Virus record (IMG/VR): IMGVR_UViG_3300027627_000010 | Location: 1-37,683 of that record | Origin: a virus | Taxonomy: Duplodnaviria; Caudoviricetes | Strand: one strand, 5' to 3' | DNA: 37,683 nucleotides | Shown: one piece after another, positions 1-37,683 of the stretch | Layout: every line of letters begins with the position of its first letter | Numbering within the stretch: the first letter of the stretch is position 1 | The notes under the pieces: model-generated | What the model saw: only the letters and a program-made list of their open reading frames with translations | Database searches by the model: none | Told to the model about the DNA's origin: nothing | Position numbers and translations under genes: made by a program

Positions 1-554
1 ATTTGCAGTTCCGTTATCTGCAAGACTCGATGGAGATTGACCCGGAAGCTTTGCACGACGAATACTTCCTTGAACCCAAGGGCGGCATTGATCAGGTGAG
101 CAAACAGTTCCTGATGCAGAAAGCTGTTCAACGGAAACAAATCTTTGCTCAATCACCTTGGATTGACCAAGCGGAACTCGACAAGTCCATCCTCGAACTG
201 GATGACCCGTCGCTCATCAAGCGCGTGTTTAAAGATCCGAACGAGAAGATGCAAGACCAGTCCGAGGACGAGATGCGCGGTATTCCCGCTATGCTTATAG
301 GATCTCCGCTTCGCGTTCAGCAAGGACAAGATTACCAGACTCGCCTTGGTGTGCTAATGCAGTATGTGCAGAAAGAATCGGGAACAGGACGCCAACTTCC
401 ACCAGAGGGTGTGCAGCGAATCATGGAACGAATTGAAGGCCTTCTTAAGGGTATGGAAAGTATTGATATGAATGGGGCGCGCAAGCTTCGCAAAGAAATT
501 GAAGGGTTTTTTGCTCAAGCGCAGAAGGCTCAGTCCCAGCCGCAGCAGGAAGGG
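1..554. repeat. Terminal direct repeat, left copy (assembly overlap of a circular or permuted genome)
   Basis: 1-554 aligns without gaps to 37130-37683 (offset 37129). I count 11 substitutions, at positions 128, 188, 209, 281, 287, 341, 344, 347, 356, 431 and 534. Confidence 0.97.
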
Positions 555-653
555 GTTGGCGGATCATCCCAAGATGCTATGATTCAAGAAGCCTTAAATC
601 AGGGTATTCCACCAGAGCAGATTCAACAGTTCTTACAACAACAACAAATATGA
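3..653 (+). CDS. Portal protein, C-terminal part (continues the ORF starting at 35851 across the circular junction)
   Basis: Same frame and sequence as the 3' end of the 35851 ORF through the terminal repeat. The joined gene is about 643 aa with a Gln-rich tail and lies between terL and the scaffold gene. Confidence 0.9.
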   Translation: MQFRYLQDSMEIDPEALHDEYFLEPKGGIDQVSKQFLMQKAVQRKQIFAQSPWIDQAELDKSILELDDPSLIKRVFKDPNEKMQDQSEDEMRGIPAMLIGSPLRVQQGQDYQTRLGVLMQYVQKESGTGRQLPPEGVQRIMERIEGLLKGMESIDMNGARKLRKEIEGFFAQAQKAQSQPQQEGVGGSSQDAMIQEALNQGIPPEQIQQFLQQQQI

Positions 654-1114
654 CTCCTGAAAGACCAACGCCACCAAATTCTGTAACGCCTCCTCCATTA
701 AAACAGGGTGGAGCTAGGCAACCTAGCCCTCCGCCTCCTCCAGCAAACAGGCGAGGAAACGTAAAGCAAGGTGGAGCTGTGCCGCCTAGTCTTCCTCCAA
801 CTGCAGTAAACAGGCGAGGAAACGTGAAGCAGGGTGGAGCTGTGCCGCCCGGCCTTCCTCCACCTCCTAAGACAGCTCCAGCATATCAAGTTCTACCGGA
901 ACCAAGGATCAAGGCAGGAGCACCTTCTTTTAATATGGGAACTATGCTAGGGCGAACAATGCCGCAGATCGGTCAGATGCCTGCTTATGGCCCGATGCTG
1001 CCCGGTGGAGGAGAAGCGGAAGCTCTTGCTAGGGCTCAGGCACAAATGGCGGAAGCACGCCCCAAATATTCTCAAGGAAGAAACAATTCCATCTTTGGTG
1101 AAGTTGTGGAGTAG
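650..1114 (+). CDS. Proline-rich hypothetical protein with internal repeats
   Basis: ATGA overlap with the portal stop; NRRGNVKQGGAVPP occurs twice at 63-bp spacing (745-786, 808-849). Confidence 0.7.
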   Translation: MTPERPTPPNSVTPPPLKQGGARQPSPPPPPANRRGNVKQGGAVPPSLPPTAVNRRGNVKQGGAVPPGLPPPPKTAPAYQVLPEPRIKAGAPSFNMGTMLGRTMPQIGQMPAYGPMLPGGGEAEALARAQAQMAEARPKYSQGRNNSIFGEVVE

Positions 1115-1122
1115 TAACGAGT

Positions 1123-1407
1123 ATGATTCGTCATCTAAAAGCAATGTGGCAGTTTGCCAAGTATCAAGCTTGGATCGATTGCCCTCAATGGGATAATGAA
1201 GATGCCATTGCTCTCAAGTTGTTTCTTAAAAGCAAAGCGGGTGCGCGATTGAAAGCAACACTGCTGAACGGAGTCATCCGCCAGCAAGCTTCTGCGCTCG
1301 TAAATGAAAATAGGGTTGACAGACAAGTTGGTTATGCTAATGGTTTTCGAGGCTGCGTATCGTTTATCGAATCTCTAACTGAGGTTTCAGACAGCGAAGC
1401 CGAATAA
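1123..1407 (+). CDS. Hypothetical head-module protein
   Basis: 94-aa ORF between portal and scaffold, a position commonly holding a small conserved gene. Confidence 0.75.
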   Translation: MIRHLKAMWQFAKYQAWIDCPQWDNEDAIALKLFLKSKAGARLKATLLNGVIRQQASALVNENRVDRQVGYANGFRGCVSFIESLTEVSDSEAE

Positions 1408-1409
1408 TT

Positions 1410-1504
1410 TCACTAGGTCGAGGTCGGGACTCGACGGCCAAGTGAGTAAAGAGTCCCAAGTTGACGGACGCAGGGTGTGCGACCTGCGGACGAGATTAGC
1501 ACAT
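1410..1504 (+). promoter_or_regulatory. Putative structured RNA leader (two tandem H-type pseudoknots) upstream of the scaffold gene
   Basis: Stem TCACT-A-GGTCG (1410-1420) / CGGCC-A-AGTGA (1435-1445), whose loop GGGACTC (1426-1432) pairs with GAGTCCC (1451-1457). Second stem CGCAGG (1469-1474) / CCTGCG (1483-1488), whose loop GTGTGC pairs with GCACAT (1499-1504). Confidence 0.5.
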
Positions 1505-1511
1505 AGTAAAA

Positions 1512-2441
1512 ATGGAAGAACAAGCAGATCCGACACGGGAATCGCTCTTGGCTGACGCCGAGGCGCACGACGCAACTGGTGAGTTTAGTGCCGAAAAGGT
1601 ATCTAAATCAGAAGAGAAAGTCTCGGAGGCATCCGATGACAAACCTTCAAAGCCAGATGCTCAACCTGAGAAGGAGACTGAGAGTTCTTCTGTCAGTGAA
1701 GTAAAAGAAGGTGAGTCGCCAAAGGAATCAAAGCCTAAAAGCAAATGGGCGGCGAACGAAGAGCGCAAGTCAAAGACTTGGAACGAACTCAACGCTGATA
1801 AAGAGGCGTTGAAAAAGGAGCGCGAAGCGTTTAGCTCTGAGCAGTCCCGACTCAAGAACGAGAGGGATGAGTTCACTAAAACTAAAGCGCAGCCTAATTC
1901 CGAGTTTAGAGACGAGAAGGGTCACACGGTCAGGGATTACGAGGACGCAGCGAAGCGTTTTGACAACGATGGGGACGATGAGCTTGCTAAGATGGCTCGC
2001 GACAAGGCTGGAAAGCTGAAATCGTTAGAAATTGAAAGCAGGCAGCAGCATGAGACGCAGCAGTTTAACCAGCAATGGCTGAACAGCTATACTCAACTAG
2101 CTGAAAAAGACCCAGACTTGAAGAACGAGTCGAGCGATACATACCAGCAGGTTCTTAACCTGCTAACAAGGTATCCCCTCTTAACTAGGGATCCGAATGG
2201 ACTCAATTACGCCTACGAAGCCGTAGCTATTAGCAATAAAGGCCGAGGTCAAGAAGCGACTCAAACAGAAAACGCGAAGCTCCGTGCGGAGTTAGCAAAA
2301 TACGAGAAAAAACTGGCTATTGGCGGCGGGGTTGCTTCCGAACCTTTGCAGGGTGAGAAGTCGTTTGACAAGTTGTCTCAAGATGAGCAACGGAAACGAC
2401 TCATATCCTCTGCGGAAGAGTTTGACAGGTACGCTCGCTGA
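1512..2441 (+). CDS. Capsid scaffolding protein
   Basis: Acidic disordered N-terminus followed by charged coiled coil; directly upstream of the major capsid gene. Confidence 0.8.
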   Translation: MEEQADPTRESLLADAEAHDATGEFSAEKVSKSEEKVSEASDDKPSKPDAQPEKETESSSVSEVKEGESPKESKPKSKWAANEERKSKTWNELNADKEALKKEREAFSSEQSRLKNERDEFTKTKAQPNSEFRDEKGHTVRDYEDAAKRFDNDGDDELAKMARDKAGKLKSLEIESRQQHETQQFNQQWLNSYTQLAEKDPDLKNESSDTYQQVLNLLTRYPLLTRDPNGLNYAYEAVAISNKGRGQEATQTENAKLRAELAKYEKKLAIGGGVASEPLQGEKSFDKLSQDEQRKRLISSAEEFDRYAR

Positions 2442-2469
2442 CGTAGCCTCAACTTGGAGATAAAACATT

Positions 2470-3525
2470 ATGGCAGTCACGACTAGTTCTACACTCAGCG
2501 GTCAGTACCAAGCTTATTTCAGCAAGGAATTGCTCAAGTACGCGACTCAAGCCCTCGTCCTCGACCAGTTTGCTAAGAAAGCTGCGCTTCCTAAGCAGGC
2601 CGGTAACAAGAGCATCACGATGTTCCGTTTCGGTGTGCCTAGCACCTCCGGTATTGCGGCCTTGACGGAAGGCACTGCGATTACGGCGGCTAACTATCGC
2701 GCCCTCTCGCTCACCAGCATCACGAAGAGCCTCTCCCAGTACGGTCAGGTCATCGGTCTTACCGATATCCTTACTGCGTCTGGCTTGTTCAACGCGATGG
2801 AGCAGGCTTCAAAGTCCACCGGCGAAGATGCCGCTCTGCACTTCGATACCATCACCCGCAACATCCTTGTCGGCTCCAACGTCGGCGGCACTGCGGTCGA
2901 AAACACTCCGCTCGACAACAGCGACACGCTGTCCGAGCGTTTTGCTAACGGCGCGGCCAGCTACTCGGCACTCAACAGCGATACAACTGCGACCTCGAAG
3001 ATGAGCGTTGCGGATGTGCTGGATGCGGTCACGAACCTGAAAATCAATCGCGCTCCTGAAATCAGCGGCTCGTATGTTGGCGTTATCGCTCCTCAAGTGT
3101 CCCGCGATCTCCAGCGCGATACCGACTGGCTCGACGCTGCGAAGAACAGCAACCCTTCCGCTCTGTACAAGGGCGAAATTGGTTCTATCTACGGCGTGCG
3201 CTTCGTCGAAACCACGAACCCGTTCATCAGCGTTGGTTCTGCCACCGCTGCTGACCGCTATGTGTACTCTGTTGCCGGCACGAACAACCTCGCTGCTGGT
3301 GCGGACATCTACACCAGCCTGTTCCTTGGCGGCGATGCGTACGGCGTCCCGATGCTCACTGGTGACAGCCCGATGTCGCCTAAGGTCATCATCACGGACT
3401 CGGCTGACAAGTCCGATCCGCTCAACCAGACCGTCACTGTGGGCTTTAAGTCCTACTGGACGGCTCTGCGCCTGAACCCGACGTATTACATCGTGTTCCG
3501 CAGCAAGTCTGGCTACGCGGCCTAA
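2470..3525 (+). CDS. Major capsid protein (N4-gp56-like family)
   Basis: 351 aa with LDQFAKKAALPKQAGNKSITMFRF, LSQYG, YKGEIGSIYGVRFVET and DKSDPLNQ..TVGFK motifs; strongly biased codon usage. Confidence 0.92.
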   Translation: MAVTTSSTLSGQYQAYFSKELLKYATQALVLDQFAKKAALPKQAGNKSITMFRFGVPSTSGIAALTEGTAITAANYRALSLTSITKSLSQYGQVIGLTDILTASGLFNAMEQASKSTGEDAALHFDTITRNILVGSNVGGTAVENTPLDNSDTLSERFANGAASYSALNSDTTATSKMSVADVLDAVTNLKINRAPEISGSYVGVIAPQVSRDLQRDTDWLDAAKNSNPSALYKGEIGSIYGVRFVETTNPFISVGSATAADRYVYSVAGTNNLAAGADIYTSLFLGGDAYGVPMLTGDSPMSPKVIITDSADKSDPLNQTVTVGFKSYWTALRLNPTYYIVFRSKSGYAA

Positions 3526-3542
3526 TAGCTAGCGAGCTAGTT

Positions 3543-3899
3543 ATGCACGATAAAGGTGTAACAGTAGTTATCGTCACGGGCGGGGCAGGTGGCCCCGCCC
3601 GTATGGGCGGTGACAAAACTTCCAAGAAGAAAGCGTGTCCTTGTATGATTATGATTCCCGTTTCAGCATTGTCTGGCTCTAGCGAAGGCGGAGAGTCTAT
3701 GGCTCCAGAAGTCGGTGACAGCATCCAGCTCGAGAACGTCATGGGACGTGTCGATTCCATCAAGGGGAATATGGCTCATGTCGAAATTCAATCCGTAAAT
3801 GGAGAGGAAGCTGAGTACATGGATAAAGAAGGCGGTGACCGCGAAGAGATGATGGATATGGCGAAGAAGGTTGACGAAGAAGCTGGTTACATGGAGTAA
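3543..3899 (+). CDS. Acidic hypothetical virion-associated protein (paralog A)
   Basis: Follows the capsid gene; its C-terminal 85 aa resemble the next ORF. Start could be 3543 or 3645/3651. Confidence 0.7.
   Translation: MHDKGVTVVIVTGGAGGPARMGGDKTSKKKACPCMIMIPVSALSGSSEGGESMAPEVGDSIQLENVMGRVDSIKGNMAHVEIQSVNGEEAEYMDKEGGDREEMMDMAKKVDEEAGYME
3576..3602 (+). other. GC-rich perfect 11-bp hairpin downstream of the capsid gene
   Basis: ACGGGCGGGGC-AGGTG-GCCCCGCCCGT; no U-tract follows. Confidence 0.5.
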
Positions 3900-3905
3900 T
3901 AGCCT

Positions 3906-4154
3906 ATGCCAATCAAGGTACCCGTTTCTGCTCTAGCTGGTTTCGATGAGTCCGGAGAGTCGGGTAGCCCTGCTGCTGGCGATTCAATCACGCTCAGTGA
4001 GGTTGAAGGAATCGTGTCTTCCATAGACGGAGACACGGCTGAGATTGAGATTACTTCTGTGAACGGAGAATCTCTGGTTGATGACGCAATGTCTGAGAGA
4101 GACGCTCTTCTTAATTCAGCTATGCAGGAAGATGAAGATGCTGCTGCTTATTGA
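3906..4154 (+). CDS. Acidic hypothetical protein (paralog B)
   Basis: Shares the pattern PVSAL.G..E.GES..P..GDSI.L..V.G.V.SI.G..A..EI.SVNGE with the previous ORF. Confidence 0.8.
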   Translation: MPIKVPVSALAGFDESGESGSPAAGDSITLSEVEGIVSSIDGDTAEIEITSVNGESLVDDAMSERDALLNSAMQEDEDAAAY

Positions 4155-4157
4155 GCT

Positions 4158-4400
4158 ATGGAAAAGCGATTTACTAAAATAGTTAAAAACCCTGAGACGG
4201 GTCGGACTAAAACTGTCAAGTACGGTCAGGCCGGTGCAGCAAAAGACGGTGGAGACAGAATCAGGCCGGGGACAGCTAAAGGTGACGCTTACTGCGCTCG
4301 TTCAGCTAAAATCAAGGGCGACTGGAAAAGCGACCCTAACTCTCCAAACAATCTGTCCCGCAAAAAGTGGCATTGCAGCGGAAGCAAATCGACAAAATAA
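4158..4400 (+). CDS. Small basic conserved phage protein
   Basis: PGTAKGDAYCARS...SPNNLSRKKWHC motif, recurrent in aquatic phage head modules (from memory). Confidence 0.75.
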   Translation: MEKRFTKIVKNPETGRTKTVKYGQAGAAKDGGDRIRPGTAKGDAYCARSAKIKGDWKSDPNSPNNLSRKKWHCSGSKSTK

Positions 4401-4403
4401 TCT

Positions 4404-4649
4404 ATGCCAATCCGCGAATATGAAATGCCTAATGGCGGGATTGTAGAGATTGTCGAGAGCGGCAAAACTGCCATCCCTAAGGGTTGGAAGCGTTTGATGA
4501 GCATAGGTAGCTTCTCGACTGGATCCGTCAAGGAACAAGGGATGAGCGAGAAAGTCAAAGAAGGCTACTACAAGCGTGAGTGCGAAAGTGGTAGCCGGTT
4601 CTCTAGCAAGTATTCCAAGAAACAAATTAAAACCGCATGGGGCTGGTAA
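4404..4649 (+). CDS. Hypothetical protein
   Basis: 81-aa ORF tightly packed in the operon. Confidence 0.7.
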   Translation: MPIREYEMPNGGIVEIVESGKTAIPKGWKRLMSIGSFSTGSVKEQGMSEKVKEGYYKRECESGSRFSSKYSKKQIKTAWGW

Positions 4650-4658
4650 CCTTTTTTT

Positions 4659-7600
4659 ATGGCTGACAAGAAAATTTCCGCACTAACAGCACTCACCACA
4701 ATCGCTGCTGGCGACTTGCTCGTAACAGTTGACGTAAGCGACACAACTCAAGCGGCGAGCGGCACCACAAAGAAGATTACGGCTGGAGAGCTTCTTTCTG
4801 CTCCGAGTCCGATTGGCTCAGTGACTCCTTCCAGCGGTGCATTCACTACTATCACTGCTACTGGCGGCAGCATTACTGGCATCACTGACTTAGCGATTGC
4901 TGATGGTGGTACTGGCGCATCTACAGCCGCTGGAGCCAGAACCAATCTTGGACTTGGCACAGCAGCAACTAACAACACGGGAGACTTTGCTACGGCTGTC
5001 CACACTCACGCCACCAGCGACATCACGTCTGGCACGATGGCACCTGCTCGACTTGGCTCAGGCACTGCTGATGCGACTACTTTTCTTCGGGGAGATTCAA
5101 CGTGGGCAGCTAATCCTTCCGGCACAGTTACAAGCGTCAGCGTAACGACTGCTGCTGGTGTTTCTGGGTCTGTTGCCAACGCGACTACAACTCCTGCAAT
5201 CACAGTTTCACTAGGCGCAATTACTCCTACCTCAGTTAATGCCGTAGTCCTTTCCGGCTCGTCAACTCCTACCCTAGCTGTCACTGGCACTACAACGGTG
5301 TCAGGAGCTAATACGGGCGATCAGACGAACATTACTGGCAATGCCGCCACGGTCACGACCAACGCGAATCTTACGGGTGGAGTCACTAGCATCGGCAACG
5401 CAGCAACCGTAATTACCAACGCTAACCTCACAGGCGGTGTGACTAGCGTTGGCAATGCTGCAACTGTAATCACGAATGCAAACTTAACTGGCGGTGTGAC
5501 TAGTGTAGGCAATGCAGCAACTGTAATTACTAATGCGAATCTCACAGGCGGTGTGACGAGCGTGGGTAACGCAGCAACGGTTATCACGAATGCGAATCTT
5601 ACTGGTGGTGTGACGAGCGTAGGCAATGCCGCTACAGTAATTACCAACGCCAACCTAACGGGTCATGTGACATCCTCTGGTAACGCTGCTGCGCTGGGCA
5701 GTTTTACCTCGGCGCAACTGGCGACTGCGCTCTCAGACGAGACTGGGTCTGGCGCAAGTGTGTTTGCCATAAGCCCAGTGCTGACCACGCCGAACCTCGG
5801 CACACCTTCGGCTGTTGTCCTGACTAACGCATCTGGCACTGCTTCAATTAACATTAACGGCACGGTTGGAGCTACGACTCCTGCGGCTGGTGCGTTTACA
5901 TCGGTGTCATCTACTGGAGGCGCAAACCTTGCAACGAGCAGCGGTAATGTTGGTATATCAACACCTAGTCCGACCTACAAACTTACAGTGACGGACGGGT
6001 CGAGTCAGATTGCCGCAACTGATGGGACATCTATAGGATACATAAACGCTTCCAGTGCTCAAGTACAGTTTGGAGCTACTCCAGCAATCCCGATTAATTT
6101 TGCGATAAATGCGACTAACCTAGCAACCATATTACCTAGCGGAAGAGTTGGCATTGGAACAGCTAGTCCAACATACAAACTAACAGTGACGGATGGGTCA
6201 AGTCAGATTGCCGCAACTGATGGGACATCTATAGGGTACATAAACGCTTCCAGTGCTCAAGCAATGTTTGGAGCTACTCCAGCAATCCCGATAAATTTCG
6301 CGATAAATGCGAATACTCTAGCAACTATATTACCTAGCGGCAACATGGGCATTGGAACGCCTACTCCTTCTCAAAAGCTAGACGTAGTTGGCACGGCAAA
6401 AGTCACGACTTTGATGTTCGGCGATGCGACAACGATGACGACTGCTGGCGCAGCGGCCTCCCACACACACGCAGCGGCAGACATTGTTTCTGGAACAGTT
6501 GCAACTGCGCGACTCGGATCCGGCACGGCATCTAGCGGCAACTTCCTTCGAGGCGACAGTACGTGGGTAGCTATCTCTGGTGGTGGAGATTTGTTGGCAG
6601 CTAACAATCTGTCTGACCTCAACAACGCTACGACTGCTAAGGCTAACCTAGCGATTATCCCATCTGACGTTGGACTAGGTAACGTCAGCAACAATCTTCA
6701 GCTTACCGCAGCAAACAACCTTAGTGACCTCAACAACGCTACGACTGCTAAGGCTAACCTAGCGATTATCCCATCTGACGTTGGGTTAGGCAATGTTAGT
6801 AACAACCTACAACTTACTGCTGCAAATAACCTTAGTGACCTCAACAACGCTACGACTGCTAAGACTAACCTAGCGATTATCCCATCTGATGTCGGGTTAG
6901 GTAACGTCAGTAACAACCTTCAGCTTACCGCCGCGAATAACCTTAGTGACCTCAACAACGCCACAACCGCTAAGACTAACCTAGCTATCGTCCCTTCTGA
7001 TGTTGGACTAGGGAATGTCAGTAACAATCTTCAGCTTACTGCTGCTAACAACCTTGGCGACCTTACTAACTCTACAACTGCCAGAACCAACCTTAGCCTT
7101 GGCACGATGGCTACGCAGGCTGCTTCGGCTGTTGCAATCACTGGCGGCACGATTAGCAACTCTGCGACTACCGCGACGAACCTGAATACTGCTAGCGCAA
7201 TTGTTGCGCGTGATGCGTCTGGAAACTTTACTGCCGGAACCATTACAGCAGCCCTCACTGGCACGGCAAGCGGGAATTTGGTCAGCGGCGGCGCACTTGG
7301 CACACCCTCAAGCGGCACAGTCACGAATCTTACCGGCACAGCGAGCATCAACATCAACGGCACGGTTGGCGCAACGACACCTGCGACTGGTGCGTTTACG
7401 TCGCTGTCGTCTACTACAGGAGCTAACCTTGCAACGAGCAGCGGCTCCGTCGGCATCGGGGAGACGGCACCAGCTGAAAAATTACAAGTCAGTTCTACTG
7501 GTGGCACAAGTAAAATACAATTACTTACAACCGACGCAACAAATGCTACCAACGGCTCATATCTTGATTTGGCTCTCGGTACTACTGCTTATGGAAGTGG

Positions 7601-8114
7601 AATGAGAGCATACGTACAAGCAGGGCAAGCATATGATTGGCAAAATCTTGAGTTTTATACAACACAATATCCAAATATCCGTGCTCCGAGAATAACAATC
7701 GGGACGGGCGGCTACGTCGGCATCGGGACAACGAGTCCGGCAGCAACCCTAGACGTAGTTGGCACGGCTAAAATCAACGGGCTAAACATCGGCTACCTGA
7801 ACATTCCTCAGACTGGCTCTGCGAAGACCGCTTCCTACAGCCTTGTCGACGGTGATGTTGGCAAGTTTGTAGAGCTTGGGACGGGCGGATTAGTCGTTGT
7901 CCCCGCCTCGGTTTTCGCTACGGGCGATGTGGTGAGTATGATTAACAACACGGCTGCAACCATAGCTTGCACCTGCTCGGCGATCACGACGGTTTACAAA
8001 GGTGGAACGAACACCAACATCTCATCCACGGGATTCAGCATCACGACGCGAGGGATGGCGACGTTGTTTTTCGTGAACGCAACCACGGCTGTTGTTACAG
8101 GAAATCTGGCGTGA
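4659..8114 (+). CDS. Long tail fibre / receptor-binding protein
   Basis: 1151 aa, Thr/Ala/Gly/Ser-rich; MADKKISAL N-terminus, GNVGI/GIGT..P..KL repeats, ARTNLGLG motifs and several tandem repeats. Confidence 0.88.
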   Translation: MADKKISALTALTTIAAGDLLVTVDVSDTTQAASGTTKKITAGELLSAPSPIGSVTPSSGAFTTITATGGSITGITDLAIADGGTGASTAAGARTNLGLGTAATNNTGDFATAVHTHATSDITSGTMAPARLGSGTADATTFLRGDSTWAANPSGTVTSVSVTTAAGVSGSVANATTTPAITVSLGAITPTSVNAVVLSGSSTPTLAVTGTTTVSGANTGDQTNITGNAATVTTNANLTGGVTSIGNAATVITNANLTGGVTSVGNAATVITNANLTGGVTSVGNAATVITNANLTGGVTSVGNAATVITNANLTGGVTSVGNAATVITNANLTGHVTSSGNAAALGSFTSAQLATALSDETGSGASVFAISPVLTTPNLGTPSAVVLTNASGTASININGTVGATTPAAGAFTSVSSTGGANLATSSGNVGISTPSPTYKLTVTDGSSQIAATDGTSIGYINASSAQVQFGATPAIPINFAINATNLATILPSGRVGIGTASPTYKLTVTDGSSQIAATDGTSIGYINASSAQAMFGATPAIPINFAINANTLATILPSGNMGIGTPTPSQKLDVVGTAKVTTLMFGDATTMTTAGAAASHTHAAADIVSGTVATARLGSGTASSGNFLRGDSTWVAISGGGDLLAANNLSDLNNATTAKANLAIIPSDVGLGNVSNNLQLTAANNLSDLNNATTAKANLAIIPSDVGLGNVSNNLQLTAANNLSDLNNATTAKTNLAIIPSDVGLGNVSNNLQLTAANNLSDLNNATTAKTNLAIVPSDVGLGNVSNNLQLTAANNLGDLTNSTTARTNLSLGTMATQAASAVAITGGTISNSATTATNLNTASAIVARDASGNFTAGTITAALTGTASGNLVSGGALGTPSSGTVTNLTGTASININGTVGATTPATGAFTSLSSTTGANLATSSGSVGIGETAPAEKLQVSSTGGTSKIQLLTTDATNATNGSYLDLALGTTAYGSGMRAYVQAGQAYDWQNLEFYTTQYPNIRAPRITIGTGGYVGIGTTSPAATLDVVGTAKINGLNIGYLNIPQTGSAKTASYSLVDGDVGKFVELGTGGLVVVPASVFATGDVVSMINNTAATIACTCSAITTVYKGGTNTNISSTGFSITTRGMATLFFVNATTAVVTGNLA
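5340..5681 (+). repeat. Six 57-bp coding tandem repeats (NAATVITNANLTGGVTSVG)
   Basis: Six 19-aa units; protein nearly invariant while codon third positions are heavily diverged. Confidence 0.92.
5965..6340 (+). repeat. Internal duplication at 198-bp period
   Basis: 5965-6142 matches 6163-6340 (SPTYKLTVTDGSSQIAATDGTSIGYINASSAQ...ILPSG), with high nucleotide identity. Confidence 0.9.
6597..7095 (+). repeat. About 4.5 copies of a 111-bp coding tandem repeat (AANNLSDLNNATTAKANLAIIPSDVGLGNVSNNLQLT)
   Basis: Units start at 6597, 6708, 6819, 6930 and 7041 (partial). Confidence 0.92.
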
Positions 8115-9001
8115 GTGGCATTTTGCTAACATTTCTAGGGCAAGGCGGGAGCGACTCTATTGTATCCCTAGTGGAATACCTAGTAGTTGCGGGAGGCGGC
8201 GGTGGGTCAGCCACCGGCGGTGGTGGATACGGCGGCGGAGGTGGCGGAGGTGCGGGTGGTTATCTCACTGCATCTGGGCTTTCTGTCACAGCCGGAACGC
8301 CGTACACGGTGACGATTGGAGCTGCTGGAGCGGGAGGAACCACTGCGGGAGCAAACGGGACAAGTGGCAGTAATTCTGTTTTTTCTAGCGTAACATCAAC
8401 CGGTGGCGGACGCGGGGTTTCGCATAGCAGTGCTGCTGCTAATGGTGGCTCTGGTGGAGGCAAGGGCTATGGTACATACTCCACATTTGGCACAGGTATA
8501 TCAGGCCAAGGTAACAACGGTGGTTCCGGCACTTTTGATTCGGCTGGCGGCGGCGGCGGAGCAAGCGCAGTAGGTGGGAATGGCACTAGTACGGGTTCTG
8601 GATTGTTCCCAGCCACAGGCGGGGCTGGCGGTGCGGGAACATCAAGTTCTATTTCCGGTTCTTCTGTTACTTATGCGGGCGGTGGCGGTGGTGGTGGCTA
8701 TGCGGGGGGCGGCGGTGGGGTAAATGGAAGTGCTGGGGGTGTTGGTGGTGGGGGGGCTGGTGGCGGGGCTGCTGTAGCCGGAAGCTCCGGGACGGCAAAT
8801 ACCGGCGGCGGAGGTGGCGGCGGCGGTGGTGCCAATTTATCAACTTTTTACGCTGGCGGGAATGGCGGCTCTGGTATAGTCGCTGTCCGGTATGCTGACA
8901 CGTTTTCTGCGGCTGCATCAACCACTGGCTCTCCAACCATCACTGTGGCGGGCGGGTACAGGGTTTACCACTGGACATCGTCGGGAACTATTACTTTCTA
9001 G
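8111..9001 (+). CDS. Glycine-rich tail-associated protein
   Basis: GTG start overlaps the tail fibre stop (GTGA). Contains VEYLVVAGGGGG, ANTGGGGGG and GGSGIVAVRY motifs. The track start at 7967 is probably too far upstream. Confidence 0.82.
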   Translation: MSGILLTFLGQGGSDSIVSLVEYLVVAGGGGGSATGGGGYGGGGGGGAGGYLTASGLSVTAGTPYTVTIGAAGAGGTTAGANGTSGSNSVFSSVTSTGGGRGVSHSSAAANGGSGGGKGYGTYSTFGTGISGQGNNGGSGTFDSAGGGGGASAVGGNGTSTGSGLFPATGGAGGAGTSSSISGSSVTYAGGGGGGGYAGGGGGVNGSAGGVGGGGAGGGAAVAGSSGTANTGGGGGGGGGANLSTFYAGGNGGSGIVAVRYADTFSAAASTTGSPTITVAGGYRVYHWTSSGTITF

Positions 9002-9003
9002 CA

Positions 9004-9351
9004 ATGCCAAACTTCGCGCACATAAAGGACGGGATTGTGGATAACGTCATCCGAATTGACGCAGAGACGCTCAGTGCCGGTCATTGGAGCGACCCTTCGG
9101 AGTGGGTTCAGACATCCTACAACACCTTGGGCGGCGTTCATCCCGAAGGCCGTCCGCTCCGCAAGAACTACGCTGGCATTGGCTACGCATACGACGCCAT
9201 GCGAGACGCCTTCATCCCTCCACAACCTTACCCTAGCTGGGCTCTGTCGGAAGAGTCTTGCCTGTGGGCCGCTCCATCCGAGATGCCGGATGATGGCGAG
9301 AAGTATGAGTGGAACGAGGGTTCCTTATCTTGGGAGAAATCTAACCTATGA
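9004..9351 (+). CDS. Conserved phage protein, possible tail fibre assembly factor
   Basis: WVQTSYN...RKNYAGIGYAYD...DAFIPPQPYPSW motif, typically found after Gly-rich tail genes. Confidence 0.75.
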   Translation: MPNFAHIKDGIVDNVIRIDAETLSAGHWSDPSEWVQTSYNTLGGVHPEGRPLRKNYAGIGYAYDAMRDAFIPPQPYPSWALSEESCLWAAPSEMPDDGEKYEWNEGSLSWEKSNL

Positions 9352-9566
9352 ACCTACCGCAACTACCGCAAGACAAAGCCAACCACGCCATCTATGGCGC
9401 GTTCATCTGCGCCTCATTGAACTGGGCTATCGGCCCGTACGCATTACTGGTTGTCGCAGTCGTTGCTATTGGCAAAGAGGTCTATGACGTGTACAGCAAG
9501 ACGGGTCATGGCGAGAAGGCAGACGCGCTGTGGACGATTGTGGGTGGCGCACTGGTTCTCTTTTAA
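9348..9566 (+). CDS. Small membrane protein
   Basis: 72 aa with hydrophobic segments and DK..H...G, KE..D and D...T..GG patterns; ATGA-coupled. Confidence 0.7.
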   Translation: MNLPQLPQDKANHAIYGAFICASLNWAIGPYALLVVAVVAIGKEVYDVYSKTGHGEKADALWTIVGGALVLF

Positions 9567-9574
9567 TAGTTTTT

Positions 9575-9787
9575 ATGATCGATAAACTTGAAGTGATGGT
9601 TGCGCGAATTGAGGAGCGGCAGATTGCCAACTGCGATAAGCTCGACCGCGCCTTAGCTACCGCTGAAAAGCACGATGAACGAATTACGAAGCTCGAAGAA
9701 ACCTCTTGGCGTTCAGCGGGAGCGGCAGGAGCTATGGGAGCAGTTGCAGGTGCAGTCGCAGCAGTGGCAGCTAAACTCTGGAAATGA
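9575..9787 (+). CDS. Holin/XhlA-like protein (coiled coil plus C-terminal TM)
   Basis: ARIEER...HDERITKLE followed by an Ala/Gly hydrophobic tail; start at ATG 9575. Confidence 0.6.
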   Translation: MIDKLEVMVARIEERQIANCDKLDRALATAEKHDERITKLEETSWRSAGAAGAMGAVAGAVAAVAAKLWK

Positions 9788-10551
9788 GATGCCTGATTCA
9801 ACTAGCGGTTTTGTTGGTGTGCGGTTGCACTTCGACTGGCCCACAACGGGCGCAGAAGGTGGTGGAGCTGGTGAAGGTGGAGGAGAAGGTCGCGCTCAAG
9901 GCGTCGGCGAATGCCTTTGCGACGGGGCTTGCACTCAAGGCTGCTCCTCAGACAAACCGTGCGGTTGTGGTCGCGCAGACGTTCAACGAAAAGACGAAAG
10001 CACTACTGCCGAAACCTGACTATGAAGACACAATCGAATACGAAGCAATCGTCGCTGGACTCCTCTCCGAAAACGAAAAGCAAAGGGCGCAAAGCCAAAA
10101 AGCCCTTGGCGAAGCGGACTCCGAAATATCAGCCCTCTTATCAGAACGAAGAGTCATCGAAGGTCGAGTCGAAGAGTTGGAGAATCGGCTCATTGAGTAC
10201 GGTGCTAAGTACGAGCTTGAACGCAATAAAAGCTGGTGGACACGCATCTATTCGTTTCTTGGCTTCGGCGGTGTCATCGCTCTGGTCGTCGCTTTCCCGA
10301 TTCTTATTCCGATTGGAGGACAAGTTGTTGGCTGGGTTGTCAACACTGTGCCGAGCCTCGCGTCGTGGATTGGATTGGTTAGCAGGAAATCGTTCGACTC
10401 CGTCGTAGTCGCCGTGGAGTCAGCAAAAGAAAGAATGAAATCTGATGGTAAAGAGGATGCCGTTGCGCTATTGAAAGAGGAGTTAAGCAAAGCGACGGAC
10501 TCAGACCATCGCAGGTTGATTGCAGACAGGAAACAGTCACTTAACATTTAA
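9784..10551 (+). CDS. Lipoprotein with coiled coil and TM segment (spanin-like)
   Basis: Signal peptide with lipobox-like LLVCGC, a long helical region, then a hydrophobic stretch FLGFGGVIALVVAFPILIPI. Confidence 0.6.
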   Translation: MRCLIQLAVLLVCGCTSTGPQRAQKVVELVKVEEKVALKASANAFATGLALKAAPQTNRAVVVAQTFNEKTKALLPKPDYEDTIEYEAIVAGLLSENEKQRAQSQKALGEADSEISALLSERRVIEGRVEELENRLIEYGAKYELERNKSWWTRIYSFLGFGGVIALVVAFPILIPIGGQVVGWVVNTVPSLASWIGLVSRKSFDSVVVAVESAKERMKSDGKEDAVALLKEELSKATDSDHRRLIADRKQSLNI

Positions 10552-10556
10552 GACCT

Positions 10557-11969
10557 ATGGCAAGCCTAACAGGACAAACAGTAGCATCAACGTATCCGAT
10601 CTTGCTTAAGATTGAGACTTCACCGCTTAACACGGTGTTTAAGACCGTTGAGGCTGGTAACGGAACCGACTCCGCTCTTCAGCTTGCCACAACCGGAATC
10701 AAGTCTCAGGGAACATTTGAGTCCACAGGTGCTGCCGTTGTTGGAGGGGCAATCACTGTGACCGGCCTGTCCACCTTAAACGCTGGCGCAACCATTACTG
10801 GTGCCGTGACTGTCACTGGTGCTGCGACTGTCAGCACTACGCTAGGCGTTACTGGCGTTCTAACAGCCACTGGCGGCGTTGTGGGAGCTTTGACTGGTGC
10901 TGTGACGGGTAACACGGCAGGAACTCACACAGGGGCTGTGAACGGCACAGTGGGCGCAACTACACCTACTACTGGTGCGTTTACATCGGTATCATCTACA
11001 AAAGGTCATTTTGGATTTACTGACACAAATTGGAACCTTAGTGCTGCTAATTTTTATTTACAAGGTCAGGCTTACATGACGGGAAGCGTCGGCATTGGTG
11101 TACAGTCTCCAACTGTAGCCTTAGACGTGAATGGCGCAATTAATGCGACGGGAACTATAACTGGGGCTTTGACTGGCAATACGACTGGGGTGCATACTGG
11201 AGCTGTCGTTGGGAACGTGACGGGTGATACGGCTGGGGTGCATACTGGGGCTGTAACAGGGAATGTTACGGGGAATGCTACTGGGTCGTCTGGTTCCTGC
11301 ACTGGCAACTCCGCTACTGCGACGGCTCTTGCTACAACTAGAAACATTGCCCTGACAGGCGTGGTGACTGGCAATGTCAACTTCGACGGGTCTGCCAACG
11401 TCTCAATCACGACGTCTGGTGGCGGGACAATTACCAGCGTCAGCGACCAAGCCAACTCATCTACTGGCTACCTTGACCTTCCAGTGGGAACCACAGTGGA
11501 AAGACCGGCTTCTCCGGCCAGCGGGAACTCCCGATACAATACAACGCTTGCCGCACTAGAATACTACACTGGCTCTGCATGGGAATCTTCCGCAACCGCT
11601 GCAAGCACGTTGACTCAATTCAGCGCGAGCGGCAGTGCGCCGGTGTATGCCTGTAGAGCTTGGGTTAGCTTCAACGGCTCAACCGCAGGCTCAGACCCAC
11701 TTACGCTCACCCGCGACGGCTTTGGGAATGTTGCAAGTGTTGTAAGAACGGGCACAGGTAAATACACAATTACCTTCACAACGGCAATGCCGGATGCGTT
11801 TTATTGTATGTCCGGAATGGCTATTGAGGAAAGTGCAACCGGCGACGGAATGGCAGTCTCCATTGCCCACGGCTCAACCCCGACTTCCGGCTCTTTTCAA
11901 ATTACTGTAGTCGAAGATGCTGGAACATACTTTAATGCCAGCAGGGTGACTGTTATGGTTGTCCGATAA
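10557..11969 (+). CDS. Second tail fibre / spike protein
   Basis: Repeated G.VTG beta motifs, LPVGTT.ERP motif and C-terminal RAWVSFNG...RTGTGKYTITF...MPD..Y domain. Confidence 0.82.
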   Translation: MASLTGQTVASTYPILLKIETSPLNTVFKTVEAGNGTDSALQLATTGIKSQGTFESTGAAVVGGAITVTGLSTLNAGATITGAVTVTGAATVSTTLGVTGVLTATGGVVGALTGAVTGNTAGTHTGAVNGTVGATTPTTGAFTSVSSTKGHFGFTDTNWNLSAANFYLQGQAYMTGSVGIGVQSPTVALDVNGAINATGTITGALTGNTTGVHTGAVVGNVTGDTAGVHTGAVTGNVTGNATGSSGSCTGNSATATALATTRNIALTGVVTGNVNFDGSANVSITTSGGGTITSVSDQANSSTGYLDLPVGTTVERPASPASGNSRYNTTLAALEYYTGSAWESSATAASTLTQFSASGSAPVYACRAWVSFNGSTAGSDPLTLTRDGFGNVASVVRTGTGKYTITFTTAMPDAFYCMSGMAIEESATGDGMAVSIAHGSTPTSGSFQITVVEDAGTYFNASRVTVMVVR

Positions 11970-11976
11970 GCACATT

Positions 11977-12702
11977 ATGACACTCAGCGAACTAGCAGAT
12001 TTTGTTTGCGAGAAGATGATGGACACAGAAGCTCCGTCAGTCACTCTCTGCAAGAGCTTCATCAATCGTCGCCACCAGATGATTTGGGACTCGGCTGTTT
12101 GGAATGAATCGCTTGGAACCATATCGCAGCCTGTTTTGATAAACACTGCCGATGTGACGCTTTCAGAAGATCCGCAAGTGTTTTACTTTCCAACCGCTAC
12201 CACCACTGTTGGAGCGAAGATGGACTTTATCGTTGCTGCTAAGTTCATTCCTACTGGTGAGGAAAGCGGCTCGGAAACCATCAACTCGGATTGGGCTACG
12301 TTCTTTCAGGTTGACCCCGGAATGTTTGAGAACACCTCTGGTCGCCGTTCGTTCCCATCGAACTTTGTTAATCTGCCGAAAAACGCGACTGGCAAATGCC
12401 GAATCAAGCTAGTCCCCGCCACATCCACAGCAGGCACTCTATTTGCCCTTGGCAAGCTGAAGCTTGAAACGATGGGCGATACTGACTCGCCGGTTCTTCG
12501 CGGCATTGACAACGCTTTACTAGCATTTGCAGAGGGCGATATGTACGAGCGTTCTCGTCAGTTTGCCAAGTCTCAGGTCAAGTTCACTGAGGCCGCAGCG
12601 CACATCCAGATAATGAAAGACTTGGAGAAAGGACAGCAGCAGTCTATCACGCGCATCGTGCCATACATTAACGACGAGTACAGTGTCTCCGACATTTTCT
12701 AA
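11977..12702 (+). CDS. Tail tubular protein A / head-tail adaptor-like protein
   Basis: MTLSEL start; size and position directly before a nozzle-like gene. Confidence 0.65.
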   Translation: MTLSELADFVCEKMMDTEAPSVTLCKSFINRRHQMIWDSAVWNESLGTISQPVLINTADVTLSEDPQVFYFPTATTTVGAKMDFIVAAKFIPTGEESGSETINSDWATFFQVDPGMFENTSGRRSFPSNFVNLPKNATGKCRIKLVPATSTAGTLFALGKLKLETMGDTDSPVLRGIDNALLAFAEGDMYERSRQFAKSQVKFTEAAAHIQIMKDLEKGQQQSITRIVPYINDEYSVSDIF

Positions 12703-14597
12703 TGCCTTCACTAGACAATAATGGGATGGATGACCCGTTGATTCTTGACGGGAATCTTTCTTTTGTGGGAGGACAGAACAGCTTTTCTCGGTCTAATGCG
12801 GTTCCAGAGAACGGCTACTTTGAAGCTCTCAACATGGATTACGATGTCTTTGGCGGCATCGTTACCCGCCGTGGAGCAGCGCAGTTGGTTGGCGATGTTG
12901 TTGATTACGCTTGGGAAGATGTCAGTTCGCTATGGAACTCAACTTCGCAGCACTGGTCTGATACTTTTACTGCTCCCATTCGAGACATATTCTACTTCGA
13001 CAGTTCTGCTGGAGAATACATAGCCGTAGCTGACGGCAGCAATACAATCAAGTTCTCAAGTGAAACCGCTGCAACCGCAGCCATTACAGGCGCCAATTAC
13101 TCAGGCAACAATGTTTACTTTGCACAGTTAACAGATCGGCTTTACTTCTGCGACGGTAGCGGAACTCTCCAGTACATCACTGCTTCGTCCACGCACACTT
13201 CTATCTCGGCAGGACGCATCACTAGCGTTGAGGTTACTAACGGAGGGTCAGCCTACACATCTGCTCCAGCGGTTACGGCTGCTGGTGGTGGTTCTGGTGC
13301 GACGTTCACTGCTATCCTTGGGCCTAACGGTGTTGTGGTTGGGATTACCGTAACGGCGCAAGGCACCGCCTACACGAACGGAACGATTCTGACAATCGCT
13401 GCACCCCCGCATGGGGGAGTGTTGGCGACTGCTGACGCTCGGATAAGCCATCAGCCCTCCCAGCCTAAGCTGCTCATCTCCCACACAAACCGGCTAATTG
13501 CTTCGAGCAGTGTGGCGTCCGACTTGGACACGGTATATGTGTCGGACATTCTCGATGGAGAATCTTGGGATTTGATTTCCAACAGCATCAGGGTTGGTGG
13601 TGGTGACGGCGATCCTATCACTGCGCTATTCCCTTGGCACGGGTTTAGGCTTTTGGTGTTCAAGGAGCGCAGCGTCTGGGTGATTGATGCGAACCCGTCA
13701 ATGGAAGTGGCTGACTGGGAGGTTAAGCTTATCAGTAACCGCGTTGGTTGCGTTGCTCACAAGAGCGTCCAGCAAGTTGGCAGCGACGTGTTCTTCCTAT
13801 CACGCGAGGGTGTGCAGAGCCTGTCCACAATCGAAAGCGGAGCGCAGACTGGCATTTCGCTTCCAATATCCGCCCCCGTACACGACGAGATAGAGTCCAT
13901 CAACAAAGACTTTTATTCCAGATGCTCGGCAACCTACTACCGCAACAGATACTTCCTGAGCTACCCGACAACTACCAGTGCTATTGATTCAACGCTTGTC
14001 TTCAACACGCTTGTGAAGGCGTGGAGCGGTAAGTGGGACGGCTGGAAGCCCAGAGCCTACACGACAACTGCTTTTGGAGGTAAGATTCGGATGATGTTCG
14101 GGGATGAGGATGGCAAGTTATTCACTTGGCTTGACTACATAGATGACGATGAGGCTAACGAGTCTTACTACCTTGACCAAGGCGTTCTTTACGCTTCACA
14201 GGTGGCCACGCGATCCTACAATTTCGGCGAGAAGTACGGAGACAAGTTTGGTTATCAAGTGGAGTTTGATTTGGATAACCCATTCCTTGAAAACCAGCTT
14301 GTTAACTTCTCGCACCTTGTCAACTTAGCCCCGCTATCTAGTTGCCTCATCAGTGAAGACTCGTTCGGGACATTGCTAACAGAGCTTGGCGATTGCGCTT
14401 CATCTGAGTTCATCGAACCGTTTTTCAGTGCCACAACGATTCCTTCTACGACTGGATTGTTCAGGAAGTCTTTCAACCTGCAATCCAAAGGACGGTTCTC
14501 TGAGATTCAGTTTGTTGTTCGAGCCGAGTCCGGGCGTCTCTCATTGCATAGCGTGAAGGCATCTGCCTTTGCGGACACCATCCGGCCTGAGCGATGA
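12702..14597 (+). CDS. Tail tubular protein B / P22 gp10-like stabilisation (nozzle) protein
   Basis: 631 aa, beta-rich; RRG near the N-terminus, GDPITAL...LLVFKERSVW and VGCVA..SV...G.DVFFLS..GV motifs. Confidence 0.8.
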   Translation: MPSLDNNGMDDPLILDGNLSFVGGQNSFSRSNAVPENGYFEALNMDYDVFGGIVTRRGAAQLVGDVVDYAWEDVSSLWNSTSQHWSDTFTAPIRDIFYFDSSAGEYIAVADGSNTIKFSSETAATAAITGANYSGNNVYFAQLTDRLYFCDGSGTLQYITASSTHTSISAGRITSVEVTNGGSAYTSAPAVTAAGGGSGATFTAILGPNGVVVGITVTAQGTAYTNGTILTIAAPPHGGVLATADARISHQPSQPKLLISHTNRLIASSSVASDLDTVYVSDILDGESWDLISNSIRVGGGDGDPITALFPWHGFRLLVFKERSVWVIDANPSMEVADWEVKLISNRVGCVAHKSVQQVGSDVFFLSREGVQSLSTIESGAQTGISLPISAPVHDEIESINKDFYSRCSATYYRNRYFLSYPTTTSAIDSTLVFNTLVKAWSGKWDGWKPRAYTTTAFGGKIRMMFGDEDGKLFTWLDYIDDDEANESYYLDQGVLYASQVATRSYNFGEKYGDKFGYQVEFDLDNPFLENQLVNFSHLVNLAPLSSCLISEDSFGTLLTELGDCASSEFIEPFFSATTIPSTTGLFRKSFNLQSKGRFSEIQFVVRAESGRLSLHSVKASAFADTIRPER

Positions 14598-15010
14598 GAA
14601 AACATTACCCCAAGTCCACGATTCAAGCCGCTGCGCTGATTAAGCGTAAATGGAAGGGATGCAAAACTTGGAGCAGAGAGGGGCTTCTCCGGTGGGTTCA
14701 GTGGTTTGCCGATAACGGCAGGCTGATTGGAGTCTTCGCTGACGGAAAAGTTGCGGGGGTTGCGCTGTTCCGTTTTGTTGATTCTGTAAAGGATGTTAGG
14801 GATTCGGAATATGCTGACACAGATGGCGAGTTGTGCTACATAGAGCTTTGTGTTAGCAAGGAGAAGAAATTCATCCGAGCTATGTACCCTGTTTTGTGGA
14901 ATGCAGGATTCTCTAGCCGAAAGTTTGTTTGTTGGGCTAGGGATAAATACAGTTCTAGGGAAATAACAGTGAGTGTAGATCAACTTGGAAGGAGACTAGG
15001 TTATGGGTAA
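14594..15010 (+). CDS. Hypothetical protein (possible GNAT-like morphogenesis factor)
   Basis: Lies between the nozzle and ejection genes, like P22 gp14; ATGA-coupled. Confidence 0.55.
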   Translation: MRKHYPKSTIQAAALIKRKWKGCKTWSREGLLRWVQWFADNGRLIGVFADGKVAGVALFRFVDSVKDVRDSEYADTDGELCYIELCVSKEKKFIRAMYPVLWNAGFSSRKFVCWARDKYSSREITVSVDQLGRRLGYG

Positions 15011-16646
15011 AAGTTCACCAGAAGCACCAGCACCACCAGACTACGCAGCCGCTAATCGAGAGGGCATCTACGCGGACGTCGAGACGCTGCCTACTCGCCG
15101 ACTCATAGACTACGCCACTCGCGCAGGTCAAAAAGTGGAGTACGCTGCCCCCGGAGCAGAGAAGCGTTACAACGAAACATTAAAAGCTCAGCGGGAATGG
15201 GATGCTCAAGATGCGCTCTATCAGACCGCTTTAACGGGTACAGGCAGTAATGACTCGCCGGATTTATTGCGAGGGTTAAAGCCGAAAGGCAATCGCCCAG
15301 TCGTTGCTAAGGAGGACATGATCACTGCCGACTTCACCGGCAAAGGTGACATTGACCTTTCGCGTCTTCAAACCAAGCTTCGCGGAGATACGGCAAAGCT
15401 TGAAGCGGCGAACCAGTTAAGCATTGCTCAAGAGTACGCTCCTCAATTCCAGCAGGTGGCCTTAGAAGCATTGGAGCGTCAAGACCCTGACGGTTTTAAG
15501 GGCCGTAGAAGGCTTGCTTCTGGCCTTCTCGAAGACTACGGAGATCGATCAAACGTATCCGATAGCGACCGCAGCCAGCGTCTCCGAGATGCGGCTATCG
15601 GGCAATCTCTGGAAAGTCGAGGTGGTCAGGGAGGGCCGACTGTTCTTTCTCAACTCGCCAACCTTACCGCTCTTGGTCAGGCCGGAGACGGTCAAGGAGC
15701 ATCTGCTGAGACAGAGCTTTCCAGACTTGTTCGATCTGCCGGTATTGGCCTTGCCGGACAAGGCGATGACTATGGCCTAGCTGGTTCAGCAGGTTCGCAA
15801 CAGGCTCGTAATGCAGCGTTGCAGGGCGGTATCGCTGAGTACAACCTCGGCGGTCAGTTGAGCGGGGAGCAGCAGCGTCAGATTGAGCAGTCGGTTCGCG
15901 GTGGAGCAGCGGCTCGCGGCCAAGCCCTGTCAACCAGCGGCGTTATTAAAGAAGCTCTCGGCAAGTACAACATGGGCGAGCAGTTGAAGCAGCAACGCCT
16001 CCAGAACCTACTCAACGTTGGAGCGCAGGCTTTCGGTCAAGAGCAGGCTGCTGGGCAATCTCAGGCGCAACTGGCTCAGACTCGACTAGCCAGCCTATTC
16101 GGAGCGCAGCAGGCTGAGTACGGCCAGCAACAGGCGTCTAGAGGCATGACAAACCAAGAGGCGCAGCAACGTCTCCAGAACCTCTTCGGCGCACAGCAGA
16201 CTGAGTTCGGTCAGGAACAGTCAACTCGCGCTACTCGAGAGCAGGAAGCGCAGCAACGGTTGCAGAACTTGTTTGCATCACAGCAAACTCAGTTCGGTCA
16301 GGAGACGCAACTGCGTCAGGAGACTCAGCAACAGCAGCAGCGGCGTCTGTCGAACCTGCAATCCTACGTCCTCGGCGCACCTATCAGCAGCAGCTTCCAG
16401 TCTTTGCAAGGGGCGCAGCAGAGTGCGGCTCCATACGTTCCGATTATGGCTCAAGGCATCGGCCAGAATGCAAACGCTGGGCAGCAAGCGGCTCAGTTTG
16501 CCGGCAACATCTTCGGCACACAGGCGCAGCTTTACAATACGCAGATGTCTAACCAGAGTGACCCGTTTGGAGCGATTCTTGGTGGCGCAGTCGGCGCATT
16601 CACTGGCGGGTTTGGTGGAGCATTGGGTAAGAAGATGGGTTCTTAA
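15003..16646 (+). CDS. Ejection / DNA-transfer protein (Gln/Ala/Gly-rich)
   Basis: MGKS..PAPPDY N-terminus, QQRLQNL repeats and a Gly-rich amphipathic C-terminus. Confidence 0.75.
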   Translation: MGKSSPEAPAPPDYAAANREGIYADVETLPTRRLIDYATRAGQKVEYAAPGAEKRYNETLKAQREWDAQDALYQTALTGTGSNDSPDLLRGLKPKGNRPVVAKEDMITADFTGKGDIDLSRLQTKLRGDTAKLEAANQLSIAQEYAPQFQQVALEALERQDPDGFKGRRRLASGLLEDYGDRSNVSDSDRSQRLRDAAIGQSLESRGGQGGPTVLSQLANLTALGQAGDGQGASAETELSRLVRSAGIGLAGQGDDYGLAGSAGSQQARNAALQGGIAEYNLGGQLSGEQQRQIEQSVRGGAAARGQALSTSGVIKEALGKYNMGEQLKQQRLQNLLNVGAQAFGQEQAAGQSQAQLAQTRLASLFGAQQAEYGQQQASRGMTNQEAQQRLQNLFGAQQTEFGQEQSTRATREQEAQQRLQNLFASQQTQFGQETQLRQETQQQQQRRLSNLQSYVLGAPISSSFQSLQGAQQSAAPYVPIMAQGIGQNANAGQQAAQFAGNIFGTQAQLYNTQMSNQSDPFGAILGGAVGAFTGGFGGALGKKMGS

Positions 16647-16665
16647 TTATTTAGGATAATACATT

Positions 16666-17931
16666 ATGGCATCATCATTTGAGAGGGCATTCAATCCGGC
16701 TTTTCAGGCTTCGATGGCTTCCGCAATGCGCGATATGGCCGACGAGAAAGCAGAGAAGCGGATGCAGGAGAAGTTGTTGGAGCAGCGTGCCTACAACACG
16801 ATGGAAGACACGAAGAAGGAAGCTCGCGGACTGGGCGCAACTGCGGAGGAGTTGGGAACCTATAGCGGTGCGGAAAACCAGTACGCTCTTGATCGTCGAA
16901 TGGATGAGCTTCGCGCTGAATACAAGGCGGGGAGAACTGCACAACTTTCTGGAGAAGGCTCTGGAGAACCAACGGATTCTCTTCTGGGAGAAACTGGGAT
17001 TGCTACATCTGCTGGCTACAGGAAGGGCGTGGAATCAGGTAAGTCTCAGCAGCAGGAGAACGAGTTCCTAAACAGGATGAATCAAATGGCTAGTGCTAAA
17101 CAACGCGAGGCCATTAGAGGAGAAACCGATGCAGAGGCGTCTCAGAAAATCATAGATTCTCTTTCACGCAAATATCCGGGAGAAGAATTCGACGCTAACG
17201 CTCCTCTTTCCGTGCTTCAAGAACAGGAAGCAAACTTTAATGCTAGAGAAGCAATGAACCAAAGGGCTGCTATTCTCGGAATGCCGCAGCCTGTTCCGGC
17301 TGGTCTTTCAAAGACAAGCCCAGACATTCTTGCTGCCATCACGCGAAGTGAGGTGGAACAATCCGCTCTGGACAAGGCAATGGCAGGATTAAAAGCAGAA
17401 GAGATTGTTGGGAAACAAAGAAATGTGACACTAGGAGGAGCAATAGAGACTCAGAAGAAAGCGTCGGGCAAGGAAGATATATCTACCGCCGAAGCCAGAG
17501 GCGCACAACCGGGACTAACCGAAGCGCAGGCTCGATTATTTAATACTAAATGGCAAGATGATAAGGACATAGAAAAACACGTCGTACAAAGACAGATTGA
17601 TAAAAGAATCGTGGTCGGTGAGCAGGCCCTCGCAGATGCCGCATCAGTTGGATACAAACACAAGACTGAGAAGTTGTTTAACGTCGAAGTTCCAACAAGA
17701 GAAAGCATGTTCGACTTTACATCGAAGTATGAGCCGATAACTTACAATAGAAAACAAATGGGTGAAGACGGTAAACCCATAATTGACAGTTCAGGCAATG
17801 AAATGACGGAGAAGGTCAGGGAATGGAAGCCAAGGGGGACAAAGACGAAAGCCACTGTTCCGCCCCCCACCACGCCAACTGGAGAACCGGATGGAAAGGT
17901 CGGGAGATTTAAATTTTGGTTTGGACGATAA
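16666..17931 (+). CDS. Internal virion / ejection protein
   Basis: 421-aa helical charged protein between two ejection-like genes. Confidence 0.6.
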   Translation: MASSFERAFNPAFQASMASAMRDMADEKAEKRMQEKLLEQRAYNTMEDTKKEARGLGATAEELGTYSGAENQYALDRRMDELRAEYKAGRTAQLSGEGSGEPTDSLLGETGIATSAGYRKGVESGKSQQQENEFLNRMNQMASAKQREAIRGETDAEASQKIIDSLSRKYPGEEFDANAPLSVLQEQEANFNAREAMNQRAAILGMPQPVPAGLSKTSPDILAAITRSEVEQSALDKAMAGLKAEEIVGKQRNVTLGGAIETQKKASGKEDISTAEARGAQPGLTEAQARLFNTKWQDDKDIEKHVVQRQIDKRIVVGEQALADAASVGYKHKTEKLFNVEVPTRESMFDFTSKYEPITYNRKQMGEDGKPIIDSSGNEMTEKVREWKPRGTKTKATVPPPTTPTGEPDGKVGRFKFWFGR

Positions 17932-17937
17932 GAAGCT

Positions 17938-20900
17938 ATGCCTACGTTTATTGTTGAAGACCCCAAGGATGGTAGGCGGATTACCATTGAAGGCGACTCC
18001 GAGCCGTCAGAGGCGGAGCTTAATGATATATTCTCCTACGGACAGTCTGGCTCTACGCTAAATCGGATGGGCTACGAGGCTGCTGCTGGCATTGTTGGGA
18101 TTGGCGGTGCGCTCAGTAAGGTTGGCGAGAGAGTGTCTAGGGCAGTGCCGTTTGGTCTTGGTGCATCAATGGCAGAAGGGTATCGGCAGACGGCTGAAGA
18201 GCGCACGGAGTTGCAGAAAATCTACGGAGACTTGGCTGAAGAGACTGGCGGCAATAGGTACGCTGGTTTGCTTGCTGGAGCAGCCCCGAACATTTTAGGA
18301 GTCGCCACAGCGGGTGGATTGGGACTTGCAACTGGTGGGCCTGTAGGCGGATATAGGGCGATGGTAGGAGCGACTGGCTTATTGGGGTTTGGATCGAAGC
18401 TCACAGAGGCCGAGACAGCCTACGCAGAGAAATACAAAGCTGCCAATCCTAACGCCAGCGATGCGGAGGTTCGGGAATATGCCCGTTACTACGCCACAGC
18501 CCCAGCAGCAACCCAAGCCCTCGCTGAGATGGCTATTACCGCAGTGGCTCCGGGAGGCACGGAGAAGTTACAAAGTTTGCTCTTCAAGCCTGCCGTTGCA
18601 ACTACTGCTAAGACTGTTGCTAAGACTGGTATTAAAGGAGTCATGCAGAAGGGCGGCAGAGTCGCTAAGGAAATAATTGGGGAAATAGCGGAGGAAGAGA
18701 GTACCTTTTTAATTGACGAAGGTATTAAATGGAACACCTACGCAGAGGATAATAATCCATTTAAAACGCCGAGTGAAAAGGAAATCTCGGATTTAACCAA
18801 TCCCGACTTTGGCGGGTATCTGAATCGAGAGCAGGCTATCGAGAAGATTAAAGGAGACAAGTTTAGTCGCTTTATCTCTGGAGCGATTGACACTGCTGGG
18901 GTCGCAGCTTTTTACGGCGGTGCGGTTTCCGCTATCTACAATTACCAAAGTGATGCTGCTGCCGCATACAAGGCGCAGGCGCAGGGTAATGAAAAGCTTG
19001 CCGCTACCCTTGCTGAGAAGGCAGAAGCTAATGAGGATGCTAATATAGAAAAGCTTCTAAGCTCCGGCCAAGCTGTTTCTTTCATAGCTAATTTCGGTGT
19101 CAATGCAGAGGGATTGCCGGTTGCATCCCCCACATTCCGTTCTCTTGAAGAGTTAAAAGCATTTGAGGCAAAGGCTGGGATGCGCCACGTTCCGGGAAGT
19201 GCTAACCCACTCCTTGGTCTTCCTGCTCCGTTCCTAGATGCTCAGATGCTTGCTGCTGTAAACATTCTTGCAGACCCTGAAAGCAAAGCTACTCAAGCCA
19301 GACTAGACGCTGAAGAGTTCATCAAGTCACGCATCTTGCAGAGGGGAGCGGCAGAGCAGAAGGATCTGTTCGACACTATTAATGGAACAGTTGCCAAGCT
19401 TAACGAGGCTAGGATTCTCGAAGCTAAAGAAAAAGAAAAGGGAAAGCTATCGTCACCGTATATTGAAGGCAAGCACAAGAAGATGCAGGAGGAGGAGGGG
19501 CTTGATAAATGGAAGGCCGCTGAAGCTTCTTATCGGAAGAAGTTAGAAGCAGATGTTGCTACTGGAAAGCTGACTGATGCAAACCTAGCCGAACTGATGG
19601 CTGTACGCAGGGAGTTAAGCGCACAACAGCGGATGGAGATGCAGTTGAAAGAGGAAGGTGCTAGGACTGGGGCTGTGATGGACGAGCTTAGTGTTGCTGC
19701 TAAGAAGTTTGATGCACAGAAAATGCGGGATGCTCAAGATGCTTTAGTAAATCCAAGCCCTGAGTTAATAGCTACTAGGGCTAAGATTGATGCTCAAAGG
19801 GCGGCTGAATCTAAAGCTGGTCAAGACCTCCCAACTGTCCCGGCCACCCCCACCGCTCCCACGACCGCTGCTGCAACTCCCGCAATGCAGAATGTGGCAG
19901 ATGCTAAGAACACGTTAGAGCTTGAGAGCAGCTTGAAGGATGTCAAAGCTGAAAGCGTTGCGGAAACCTTGCTTGAGCAGAAGGCTCCAGATGCGATTGA
20001 TCCTGAGCGCGAGGCTCTCATACGGGCTTACCGAGCTAGAAAAGCTCTTGGTCAGCAGGCTAGTCGCAGTAAGACATCTCAGGGTATCATATTCCCAACC
20101 CTAACTCAGCCTTCTCAAACCACAACGCAGACACCCAGTCAGCCTGTGCAACCAGTTGCAGCCAGTGCAACAAGTGCAGTTAGTGCAGCCAGTGCAACGC
20201 CTACCGCTTCATCAGATGTATTAAATCAAACTCTCCTGCCCCAGCCCGGCGCACCTAAAGACAAACTGAGAGTGTGGTTTGCTAAGACGTTCGATTCGGC
20301 AAGGGGACTCGGCTCGCTCGCGCACTATGCTATTAAGAAAGGTGCTGCTTACGTCATCCAGCAGGGGGACATAGCTCAGAGGCTCAATTCGCAGATGCAA
20401 TCGGCTATCGTTAAGGATTTAGGCAAGTCAGAACTAGCATCCGGCTCTAACGCTCTGAATGCTTTGGACGCCGTTCTTCGAGGAACCGCCGACATATCGA
20501 CCCTACCTCAAGGCATGGCCGCTGTAGCGAAGAAGATGATTGCTCACCGTCTAGAGACTAGGAATCGATTACTGTCCTTGCCCGGAAACCTTGTAACTCC
20601 AGAGCTTCGTCAGTCCATCATCGACAATGATGACTATCTGAACAGGAGCTATGAGTTATTCAGCAATAACAAGTGGGTTAGCGAACTTGATTCAAATAAG
20701 AATATAGCTGAGTCGCTTGCAATCATCGTCAGGGATAAGATTGCTTCTTTCAAACGAGCTACCGGAAACACTATCACCCGCGATCAAGCCATCAACGAGA
20801 TTAAGGCTGAGATGACAAGCCTTCGCGGGGACGATGTGTCTGTTGGTTCCGGCATTAGACGGAGTAGTCCCGGAGTAACTCCCGGAGTGTCTAAGTTCAT

Positions 20901-22881
20901 TTTAGGAAAGCGGAAGGACTTGGCTGATGCTTACAGGGATGTTCTCGGTGAAGAGAAAGACCCAAGGGTTAACTACATCAACACGGTTATGAAGGTAGCG
21001 CAGCTCACCTCCCTTCATCAGACGTTGACCAGCGTCAGGGACATCGCTGCATCTCGCGGATTGATTTCTAAGAGTAGCGATATGGTCGAAGGCCACACTG
21101 TCACACTCTCTGCAAGTGATGTTGGGAAGGTGTTCGAGGGATACAGAACCTCCGTGGAATACGCGGCATTGTTGAAGGAGTTTGCGGGTGTGATGGATAA
21201 TCAGGGGCTTTTTAAGACCATCACGACCCGTTTGCGCCTTAATTTATCTAGATACGCAAAGCTTAACCAGACCGCTGGACAGCTTCAGTACACGATGATG
21301 CAGGTTCTTGGAAGCTCATATTCCATATTGCAGTCTGGTCGGATCAGCACGTTCCTTAAAATCCCCGGAGCAGCCAAGGTTCTCCTTAGAGGGCTTGCTG
21401 ACACGATGACGGAAGCTGACTACGCTAGATACAGTCGGCTGTTGGCTCTAAATGTCATAGAAGACACACCGCTCGACGTTCAGCGGGACATACTTGGCAG
21501 GGTGGTTAATGGCGACTCTTTAGGACTCAGCGAGTTAATGCCCAAGCTCGGAGCAGCAAAAGAAAAGGTGATGAGCTTCTTCAAGTTGGTCGATAACGCG
21601 ACAAAGATGGCTGCTTTTGAAACAGAATTGCAGACGCTTAGAGAGCAGTTTCCTGACTCAAGCCCCGTTGAATTGGAAACGGCGGCTTCGATCCGTACAT
21701 CGGACAAGTTCCCGTCTTACTCCAACATCCCAGCGTACATAAGAAACATAACCGAGAAGACTCCATTCGCTCCGTTCTTAAACTTCTTCTACCTATCCAA
21801 TCACACATTCGTTCAAAGCATACGCTACGGTATGCTTGATTTGAAGAACCCGAAGATGAGAATCAACGGGTTGAAGACTCTTGCTGGAACTGCTGGAGCG
21901 TTAATGGCTATGGATGTCATTAAATCCACTCTCGAATCCGCGCTGGGCGATGAGATTACTGACGATGAAGAGAAGGTTTATCGGTCTGGGAAGCAATGGT
22001 ACGAGCGGCAAGACGACTTCTTGTTCTACAAGAAGAACGGAGAGGTTGTTGGAATCAACATGACGTATGCGAATCCGATGTCGCACTTTCGTAAGGTTGC
22101 CAAAAGCATTATGGCATCCGCAGAAAATGACGATGGGATTGTTGAGGCCGGCATTATGGCGAGCAAACATCTGCTGGCTCCATTGATGTCTATGGACATT
22201 TTCATATCGTCATTCCTTAATGCTGTTCGGGGATCTGACGAGAACGGTAAAGCCGTGTGGCTGAAGTCCGATGAAAGTGCTGACAAGATTCAAAAGGGGA
22301 TAAAGCACATTGCCTCCAAGGTTCTGATTCCGTCTTCGATTAAGCGAGGCTTTGAAAAGATGATTCCAGCCTCTCAAGGCGAAGGCAAGGAGAGGGATTA
22401 CGCGTCATCTTTTGAGGAGCAAGTCTTCAGAGAGTTAACATCGCTTAAAGTTGAGCGGTTAAATCCCAAGGTTGCATTGGCTAATCAACTGAGAACATTT
22501 AGCGGAGCATCATCAGAGATTGAACAGAACTATTTCAGCAAGTTCCTAAAGGAAGGTCAGTTCTATTCTGAGAAAGACTTGCTAGATAAGTATCGAGATA
22601 TGGAGACTCGCCGCAAAGCTCTATTCCAAAAAGGTGGCAAGCTTGTGGGGACTTACGTTAAGAGCGGACTACTTGAAGGGGTTGATCCTCGCATCATCGC
22701 TAAAGACACGTCCGCGTCCCGGCTTGATATGCAGATTCTAACTGGTAACATGAACTACAAGCCGTTCGTATTGGGAGTGGACGCTAGGAAAGACTTGTTT
22801 AAGATGAACCTTCAGCGTAAAGAAAAAGGTCTTCGTCCGATTGTAGTTCCCAACGCGGCGTTGACACATGCAGACGACTGA
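17938..22881 (+). CDS. Large internal virion / ejection protein
   Basis: 1647 aa; Gly/Ala amphipathic N-terminal region, Pro/Thr linkers and helical C-terminal region; last large gene of the podoviral structural block. Confidence 0.75.
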   Translation: MPTFIVEDPKDGRRITIEGDSEPSEAELNDIFSYGQSGSTLNRMGYEAAAGIVGIGGALSKVGERVSRAVPFGLGASMAEGYRQTAEERTELQKIYGDLAEETGGNRYAGLLAGAAPNILGVATAGGLGLATGGPVGGYRAMVGATGLLGFGSKLTEAETAYAEKYKAANPNASDAEVREYARYYATAPAATQALAEMAITAVAPGGTEKLQSLLFKPAVATTAKTVAKTGIKGVMQKGGRVAKEIIGEIAEEESTFLIDEGIKWNTYAEDNNPFKTPSEKEISDLTNPDFGGYLNREQAIEKIKGDKFSRFISGAIDTAGVAAFYGGAVSAIYNYQSDAAAAYKAQAQGNEKLAATLAEKAEANEDANIEKLLSSGQAVSFIANFGVNAEGLPVASPTFRSLEELKAFEAKAGMRHVPGSANPLLGLPAPFLDAQMLAAVNILADPESKATQARLDAEEFIKSRILQRGAAEQKDLFDTINGTVAKLNEARILEAKEKEKGKLSSPYIEGKHKKMQEEEGLDKWKAAEASYRKKLEADVATGKLTDANLAELMAVRRELSAQQRMEMQLKEEGARTGAVMDELSVAAKKFDAQKMRDAQDALVNPSPELIATRAKIDAQRAAESKAGQDLPTVPATPTAPTTAAATPAMQNVADAKNTLELESSLKDVKAESVAETLLEQKAPDAIDPEREALIRAYRARKALGQQASRSKTSQGIIFPTLTQPSQTTTQTPSQPVQPVAASATSAVSAASATPTASSDVLNQTLLPQPGAPKDKLRVWFAKTFDSARGLGSLAHYAIKKGAAYVIQQGDIAQRLNSQMQSAIVKDLGKSELASGSNALNALDAVLRGTADISTLPQGMAAVAKKMIAHRLETRNRLLSLPGNLVTPELRQSIIDNDDYLNRSYELFSNNKWVSELDSNKNIAESLAIIVRDKIASFKRATGNTITRDQAINEIKAEMTSLRGDDVSVGSGIRRSSPGVTPGVSKFILGKRKDLADAYRDVLGEEKDPRVNYINTVMKVAQLTSLHQTLTSVRDIAASRGLISKSSDMVEGHTVTLSASDVGKVFEGYRTSVEYAALLKEFAGVMDNQGLFKTITTRLRLNLSRYAKLNQTAGQLQYTMMQVLGSSYSILQSGRISTFLKIPGAAKVLLRGLADTMTEADYARYSRLLALNVIEDTPLDVQRDILGRVVNGDSLGLSELMPKLGAAKEKVMSFFKLVDNATKMAAFETELQTLREQFPDSSPVELETAASIRTSDKFPSYSNIPAYIRNITEKTPFAPFLNFFYLSNHTFVQSIRYGMLDLKNPKMRINGLKTLAGTAGALMAMDVIKSTLESALGDEITDDEEKVYRSGKQWYERQDDFLFYKKNGEVVGINMTYANPMSHFRKVAKSIMASAENDDGIVEAGIMASKHLLAPLMSMDIFISSFLNAVRGSDENGKAVWLKSDESADKIQKGIKHIASKVLIPSSIKRGFEKMIPASQGEGKERDYASSFEEQVFRELTSLKVERLNPKVALANQLRTFSGASSEIEQNYFSKFLKEGQFYSEKDLLDKYRDMETRRKALFQKGGKLVGTYVKSGLLEGVDPRIIAKDTSASRLDMQILTGNMNYKPFVLGVDARKDLFKMNLQRKEKGLRPIVVPNAALTHADD

Positions 22882-22928
22882 TTCCGATTGACAATCGCCC
22901 CCAATAACTGATACTCATTGCCCTCGCA

Positions 22929-23696
22929 ATGGCTACTTGGAAAAAGTTTGTCGCTGTTGGAGACTCCCACGGAGATTTGGTGTGCAAGTCTGCGCTTGAC
23001 GCTGCCGTCAAGTTTGTGGCTCACTACAAGCCTTCCCTATTCGTTCACCTCGGAGACGCCTTCGACTTCCGCGCTCTTCGTCAAGGCATCAAGGCTACTG
23101 AGTCGGATGCCTTTGAAGATTTAGAAGCTGACACGCTTGCTGGCTACCAATCTCTTGAGAAGTTATTTAACGCAGCGGGAAGTGCGGAGAAGGTGTACAT
23201 GTTGGGCAATCATGAACATCGTCTGTGCCGCACTGCTGAGTCACACCCTCACGGTATTATCCGACAGGCGGCTAGGGATGGCGTTGAAAAGATGGAGAGC
23301 TTCTGTGGTCGCCATAAAGCAAAACTGCTCCCGTACCACATCGAGAAGGGCGTCTTCCGCAGCGGCAAAGTCACCTTCGTCCACGGCTTTTCGGCGAACA
23401 ACTTGAGCGTGAAACAACACGCAGAGCATTACGCTACCAACGGTGGCGTCTGCATTATGGGCCATCTTCATCGTCTTGAGAGAGCCGCTGCCAACAAACA
23501 GGGAGGAGCCGAGGGCTACTCCGCAGGTTGTCTTGCGAACATAGACGCCATGACATACGCATCACACCGCCTAGCGACTTCTAGGTGGTCTAACGGCTGG
23601 CTCTTTGGAGCAATCAGTTCTGATGGGCAACAGATATGGGAAGCAAAACAAATCGGAAACAAGTGGCTGCTGCCGACAGGTGTGGAAGAGATGTGA
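22929..23696 (+). CDS. Calcineurin-like metallophosphoesterase
   Basis: GDSH, LGDAFD, GNHE, VHG and GHLH motifs in canonical order. Confidence 0.9.
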   Translation: MATWKKFVAVGDSHGDLVCKSALDAAVKFVAHYKPSLFVHLGDAFDFRALRQGIKATESDAFEDLEADTLAGYQSLEKLFNAAGSAEKVYMLGNHEHRLCRTAESHPHGIIRQAARDGVEKMESFCGRHKAKLLPYHIEKGVFRSGKVTFVHGFSANNLSVKQHAEHYATNGGVCIMGHLHRLERAAANKQGGAEGYSAGCLANIDAMTYASHRLATSRWSNGWLFGAISSDGQQIWEAKQIGNKWLLPTGVEEM

Positions 23697-23956
23697 AGGA
23701 AGCCGCTGCTTGGGCTGCGTTCTACAGGGACGTGGCTTTAGAGAAGTATGAGGCTGCGCCTAAGGGATGGAAGACCTGCTCTGAGATAGCTGTGATACTT
23801 GGTATGTCAAAGGGTGGATTAAGCAACACGATGAAGGTTAAGGAGAGGGAAGGGAAGTTGAAGGGGAAGGTGCGACTTTACAAGATTAAGATTGGAGCAT
23901 TCATTAGGAACGTGAAGCACTACTACTGTGAGGAAGCGGCGAACCAAAAAGATTAA
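23693..23956 (+). CDS. Small basic HTH-like protein
   Basis: GTG start overlapping the upstream stop; PKGWKTCSEIAVILGMS..GLSNTMK pattern. Confidence 0.6.
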   Translation: MKEAAAWAAFYRDVALEKYEAAPKGWKTCSEIAVILGMSKGGLSNTMKVKEREGKLKGKVRLYKIKIGAFIRNVKHYYCEEAANQKD

Positions 23957-24197
23957 GGTACGATTCCGCAAGCTCGGAAGAGAACGCGCTATGGGTCAGG
24001 CGTGGGCGGATGGGGTGGTCGAGATTGACCCGAGGCAAGGACAGAAGGCGATACTCAACACCCTCATCCACGAACTGCTTCACATCTGTGAACCGGAGTG
24101 GACTGAGAGTCACGTCAACCGAGTGGCTAACACATTAGCAGGCTACATCTGGCTCGCTAGGTTCAGACGTATCGAGACAGGGTTCAAGCGGAAGTAG
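23928..24197 (+). CDS. Small zincin-like (HExxH) metallopeptidase
   Basis: AMGQAW.DGVVEIDPR...NTLIHELLH...WTESHV motif. Confidence 0.72.
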   Translation: MRKRRTKKIKVRFRKLGRERAMGQAWADGVVEIDPRQGQKAILNTLIHELLHICEPEWTESHVNRVANTLAGYIWLARFRRIETGFKRK

Positions 24198-24387
24198 GCT
24201 TCTTTACCCGCCACTTCGCCATCCTCTTAGCCGCCTCCTCGTCACACTGTCTAGCTAGCTTAGGAGCGTCACGCCTTAAGGCAATGGCGCAAGACTCTAG
24301 CTCAGACGAAGAGGCGGACGGGTCATGCAACATCTTGACCGCGCACAACTGCCAAGTCTTGAGGATGACTTTGTCTGCTTGGTTCAT
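24184..24387 (-). CDS. Hypothetical protein
   Basis: 67-aa ORF, last gene of the minus-strand block. Confidence 0.6.
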   Translation of the reverse strand: MNQADKVILKTWQLCAVKMLHDPSASSSELESCAIALRRDAPKLARQCDEEAAKRMAKWRVKKPTSA

Positions 24388-24416
24388 ACCACTTCAAGTG
24401 ACAGTTCCATAGCGGA

Positions 24417-25052
24417 CTAGCGCAGGGTGTATTCCCACCGCACCTTTGCAGCGAGGCTCTGCGCGTTGTTTCGTTTGCGAGTGCCGGTTGTCCAGTCCAT
24501 GCCCTTGTTGCAGGCGACGGCTTTCCATCCGCTCGCCTTGTAGATTGTCCCCTTGTGGGCTTCAGTGTCCTGATAGGACAGAAGCACAGTGATGTGCGGC
24601 ATTTGTTTCGCTACCATTAGCCGCATTATTTTCATCATCCGGCTTGCCGTGTTGTCCGGCGCGTCCTCAGCGATTGCCATGCGGCGAAGCTCAAGCGCAG
24701 TGCTTCCATTCTTTAGACGGTTTGCCGCAACTGGCGACGACCAGATTGCGACAGCGTAGTAGAGGTTGTTGCACTCTGCCGTGAAGCACGCATAGTCTTT
24801 ATTCCGCACCACGTTTGACCATTCGATGCGCGGGAATCGGCTGTGCCACATTCCGTTGAGCTTGCATGCCAGATGGACGTTGCACTTGCTGATTTTGAGT
24901 TGGAGCGCAGAGGTCGGAGTCGAACCGCCGTATTCCGCTTGGAAAAGCGGACATGCTACCCTTGCATCATCTGCGCGTAAATTTTCTACCATTCCTAACA
25001 TAACACTAGAGCTTCCAGCCGTCTCGCACGTCGTTGGTAATTCGGTAGTCAT
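24417..25052 (-). CDS. mom: Mom-like GNAT-fold DNA adenine-modification enzyme
   Basis: WHS, AIWSSPVA, LELRRMAI...P.N.ASRM and LLSYQD...H.GTIYKASGW motifs of Mom-like proteins. The ATG at 25052 overlaps the stop of the upstream RusA frame (ATGA). Confidence 0.8.
   Translation of the reverse strand: MTTELPTTCETAGSSSVMLGMVENLRADDARVACPLFQAEYGGSTPTSALQLKISKCNVHLACKLNGMWHSRFPRIEWSNVVRNKDYACFTAECNNLYYAVAIWSSPVAANRLKNGSTALELRRMAIAEDAPDNTASRMMKIMRLMVAKQMPHITVLLSYQDTEAHKGTIYKASGWKAVACNKGMDWTTGTRKRNNAQSLAAKVRWEYTLR
24901..24976 (-). tRNA. tRNA-Gly(UCC)-like element, non-canonical, embedded in the Mom-like CDS
   Basis: GCGCAGA-TG-ATGC-AAGGGTA-GCAT-G-TCCGC-TTTTCCAA-GCGGA-ATAC-GGCGG-TTCGACT-CCGACC-TCTGCGC-T-CCA. 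It has a perfect 7-bp acceptor stem, U8/A14, D-loop GG, a TTCGA loop, U73 and encoded CCA, plus an 8-nt anticodon loop and one bulged A in the T-stem. Confidence 0.85.
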
Positions 25053-25423
25053 ACCACTTCTATTTCTGTGCGCTCTTCTTTGCGCGTGGCGACTTGGACT
25101 TGACGCTCGGTGATAACGATGTGTTTGGTAGTGTCGTCTTCGATGACTCCATTGTATCGGAGTCCGTCGATGTGGTACTTGATGCAGAGGTTGTCTTGGT
25201 CGAGGAGCCGGACGCGATAGCTAGTGACTGTGACACGGCGGCGTGTATCTCGTCCCTCAACTTCTTCCTCTGCCAATGCCCCATCGAGAACAGTCGGTTG
25301 AGGCTTGGGATCGGTGGGCCGTAAACTACTAGCTTCGTGGGTTTGGAATCCGCGCCAGTATGCTCGAACTGCTTTGGCTTGTCTTTCTTCATACGCTGTC
25401 AGCCATTCCTTTGTGTAGTTCAT
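25049..25423 (-). CDS. rusA: RusA-like Holliday junction resolvase, catalytic C-terminal half (frame A)
   Basis: VTVTSYRVRLLDQDNLCIKYHIDGLRYNGVIEDD matches the RusA D.DN..K...D.L...g.i.DD motif; the N-terminal part of this frame is not RusA-like. Confidence 0.8.
   Translation of the reverse strand: MNYTKEWLTAYEERQAKAVRAYWRGFQTHEASSLRPTDPKPQPTVLDGALAEEEVEGRDTRRRVTVTSYRVRLLDQDNLCIKYHIDGLRYNGVIEDDTTKHIVITERQVQVATRKEERTEIEVV
25060..25392 (-). CDS. Overlapping ORF encoding a RusA-like N-terminal half (frame B)
   Basis: LVVYGPPIPSLNRLFSMGHWQRKKLRDEIHAAV matches the RusA strand-P-S-x-N-helix segment; ATG 25392 is ATGA-coupled to the upstream gene. Confidence 0.62.
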   Translation of the reverse strand: MKKDKPKQFEHTGADSKPTKLVVYGPPIPSLNRLFSMGHWQRKKLRDEIHAAVSQSLAIASGSSTKTTSASSTTSTDSDTMESSKTTLPNTSLSPSVKSKSPRAKKSAQK

Positions 25424-25763
25424 GATATCCCTTGAGTCCGATTTCGTTGGCGATAAGTGTGAACCGAGAATGGAACGCTCTGTTGCCAGTCCTCAAGTCA
25501 TCTCTTACACAGTTAATCCCGTGGAATATTGAGCCGTGAGTGTATCCGGTCAACCTTCCAATTTGAGACAGCCCCATGTTGTGAACCCTCTGAAGGATGT
25601 GCCAGTAGCAGAACCTTGCAGACGCCATAGGCTCAAGCCTTCTTCGAGAGAAGAACTCTTCTTTGGTGATGTGGAATGCGCTGCACACGGCGAGGATGAC
25701 ACTTTCAAACTCCTTGTTCCGTTCGAGTATTAGCGCGTGTTTCTTGTGTGAGTTGGTTTTCAT
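25389..25763 (-). CDS. DnaA C-terminal (domain IV)-like HTH protein
   Basis: I...VC..F.IT.EE..S.RR......AR...........L..IG...G..H.SI.HG pattern. Confidence 0.8.
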   Translation of the reverse strand: MKTNSHKKHALILERNKEFESVILAVCSAFHITKEEFFSRRRLEPMASARFCYWHILQRVHNMGLSQIGRLTGYTHGSIFHGINCVRDDLRTGNRAFHSRFTLIANEIGLKGYHELHKGMADSV

Positions 25764-25772
25764 TTTGCAGTT

Positions 25773-25802
25773 GGGAGCCAGCGGGATTACCCGCCAGCCC
25801 CC
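25773..25802 (-). other. Intergenic 13-bp stem-loop
   Basis: GGGGGCTGGCGGG-TAAT-CCCGCTGGCTCCC on the minus strand, with three G-U pairs; no U-tract. Confidence 0.55.
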
Positions 25803-25808
25803 AGTTGA

Positions 25809-26162
25809 TCAGAACGGGATTTCCTCTCCTTCATACTTCTTGCCGCCAAGCTCCTTCATCAGAGTGATAGCACCAAGCTCTTTCATCAGTGAACCAACAG
25901 TGGCTTCGGGTGTCACCGCCTTCCCGCTCCCCTCACGCGGAGGCAGTGGTTCGCTTAAGCTAAGGCTTAGATACTGCGTGTTGCCTTTGCTCGTCTTGTT
26001 CCAAGCGGCAATGCGCCACTTCTTACCGTTGATGGTCACGTCCCCGGTCATGTCGGGGGCAGTGTCCTTTGACTTGTTGCGGTTGATGAAGAGTGAGCCG
26101 GTCATATCCTTCTGGACATACTCGCGCTTACCTTCGGGATGGTTGTGTTCGATTTGGGGCAT
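25809..26162 (-). CDS. Putative single-stranded DNA-binding protein (DUF736-like)
   Basis: GSLF.N..K....PD.TG...I.G....IAAW........YLSL pattern and an SSB-like acidic tail EGEEIPF. Confidence 0.7.
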   Translation of the reverse strand: MPQIEHNHPEGKREYVQKDMTGSLFINRNKSKDTAPDMTGDVTINGKKWRIAAWNKTSKGNTQYLSLSLSEPLPPREGSGKAVTPEATVGSLMKELGAITLMKELGGKKYEGEEIPF

Positions 26163-26198
26163 ACTATTTGTGTGTTTGTTGTTTTTGTTTGGTTTCTA

Positions 26199-26807
26199 CT
26201 AAACTGATAAATCCATGTTTAACTTTGGGTTTTCTCTATCGGCGCATATCGCAGCCCTCATGCCTGAATACTGTGAAAGACCAGTGCCATCACAGGAGTC
26301 TGCTCCCAGCCCCTCGAAGTACTCAAAGCGACCCGGCGTGTTGACTCGCCCAATGTGACACCACTTCCCTATTACCTTGGACGCTTTCACTATCGCAGCT
26401 GCGCCAGTTCCTAACTTCCACTTGGTTGTTCCACCTATGAATACGGCGGCAATGTCAGTCCACGGGATGTCGAGATACTCTTGTCCGTCCTGACACACAA
26501 GGGCTATAGGCCAACCATTGAGTGAGGTTTGCCAGTGACGAAAGCATTCAAGCGTTCGCCTCGCATCTCCAACAACATCTGGGGCGGAAACGAATCTACA
26601 AAGGCTCTGCCTGCTTTTATGTTTGGCGAGCATAGTCAAAAAGCTTTTTGCGTCAAACTTTGAGAACGCACCGTTATCCATACCGAACTTCTGTTCCGGC
26701 TTCTGAGCGTTGTATCTAGTAAGCGGAGTGAACAACTGCTCCACATCGCAGCCAATCTCTTTAGCGCACACATCAAGGTCTTGAGATGTGTCGAGCATAA
26801 CAATCAT
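26199..26807 (-). CDS. TGT/DpdA-like TIM-barrel protein (putative deazaguanine DNA transglycosylase)
   Basis: DNGAF, APDVVGD, QDG, FIGG, HIGRVN and DSCDGTG motifs in TGT-like order. Start at ATG 26807 is coupled to the queC stop; the track start at 26960 lies inside queC. Confidence 0.62.
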   Translation of the reverse strand: MIVMLDTSQDLDVCAKEIGCDVEQLFTPLTRYNAQKPEQKFGMDNGAFSKFDAKSFLTMLAKHKSRQSLCRFVSAPDVVGDARRTLECFRHWQTSLNGWPIALVCQDGQEYLDIPWTDIAAVFIGGTTKWKLGTGAAAIVKASKVIGKWCHIGRVNTPGRFEYFEGLGADSCDGTGLSQYSGMRAAICADRENPKLNMDLSV

Positions 26808-27367
26808 AGCATGGCTGCTTTCAACTTTTCGCAGGCAGGACATTTGCCGCACGGTTCGGATCCTCCTCGATAGCATGTCCATATCTCTCCAGCAGGAACT
26901 CCCAACTCTCTGGACATACCGCCTATCCACGCTTTCGGTTTGTCTAGGTAGGGGGCGCATACTTCCACGGGAACCTCAGATGCTGCGAGCATGGAGTTGA
27001 ATGAACGGAGGAACTCCATCCGGCAGTCAGGGAATCCAGACTCGTCATCTTTGTTGCAGCCTATCGTAACTGTGTCCGCCTTTGCCTGAACCGCAAGGTT
27101 GACCGCAAGGCTAAGGAATATGCAGTTACGATTAGGCACAACCCAGCTTTGGTCATCAAGACCACCCAGCGGCGGCAACTCTATTGTCGTGTATAGAACG
27201 CCGAGTCGGTGACAGTGACCTTTGGCAAACACCAGTTCCTGTGCGTGGCTCTGCTTGTAGTCTATCAACAGGCAGTGGATTAAATGTCCCTGCTGTTTTA
27301 AATCATACAGCATTGTCACCGAATCCAATCCTCCCGATAGCAGGTGAACTATTATTTTAGGTATCAT
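26804..27367 (-). CDS. queC: 7-cyano-7-deazaguanine synthase QueC-like
   Basis: SGGLDS PP-loop, Y.Q.H..E, VPNRN, FPDCR and TCY......CGKCPAC Zn site; start ATG 27367. Confidence 0.92.
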   Translation of the reverse strand: MIPKIIVHLLSGGLDSVTMLYDLKQQGHLIHCLLIDYKQSHAQELVFAKGHCHRLGVLYTTIELPPLGGLDDQSWVVPNRNCIFLSLAVNLAVQAKADTVTIGCNKDDESGFPDCRMEFLRSFNSMLAASEVPVEVCAPYLDKPKAWIGGMSRELGVPAGEIWTCYRGGSEPCGKCPACEKLKAAML

Positions 27368-27505
27368 GTTTCCTATTCTTCGTTGTTTACTATGACATTC
27401 CAAAGCCACACGAAGGGGAGGCAAGGAATGGTTACGATTACCAACAGGGTTGAAAGGAACGCAGCACACGTTAGGTGTATCGCGTCTTTGATGGGTGTCT
27501 GTTCG

Positions 27506-27712
27506 TTAGGCTTCATTGAGCGTCTTCTTCTTTAGGTTGAAGAACAGTCCACGGAAGTGCTTTACCGCGCAGTGGTCGCACATTCCCACTTCCGCCTCGT
27601 CGCCCTTCAGGTCTTCGAGACAGCACTCGCAAGCGTCCGGCTCCACCCCGCTGAACGCCCATTCAACGTGATGATGTTCTGTTCCCGGCGGCAGTGTTCC
27701 GTCCTTGCTCAT
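27506..27712 (-). CDS. Small Cys-rich (Zn-finger-like) hypothetical protein
   Basis: CECC...CDHC; ATGA-coupled. Confidence 0.6.
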   Translation of the reverse strand: MSKDGTLPPGTEHHHVEWAFSGVEPDACECCLEDLKGDEAEVGMCDHCAVKHFRGLFFNLKKKTLNEA

Positions 27713-27909
27713 ACAACCTCCTTGCTTTGTGGTTTGCGATTATAGAATACGACCAGCTTCGCGTATTCATCCCATAGTTCCGGCCAACCTTGTTTGATTC
27801 GTTGGAGGTTGTCTTTGTCAGCGCGCATAGCTGCTTTGGCTAACGCATTGGCAAAGCCGCCTCCATACTTCAACATCGCCTCAACTATTTTAATATCTTC
27901 GATGCTCAT
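27709..27909 (-). CDS. Conserved hypothetical phage protein
   Basis: M..YGGGF...LA.A...AD..N...IK..WPE.W..Y motif. Confidence 0.72.
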   Translation of the reverse strand: MSIEDIKIVEAMLKYGGGFANALAKAAMRADKDNLQRIKQGWPELWDEYAKLVVFYNRKPQSKEVV

Positions 27910-28145
27910 ATGTTCTCCAGTTTGTAGTAGCTATGGACAACTCCATTAACTCGCAGACTCTTCTGCGTTATCCCATGCCCACGCTTCCGCAGGTCAGCTA
28001 TGCGCGAGTGAACTGCCATAGCACCCGACACGCGCCAGAGGCTTATCATCGACACCCATCTCCCAGTCTCGCCGAGCAGCGTCCTGAGTATCCTGTTGCA
28101 CTGCGAGTCCCCTCCTCCCCTTGATTTGTATTCTGTTTGTTTCAT
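27906..28145 (-). CDS. Winged-HTH protein
   Basis: SQC.RIL..L......SRIADLRKRGH.I pattern. Confidence 0.72.
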   Translation of the reverse strand: MKQTEYKSRGGGDSQCNRILRTLLGETGRWVSMISLWRVSGAMAVHSRIADLRKRGHGITQKSLRVNGVVHSYYKLENI

Positions 28146-29248
28146 AGTTTCATTCCTTTCTCCCTAGCTAGGCTAGGTTTTGTTACATTGACTTCCACAC
28201 AACCGTCTAACAACTCGTCCATCTTGGCATCCAGTTGCTTACCCTTAAGCCCTGTGGCCTCACCAAGCTTCACCTTGAGCGCACCCTTGCCAACACTCAC
28301 CGTCGTCAGGAACGCCGCTTCTGTGCCATCTTCCGCGAGGAAGCGGGACATCACAGTGGTTGCGTCCCTGATGGTTTCACGCTCGACACCCGGCTTCAAT
28401 CGCCAGCCTGCGATAGCTTCACCAAACTGAAGCCTTGCCTTCGCTTCCTCGCGGATAGCTTCGATGACTGACTCGGCTTGGTCGCACCTATCGAGAGCAA
28501 CCTCAAGCTGCGCGACTGTCAGTTGCGTTACCATGCTGTCTTCCAGAGTCACGGCTAGTGCCTTAACCTCTGCGCCAGCCTCTGGGCAGCGAGTTCTTGC
28601 GGGGCAATACTTGCATTGCGTAACACCAGCTTGCCTCACAGCGTTGGGATCCTCTGCCGCTGCGATGATTGAGTACACCTCATCCGTTGCCATCACTAGG
28701 TCAGCCCTGCTGTACGAGCAGACCGTGATGCGTTGTGCGGCCATTGGCTGGATGATGCAGACGGTTATCGTGTCCAGCTTTCGGCTTGTGTTCTGCAAGA
28801 CCAACACCGCAAGTGCGCGTAGCTGGATGTTTTCAGACGCAGACGCAACCGCTCCGCCCCCGGTCTTGTAGTCAACGATGAGCGCGTTCATCCCTTCAAT
28901 GACCACAAGGTCAGGCTTGCCGCTGAACCTCAGGTCAGCAGACCAGAGCCGATGCTCGCGCCATACCTCGTCGCAATCTCCTACAGGGACGCCGATGGTA
29001 GTCTCGATGACGTTCTCTGCGAGTTCAGTGCAGGTAGCAGCGGACGCCTTCTCGTCTGCTGTTTGATTCTCTACCTTATCTCCAGCGAGGATGGCGTGGA
29101 TGCGATTGCCGCGTTCAGCAGCAGAGGATGTAGTCTCCTTGATGCCGACACAGATGTTGAACGAGCCAGCGCAGAGAGACAGCCGCTCGATTGAGGATGC
29201 AGACGGCTTACCGTTACGCTCGTCTTTCAATTCAGTTTCATTTTCCAT
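28142..29248 (-). CDS. PD-(D/E)XK / Cas4-like exonuclease (DUF2800-like)
   Basis: SASS..R...C.GS, G...H, E, G.PD, IVDYKTG, QL..LA and C.YCPA...CP motifs; adjacent to ERF. Confidence 0.85.
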   Translation of the reverse strand: MENETELKDERNGKPSASSIERLSLCAGSFNICVGIKETTSSAAERGNRIHAILAGDKVENQTADEKASAATCTELAENVIETTIGVPVGDCDEVWREHRLWSADLRFSGKPDLVVIEGMNALIVDYKTGGGAVASASENIQLRALAVLVLQNTSRKLDTITVCIIQPMAAQRITVCSYSRADLVMATDEVYSIIAAAEDPNAVRQAGVTQCKYCPARTRCPEAGAEVKALAVTLEDSMVTQLTVAQLEVALDRCDQAESVIEAIREEAKARLQFGEAIAGWRLKPGVERETIRDATTVMSRFLAEDGTEAAFLTTVSVGKGALKVKLGEATGLKGKQLDAKMDELLDGCVEVNVTKPSLAREKGMKL

Positions 29249-29253
29249 ATTGC

Positions 29254-29955
29254 TTACGGGTTAAGCTCAACCGGCGGCAACACGAAGTTCTTGACCTCAG
29301 TCCACACGTCTGGGACAACCAACCGCGTCAGGATGTTGACCGGCAGGTTGGAGATGCGAGCGCAGTCTTTAGGCCAACTGTTCTTGCTTTCAAGGAACCC
29401 CCTCACCAAGTCGGCATGCACCTTGTCCTTAGCCATCAGCAGACCGAGAGCATCCGCTGCCTTCTCTGATTCGTTAGGTGCAGGTGCTTTCTTGAATAAC
29501 GGCTTGGCTGCTACTGCCGGTGCAGCATTGCGGTTGCCTGTCGCCTCGTTGCCGTCGTCATCCACTTCGCCGACCAGCCCGAACACCGAGCCGATGGTGT
29601 ATCGCTTGGCGTAGCTGGCAGCAGAGCCGATGCCTTGAGCATCCATCCGCGATGCTGGCACGTTGAACGGGCCGTATCGAACCTCCTCGCCAGTGATGAA
29701 CGTGAGGATGGTTGTGCAGGACACTCCTGTCTCTGTCGTTGTGAGATCCTGAGCAAACAGGATGCCGTGCTTGTGCAGCGCAGGTCGCACAGCATGCAGG
29801 AACGCCGTTAAGCTGGCGTACTTGTTGCGGAAGTGAGGATTGACCGAGTCAAGCTCGGGGTTCCGCATCTCCGATTGTGCTGAGAGCAGTGCTTCGTGGA
29901 ATGTCACTGCCGTTATCTGCTGTGGGTCTAGTGCTTTCATTTCTTTTGGTTTCAT
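29254..29955 (-). CDS. erf: ERF-family single-strand annealing protein
   Basis: NPHF...YA.L and Q..GSA.SYAKRY.....FGL....DDDGN signature. Confidence 0.92.
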   Translation of the reverse strand: MKPKEMKALDPQQITAVTFHEALLSAQSEMRNPELDSVNPHFRNKYASLTAFLHAVRPALHKHGILFAQDLTTTETGVSCTTILTFITGEEVRYGPFNVPASRMDAQGIGSAASYAKRYTIGSVFGLVGEVDDDGNEATGNRNAAPAVAAKPLFKKAPAPNESEKAADALGLLMAKDKVHADLVRGFLESKNSWPKDCARISNLPVNILTRLVVPDVWTEVKNFVLPPVELNP

Positions 29956-29989
29956 TTTGGTTTGTGGTTTGTGGTTTGTAGTGAAGGGG

Positions 29990-30185
29990 TTATGCGCCTA
30001 TCGTGTTGACGTCCTCGCGCCTGTATCGAATGCAGCCGCCAATCTTGACGGACTTAATGAGGCCGCGCCCACGCCAGTTCTCAATGGTGCGGCGGGTGAC
30101 ACCGAATAGTATCTGCAGGTCTCGCGTGGTGAGCAGGTCGCCGACTGCGATGTTTGGTTTTGTTTCAATGGCCAATGTTTCCATA
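29990..30185 (-). CDS. Excisionase/MerR-like HTH DNA-binding protein
   Basis: LLTTRDL...FGVTRRTI.NW...G.I..VKIGG.IRYR.EDV. Start uncertain; the frame is open to 30328. Confidence 0.8.
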
Positions 30186-30207
30186 GGTTGTGCAGTATTG
30201 TCAACTG

Positions 30208-30579
30208 TTAATTGCTCTTTATTGTCAGCCCTGTCCGTGCTTGGTATCGGGTCGCTAGCATCTCCGCTTCCTGCTTGTGCGAGTGATACCAGCGTAGGTT
30301 CTGTTCCAGCTTCTGTTGTAGGTTCCATAATTCTTCCTTTTGGTTTACGTTGAGTTGTCCGAGCTTACTTACCTTGTCTAGCTTGACTATCTTCCTCCCC
30401 GCTTCCGTCGCCCCCTGAATGGCGTCACGGAACAGGAAGGTGTGCTTGCCGTGTTCGCGCCTCATCCCAGCGCAGGTATCGCACAGCACCATTGCTAGCA
30501 ATCCCGCACCAATCTCTGGCAACTCGCCGAGATTGATGTCGAGTGGCTTGCCGCAGTCCGGGCATGTTGGTTCACTCAT
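30208..30579 (-). CDS. Zn-ribbon hypothetical protein
   Basis: MSEPTCPDCG...CDTC; ATG 30579 is coupled to the upstream stop. Confidence 0.68.
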   Translation of the reverse strand: MSEPTCPDCGKPLDINLGELPEIGAGLLAMVLCDTCAGMRREHGKHTFLFRDAIQGATEAGRKIVKLDKVSKLGQLNVNQKEELWNLQQKLEQNLRWYHSHKQEAEMLATRYQARTGLTIKSN

Positions 30580-30809
30580 GCGAGCCGGTTCTCCTTGTTG
30601 TCCCAAACGTAGAACCCGCGTCCCCAGACTCGGCTGCTTGGCACGGGGCGTTTGTCTGTGTAGTGAACCTCCGGCTTGCCGCCGTCCGGGTGCATCTTCG
30701 TCACTGTGTAGCGGTAGTTCTCGGTCATCAATACCTCTGGGCAGTTGAGTTCCGGTATGTGTCCGCTGCTGGTGATTTTGAAGAACTTCATTTCCTTTGT
30801 AGCTTTCAT
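30576..30809 (-). CDS. Hypothetical protein
   Basis: 77 aa, ATGA-coupled on both sides. Confidence 0.68.
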   Translation of the reverse strand: MKATKEMKFFKITSSGHIPELNCPEVLMTENYRYTVTKMHPDGGKPEVHYTDKRPVPSSRVWGRGFYVWDNKENRLA

Positions 30810-30985
30810 TCCCTTTCTCCCTTCGTTTCATTGAGCATCTCCCACGCCCTGTCGAGTGCGTGTTCTAGCGTCTGCTTTGCTAACTCTCTACCCATCGAGC
30901 TATCTTGGTTGAGGTGTGCTGACGCCGCAGTGTGCAACCATTCCAGCGCACGGATCAGTTCTTCTCTGTCGTCGTATGTGTTCAT
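30806..30985 (-). CDS. Hypothetical protein, 59 aa (absent from the ORF track)
   Basis: MNTYDDREELIRALEWLH...KGERE*; fills the gap exactly, with ATGA overlaps at both ends. Confidence 0.7.
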   Translation of the reverse strand: MNTYDDREELIRALEWLHTAASAHLNQDSSMGRELAKQTLEHALDRAWEMLNETKGERE

Positions 30986-31167
30986 AGGATGTGTGTCATT
31001 ACCGTTTCATCTATTGTTACCTTGCCGCCGTTGTGTACGGAGCAAGCCTTGCTAACTAGTCTGCCGACCTTCTCGTCGAGCATGTACAATGCTGCGGTTG
31101 AGATGCGTTTGCCCTCACCCTTGGCGAGGCGTTTGATAGCTGCCGTCTTGATGTATTTTGGTTTCAT
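30982..31167 (-). CDS. Histone-fold protein (prokaryotic histone-like)
   Basis: YIKTAAIKRLAK-GEGKRIS-TAALYMLDEKVGRLVSKA-HNGGKVTID follows the helix1, RIS loop, long helix2, K.TI loop layout of HMf/Bd0055-type histones. Confidence 0.65.
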   Translation of the reverse strand: MKPKYIKTAAIKRLAKGEGKRISTAALYMLDEKVGRLVSKACSVHNGGKVTIDETVMTHIL

Positions 31168-31203
31168 TTGTTGTTGTTGTTGTTTGGTTTGGTTTGGTTT
31201 GGT

Positions 31204-31662
31204 TTAGTTGAAGAGTCGGCGAGCCAACGAGCGACCGAGTTGTCGGGCGGCTTCGTTGTGTATGTATTGGGAGGTCACGATGGTGTCGGCTGGGGCGCAG
31301 TCGCGGAAGAACACCCACAGCACCCGTGCCAGAACCGCACACACTGCTGCACGGTACTCGGTCGGCCAGTATTGGCCTGTGCAATAGTCGAGCCGCACCC
31401 CGTCCCAAGATAGACGGCCACTGTACGCCCCGAATCCATCCTTGATGTTTTCGGCAGTGATACTTGACCGCCTATACACCAGCACTAGAAGCTGCCGCGC
31501 ATCGTGCAGCTGCTTGGTGATGGTGCGAACCTCTGCGCGATACGCCTTCCGGTCGCCATAGTTGCCGTACTCCAGCCGAGGCCGTTGATGTGCGAACTTG
31601 TTCAGTGCCTCGAGTATGTCCTCGCGTTCCGTTGTGGTGGTTCCGTTGTTGTTGGTTTTCAT
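31204..31662 (-). CDS. Hypothetical early protein
   Basis: 152 aa with an A/C-rich leader; YCTGQYWPTEYRAA motif. Confidence 0.75.
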   Translation of the reverse strand: MKTNNNGTTTTEREDILEALNKFAHQRPRLEYGNYGDRKAYRAEVRTITKQLHDARQLLVLVYRRSSITAENIKDGFGAYSGRLSWDGVRLDYCTGQYWPTEYRAAVCAVLARVLWVFFRDCAPADTIVTSQYIHNEAARQLGRSLARRLFN

Positions 31663-31711
31663 TTTGTTGTTTGGTTTGGTTGTTTATTCGACCGAGGTTG
31701 GTTGTGGTTGT

Positions 31712-32023
31712 TTATAACTGGTCGAACTTGTCTCCAGTGAGCATCCCGTCCCCGTCCTCGAACCAGTGCTGAGGCCAGCGCGCCGTCCAACCAGTGGACT
31801 TCAAGTCCTTGTCTTTCCATATCCCGTACGCGCCGAGGGCGACGGCGTCTTGGTACGAGACGTAGCCTCCGGTGTTGGAGAACACTACGCCCTTTGGGCA
31901 ATACACCATTGCATCTGCCTCTTCGTGAGTGGGGTTGCCAAACCCCTGCCGCTGGAGCTTCCGCATGAGGGTGTATGCTGCTTTGAACGACTTCCCGTTG
32001 GTTGTGGTGGTGTTGGTGTTCAT
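31712..32023 (-). CDS. Hypothetical early protein
   Basis: 103 aa; leader AACAAAGAAACAAAACTATG. Confidence 0.72.
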   Translation of the reverse strand: MNTNTTTTNGKSFKAAYTLMRKLQRQGFGNPTHEEADAMVYCPKGVVFSNTGGYVSYQDAVALGAYGIWKDKDLKSTGWTARWPQHWFEDGDGMLTGDKFDQL

Positions 32024-32046
32024 AGTTTTGTTTCTTTGTTGTTTGG

Positions 32047-32105
32047 TGAGAGTCTCATCAGGGCTGGCATCTCAAGCCAGCCGACGGGCAGCTGCCCGTT
32101 TCGAC
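32047..32105 (-). ncRNA. Type II hammerhead ribozyme
   Basis: Minus strand GTC-GAAA-CGGGC(AGCT)GCCCG-TC^-GGCTGGC(TTGAGAT)GCCAGCC-CTGATGA-GAC-TCTCA. The core is complete, the cleavage triplet is GUC, and loop I TGAGA can pair with the 3' TCTCA. Confidence 0.93.
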
Positions 32106-32106
32106 A

Positions 32107-32343
32107 CTAGCTGCGCCGGAACGCGGTGTCCGCCTGATAAGCCGCGTAGGACGCCTCGTCGTAGGCGTTCTTTGCGGTGGCGGCTTCGCAGGCCGCCTCG
32201 TAGGCCCGCATCACGGTCACTTCGTGAGCGTCCACGCCCACTGCATTACTGGCTGCCGCCTCGTAGGCGGACGCCTTGGTGTAGGCGGCCTCGTAGGTGG
32301 CGAACGCCGCCTTCTCTGCTTCAAACAATCTGTTGGTGTTCAT
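32107..32343 (-). CDS. Ala/Tyr/Glu-rich low-complexity early protein
   Basis: MNTNRLFEAEKAAF..., repeated AYEAA; start at ATG 32343 after an A-run. Confidence 0.65.
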   Translation of the reverse strand: MNTNRLFEAEKAAFATYEAAYTKASAYEAAASNAVGVDAHEVTVMRAYEAACEAATAKNAYDEASYAAYQADTAFRRS

Positions 32344-32353
32344 TTTTTTCCTT

Positions 32354-32833
32354 TCAGTCATTCCACTGGTTTGCCGAGTTCCGGGGGTCAAACGCCCAGT
32401 CGGTATCGGCCTTTGTGTGCCTCCCGCCACGGGCGGCGAGGGCGTCGAGGCCGCCGTGGGCGGTGTGTCTCCCGTAGCCACTGCCGCTGCCGTCCCCGTT
32501 GCTCTGTGCAGCGGGTGCGGGTGCGGAGGGTGGTGTCACCATCCACCGCTCCGTTCTAACGGCGCGCCGAAACTGGGCGTCGAGCGCGAGCAACGGCTCC
32601 GCGGCGAGGCCGCGAACGCCGCCGTCGAGGGCGTCTTCCCACGCGCTCTCTAGGGCTAGGCTTCCCACTTTGTCCGCGTGGGCGCGGACGGCCACTGCGA
32701 ATACCGCCGGTGAGGCGGCGAGGCTGTCGAAGAACTCCTGCGACAGCAGGAAAGACGTGCTGCTCACGTCCTCGACCGTGTCGAGGGCGGAGGCGGCCGC
32801 TCTCGCCTCCGCTTCAGTTGCAAAGAATTTCAT
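32354..32833 (-). CDS. Hypothetical early protein
   Basis: 159 aa; same 20-nt leader as the 32023 gene. Confidence 0.7.
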   Translation of the reverse strand: MKFFATEAEARAAASALDTVEDVSSTSFLLSQEFFDSLAASPAVFAVAVRAHADKVGSLALESAWEDALDGGVRGLAAEPLLALDAQFRRAVRTERWMVTPPSAPAPAAQSNGDGSGSGYGRHTAHGGLDALAARGGRHTKADTDWAFDPRNSANQWND

Positions 32834-32898
32834 AGTTTTGTTTCTTTGTTTGGTTTAGTTGGTGGCTTTGGCTTTGGTTGGGTTGGGTTGGGTTGGTT

Positions 32899-33042
32899 TT
32901 ATTCGACCGAGATCAAAGACCAGTTGCCGCTCCAGAGTGAGCAGGCATACAGTCTGAAGTCCGCGCCAGACGCAAACTGGCGAGTGTGCGTGTATGTCTT
33001 TTTGAGAACGAACGAGTAGACGCTGTAGGTGTAGGTTTTCAT
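32899..33042 (-). CDS. Small hypothetical first early protein, 47 aa (absent from the ORF track)
   Basis: MKTYTYSVYSFVLKKTYTHTRQFASGADFRLYACSLWSGNWSLISVE*, just downstream of the candidate promoter. Confidence 0.55.
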   Translation of the reverse strand: MKTYTYSVYSFVLKKTYTHTRQFASGADFRLYACSLWSGNWSLISVE

Positions 33043-33082
33043 TTGGTTTCATTGCGGCTCCGTGGCGGAACCGATTGCCAAG

Positions 33083-33110
33083 ACAATAGCACGGCGTTGT
33101 GAGTTGTCTA
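33083..33110 (-). promoter_or_regulatory. Candidate sigma70-type early promoter
   Basis: TAGACA-16 nt-TATTGT with extended -10 TG and AT-rich upstream sequence; points into the early operon. Confidence 0.5.
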
Positions 33111-33358
33111 CATTTATTTTTACCAGAGTTTCGCAACATTGCGTTTCCGTCAATGCCAGCTTGGTTACTGTCAATAAAAAGAAAAAGAATAATCTTGCCA
33201 GAAAAACATCTATGACTGTAAAATCAGGGCAGGAAAAGTGAGGATTGCTACGAGCAAGAAAACAGGCAGAGACGCACAGTAGTGAGAGAGATTTGGCGAG
33301 AGTGAATAGGGAAACCGGGAAGGTGCAAAACGAAGGCGCAAAGGCGAAGCAGCTGCAA

Positions 33359-33560
33359 GACGATGACAAGTTGACCAGACGACGCTGGACGCTGGACGCT
33401 GGACGACAGACAACAGGACAGACGCCAGCAGACGCCAGCAGACGACAGGACAGGACGCGACAGGGCGGGACGCTGGATGACATGCAGACGACAGGCAGAC
33501 GACGAATGGACGGCACGACGACGAATGGACGTTGGCAAGGGACGACGGGAGGGGGACGAC
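33359..33560. repeat. GACG-rich purine-skewed non-coding tract
   Basis: About 20 GACG copies, including GACGCTG x3, CAGACGCCAG x2 and GACGACGAATGGAC x2. Confidence 0.75.
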
Positions 33561-33658
33561 CACCCACGGGCGGGTGGGTTTAATATATACCCCTCCCAAA
33601 TCGCACACACACATTTAAACTCTTGCCTAAGTCACACACCCAAGGCACAAGTAAGGAT

Positions 33659-34051
33659 ATGGCAAAGCACAAAGGATTGAGTGAGGTAGAGGAGAGGGAA
33701 GTGTTGATGGGGATCAGCAAGTCACTTCCTATCAAGCAAGCGGCTGACTATGCGGGGGTGGAGTGGGTAAGGTTAGAGGCATTGATGAGGGGGGATGAGG
33801 GGTTGTCGATGAAGTTGAATCAGGCACAGGCTAGGGAACAGGCTAGGGTATTGGAGTTGATGAAGATGAAGAGTGGTGATGTGAAGGCTTTAGCGTTCTT
33901 GTTGGAGAGAGTGTATGGGTTGAGTGCGGTAGAGGCGAAGGAGGTTAAAGCGTCTAAGGTAGGTGGGAACCAGACATTAACTGTGACACCGGCTGTGTTG
34001 AAGGCATTGAGTATGGGAGCGGAGAAGCTGGCAATTATCAAGAGGAACTAG
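33659..34051 (+). CDS. terS: Terminase small subunit
   Basis: HTH (IKQAADYAGV) and A.AFLLER.YG motif; abuts terL; start at ATG 33659. Confidence 0.78.
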   Translation: MAKHKGLSEVEEREVLMGISKSLPIKQAADYAGVEWVRLEALMRGDEGLSMKLNQAQAREQARVLELMKMKSGDVKALAFLLERVYGLSAVEAKEVKASKVGGNQTLTVTPAVLKALSMGAEKLAIIKRN

Positions 34052-35707
34052 GTGGAAGAGAAGATTCCAGTTGGAGTCCCGAAGCAATGGGATGAGATGA
34101 CGGGGAAAGAGAAGATAGCGGAGCGTGAACGGTTGAGGTTAGATTTGAGGGCTAGACGTGTGGCGCAGATGGGGAGAGCTAGGGCAGTGCGGAATGCGAA
34201 CCTCAAGGTTGAGACGGACGAGAAAGAGAAGGCGAAGAAGATTGCGGCAGATGAAGCGAAGAGAGCAAAGAAAGAGGAGAAGAAAGCAGGGGAAGAACTG
34301 ACGCAACAGTTAGGGGTTGGAGACGGTAAGTTTCAGCTAGAAAACTTCCCAGAACTCTTCTTGGGCTTTGTCCCGTACAAATGGCAGAAAGATGTGTTGG
34401 GAGCATTGAACAAGAAAGGGTCTAGAGTTGCTCTCAAGGCAGCGAATGGGTCAGGTAAAACAAGTATCGTTGCTGCGGCTGCTGTGGTTTGGCATCTACT
34501 ACGCTTTCCAGAATCCCTAGTGGTATCTACAGCGGGAGTGTATCGGCAAGTGGAAGACCAGCTTTGGCCGAGGATTAGGAAGTATGTGACAGGACTAGGC
34601 GGAGCAGAGGCAGGATGGGAAGTGTTCTCAAGTGAGTTGCGGTACGCTAATGGAGCTAGAGCGATTGGGTTCTCGACGAATGACGCAGGTAAGTTTGAGG
34701 GCTGGCACAAGCAAGGGCCGAGCGAGAATCTGCTGATGATTGTTGATGAAGCTAAGACAGTTCCAGATGCAATCTTTGAAGCCATAGAGAGGTGTCAGCC
34801 AAGTAGGTTGCTGATGATGAGCAGCCCCGGCTCAACCTCTGGAGCATTCTACAAGGCGTTTACGAAGGAGGCTGCGTTATGGCAGACATTCACAGTCACA
34901 GCATTTGATTGTCCGCATCTGAGTAAGGAATGGATTGATCAACAGATTGAGAAGTGGGGGTCAGGTCATCCACTGATTAGGAGCATGATTTATGGAGAGT
35001 TCATGGACGGCAGCAACGAAGCACTCATCATCCAACCGCAAACGTTACAAAAGGCGTTGTCAAAGTTGCCGGACATTGAACCCGGCGGACGTGCTGCTTT
35101 CTGTGATTTTGCAGCAGGCGGTGACGAGAACGTGTTCGCGTTGCGGGTGGGTAACGACATTAAAGTTCTTACATCATGGCGTGACAGAGATACAGTCTCG
35201 GCCATCGGACGCTTCATTGTTGAGTTCAAGAAAGAAAACCTAAAAGCAGATGAGATATATGCGGATGCCGGTGGCATGGGCATTCCTATGTGCGATATGC
35301 TTAGGGAAGCAGGGTACGATGTTCATAGGGTGAACAACGGAGACAGAGCCTACAACGACGATCAGTTCGCTAATAGAGGCTCAGAGCTTTGGTTCAATGC
35401 GGCAAGGCAGATTGAGAAGAATGACATACGCCTGCCGCAAGACGAGCTTCTGTTCACACAACTTACCACACGCAGAGCTAAGACAAATATCCGAGGCAAA
35501 CTCATGGCAGAACCGAAGGATGAAATGCGGCAGCGCGGGTTAGGTTCACCGGATAGAGCAGACGCAGTTGTCGGAGCTATCTCATGCGGGACAGGTGCAA
35601 TGAAGCGAGGGTCAGGTGGTCGTTCACTTTTCTCATTGATTAAGGAACAGACAGATATGGATATGCAGGGAGAGACAGCAGAACTTGCGGGAGCTTGGTG
35701 CGGATAG
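34052..35707 (+). CDS. terL: Terminase large subunit
   Basis: PYKWQ, Walker A AANGSGKT, Walker B LLMIVDEA, SSP coupling motif, nuclease motifs CDFAAGGD and SPDRADA. Confidence 0.95.
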   Translation: MEEKIPVGVPKQWDEMTGKEKIAERERLRLDLRARRVAQMGRARAVRNANLKVETDEKEKAKKIAADEAKRAKKEEKKAGEELTQQLGVGDGKFQLENFPELFLGFVPYKWQKDVLGALNKKGSRVALKAANGSGKTSIVAAAAVVWHLLRFPESLVVSTAGVYRQVEDQLWPRIRKYVTGLGGAEAGWEVFSSELRYANGARAIGFSTNDAGKFEGWHKQGPSENLLMIVDEAKTVPDAIFEAIERCQPSRLLMMSSPGSTSGAFYKAFTKEAALWQTFTVTAFDCPHLSKEWIDQQIEKWGSGHPLIRSMIYGEFMDGSNEALIIQPQTLQKALSKLPDIEPGGRAAFCDFAAGGDENVFALRVGNDIKVLTSWRDRDTVSAIGRFIVEFKKENLKADEIYADAGGMGIPMCDMLREAGYDVHRVNNGDRAYNDDQFANRGSELWFNAARQIEKNDIRLPQDELLFTQLTTRRAKTNIRGKLMAEPKDEMRQRGLGSPDRADAVVGAISCGTGAMKRGSGGRSLFSLIKEQTDMDMQGETAELAGAWCG

Positions 35708-35850
35708 TTCTTGTCAATCTAAGATTTGAGAGTTACAAGTTCAAAGGATTTGTTCCCTGACGGCATAGAGCGGTGGGATGTCCACTGACAGGCTTTTTCG
35801 TTGAGAAGCGTTTTGGCCTCATTTGAACACGCAGGGAGCCTTTTAAATTT

Positions 35851-37683
35851 ATGGCCGATAACGAGAAGCGTAATAAGCTGCATAGCGCAATCCTAGAGGA
35901 TTTGAACAAGCGCACTGCTTGGGAGCAGCGTCAGGTGATGTGGTACGAGATGCGGCACAACGGTCTGCGCCGAAAGAATAAACCATGGCCTAATGCCGCC
36001 GACCTTCACTGGCCTCTCATCGATACCAATATCGAGAAGCTTAAGCCGGTATTGTTCCAGCAGATTGTCGGCATGGATGTGGTGAGTTCCTTCATTCCAA
36101 TGCGGCAACAGCTTGCGTCATTCACGACGACTGCAGAGCAATGGTTCGACTTTAAGATTAAGGAAAAGACCAACCTCGCCACAGAAGCATTGTCGTGGAT
36201 TGATAATGGTTTGGTTGCCGGTCGAGCAGTGATGAAGTGCTTCTGGGATGTGGAACGTAAACAGGTTCGATTCGATGCCGTCAATCCGATGTTCATCATT
36301 GTTCCGAGTTACACCACAGACTTGCAGAGCGCAGATCGCATTGTTCATGTGATGCCGATGAGTGAGGCTGCATACATTTCTAGTGGCCGATATGATACCA
36401 ACAAGGAGTTGATTAAGAAGATTAAGGGCAGTGGCGATTCGGAGAGTGGCACAGATAGCGAGCAGCGTCAGACCAAGCAGACCCGCGAAGGTATCACTCA
36501 CGATACTGAAGGTGAAAAGATTATCGTGTGGGAAGTGTACGAGCGGCAGGGGATGAAGTGGACTGTTTCAACCTACAGCCCTAACGATCCTGACACAGAC
36601 TTGCGCGATCCGATGGAGCTTCCCTACGACCACGGTAAGGTTCCTTTTGCTGACTATTGCTACGAGGTTAAGGACAAGGGTTGGTATTCTCCTCGCGGTG
36701 TGTGCGAGATTCTTGCCCCCTACGAGATGAGCTTGTGCAATACGTGGAATCATAAGCACGATGCAATGGCGTTGTTTAACAAGCCGATGTTCCGCGCTGA
36801 ACGCGACATTCCGAACAGCACAAACATTCGGATGATGCCCGGACAGATTCTCCCTTTTGGTGTTGCCCCAGTCCAATCCCCGCAACCTCCAATCTCTTTT
36901 GACCAAGAGATGACCAGCGTTCGTCAAGTGGCAGAGCAACGTATCGGTAATCCCGATTACGGTATGGGACAGGTAGTCAACACATCCAATCGCCGTACGG
37001 CCACGGAAATCGAGGCCATCAACGCTCAGACTGCCCAGACAGGCGACCTTCGGGCGCGACTGTTTCGCATCGCGTTAGGCGAACTCTACAAGCAGGCTTG
37101 GGGATTGTATCTCCAGTATGACAAGAAAGATTTGCAGTTCCGTTATCTGCAAGACTCGATGGAGATTGACCCGGAAGCTTTGCACGACGAATACTTCCTT
37201 GAACCCAAGGGCGGCATTGATCAGGTGAGCAAACAGTTCCTGATGCAGAAAGCTGTGCAACGGAAACAAATCTTTGCTCAATCACCTTGGATTGACCAAG
37301 CGGAACTCGACAAGTCTATCCTCGAACTGGATGACCCTTCGCTCATCAAGCGCGTGTTTAAAGATCCGAACGAGAAGATGCAAGACCAGTCCGAGGACGA
37401 GATGCGCGGCATTCCAGCTATGCTTATAGGATCTCCGCTTCGCGTTCAGCAAGGACAAGATTACCAGACACGTCTCGGTGTGCTGATGCAGTATGTGCAG
37501 AAAGAATCGGGAACAGGACGCCAACTTCCACCAGAGGGTGTGCAGCGAATCATGGAACGCATTGAAGGCCTTCTTAAGGGTATGGAAAGTATTGATATGA
37601 ATGGGGCGCGCAAGCTTCGCAAAGAAATTGAAGGGTTTTTTGCTCAAGCGCAGAAGGCTCAGGCCCAGCCGCAGCAGGAAGGG
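35851..37683 (+). CDS. Portal protein (P22-like), runs off the window end; missing from the ORF track
   Basis: Open frame from ATG 35851 (MADNEKRNKLHSAILEDL...KPWPNAA...LPYDHGKVPF...RRTATEI...) with no stop to 37683; it ends at 653 via the terminal repeat. Confidence 0.92.
   Translation, partial: MADNEKRNKLHSAILEDLNKRTAWEQRQVMWYEMRHNGLRRKNKPWPNAADLHWPLIDTNIEKLKPVLFQQIVGMDVVSSFIPMRQQLASFTTTAEQWFDFKIKEKTNLATEALSWIDNGLVAGRAVMKCFWDVERKQVRFDAVNPMFIIVPSYTTDLQSADRIVHVMPMSEAAYISSGRYDTNKELIKKIKGSGDSESGTDSEQRQTKQTREGITHDTEGEKIIVWEVYERQGMKWTVSTYSPNDPDTDLRDPMELPYDHGKVPFADYCYEVKDKGWYSPRGVCEILAPYEMSLCNTWNHKHDAMALFNKPMFRAERDIPNSTNIRMMPGQILPFGVAPVQSPQPPISFDQEMTSVRQVAEQRIGNPDYGMGQVVNTSNRRTATEIEAINAQTAQTGDLRARLFRIALGELYKQAWGLYLQYDKKDLQFRYLQDSMEIDPEALHDEYFLEPKGGIDQVSKQFLMQKAVQRKQIFAQSPWIDQAELDKSILELDDPSLIKRVFKDPNEKMQDQSEDEMRGIPAMLIGSPLRVQQGQDYQTRLGVLMQYVQKESGTGRQLPPEGVQRIMERIEGLLKGMESIDMNGARKLRKEIEGFFAQAQKAQAQPQQEG
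37130..37683. repeat. Terminal direct repeat, right copy
   Basis: About 98% identical to 1-554. Confidence 0.97.

What the first reader, a model, noticed from the sequence alone, without database searches (positions are those of the whole stretch)
24417..25052. Mom-like DNA-modification gene carries a full tRNA-Gly-like cloverleaf in frame within its own coding sequence
Seen: 24976->24901 folds into a 76-nt tRNA with bacterial GlyRS identity elements (G1-C72, C2-G71, G3-C70, CC in the anticodon loop, U73) and encoded CCA. The same bases read in frame as RADDARVACPLFQAEYGGSTPTSALQ of the ORF, which starts upstream with a coupled ATG, and the Mom/GNAT domain begins right after the CCA. Established: Mu Mom makes N6-carbamoylmethyl-adenine and, as I recall (needs verifying), uses glycyl-tRNA(Gly) as donor; other GNAT-fold enzymes such as FemXAB use aminoacyl-tRNA. 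Inference: this is a one-locus enzyme-plus-cosubstrate system. Either processing releases a dedicated glycine-donor tRNA at the cost of the mRNA, or the tRNA mimic is an autoregulatory operator bound by the toxic enzyme, like the thrS leader. The match between tRNA identity and the enzyme's donor is unlikely to be chance.
Basis: partly seen in the sequence, partly recalled or inferred. Interest (0 to 1): 0.95.

Follow-up and report, generated by a model that had tools for sequence, protein, structure and literature searches.

The report
Glycine tRNA written inside Mom gene
This phage's gene for a Mom-type DNA-disguising enzyme also spells, in the same letters as its protein, a conserved but deformed glycine tRNA that accompanies mom genes in many phages and is likely cut out and loaded with glycine as the enzyme's private glycine carrier, which has not been tested at the bench.

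Summary
Confirmed. Window 24976-24901 (-) is a tRNA-Gly-like cloverleaf (Rfam 33.9 bits) read in frame as residues 26-51 of a Mom-family ORF (PF25680; best fold match Mu Mom). Of 128 related mom loci, 110 carry it at the same place. All four stems covary, and synonymous change is cut about threefold. G1-C72, C2-G71, the anticodon CC and mostly NCCA are kept, while the anticodon loop (5-6 nt) and an invariant T-stem bulge look unfit for the ribosome. A DNA-side scan finds the same RNA at the 5' end (62) or 3' end (35) of mom genes, or free-standing beside them, including in cultured phages. This favours a co-transcribed trans-acting glycyl donor over a 5' operator. Mu Mom does use Gly-tRNAGly (PMC13219725). 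Against: Mu and 18 relatives lack the RNA; this clade lacks Mu's R151 and HTH-like insertion; processing, charging and use are untested. The embedded tRNA was noted once in passing (PMC3146451, Dehalococcoides islands) with no function in the passages read. I found no paper linking the two facts. This scan found it before on other DNA.

The parts
24417..25052 (-). mom-family ORF, 211 aa from the first ATG; GNAT fold. Residues matching Mu Mom R111, S124, D149, Y159 are R124, S137, D162, Y171; Mu R151 is E164 here
24901..24976 (-). tRNA-Gly-like cloverleaf, 72 nt plus U73-CCA, read in frame as residues 26-51
24934..24951 (-). anticodon arm: 6-bp stem and 6-nt loop holding UCC, non-canonical size
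24912..24929 (-). T arm with a bulged A (24914) among the base pairs that EF-Tu reads; invariant in 90 of 90 protein-anchored elements
24901..24904 (-). discriminator U73 and encoded CCA, also the Leu-Gln codons just before the first strand of the domain
24990..25052 (-). candidate starts: ATG 25052 (overlaps the stop of the upstream gene), ATG 25001, ATG 24992 (16 nt before G1; the family norm is 4-19 nt)
25049..25060 (-). left copy of a 12-bp direct repeat bounding the mom cassette
   Evidence: mom-less join 24383/25049 in run X7
24384..24395 (-). right copy of the 12-bp direct repeat, holding the start of the next ORF
25049..25423 (-). upstream RusA-like resolvase gene of the same minus-strand replication/recombination cluster (context)

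Best explanation
The first part of this phage mom gene is both coding sequence and a conserved tRNA-Gly-shaped RNA, which is likely cut out of some transcripts, likely charged by the host glycyl-tRNA synthetase, predicted to be shunned by EF-Tu and the ribosome, and would serve as the dedicated glycyl donor for the Mom enzyme that likely modifies adenines in phage DNA against restriction. Shown: the cloverleaf, its selection as RNA, its selection as open frame, its GlyRS identity bases, its deformities, and its near-exclusive link to mom. Inferred: RNase P cleavage at G1 and 3' trimming to CCA; charging; EF-Tu exclusion; use by Mom; that this Mom makes the same base as Mu's. Inferred consequence: a transcript cut at G1 loses the start codon, so each transcript yields enzyme or donor. 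This would cap the level of an enzyme that is toxic in Mu and spare the host's Gly-tRNA pool.
For: RNA selection: 1955 of 1980 stem cells pair in 90 distinct protein-anchored elements, with 95 same-branch double changes against 8.3 +/- 3.0 (max 20 in 5000 re-pairings). On an ungapped MAFFT alignment of 45, RNAalifold gives the same fold and 17 of 22 pairs show two-sided change; 98.3% of cells pair, against 79.1% shuffled and 38-49% slid. Synonymous divergence in the element is 0.32/0.27/0.11 against 0.90/0.82/0.45 in the domain (398 non-independent pairs). Charging signature: G1-C72 90/90, C2-G71 90/90, G3-C70 89/90, CC in the loop 90/90, NCCA 84/90; these are the GlyRS determinants in PMC9976931 (passages). 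C74 is a silent position yet is C in 80 of 86, while CTC is 65 of 394 CTN codons in the domain. In a scan not requiring the tail, 101 of 108 have U73 and 92 have NCCA. Non-ribosomal signature: bulged A 90/90; loop of 5 or 6 nt; the canonical registers pair only 45% (anticodon stem) and 79% (T stem); T loop TGC in 29/90; U33 in only 9 of 35 3'-type copies. Staphylococcal non-proteogenic tRNAGly have a TGC/TGT T loop, a 5-nt loop and weak EF-Tu pairs in the first three T-stem pairs (PMC7826273 passages). Position is free but linkage is fixed: 62 at the 5' end, 35 at the 3' end, one free-standing 13 nt before the mom ATG (L301), one starting right after the stop (Salinibacter phage B2_17) and one across the stop (Arthrobacter phage Sonny). 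Mom uses Gly-tRNAGly and rejects Gly-tRNAAla.
Against: No experiment, and no RNA contig covering the element. Mu Mom works with all three host tRNAGly, and Mu and phiEf11 have no such RNA beside mom. 18 of 128 close loci lack it within the DNA held, in about 7 changes on the tree, so it is dispensable. This clade departs from Mu Mom: R151, essential in Mu, is R in 0 of 129 domains, and the essential HTH-like insertion is absent from the model, so donor and product may differ. The window's own copy keeps the D-loop GG and T-loop UUC. 17 of 90 have A73 and 6 of 90 lack CCA. In 35 of 35 3'-type genes the frame runs through the whole RNA, which a pure trans donor does not require. That a bulge blocks EF-Tu is my inference; one search gave no direct paper. 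The 110 of 128 share is biased upward because loci were ranked by a query that includes the tRNA-encoded peptide.
Confidence: 0.6

Rival explanations
1. The cloverleaf is mainly a cis-acting control element of the mom mRNA: an RNase P/RNase Z cleavage signal, a roadblock just after the start codon, or a binding site for Mom or GlyRS that limits a toxic enzyme. The released RNA, if any, is a by-product.
For: A start codon lies 4-19 nt before G1 in 129 of 149 elements, inside the initiating ribosome's footprint (own knowledge). The frame crosses the whole RNA at both ends of the gene. Mu Mom is lethal when overexpressed and tightly controlled (PMC7261163 passages).
Against: The RNA also occurs outside the ORF (L301, B2_17) and at either end. 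A mere cleavage signal would not need C35-C36, the glycine acceptor pairs, U73 or an invariant T-stem bulge. Mom is thought to read the charged 3' end, which an internal CCA lacks.
Confidence: 0.22
2. It is a phage tRNA that props up translation or acts as a decoy: it refills the Gly-tRNA pool that Mom drains, or resists host anticodon nucleases.
For: Microbacterium phage Appa has an annotated tRNA-Gly on the opposite strand right after mom. Sonny's copy has an unbulged T stem. 58 of 62 5'-type copies keep UU at 33-34.
Against: Loops of 5-6 nt, the T-stem bulge and loss of U33 in the 3' type argue against decoding.
Confidence: 0.08
3. The RNA works with this Mom clade in another way: as a tightly bound RNA cofactor, or as donor for chemistry or a target other than Mu's N6-carbamoylmethyl-adenine.
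For: R151 is replaced and the HTH-like insertion is missing. The same RNA sits at the 3' end of a DruA/DUF4338-like phage protein in L370.
Against: The best structural match is Mu Mom, with R111, S124, D149 and Y159 equivalents kept. The RNA spans Mom clades that include ones much closer to Mu.
Confidence: 0.07
4. It is a relic or an attachment site: a captured tRNA gene that now matters only as peptide, or an attP.
For: Element-less relatives keep a peptide like the one the tRNA encodes (xxLF...P.SP.QL), so the peptide has some role.
Against: Compensatory change in all four stems; silent-site constraint; D-stem bases read in two different frames in the two subtypes. A whole deformed cloverleaf does not match a host tRNA end. 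No integrase was found among the 36 window proteins scanned in PHROGs.
Confidence: 0.03

Closest known systems
76-bp tRNA-Gly-like 'pseudo-tRNA' in the first 150 bp of the mom homologue of Dehalococcoides ssrA genomic islands (McMurdie 2011, PMC3146451; passages read)
   Same: tRNA-Gly-like cloverleaf embedded near the 5' end of a mom homologue, about 76 nt, with a 5-nt loop and DCC anticodon as in the second subtype here; also seen by the authors in one marine fosmid
   Different: Noted in passing in 16 islands, with no function in the passages read and Mom then assumed to methylate. Here it is shown to be family-wide in phages, covarying, in frame, at either end of the gene. I did not align their sequences with mine.
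Phage Mu Mom (PF25680, PDB 8BV8; PMC13219725, bioRxiv 2023.03.24.534169)
   Same: GNAT fold (Foldseek E 3.6e-9, TM 0.68); R111, S124, D149, Y159 equivalents
   Different: Mu uses host tRNAGly and has no tRNA beside mom; its protein ends at the motif where 3'-type elements begin. The window protein lacks R151 and the HTH-like insertion; about 17% identity.
Staphylococcal non-proteogenic tRNAGly NP1-3 with FmhB/FemA/FemB (PMC7826273, passages)
   Same: GlyRS identity kept, altered T stem and loop, shortened anticodon loop, GNAT-type partner
   Different: Those are free chromosomal genes with weak T-stem pairs and no bulge, shown to be charged and used for peptidoglycan. Here the RNA is phage-borne, nested in the enzyme's own reading frame, and untested.
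E. coli thrS leader tRNA mimic (recalled, not looked up)
   Same: tRNA-like structure in the mRNA of a tRNA-binding enzyme, near the start codon
   Different: thrS mimics anticodon arms in the leader. This is a whole cloverleaf with acceptor stem and CCA, inside the ORF and not fixed to the 5' end.

Membership tests
Mom family (PF25680) | HMM match above curated cut-off | tested here: met
   48.9 bits vs 27.1; phrog_1384 E 8.5e-18
Mom family (PF25680) | GNAT fold closest to Mu Mom | tested here: met
   model pLDDT 83; top PDB hit 8bv8, TM 0.68
Mom family (PF25680) | catalytic R111, S124, D149, Y159 | tested here: met
   profile alignment to 8bv8 maps to R124, S137, D162, Y171
Mom family (PF25680) | R151 and HTH-like insertion, both essential in Mu Mom | tested here: not met
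   E164; R in 0 of 129 domains; no helices in that part of the model. R151 is also E in the Mu-closer L236, so it marks Mu's enzyme rather than the Pfam family
Mom family (PF25680) | makes 6-NcmdA from Gly-tRNAGly | not testable with these tools
   needs LC-MS
tRNA-Gly (GlyRS substrate) | cloverleaf under selection | tested here: met
tRNA-Gly (GlyRS substrate) | G1-C72, C2-G71, C35, C36, U73 | tested here: met
   all present in the window; family counts; determinants from PMC9976931
tRNA-Gly (GlyRS substrate) | processed and glycylated | not testable with these tools
   only assembled contigs were available and none from RNA runs covers the element
canonical decoding tRNA | 5-bp anticodon stem with 7-nt loop and unbulged 5-bp T stem | tested here: not met
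   canonical registers pair 45% and 79% against 95.5% and 100% for the deformed ones
non-proteogenic tRNAGly (staphylococcal type) | altered EF-Tu pairs 49-65/50-64/51-63, short anticodon loop, TGC T loop | tested here: inconclusive
   bulge instead of weak pairs; short loop present; TGC in 29 of 90 but not in the window's copy; works-like, not a member of that lineage
non-proteogenic tRNAGly (staphylococcal type) | low EF-Tu affinity, preferred by the transferase | not testable with these tools
   needs binding and kinetic assays
thrS-type translational operator | fixed position at the translation start | tested here: not met
   35 copies at the 3' end, others outside the ORF

The most novel reading that the evidence does not exclude
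A widespread phage system in which an mRNA is also the precursor of its own enzyme's co-substrate: mom (and rarely DruA-like) genes carry an orthogonal, ribosome-excluded tRNA-Gly in frame, and host RNase P decides for each transcript between making the DNA-modifying enzyme and making its private glycyl donor, which couples dose of a toxic enzyme to donor supply.
Probability: 0.5. Interest if true: 0.92.

Novelty: new variant of a known kind. Interest (0 to 1): 0.8.

Why it matters
It ties a 2011 curiosity to the 2023/2026 discovery that Mom uses Gly-tRNAGly, and predicts a large family of phage-encoded non-ribosomal tRNAs that annotation tools discard because they overlap ORFs or score low (Rfam missed the copies in L006, L236, L370, L419 and L420). 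It would show how a phage can modify its DNA without draining the tRNA pool it needs for translation, give a natural case of a sequence that is protein code and tRNA at once, and supply an orthogonal aminoacyl carrier for DNA-modification chemistry. It also suggests that Mom homologues screened as codon-optimised or trimmed genes may have been tested without their donor. Cultured phages (Sonny, B2_17) make it testable now.

Tried and rejected
Expression: eight runs laid, all contigs; no contig from the six RNA runs covers the element, so nothing on transcription or processing. Clamp idea: the anticodon arm encodes xxLF, like a sliding-clamp-binding motif (recalled); one complex job with the E. 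coli beta clamp gave no verdict (0.31, mark 0.32). A tblastn of the window protein against cultured phages gave only distant Moms, and blastn of the element found only a chance-level tRNA-Ala match. Promoter and terminator scan was at chance level. The stop-codon frame test (1 vs 136 and 134 of 149) is weak alone because near-invariant bases create the out-of-frame stops; the ATG test and compensated indels carry more weight. The MFE of isolated elements gave a cloverleaf in only 55 of 90. The tree is a quick IQ-TREE run with weak deep support; one origin of the element-less state is not excluded by starred branches. Rows dropped before counts: duplicates, loci without anchor or with under 150 nt upstream, elements holding N, and L150, L181, L251, L261 (poor parse). 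One search crashed on unequal row lengths and was redone; only its D-loop GG count (41 of 90) stands. Supplements of PMC13219725: two text files searched without hits, one PDF could not be read, and the main supplementary figures with the homologue sequences were not seen; they may bear on the not-in-print claim. PMC3146451 supplements were not opened. The Minerva preprint has no mention of mom in its main text. The 50%-cluster search (1528 hits) was not analysed further. attP, chance fold, relic and separate upstream tRNA gene were rejected for the window.

Full report
Observation. Bases 24976-24901 on the minus strand form a cloverleaf: 7-bp acceptor stem, 4-bp D stem, 6-7-bp anticodon stem around UUCC, 5-bp T stem with one bulged A, then U73-CCA. 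ARAGORN calls a tRNA with undetermined anticodon. Rfam RF00005 gives 33.9 bits (cut-off 29) and shows two insertions against the consensus. The same bases are residues 26-51 of the 211-aa ORF 25052-24417, which matches Pfam Mom (E 8e-13) and phrog_1384. The window is a tailed-phage contig (major head protein, terminase, Erf, SSB, RusA-like, QueC-like). Alone, the fold is only modestly better than shuffles (z -2.09), so I turned to relatives.

The protein. A model from a 39-sequence alignment has mean pLDDT 83; most of the tRNA-encoded stretch is low-confidence and only its last third is ordered. Its best PDB match is Mu Mom, 8bv8 (E 3.6e-9, TM 0.68). The profile alignment maps Mu R111, S124, D149 and Y159 to R124, S137, D162 and Y171. 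Mu R151 is E164 and is R in 0 of 129 domains, and the HTH-like insertion is not seen in the model; both are essential in Mu (PMC13219725 section 13). Mom is lethal on overexpression (PMC7261163 passages).

Selection on the RNA. Four scans gave 178 loci, 131 distinct and anchored (one, L086, is the window itself), 128 with enough upstream DNA. Of these 110 carry the element exactly 56 nt before the conserved Trp codon and 18 do not. The share is biased upward, because the best 80 of 269 and of 450 were kept by similarity to a query that includes the tRNA-encoded peptide. Among 90 distinct elements, 1955 of 1980 stem cells pair. On a tree of the elements, paired columns change on the same branch 95 times (84 compensatory) against 8.3 +/- 3.0, maximum 20, for 5000 random re-pairings. 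My parser picks the best register, so I checked with tools: an ungapped MAFFT alignment of the window and the 44 elements of its geometry gives the same fold by RNAalifold, 17 of 22 pairs with two-sided change, and 98.3% paired cells against 79.1% shuffled and 38-49% slid. Silent divergence in the element is about a third of that in the domain (398 non-independent pairs).

Selection on the frame. An ATG lies within 21 nt upstream of G1 in the Mom frame in 102 of 149 elements, against 17 and 5 in the other frames; the nearest start is 4-19 nt away in 129. Two subtypes dominate: D loop 7 with anticodon loop 6 (97 of 150) and D loop 8 with loop 5 (46 of 150). The indels cancel, so the D-stem bases are read in different frames while the gene stays open; 148 of 150 lengths are multiples of three. 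In the window no start codon lies inside the tRNA or before M68, so the enzyme must be translated through it. Element-less relatives are scattered over the tree (7 changes, weak deep support), have no such RNA in the DNA held, and mostly keep an xxLF...P.SP.QL peptide. The peptide therefore has some role too.

What kind of tRNA. Kept: G1-C72 90/90, C2-G71 90/90, G3-C70 89/90, CC 90/90, UCCA 67, ACCA 17, other 6, matching the glycine determinants in PMC9976931 (passages). C74 is silent in the protein yet is C in 80 of 86. Broken: loop size, and a bulged A in 90 of 90 within the first three T-stem pairs, with covariation on both sides of it. Canonical registers pair only 45% and 79%. T-loop TTC survives in 44 of 90 and is TGC in 29; the window's copy keeps TTC and the D-loop GG. 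PMC7826273 (passages) states that EF-Tu affinity is set by those three pairs and that staphylococcal non-proteogenic tRNAGly have TGC/TGT loops and five-base anticodon loops. That the bulge excludes EF-Tu is my inference.

From the RNA back to the gene. A first DNA pattern gave 108 distinct matches, 93 followed in frame by a Mom HMM hit, many from distant clades. Of the other 15, two were poorly paired and not Mom, one was a 3'-type copy, three were cut short and nine had short flanks. A looser pattern without the tail (about 650 stretches estimated in the viral collection, 120 fetched) gave 114 distinct matches, 108 with at least 19 of 22 pairs: 62 in frame at the 5' end of mom, 33 in frame at the 3' end plus 2 more on inspection, 1 free-standing 13 nt before the mom ATG (L301), and 10 without an HMM hit, of which 9 show a Mom-like tail by eye and 1 ends a DruA/DUF4338-like protein. 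The 6 poorly paired matches had no Mom. U73 is present in 101 of 108 and NCCA in 92. In the 3' type only 9 of 35 keep U33 (CC was required by the pattern). Of five named phages examined, Salinibacter B2_17 has the bulged element directly after the mom stop, Arthrobacter Sonny has an unannotated, unbulged copy across the stop, Microbacterium Appa has a tRNA-Gly on the opposite strand, and Mu and phiEf11 have none.

Mechanism. Best reading (0.6): a co-transcribed, ribosome-excluded tRNA-Gly is released by host processing, charged by GlyRS and used by Mom. Free position with fixed linkage, a conserved acceptor end and anticodon CC, and loss of decoding features all point to a trans-acting charged RNA. 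For the window, cleavage at G1 would remove the start codon, so a transcript gives enzyme or donor. The main rival (0.22) is cis control of a toxic gene; read-through of the whole RNA in 35 of 35 3'-type genes favours some coupling, and the two readings can both hold. A translation aid or decoy (0.08), other chemistry (0.07) and a relic (0.03) fit less well. No RNA data were obtained.

The cassette. An exact 12-bp direct repeat flanks mom (24384-24395 and 25049-25060). A contig of run X7 joins 24383 to 25049, and contigs of X1, X2, X14 and X15 leave the window at 25049 with letters matching the far side. Enzyme and tRNA come and go as one 665-bp unit.

Prior art. PMC3146451 (passages) describes a 76-bp tRNA-Gly-like locus in the first 150 bp of a mom homologue in 16 Dehalococcoides islands and one marine fosmid, without a function in what I read; I reached it through this scan's notes. 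Term searches of PMC13219725 and its preprint found no mention of such an RNA (supplements only partly seen). Searches found no paper joining the two facts. Seven notes of this scan report the same system on other DNA; they are not independent support.

Verdict. Real, conserved and family-wide; a new variant of a known kind (a dedicated non-ribosomal tRNA for a GNAT transferase), with an architecture seen once but not explained. Interest 0.8.

Noticed in passing
window 24384-24395 and 25049-25060 (-): Exact 12-bp direct repeat bounding mom; mom-less relatives join the two copies, which restores the stop/start overlap for the next gene. In runs X14 and X15 the flanks are far deeper than the mom domain.
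   Followed up: partly
L370:901-976 (+): The same bulged tRNA-Gly-like RNA sits in frame at the 3' end of a phage DruA/DUF4338-like protein (PF14236, 98 bits), hinting that this family also uses Gly-tRNA.
   Followed up: partly
L420:1798-1871 (+), Arthrobacter phage Sonny: Unannotated tRNA-Gly-like RNA with an unbulged T stem and no encoded CCA overlapping the mom stop codon, in another frame.
   Followed up: partly
L422:1860-1934 (-), Microbacterium phage Appa: Annotated tRNA-Gly(CCC) convergent with mom, right after its stop.
   Followed up: no
window 24925-24960 (-) and element-less loci such as L033, L058, L083, L172, L176: The anticodon arm encodes an xxLF peptide that persists after the RNA is lost; it resembles a sliding-clamp-binding motif (recalled). 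One complex prediction gave no verdict.
   Followed up: partly
L146, L001, L029: L146 has the window's upstream sequence and element on a different Mom domain, and L001 and L029 share a leader but carry different element subtypes: leader, tRNA and domain appear to recombine as modules.
   Followed up: no
protein-anchored set, e.g. L012-L025: 17 of 90 elements have A73 instead of U73, clustered in one subtype; this may track the host's GlyRS type.
   Followed up: no
window 26199-27469 (-): QueC-like gene overlapping a phrog_15826 gene of unknown function, about 1.2 kb upstream of mom; possibly a second modification module.
   Followed up: no
window 25060-25392 (-): A 110-aa ORF without family match overlaps the RusA-like ORF in another frame on the same strand; its first half looks RusA-like by eye, so a frameshifted gene is possible.
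   Followed up: no
L181, L251: tRNA-like 3' half with the same bulged T arm but poor D and anticodon pairing and no Mom nearby.
   Followed up: no
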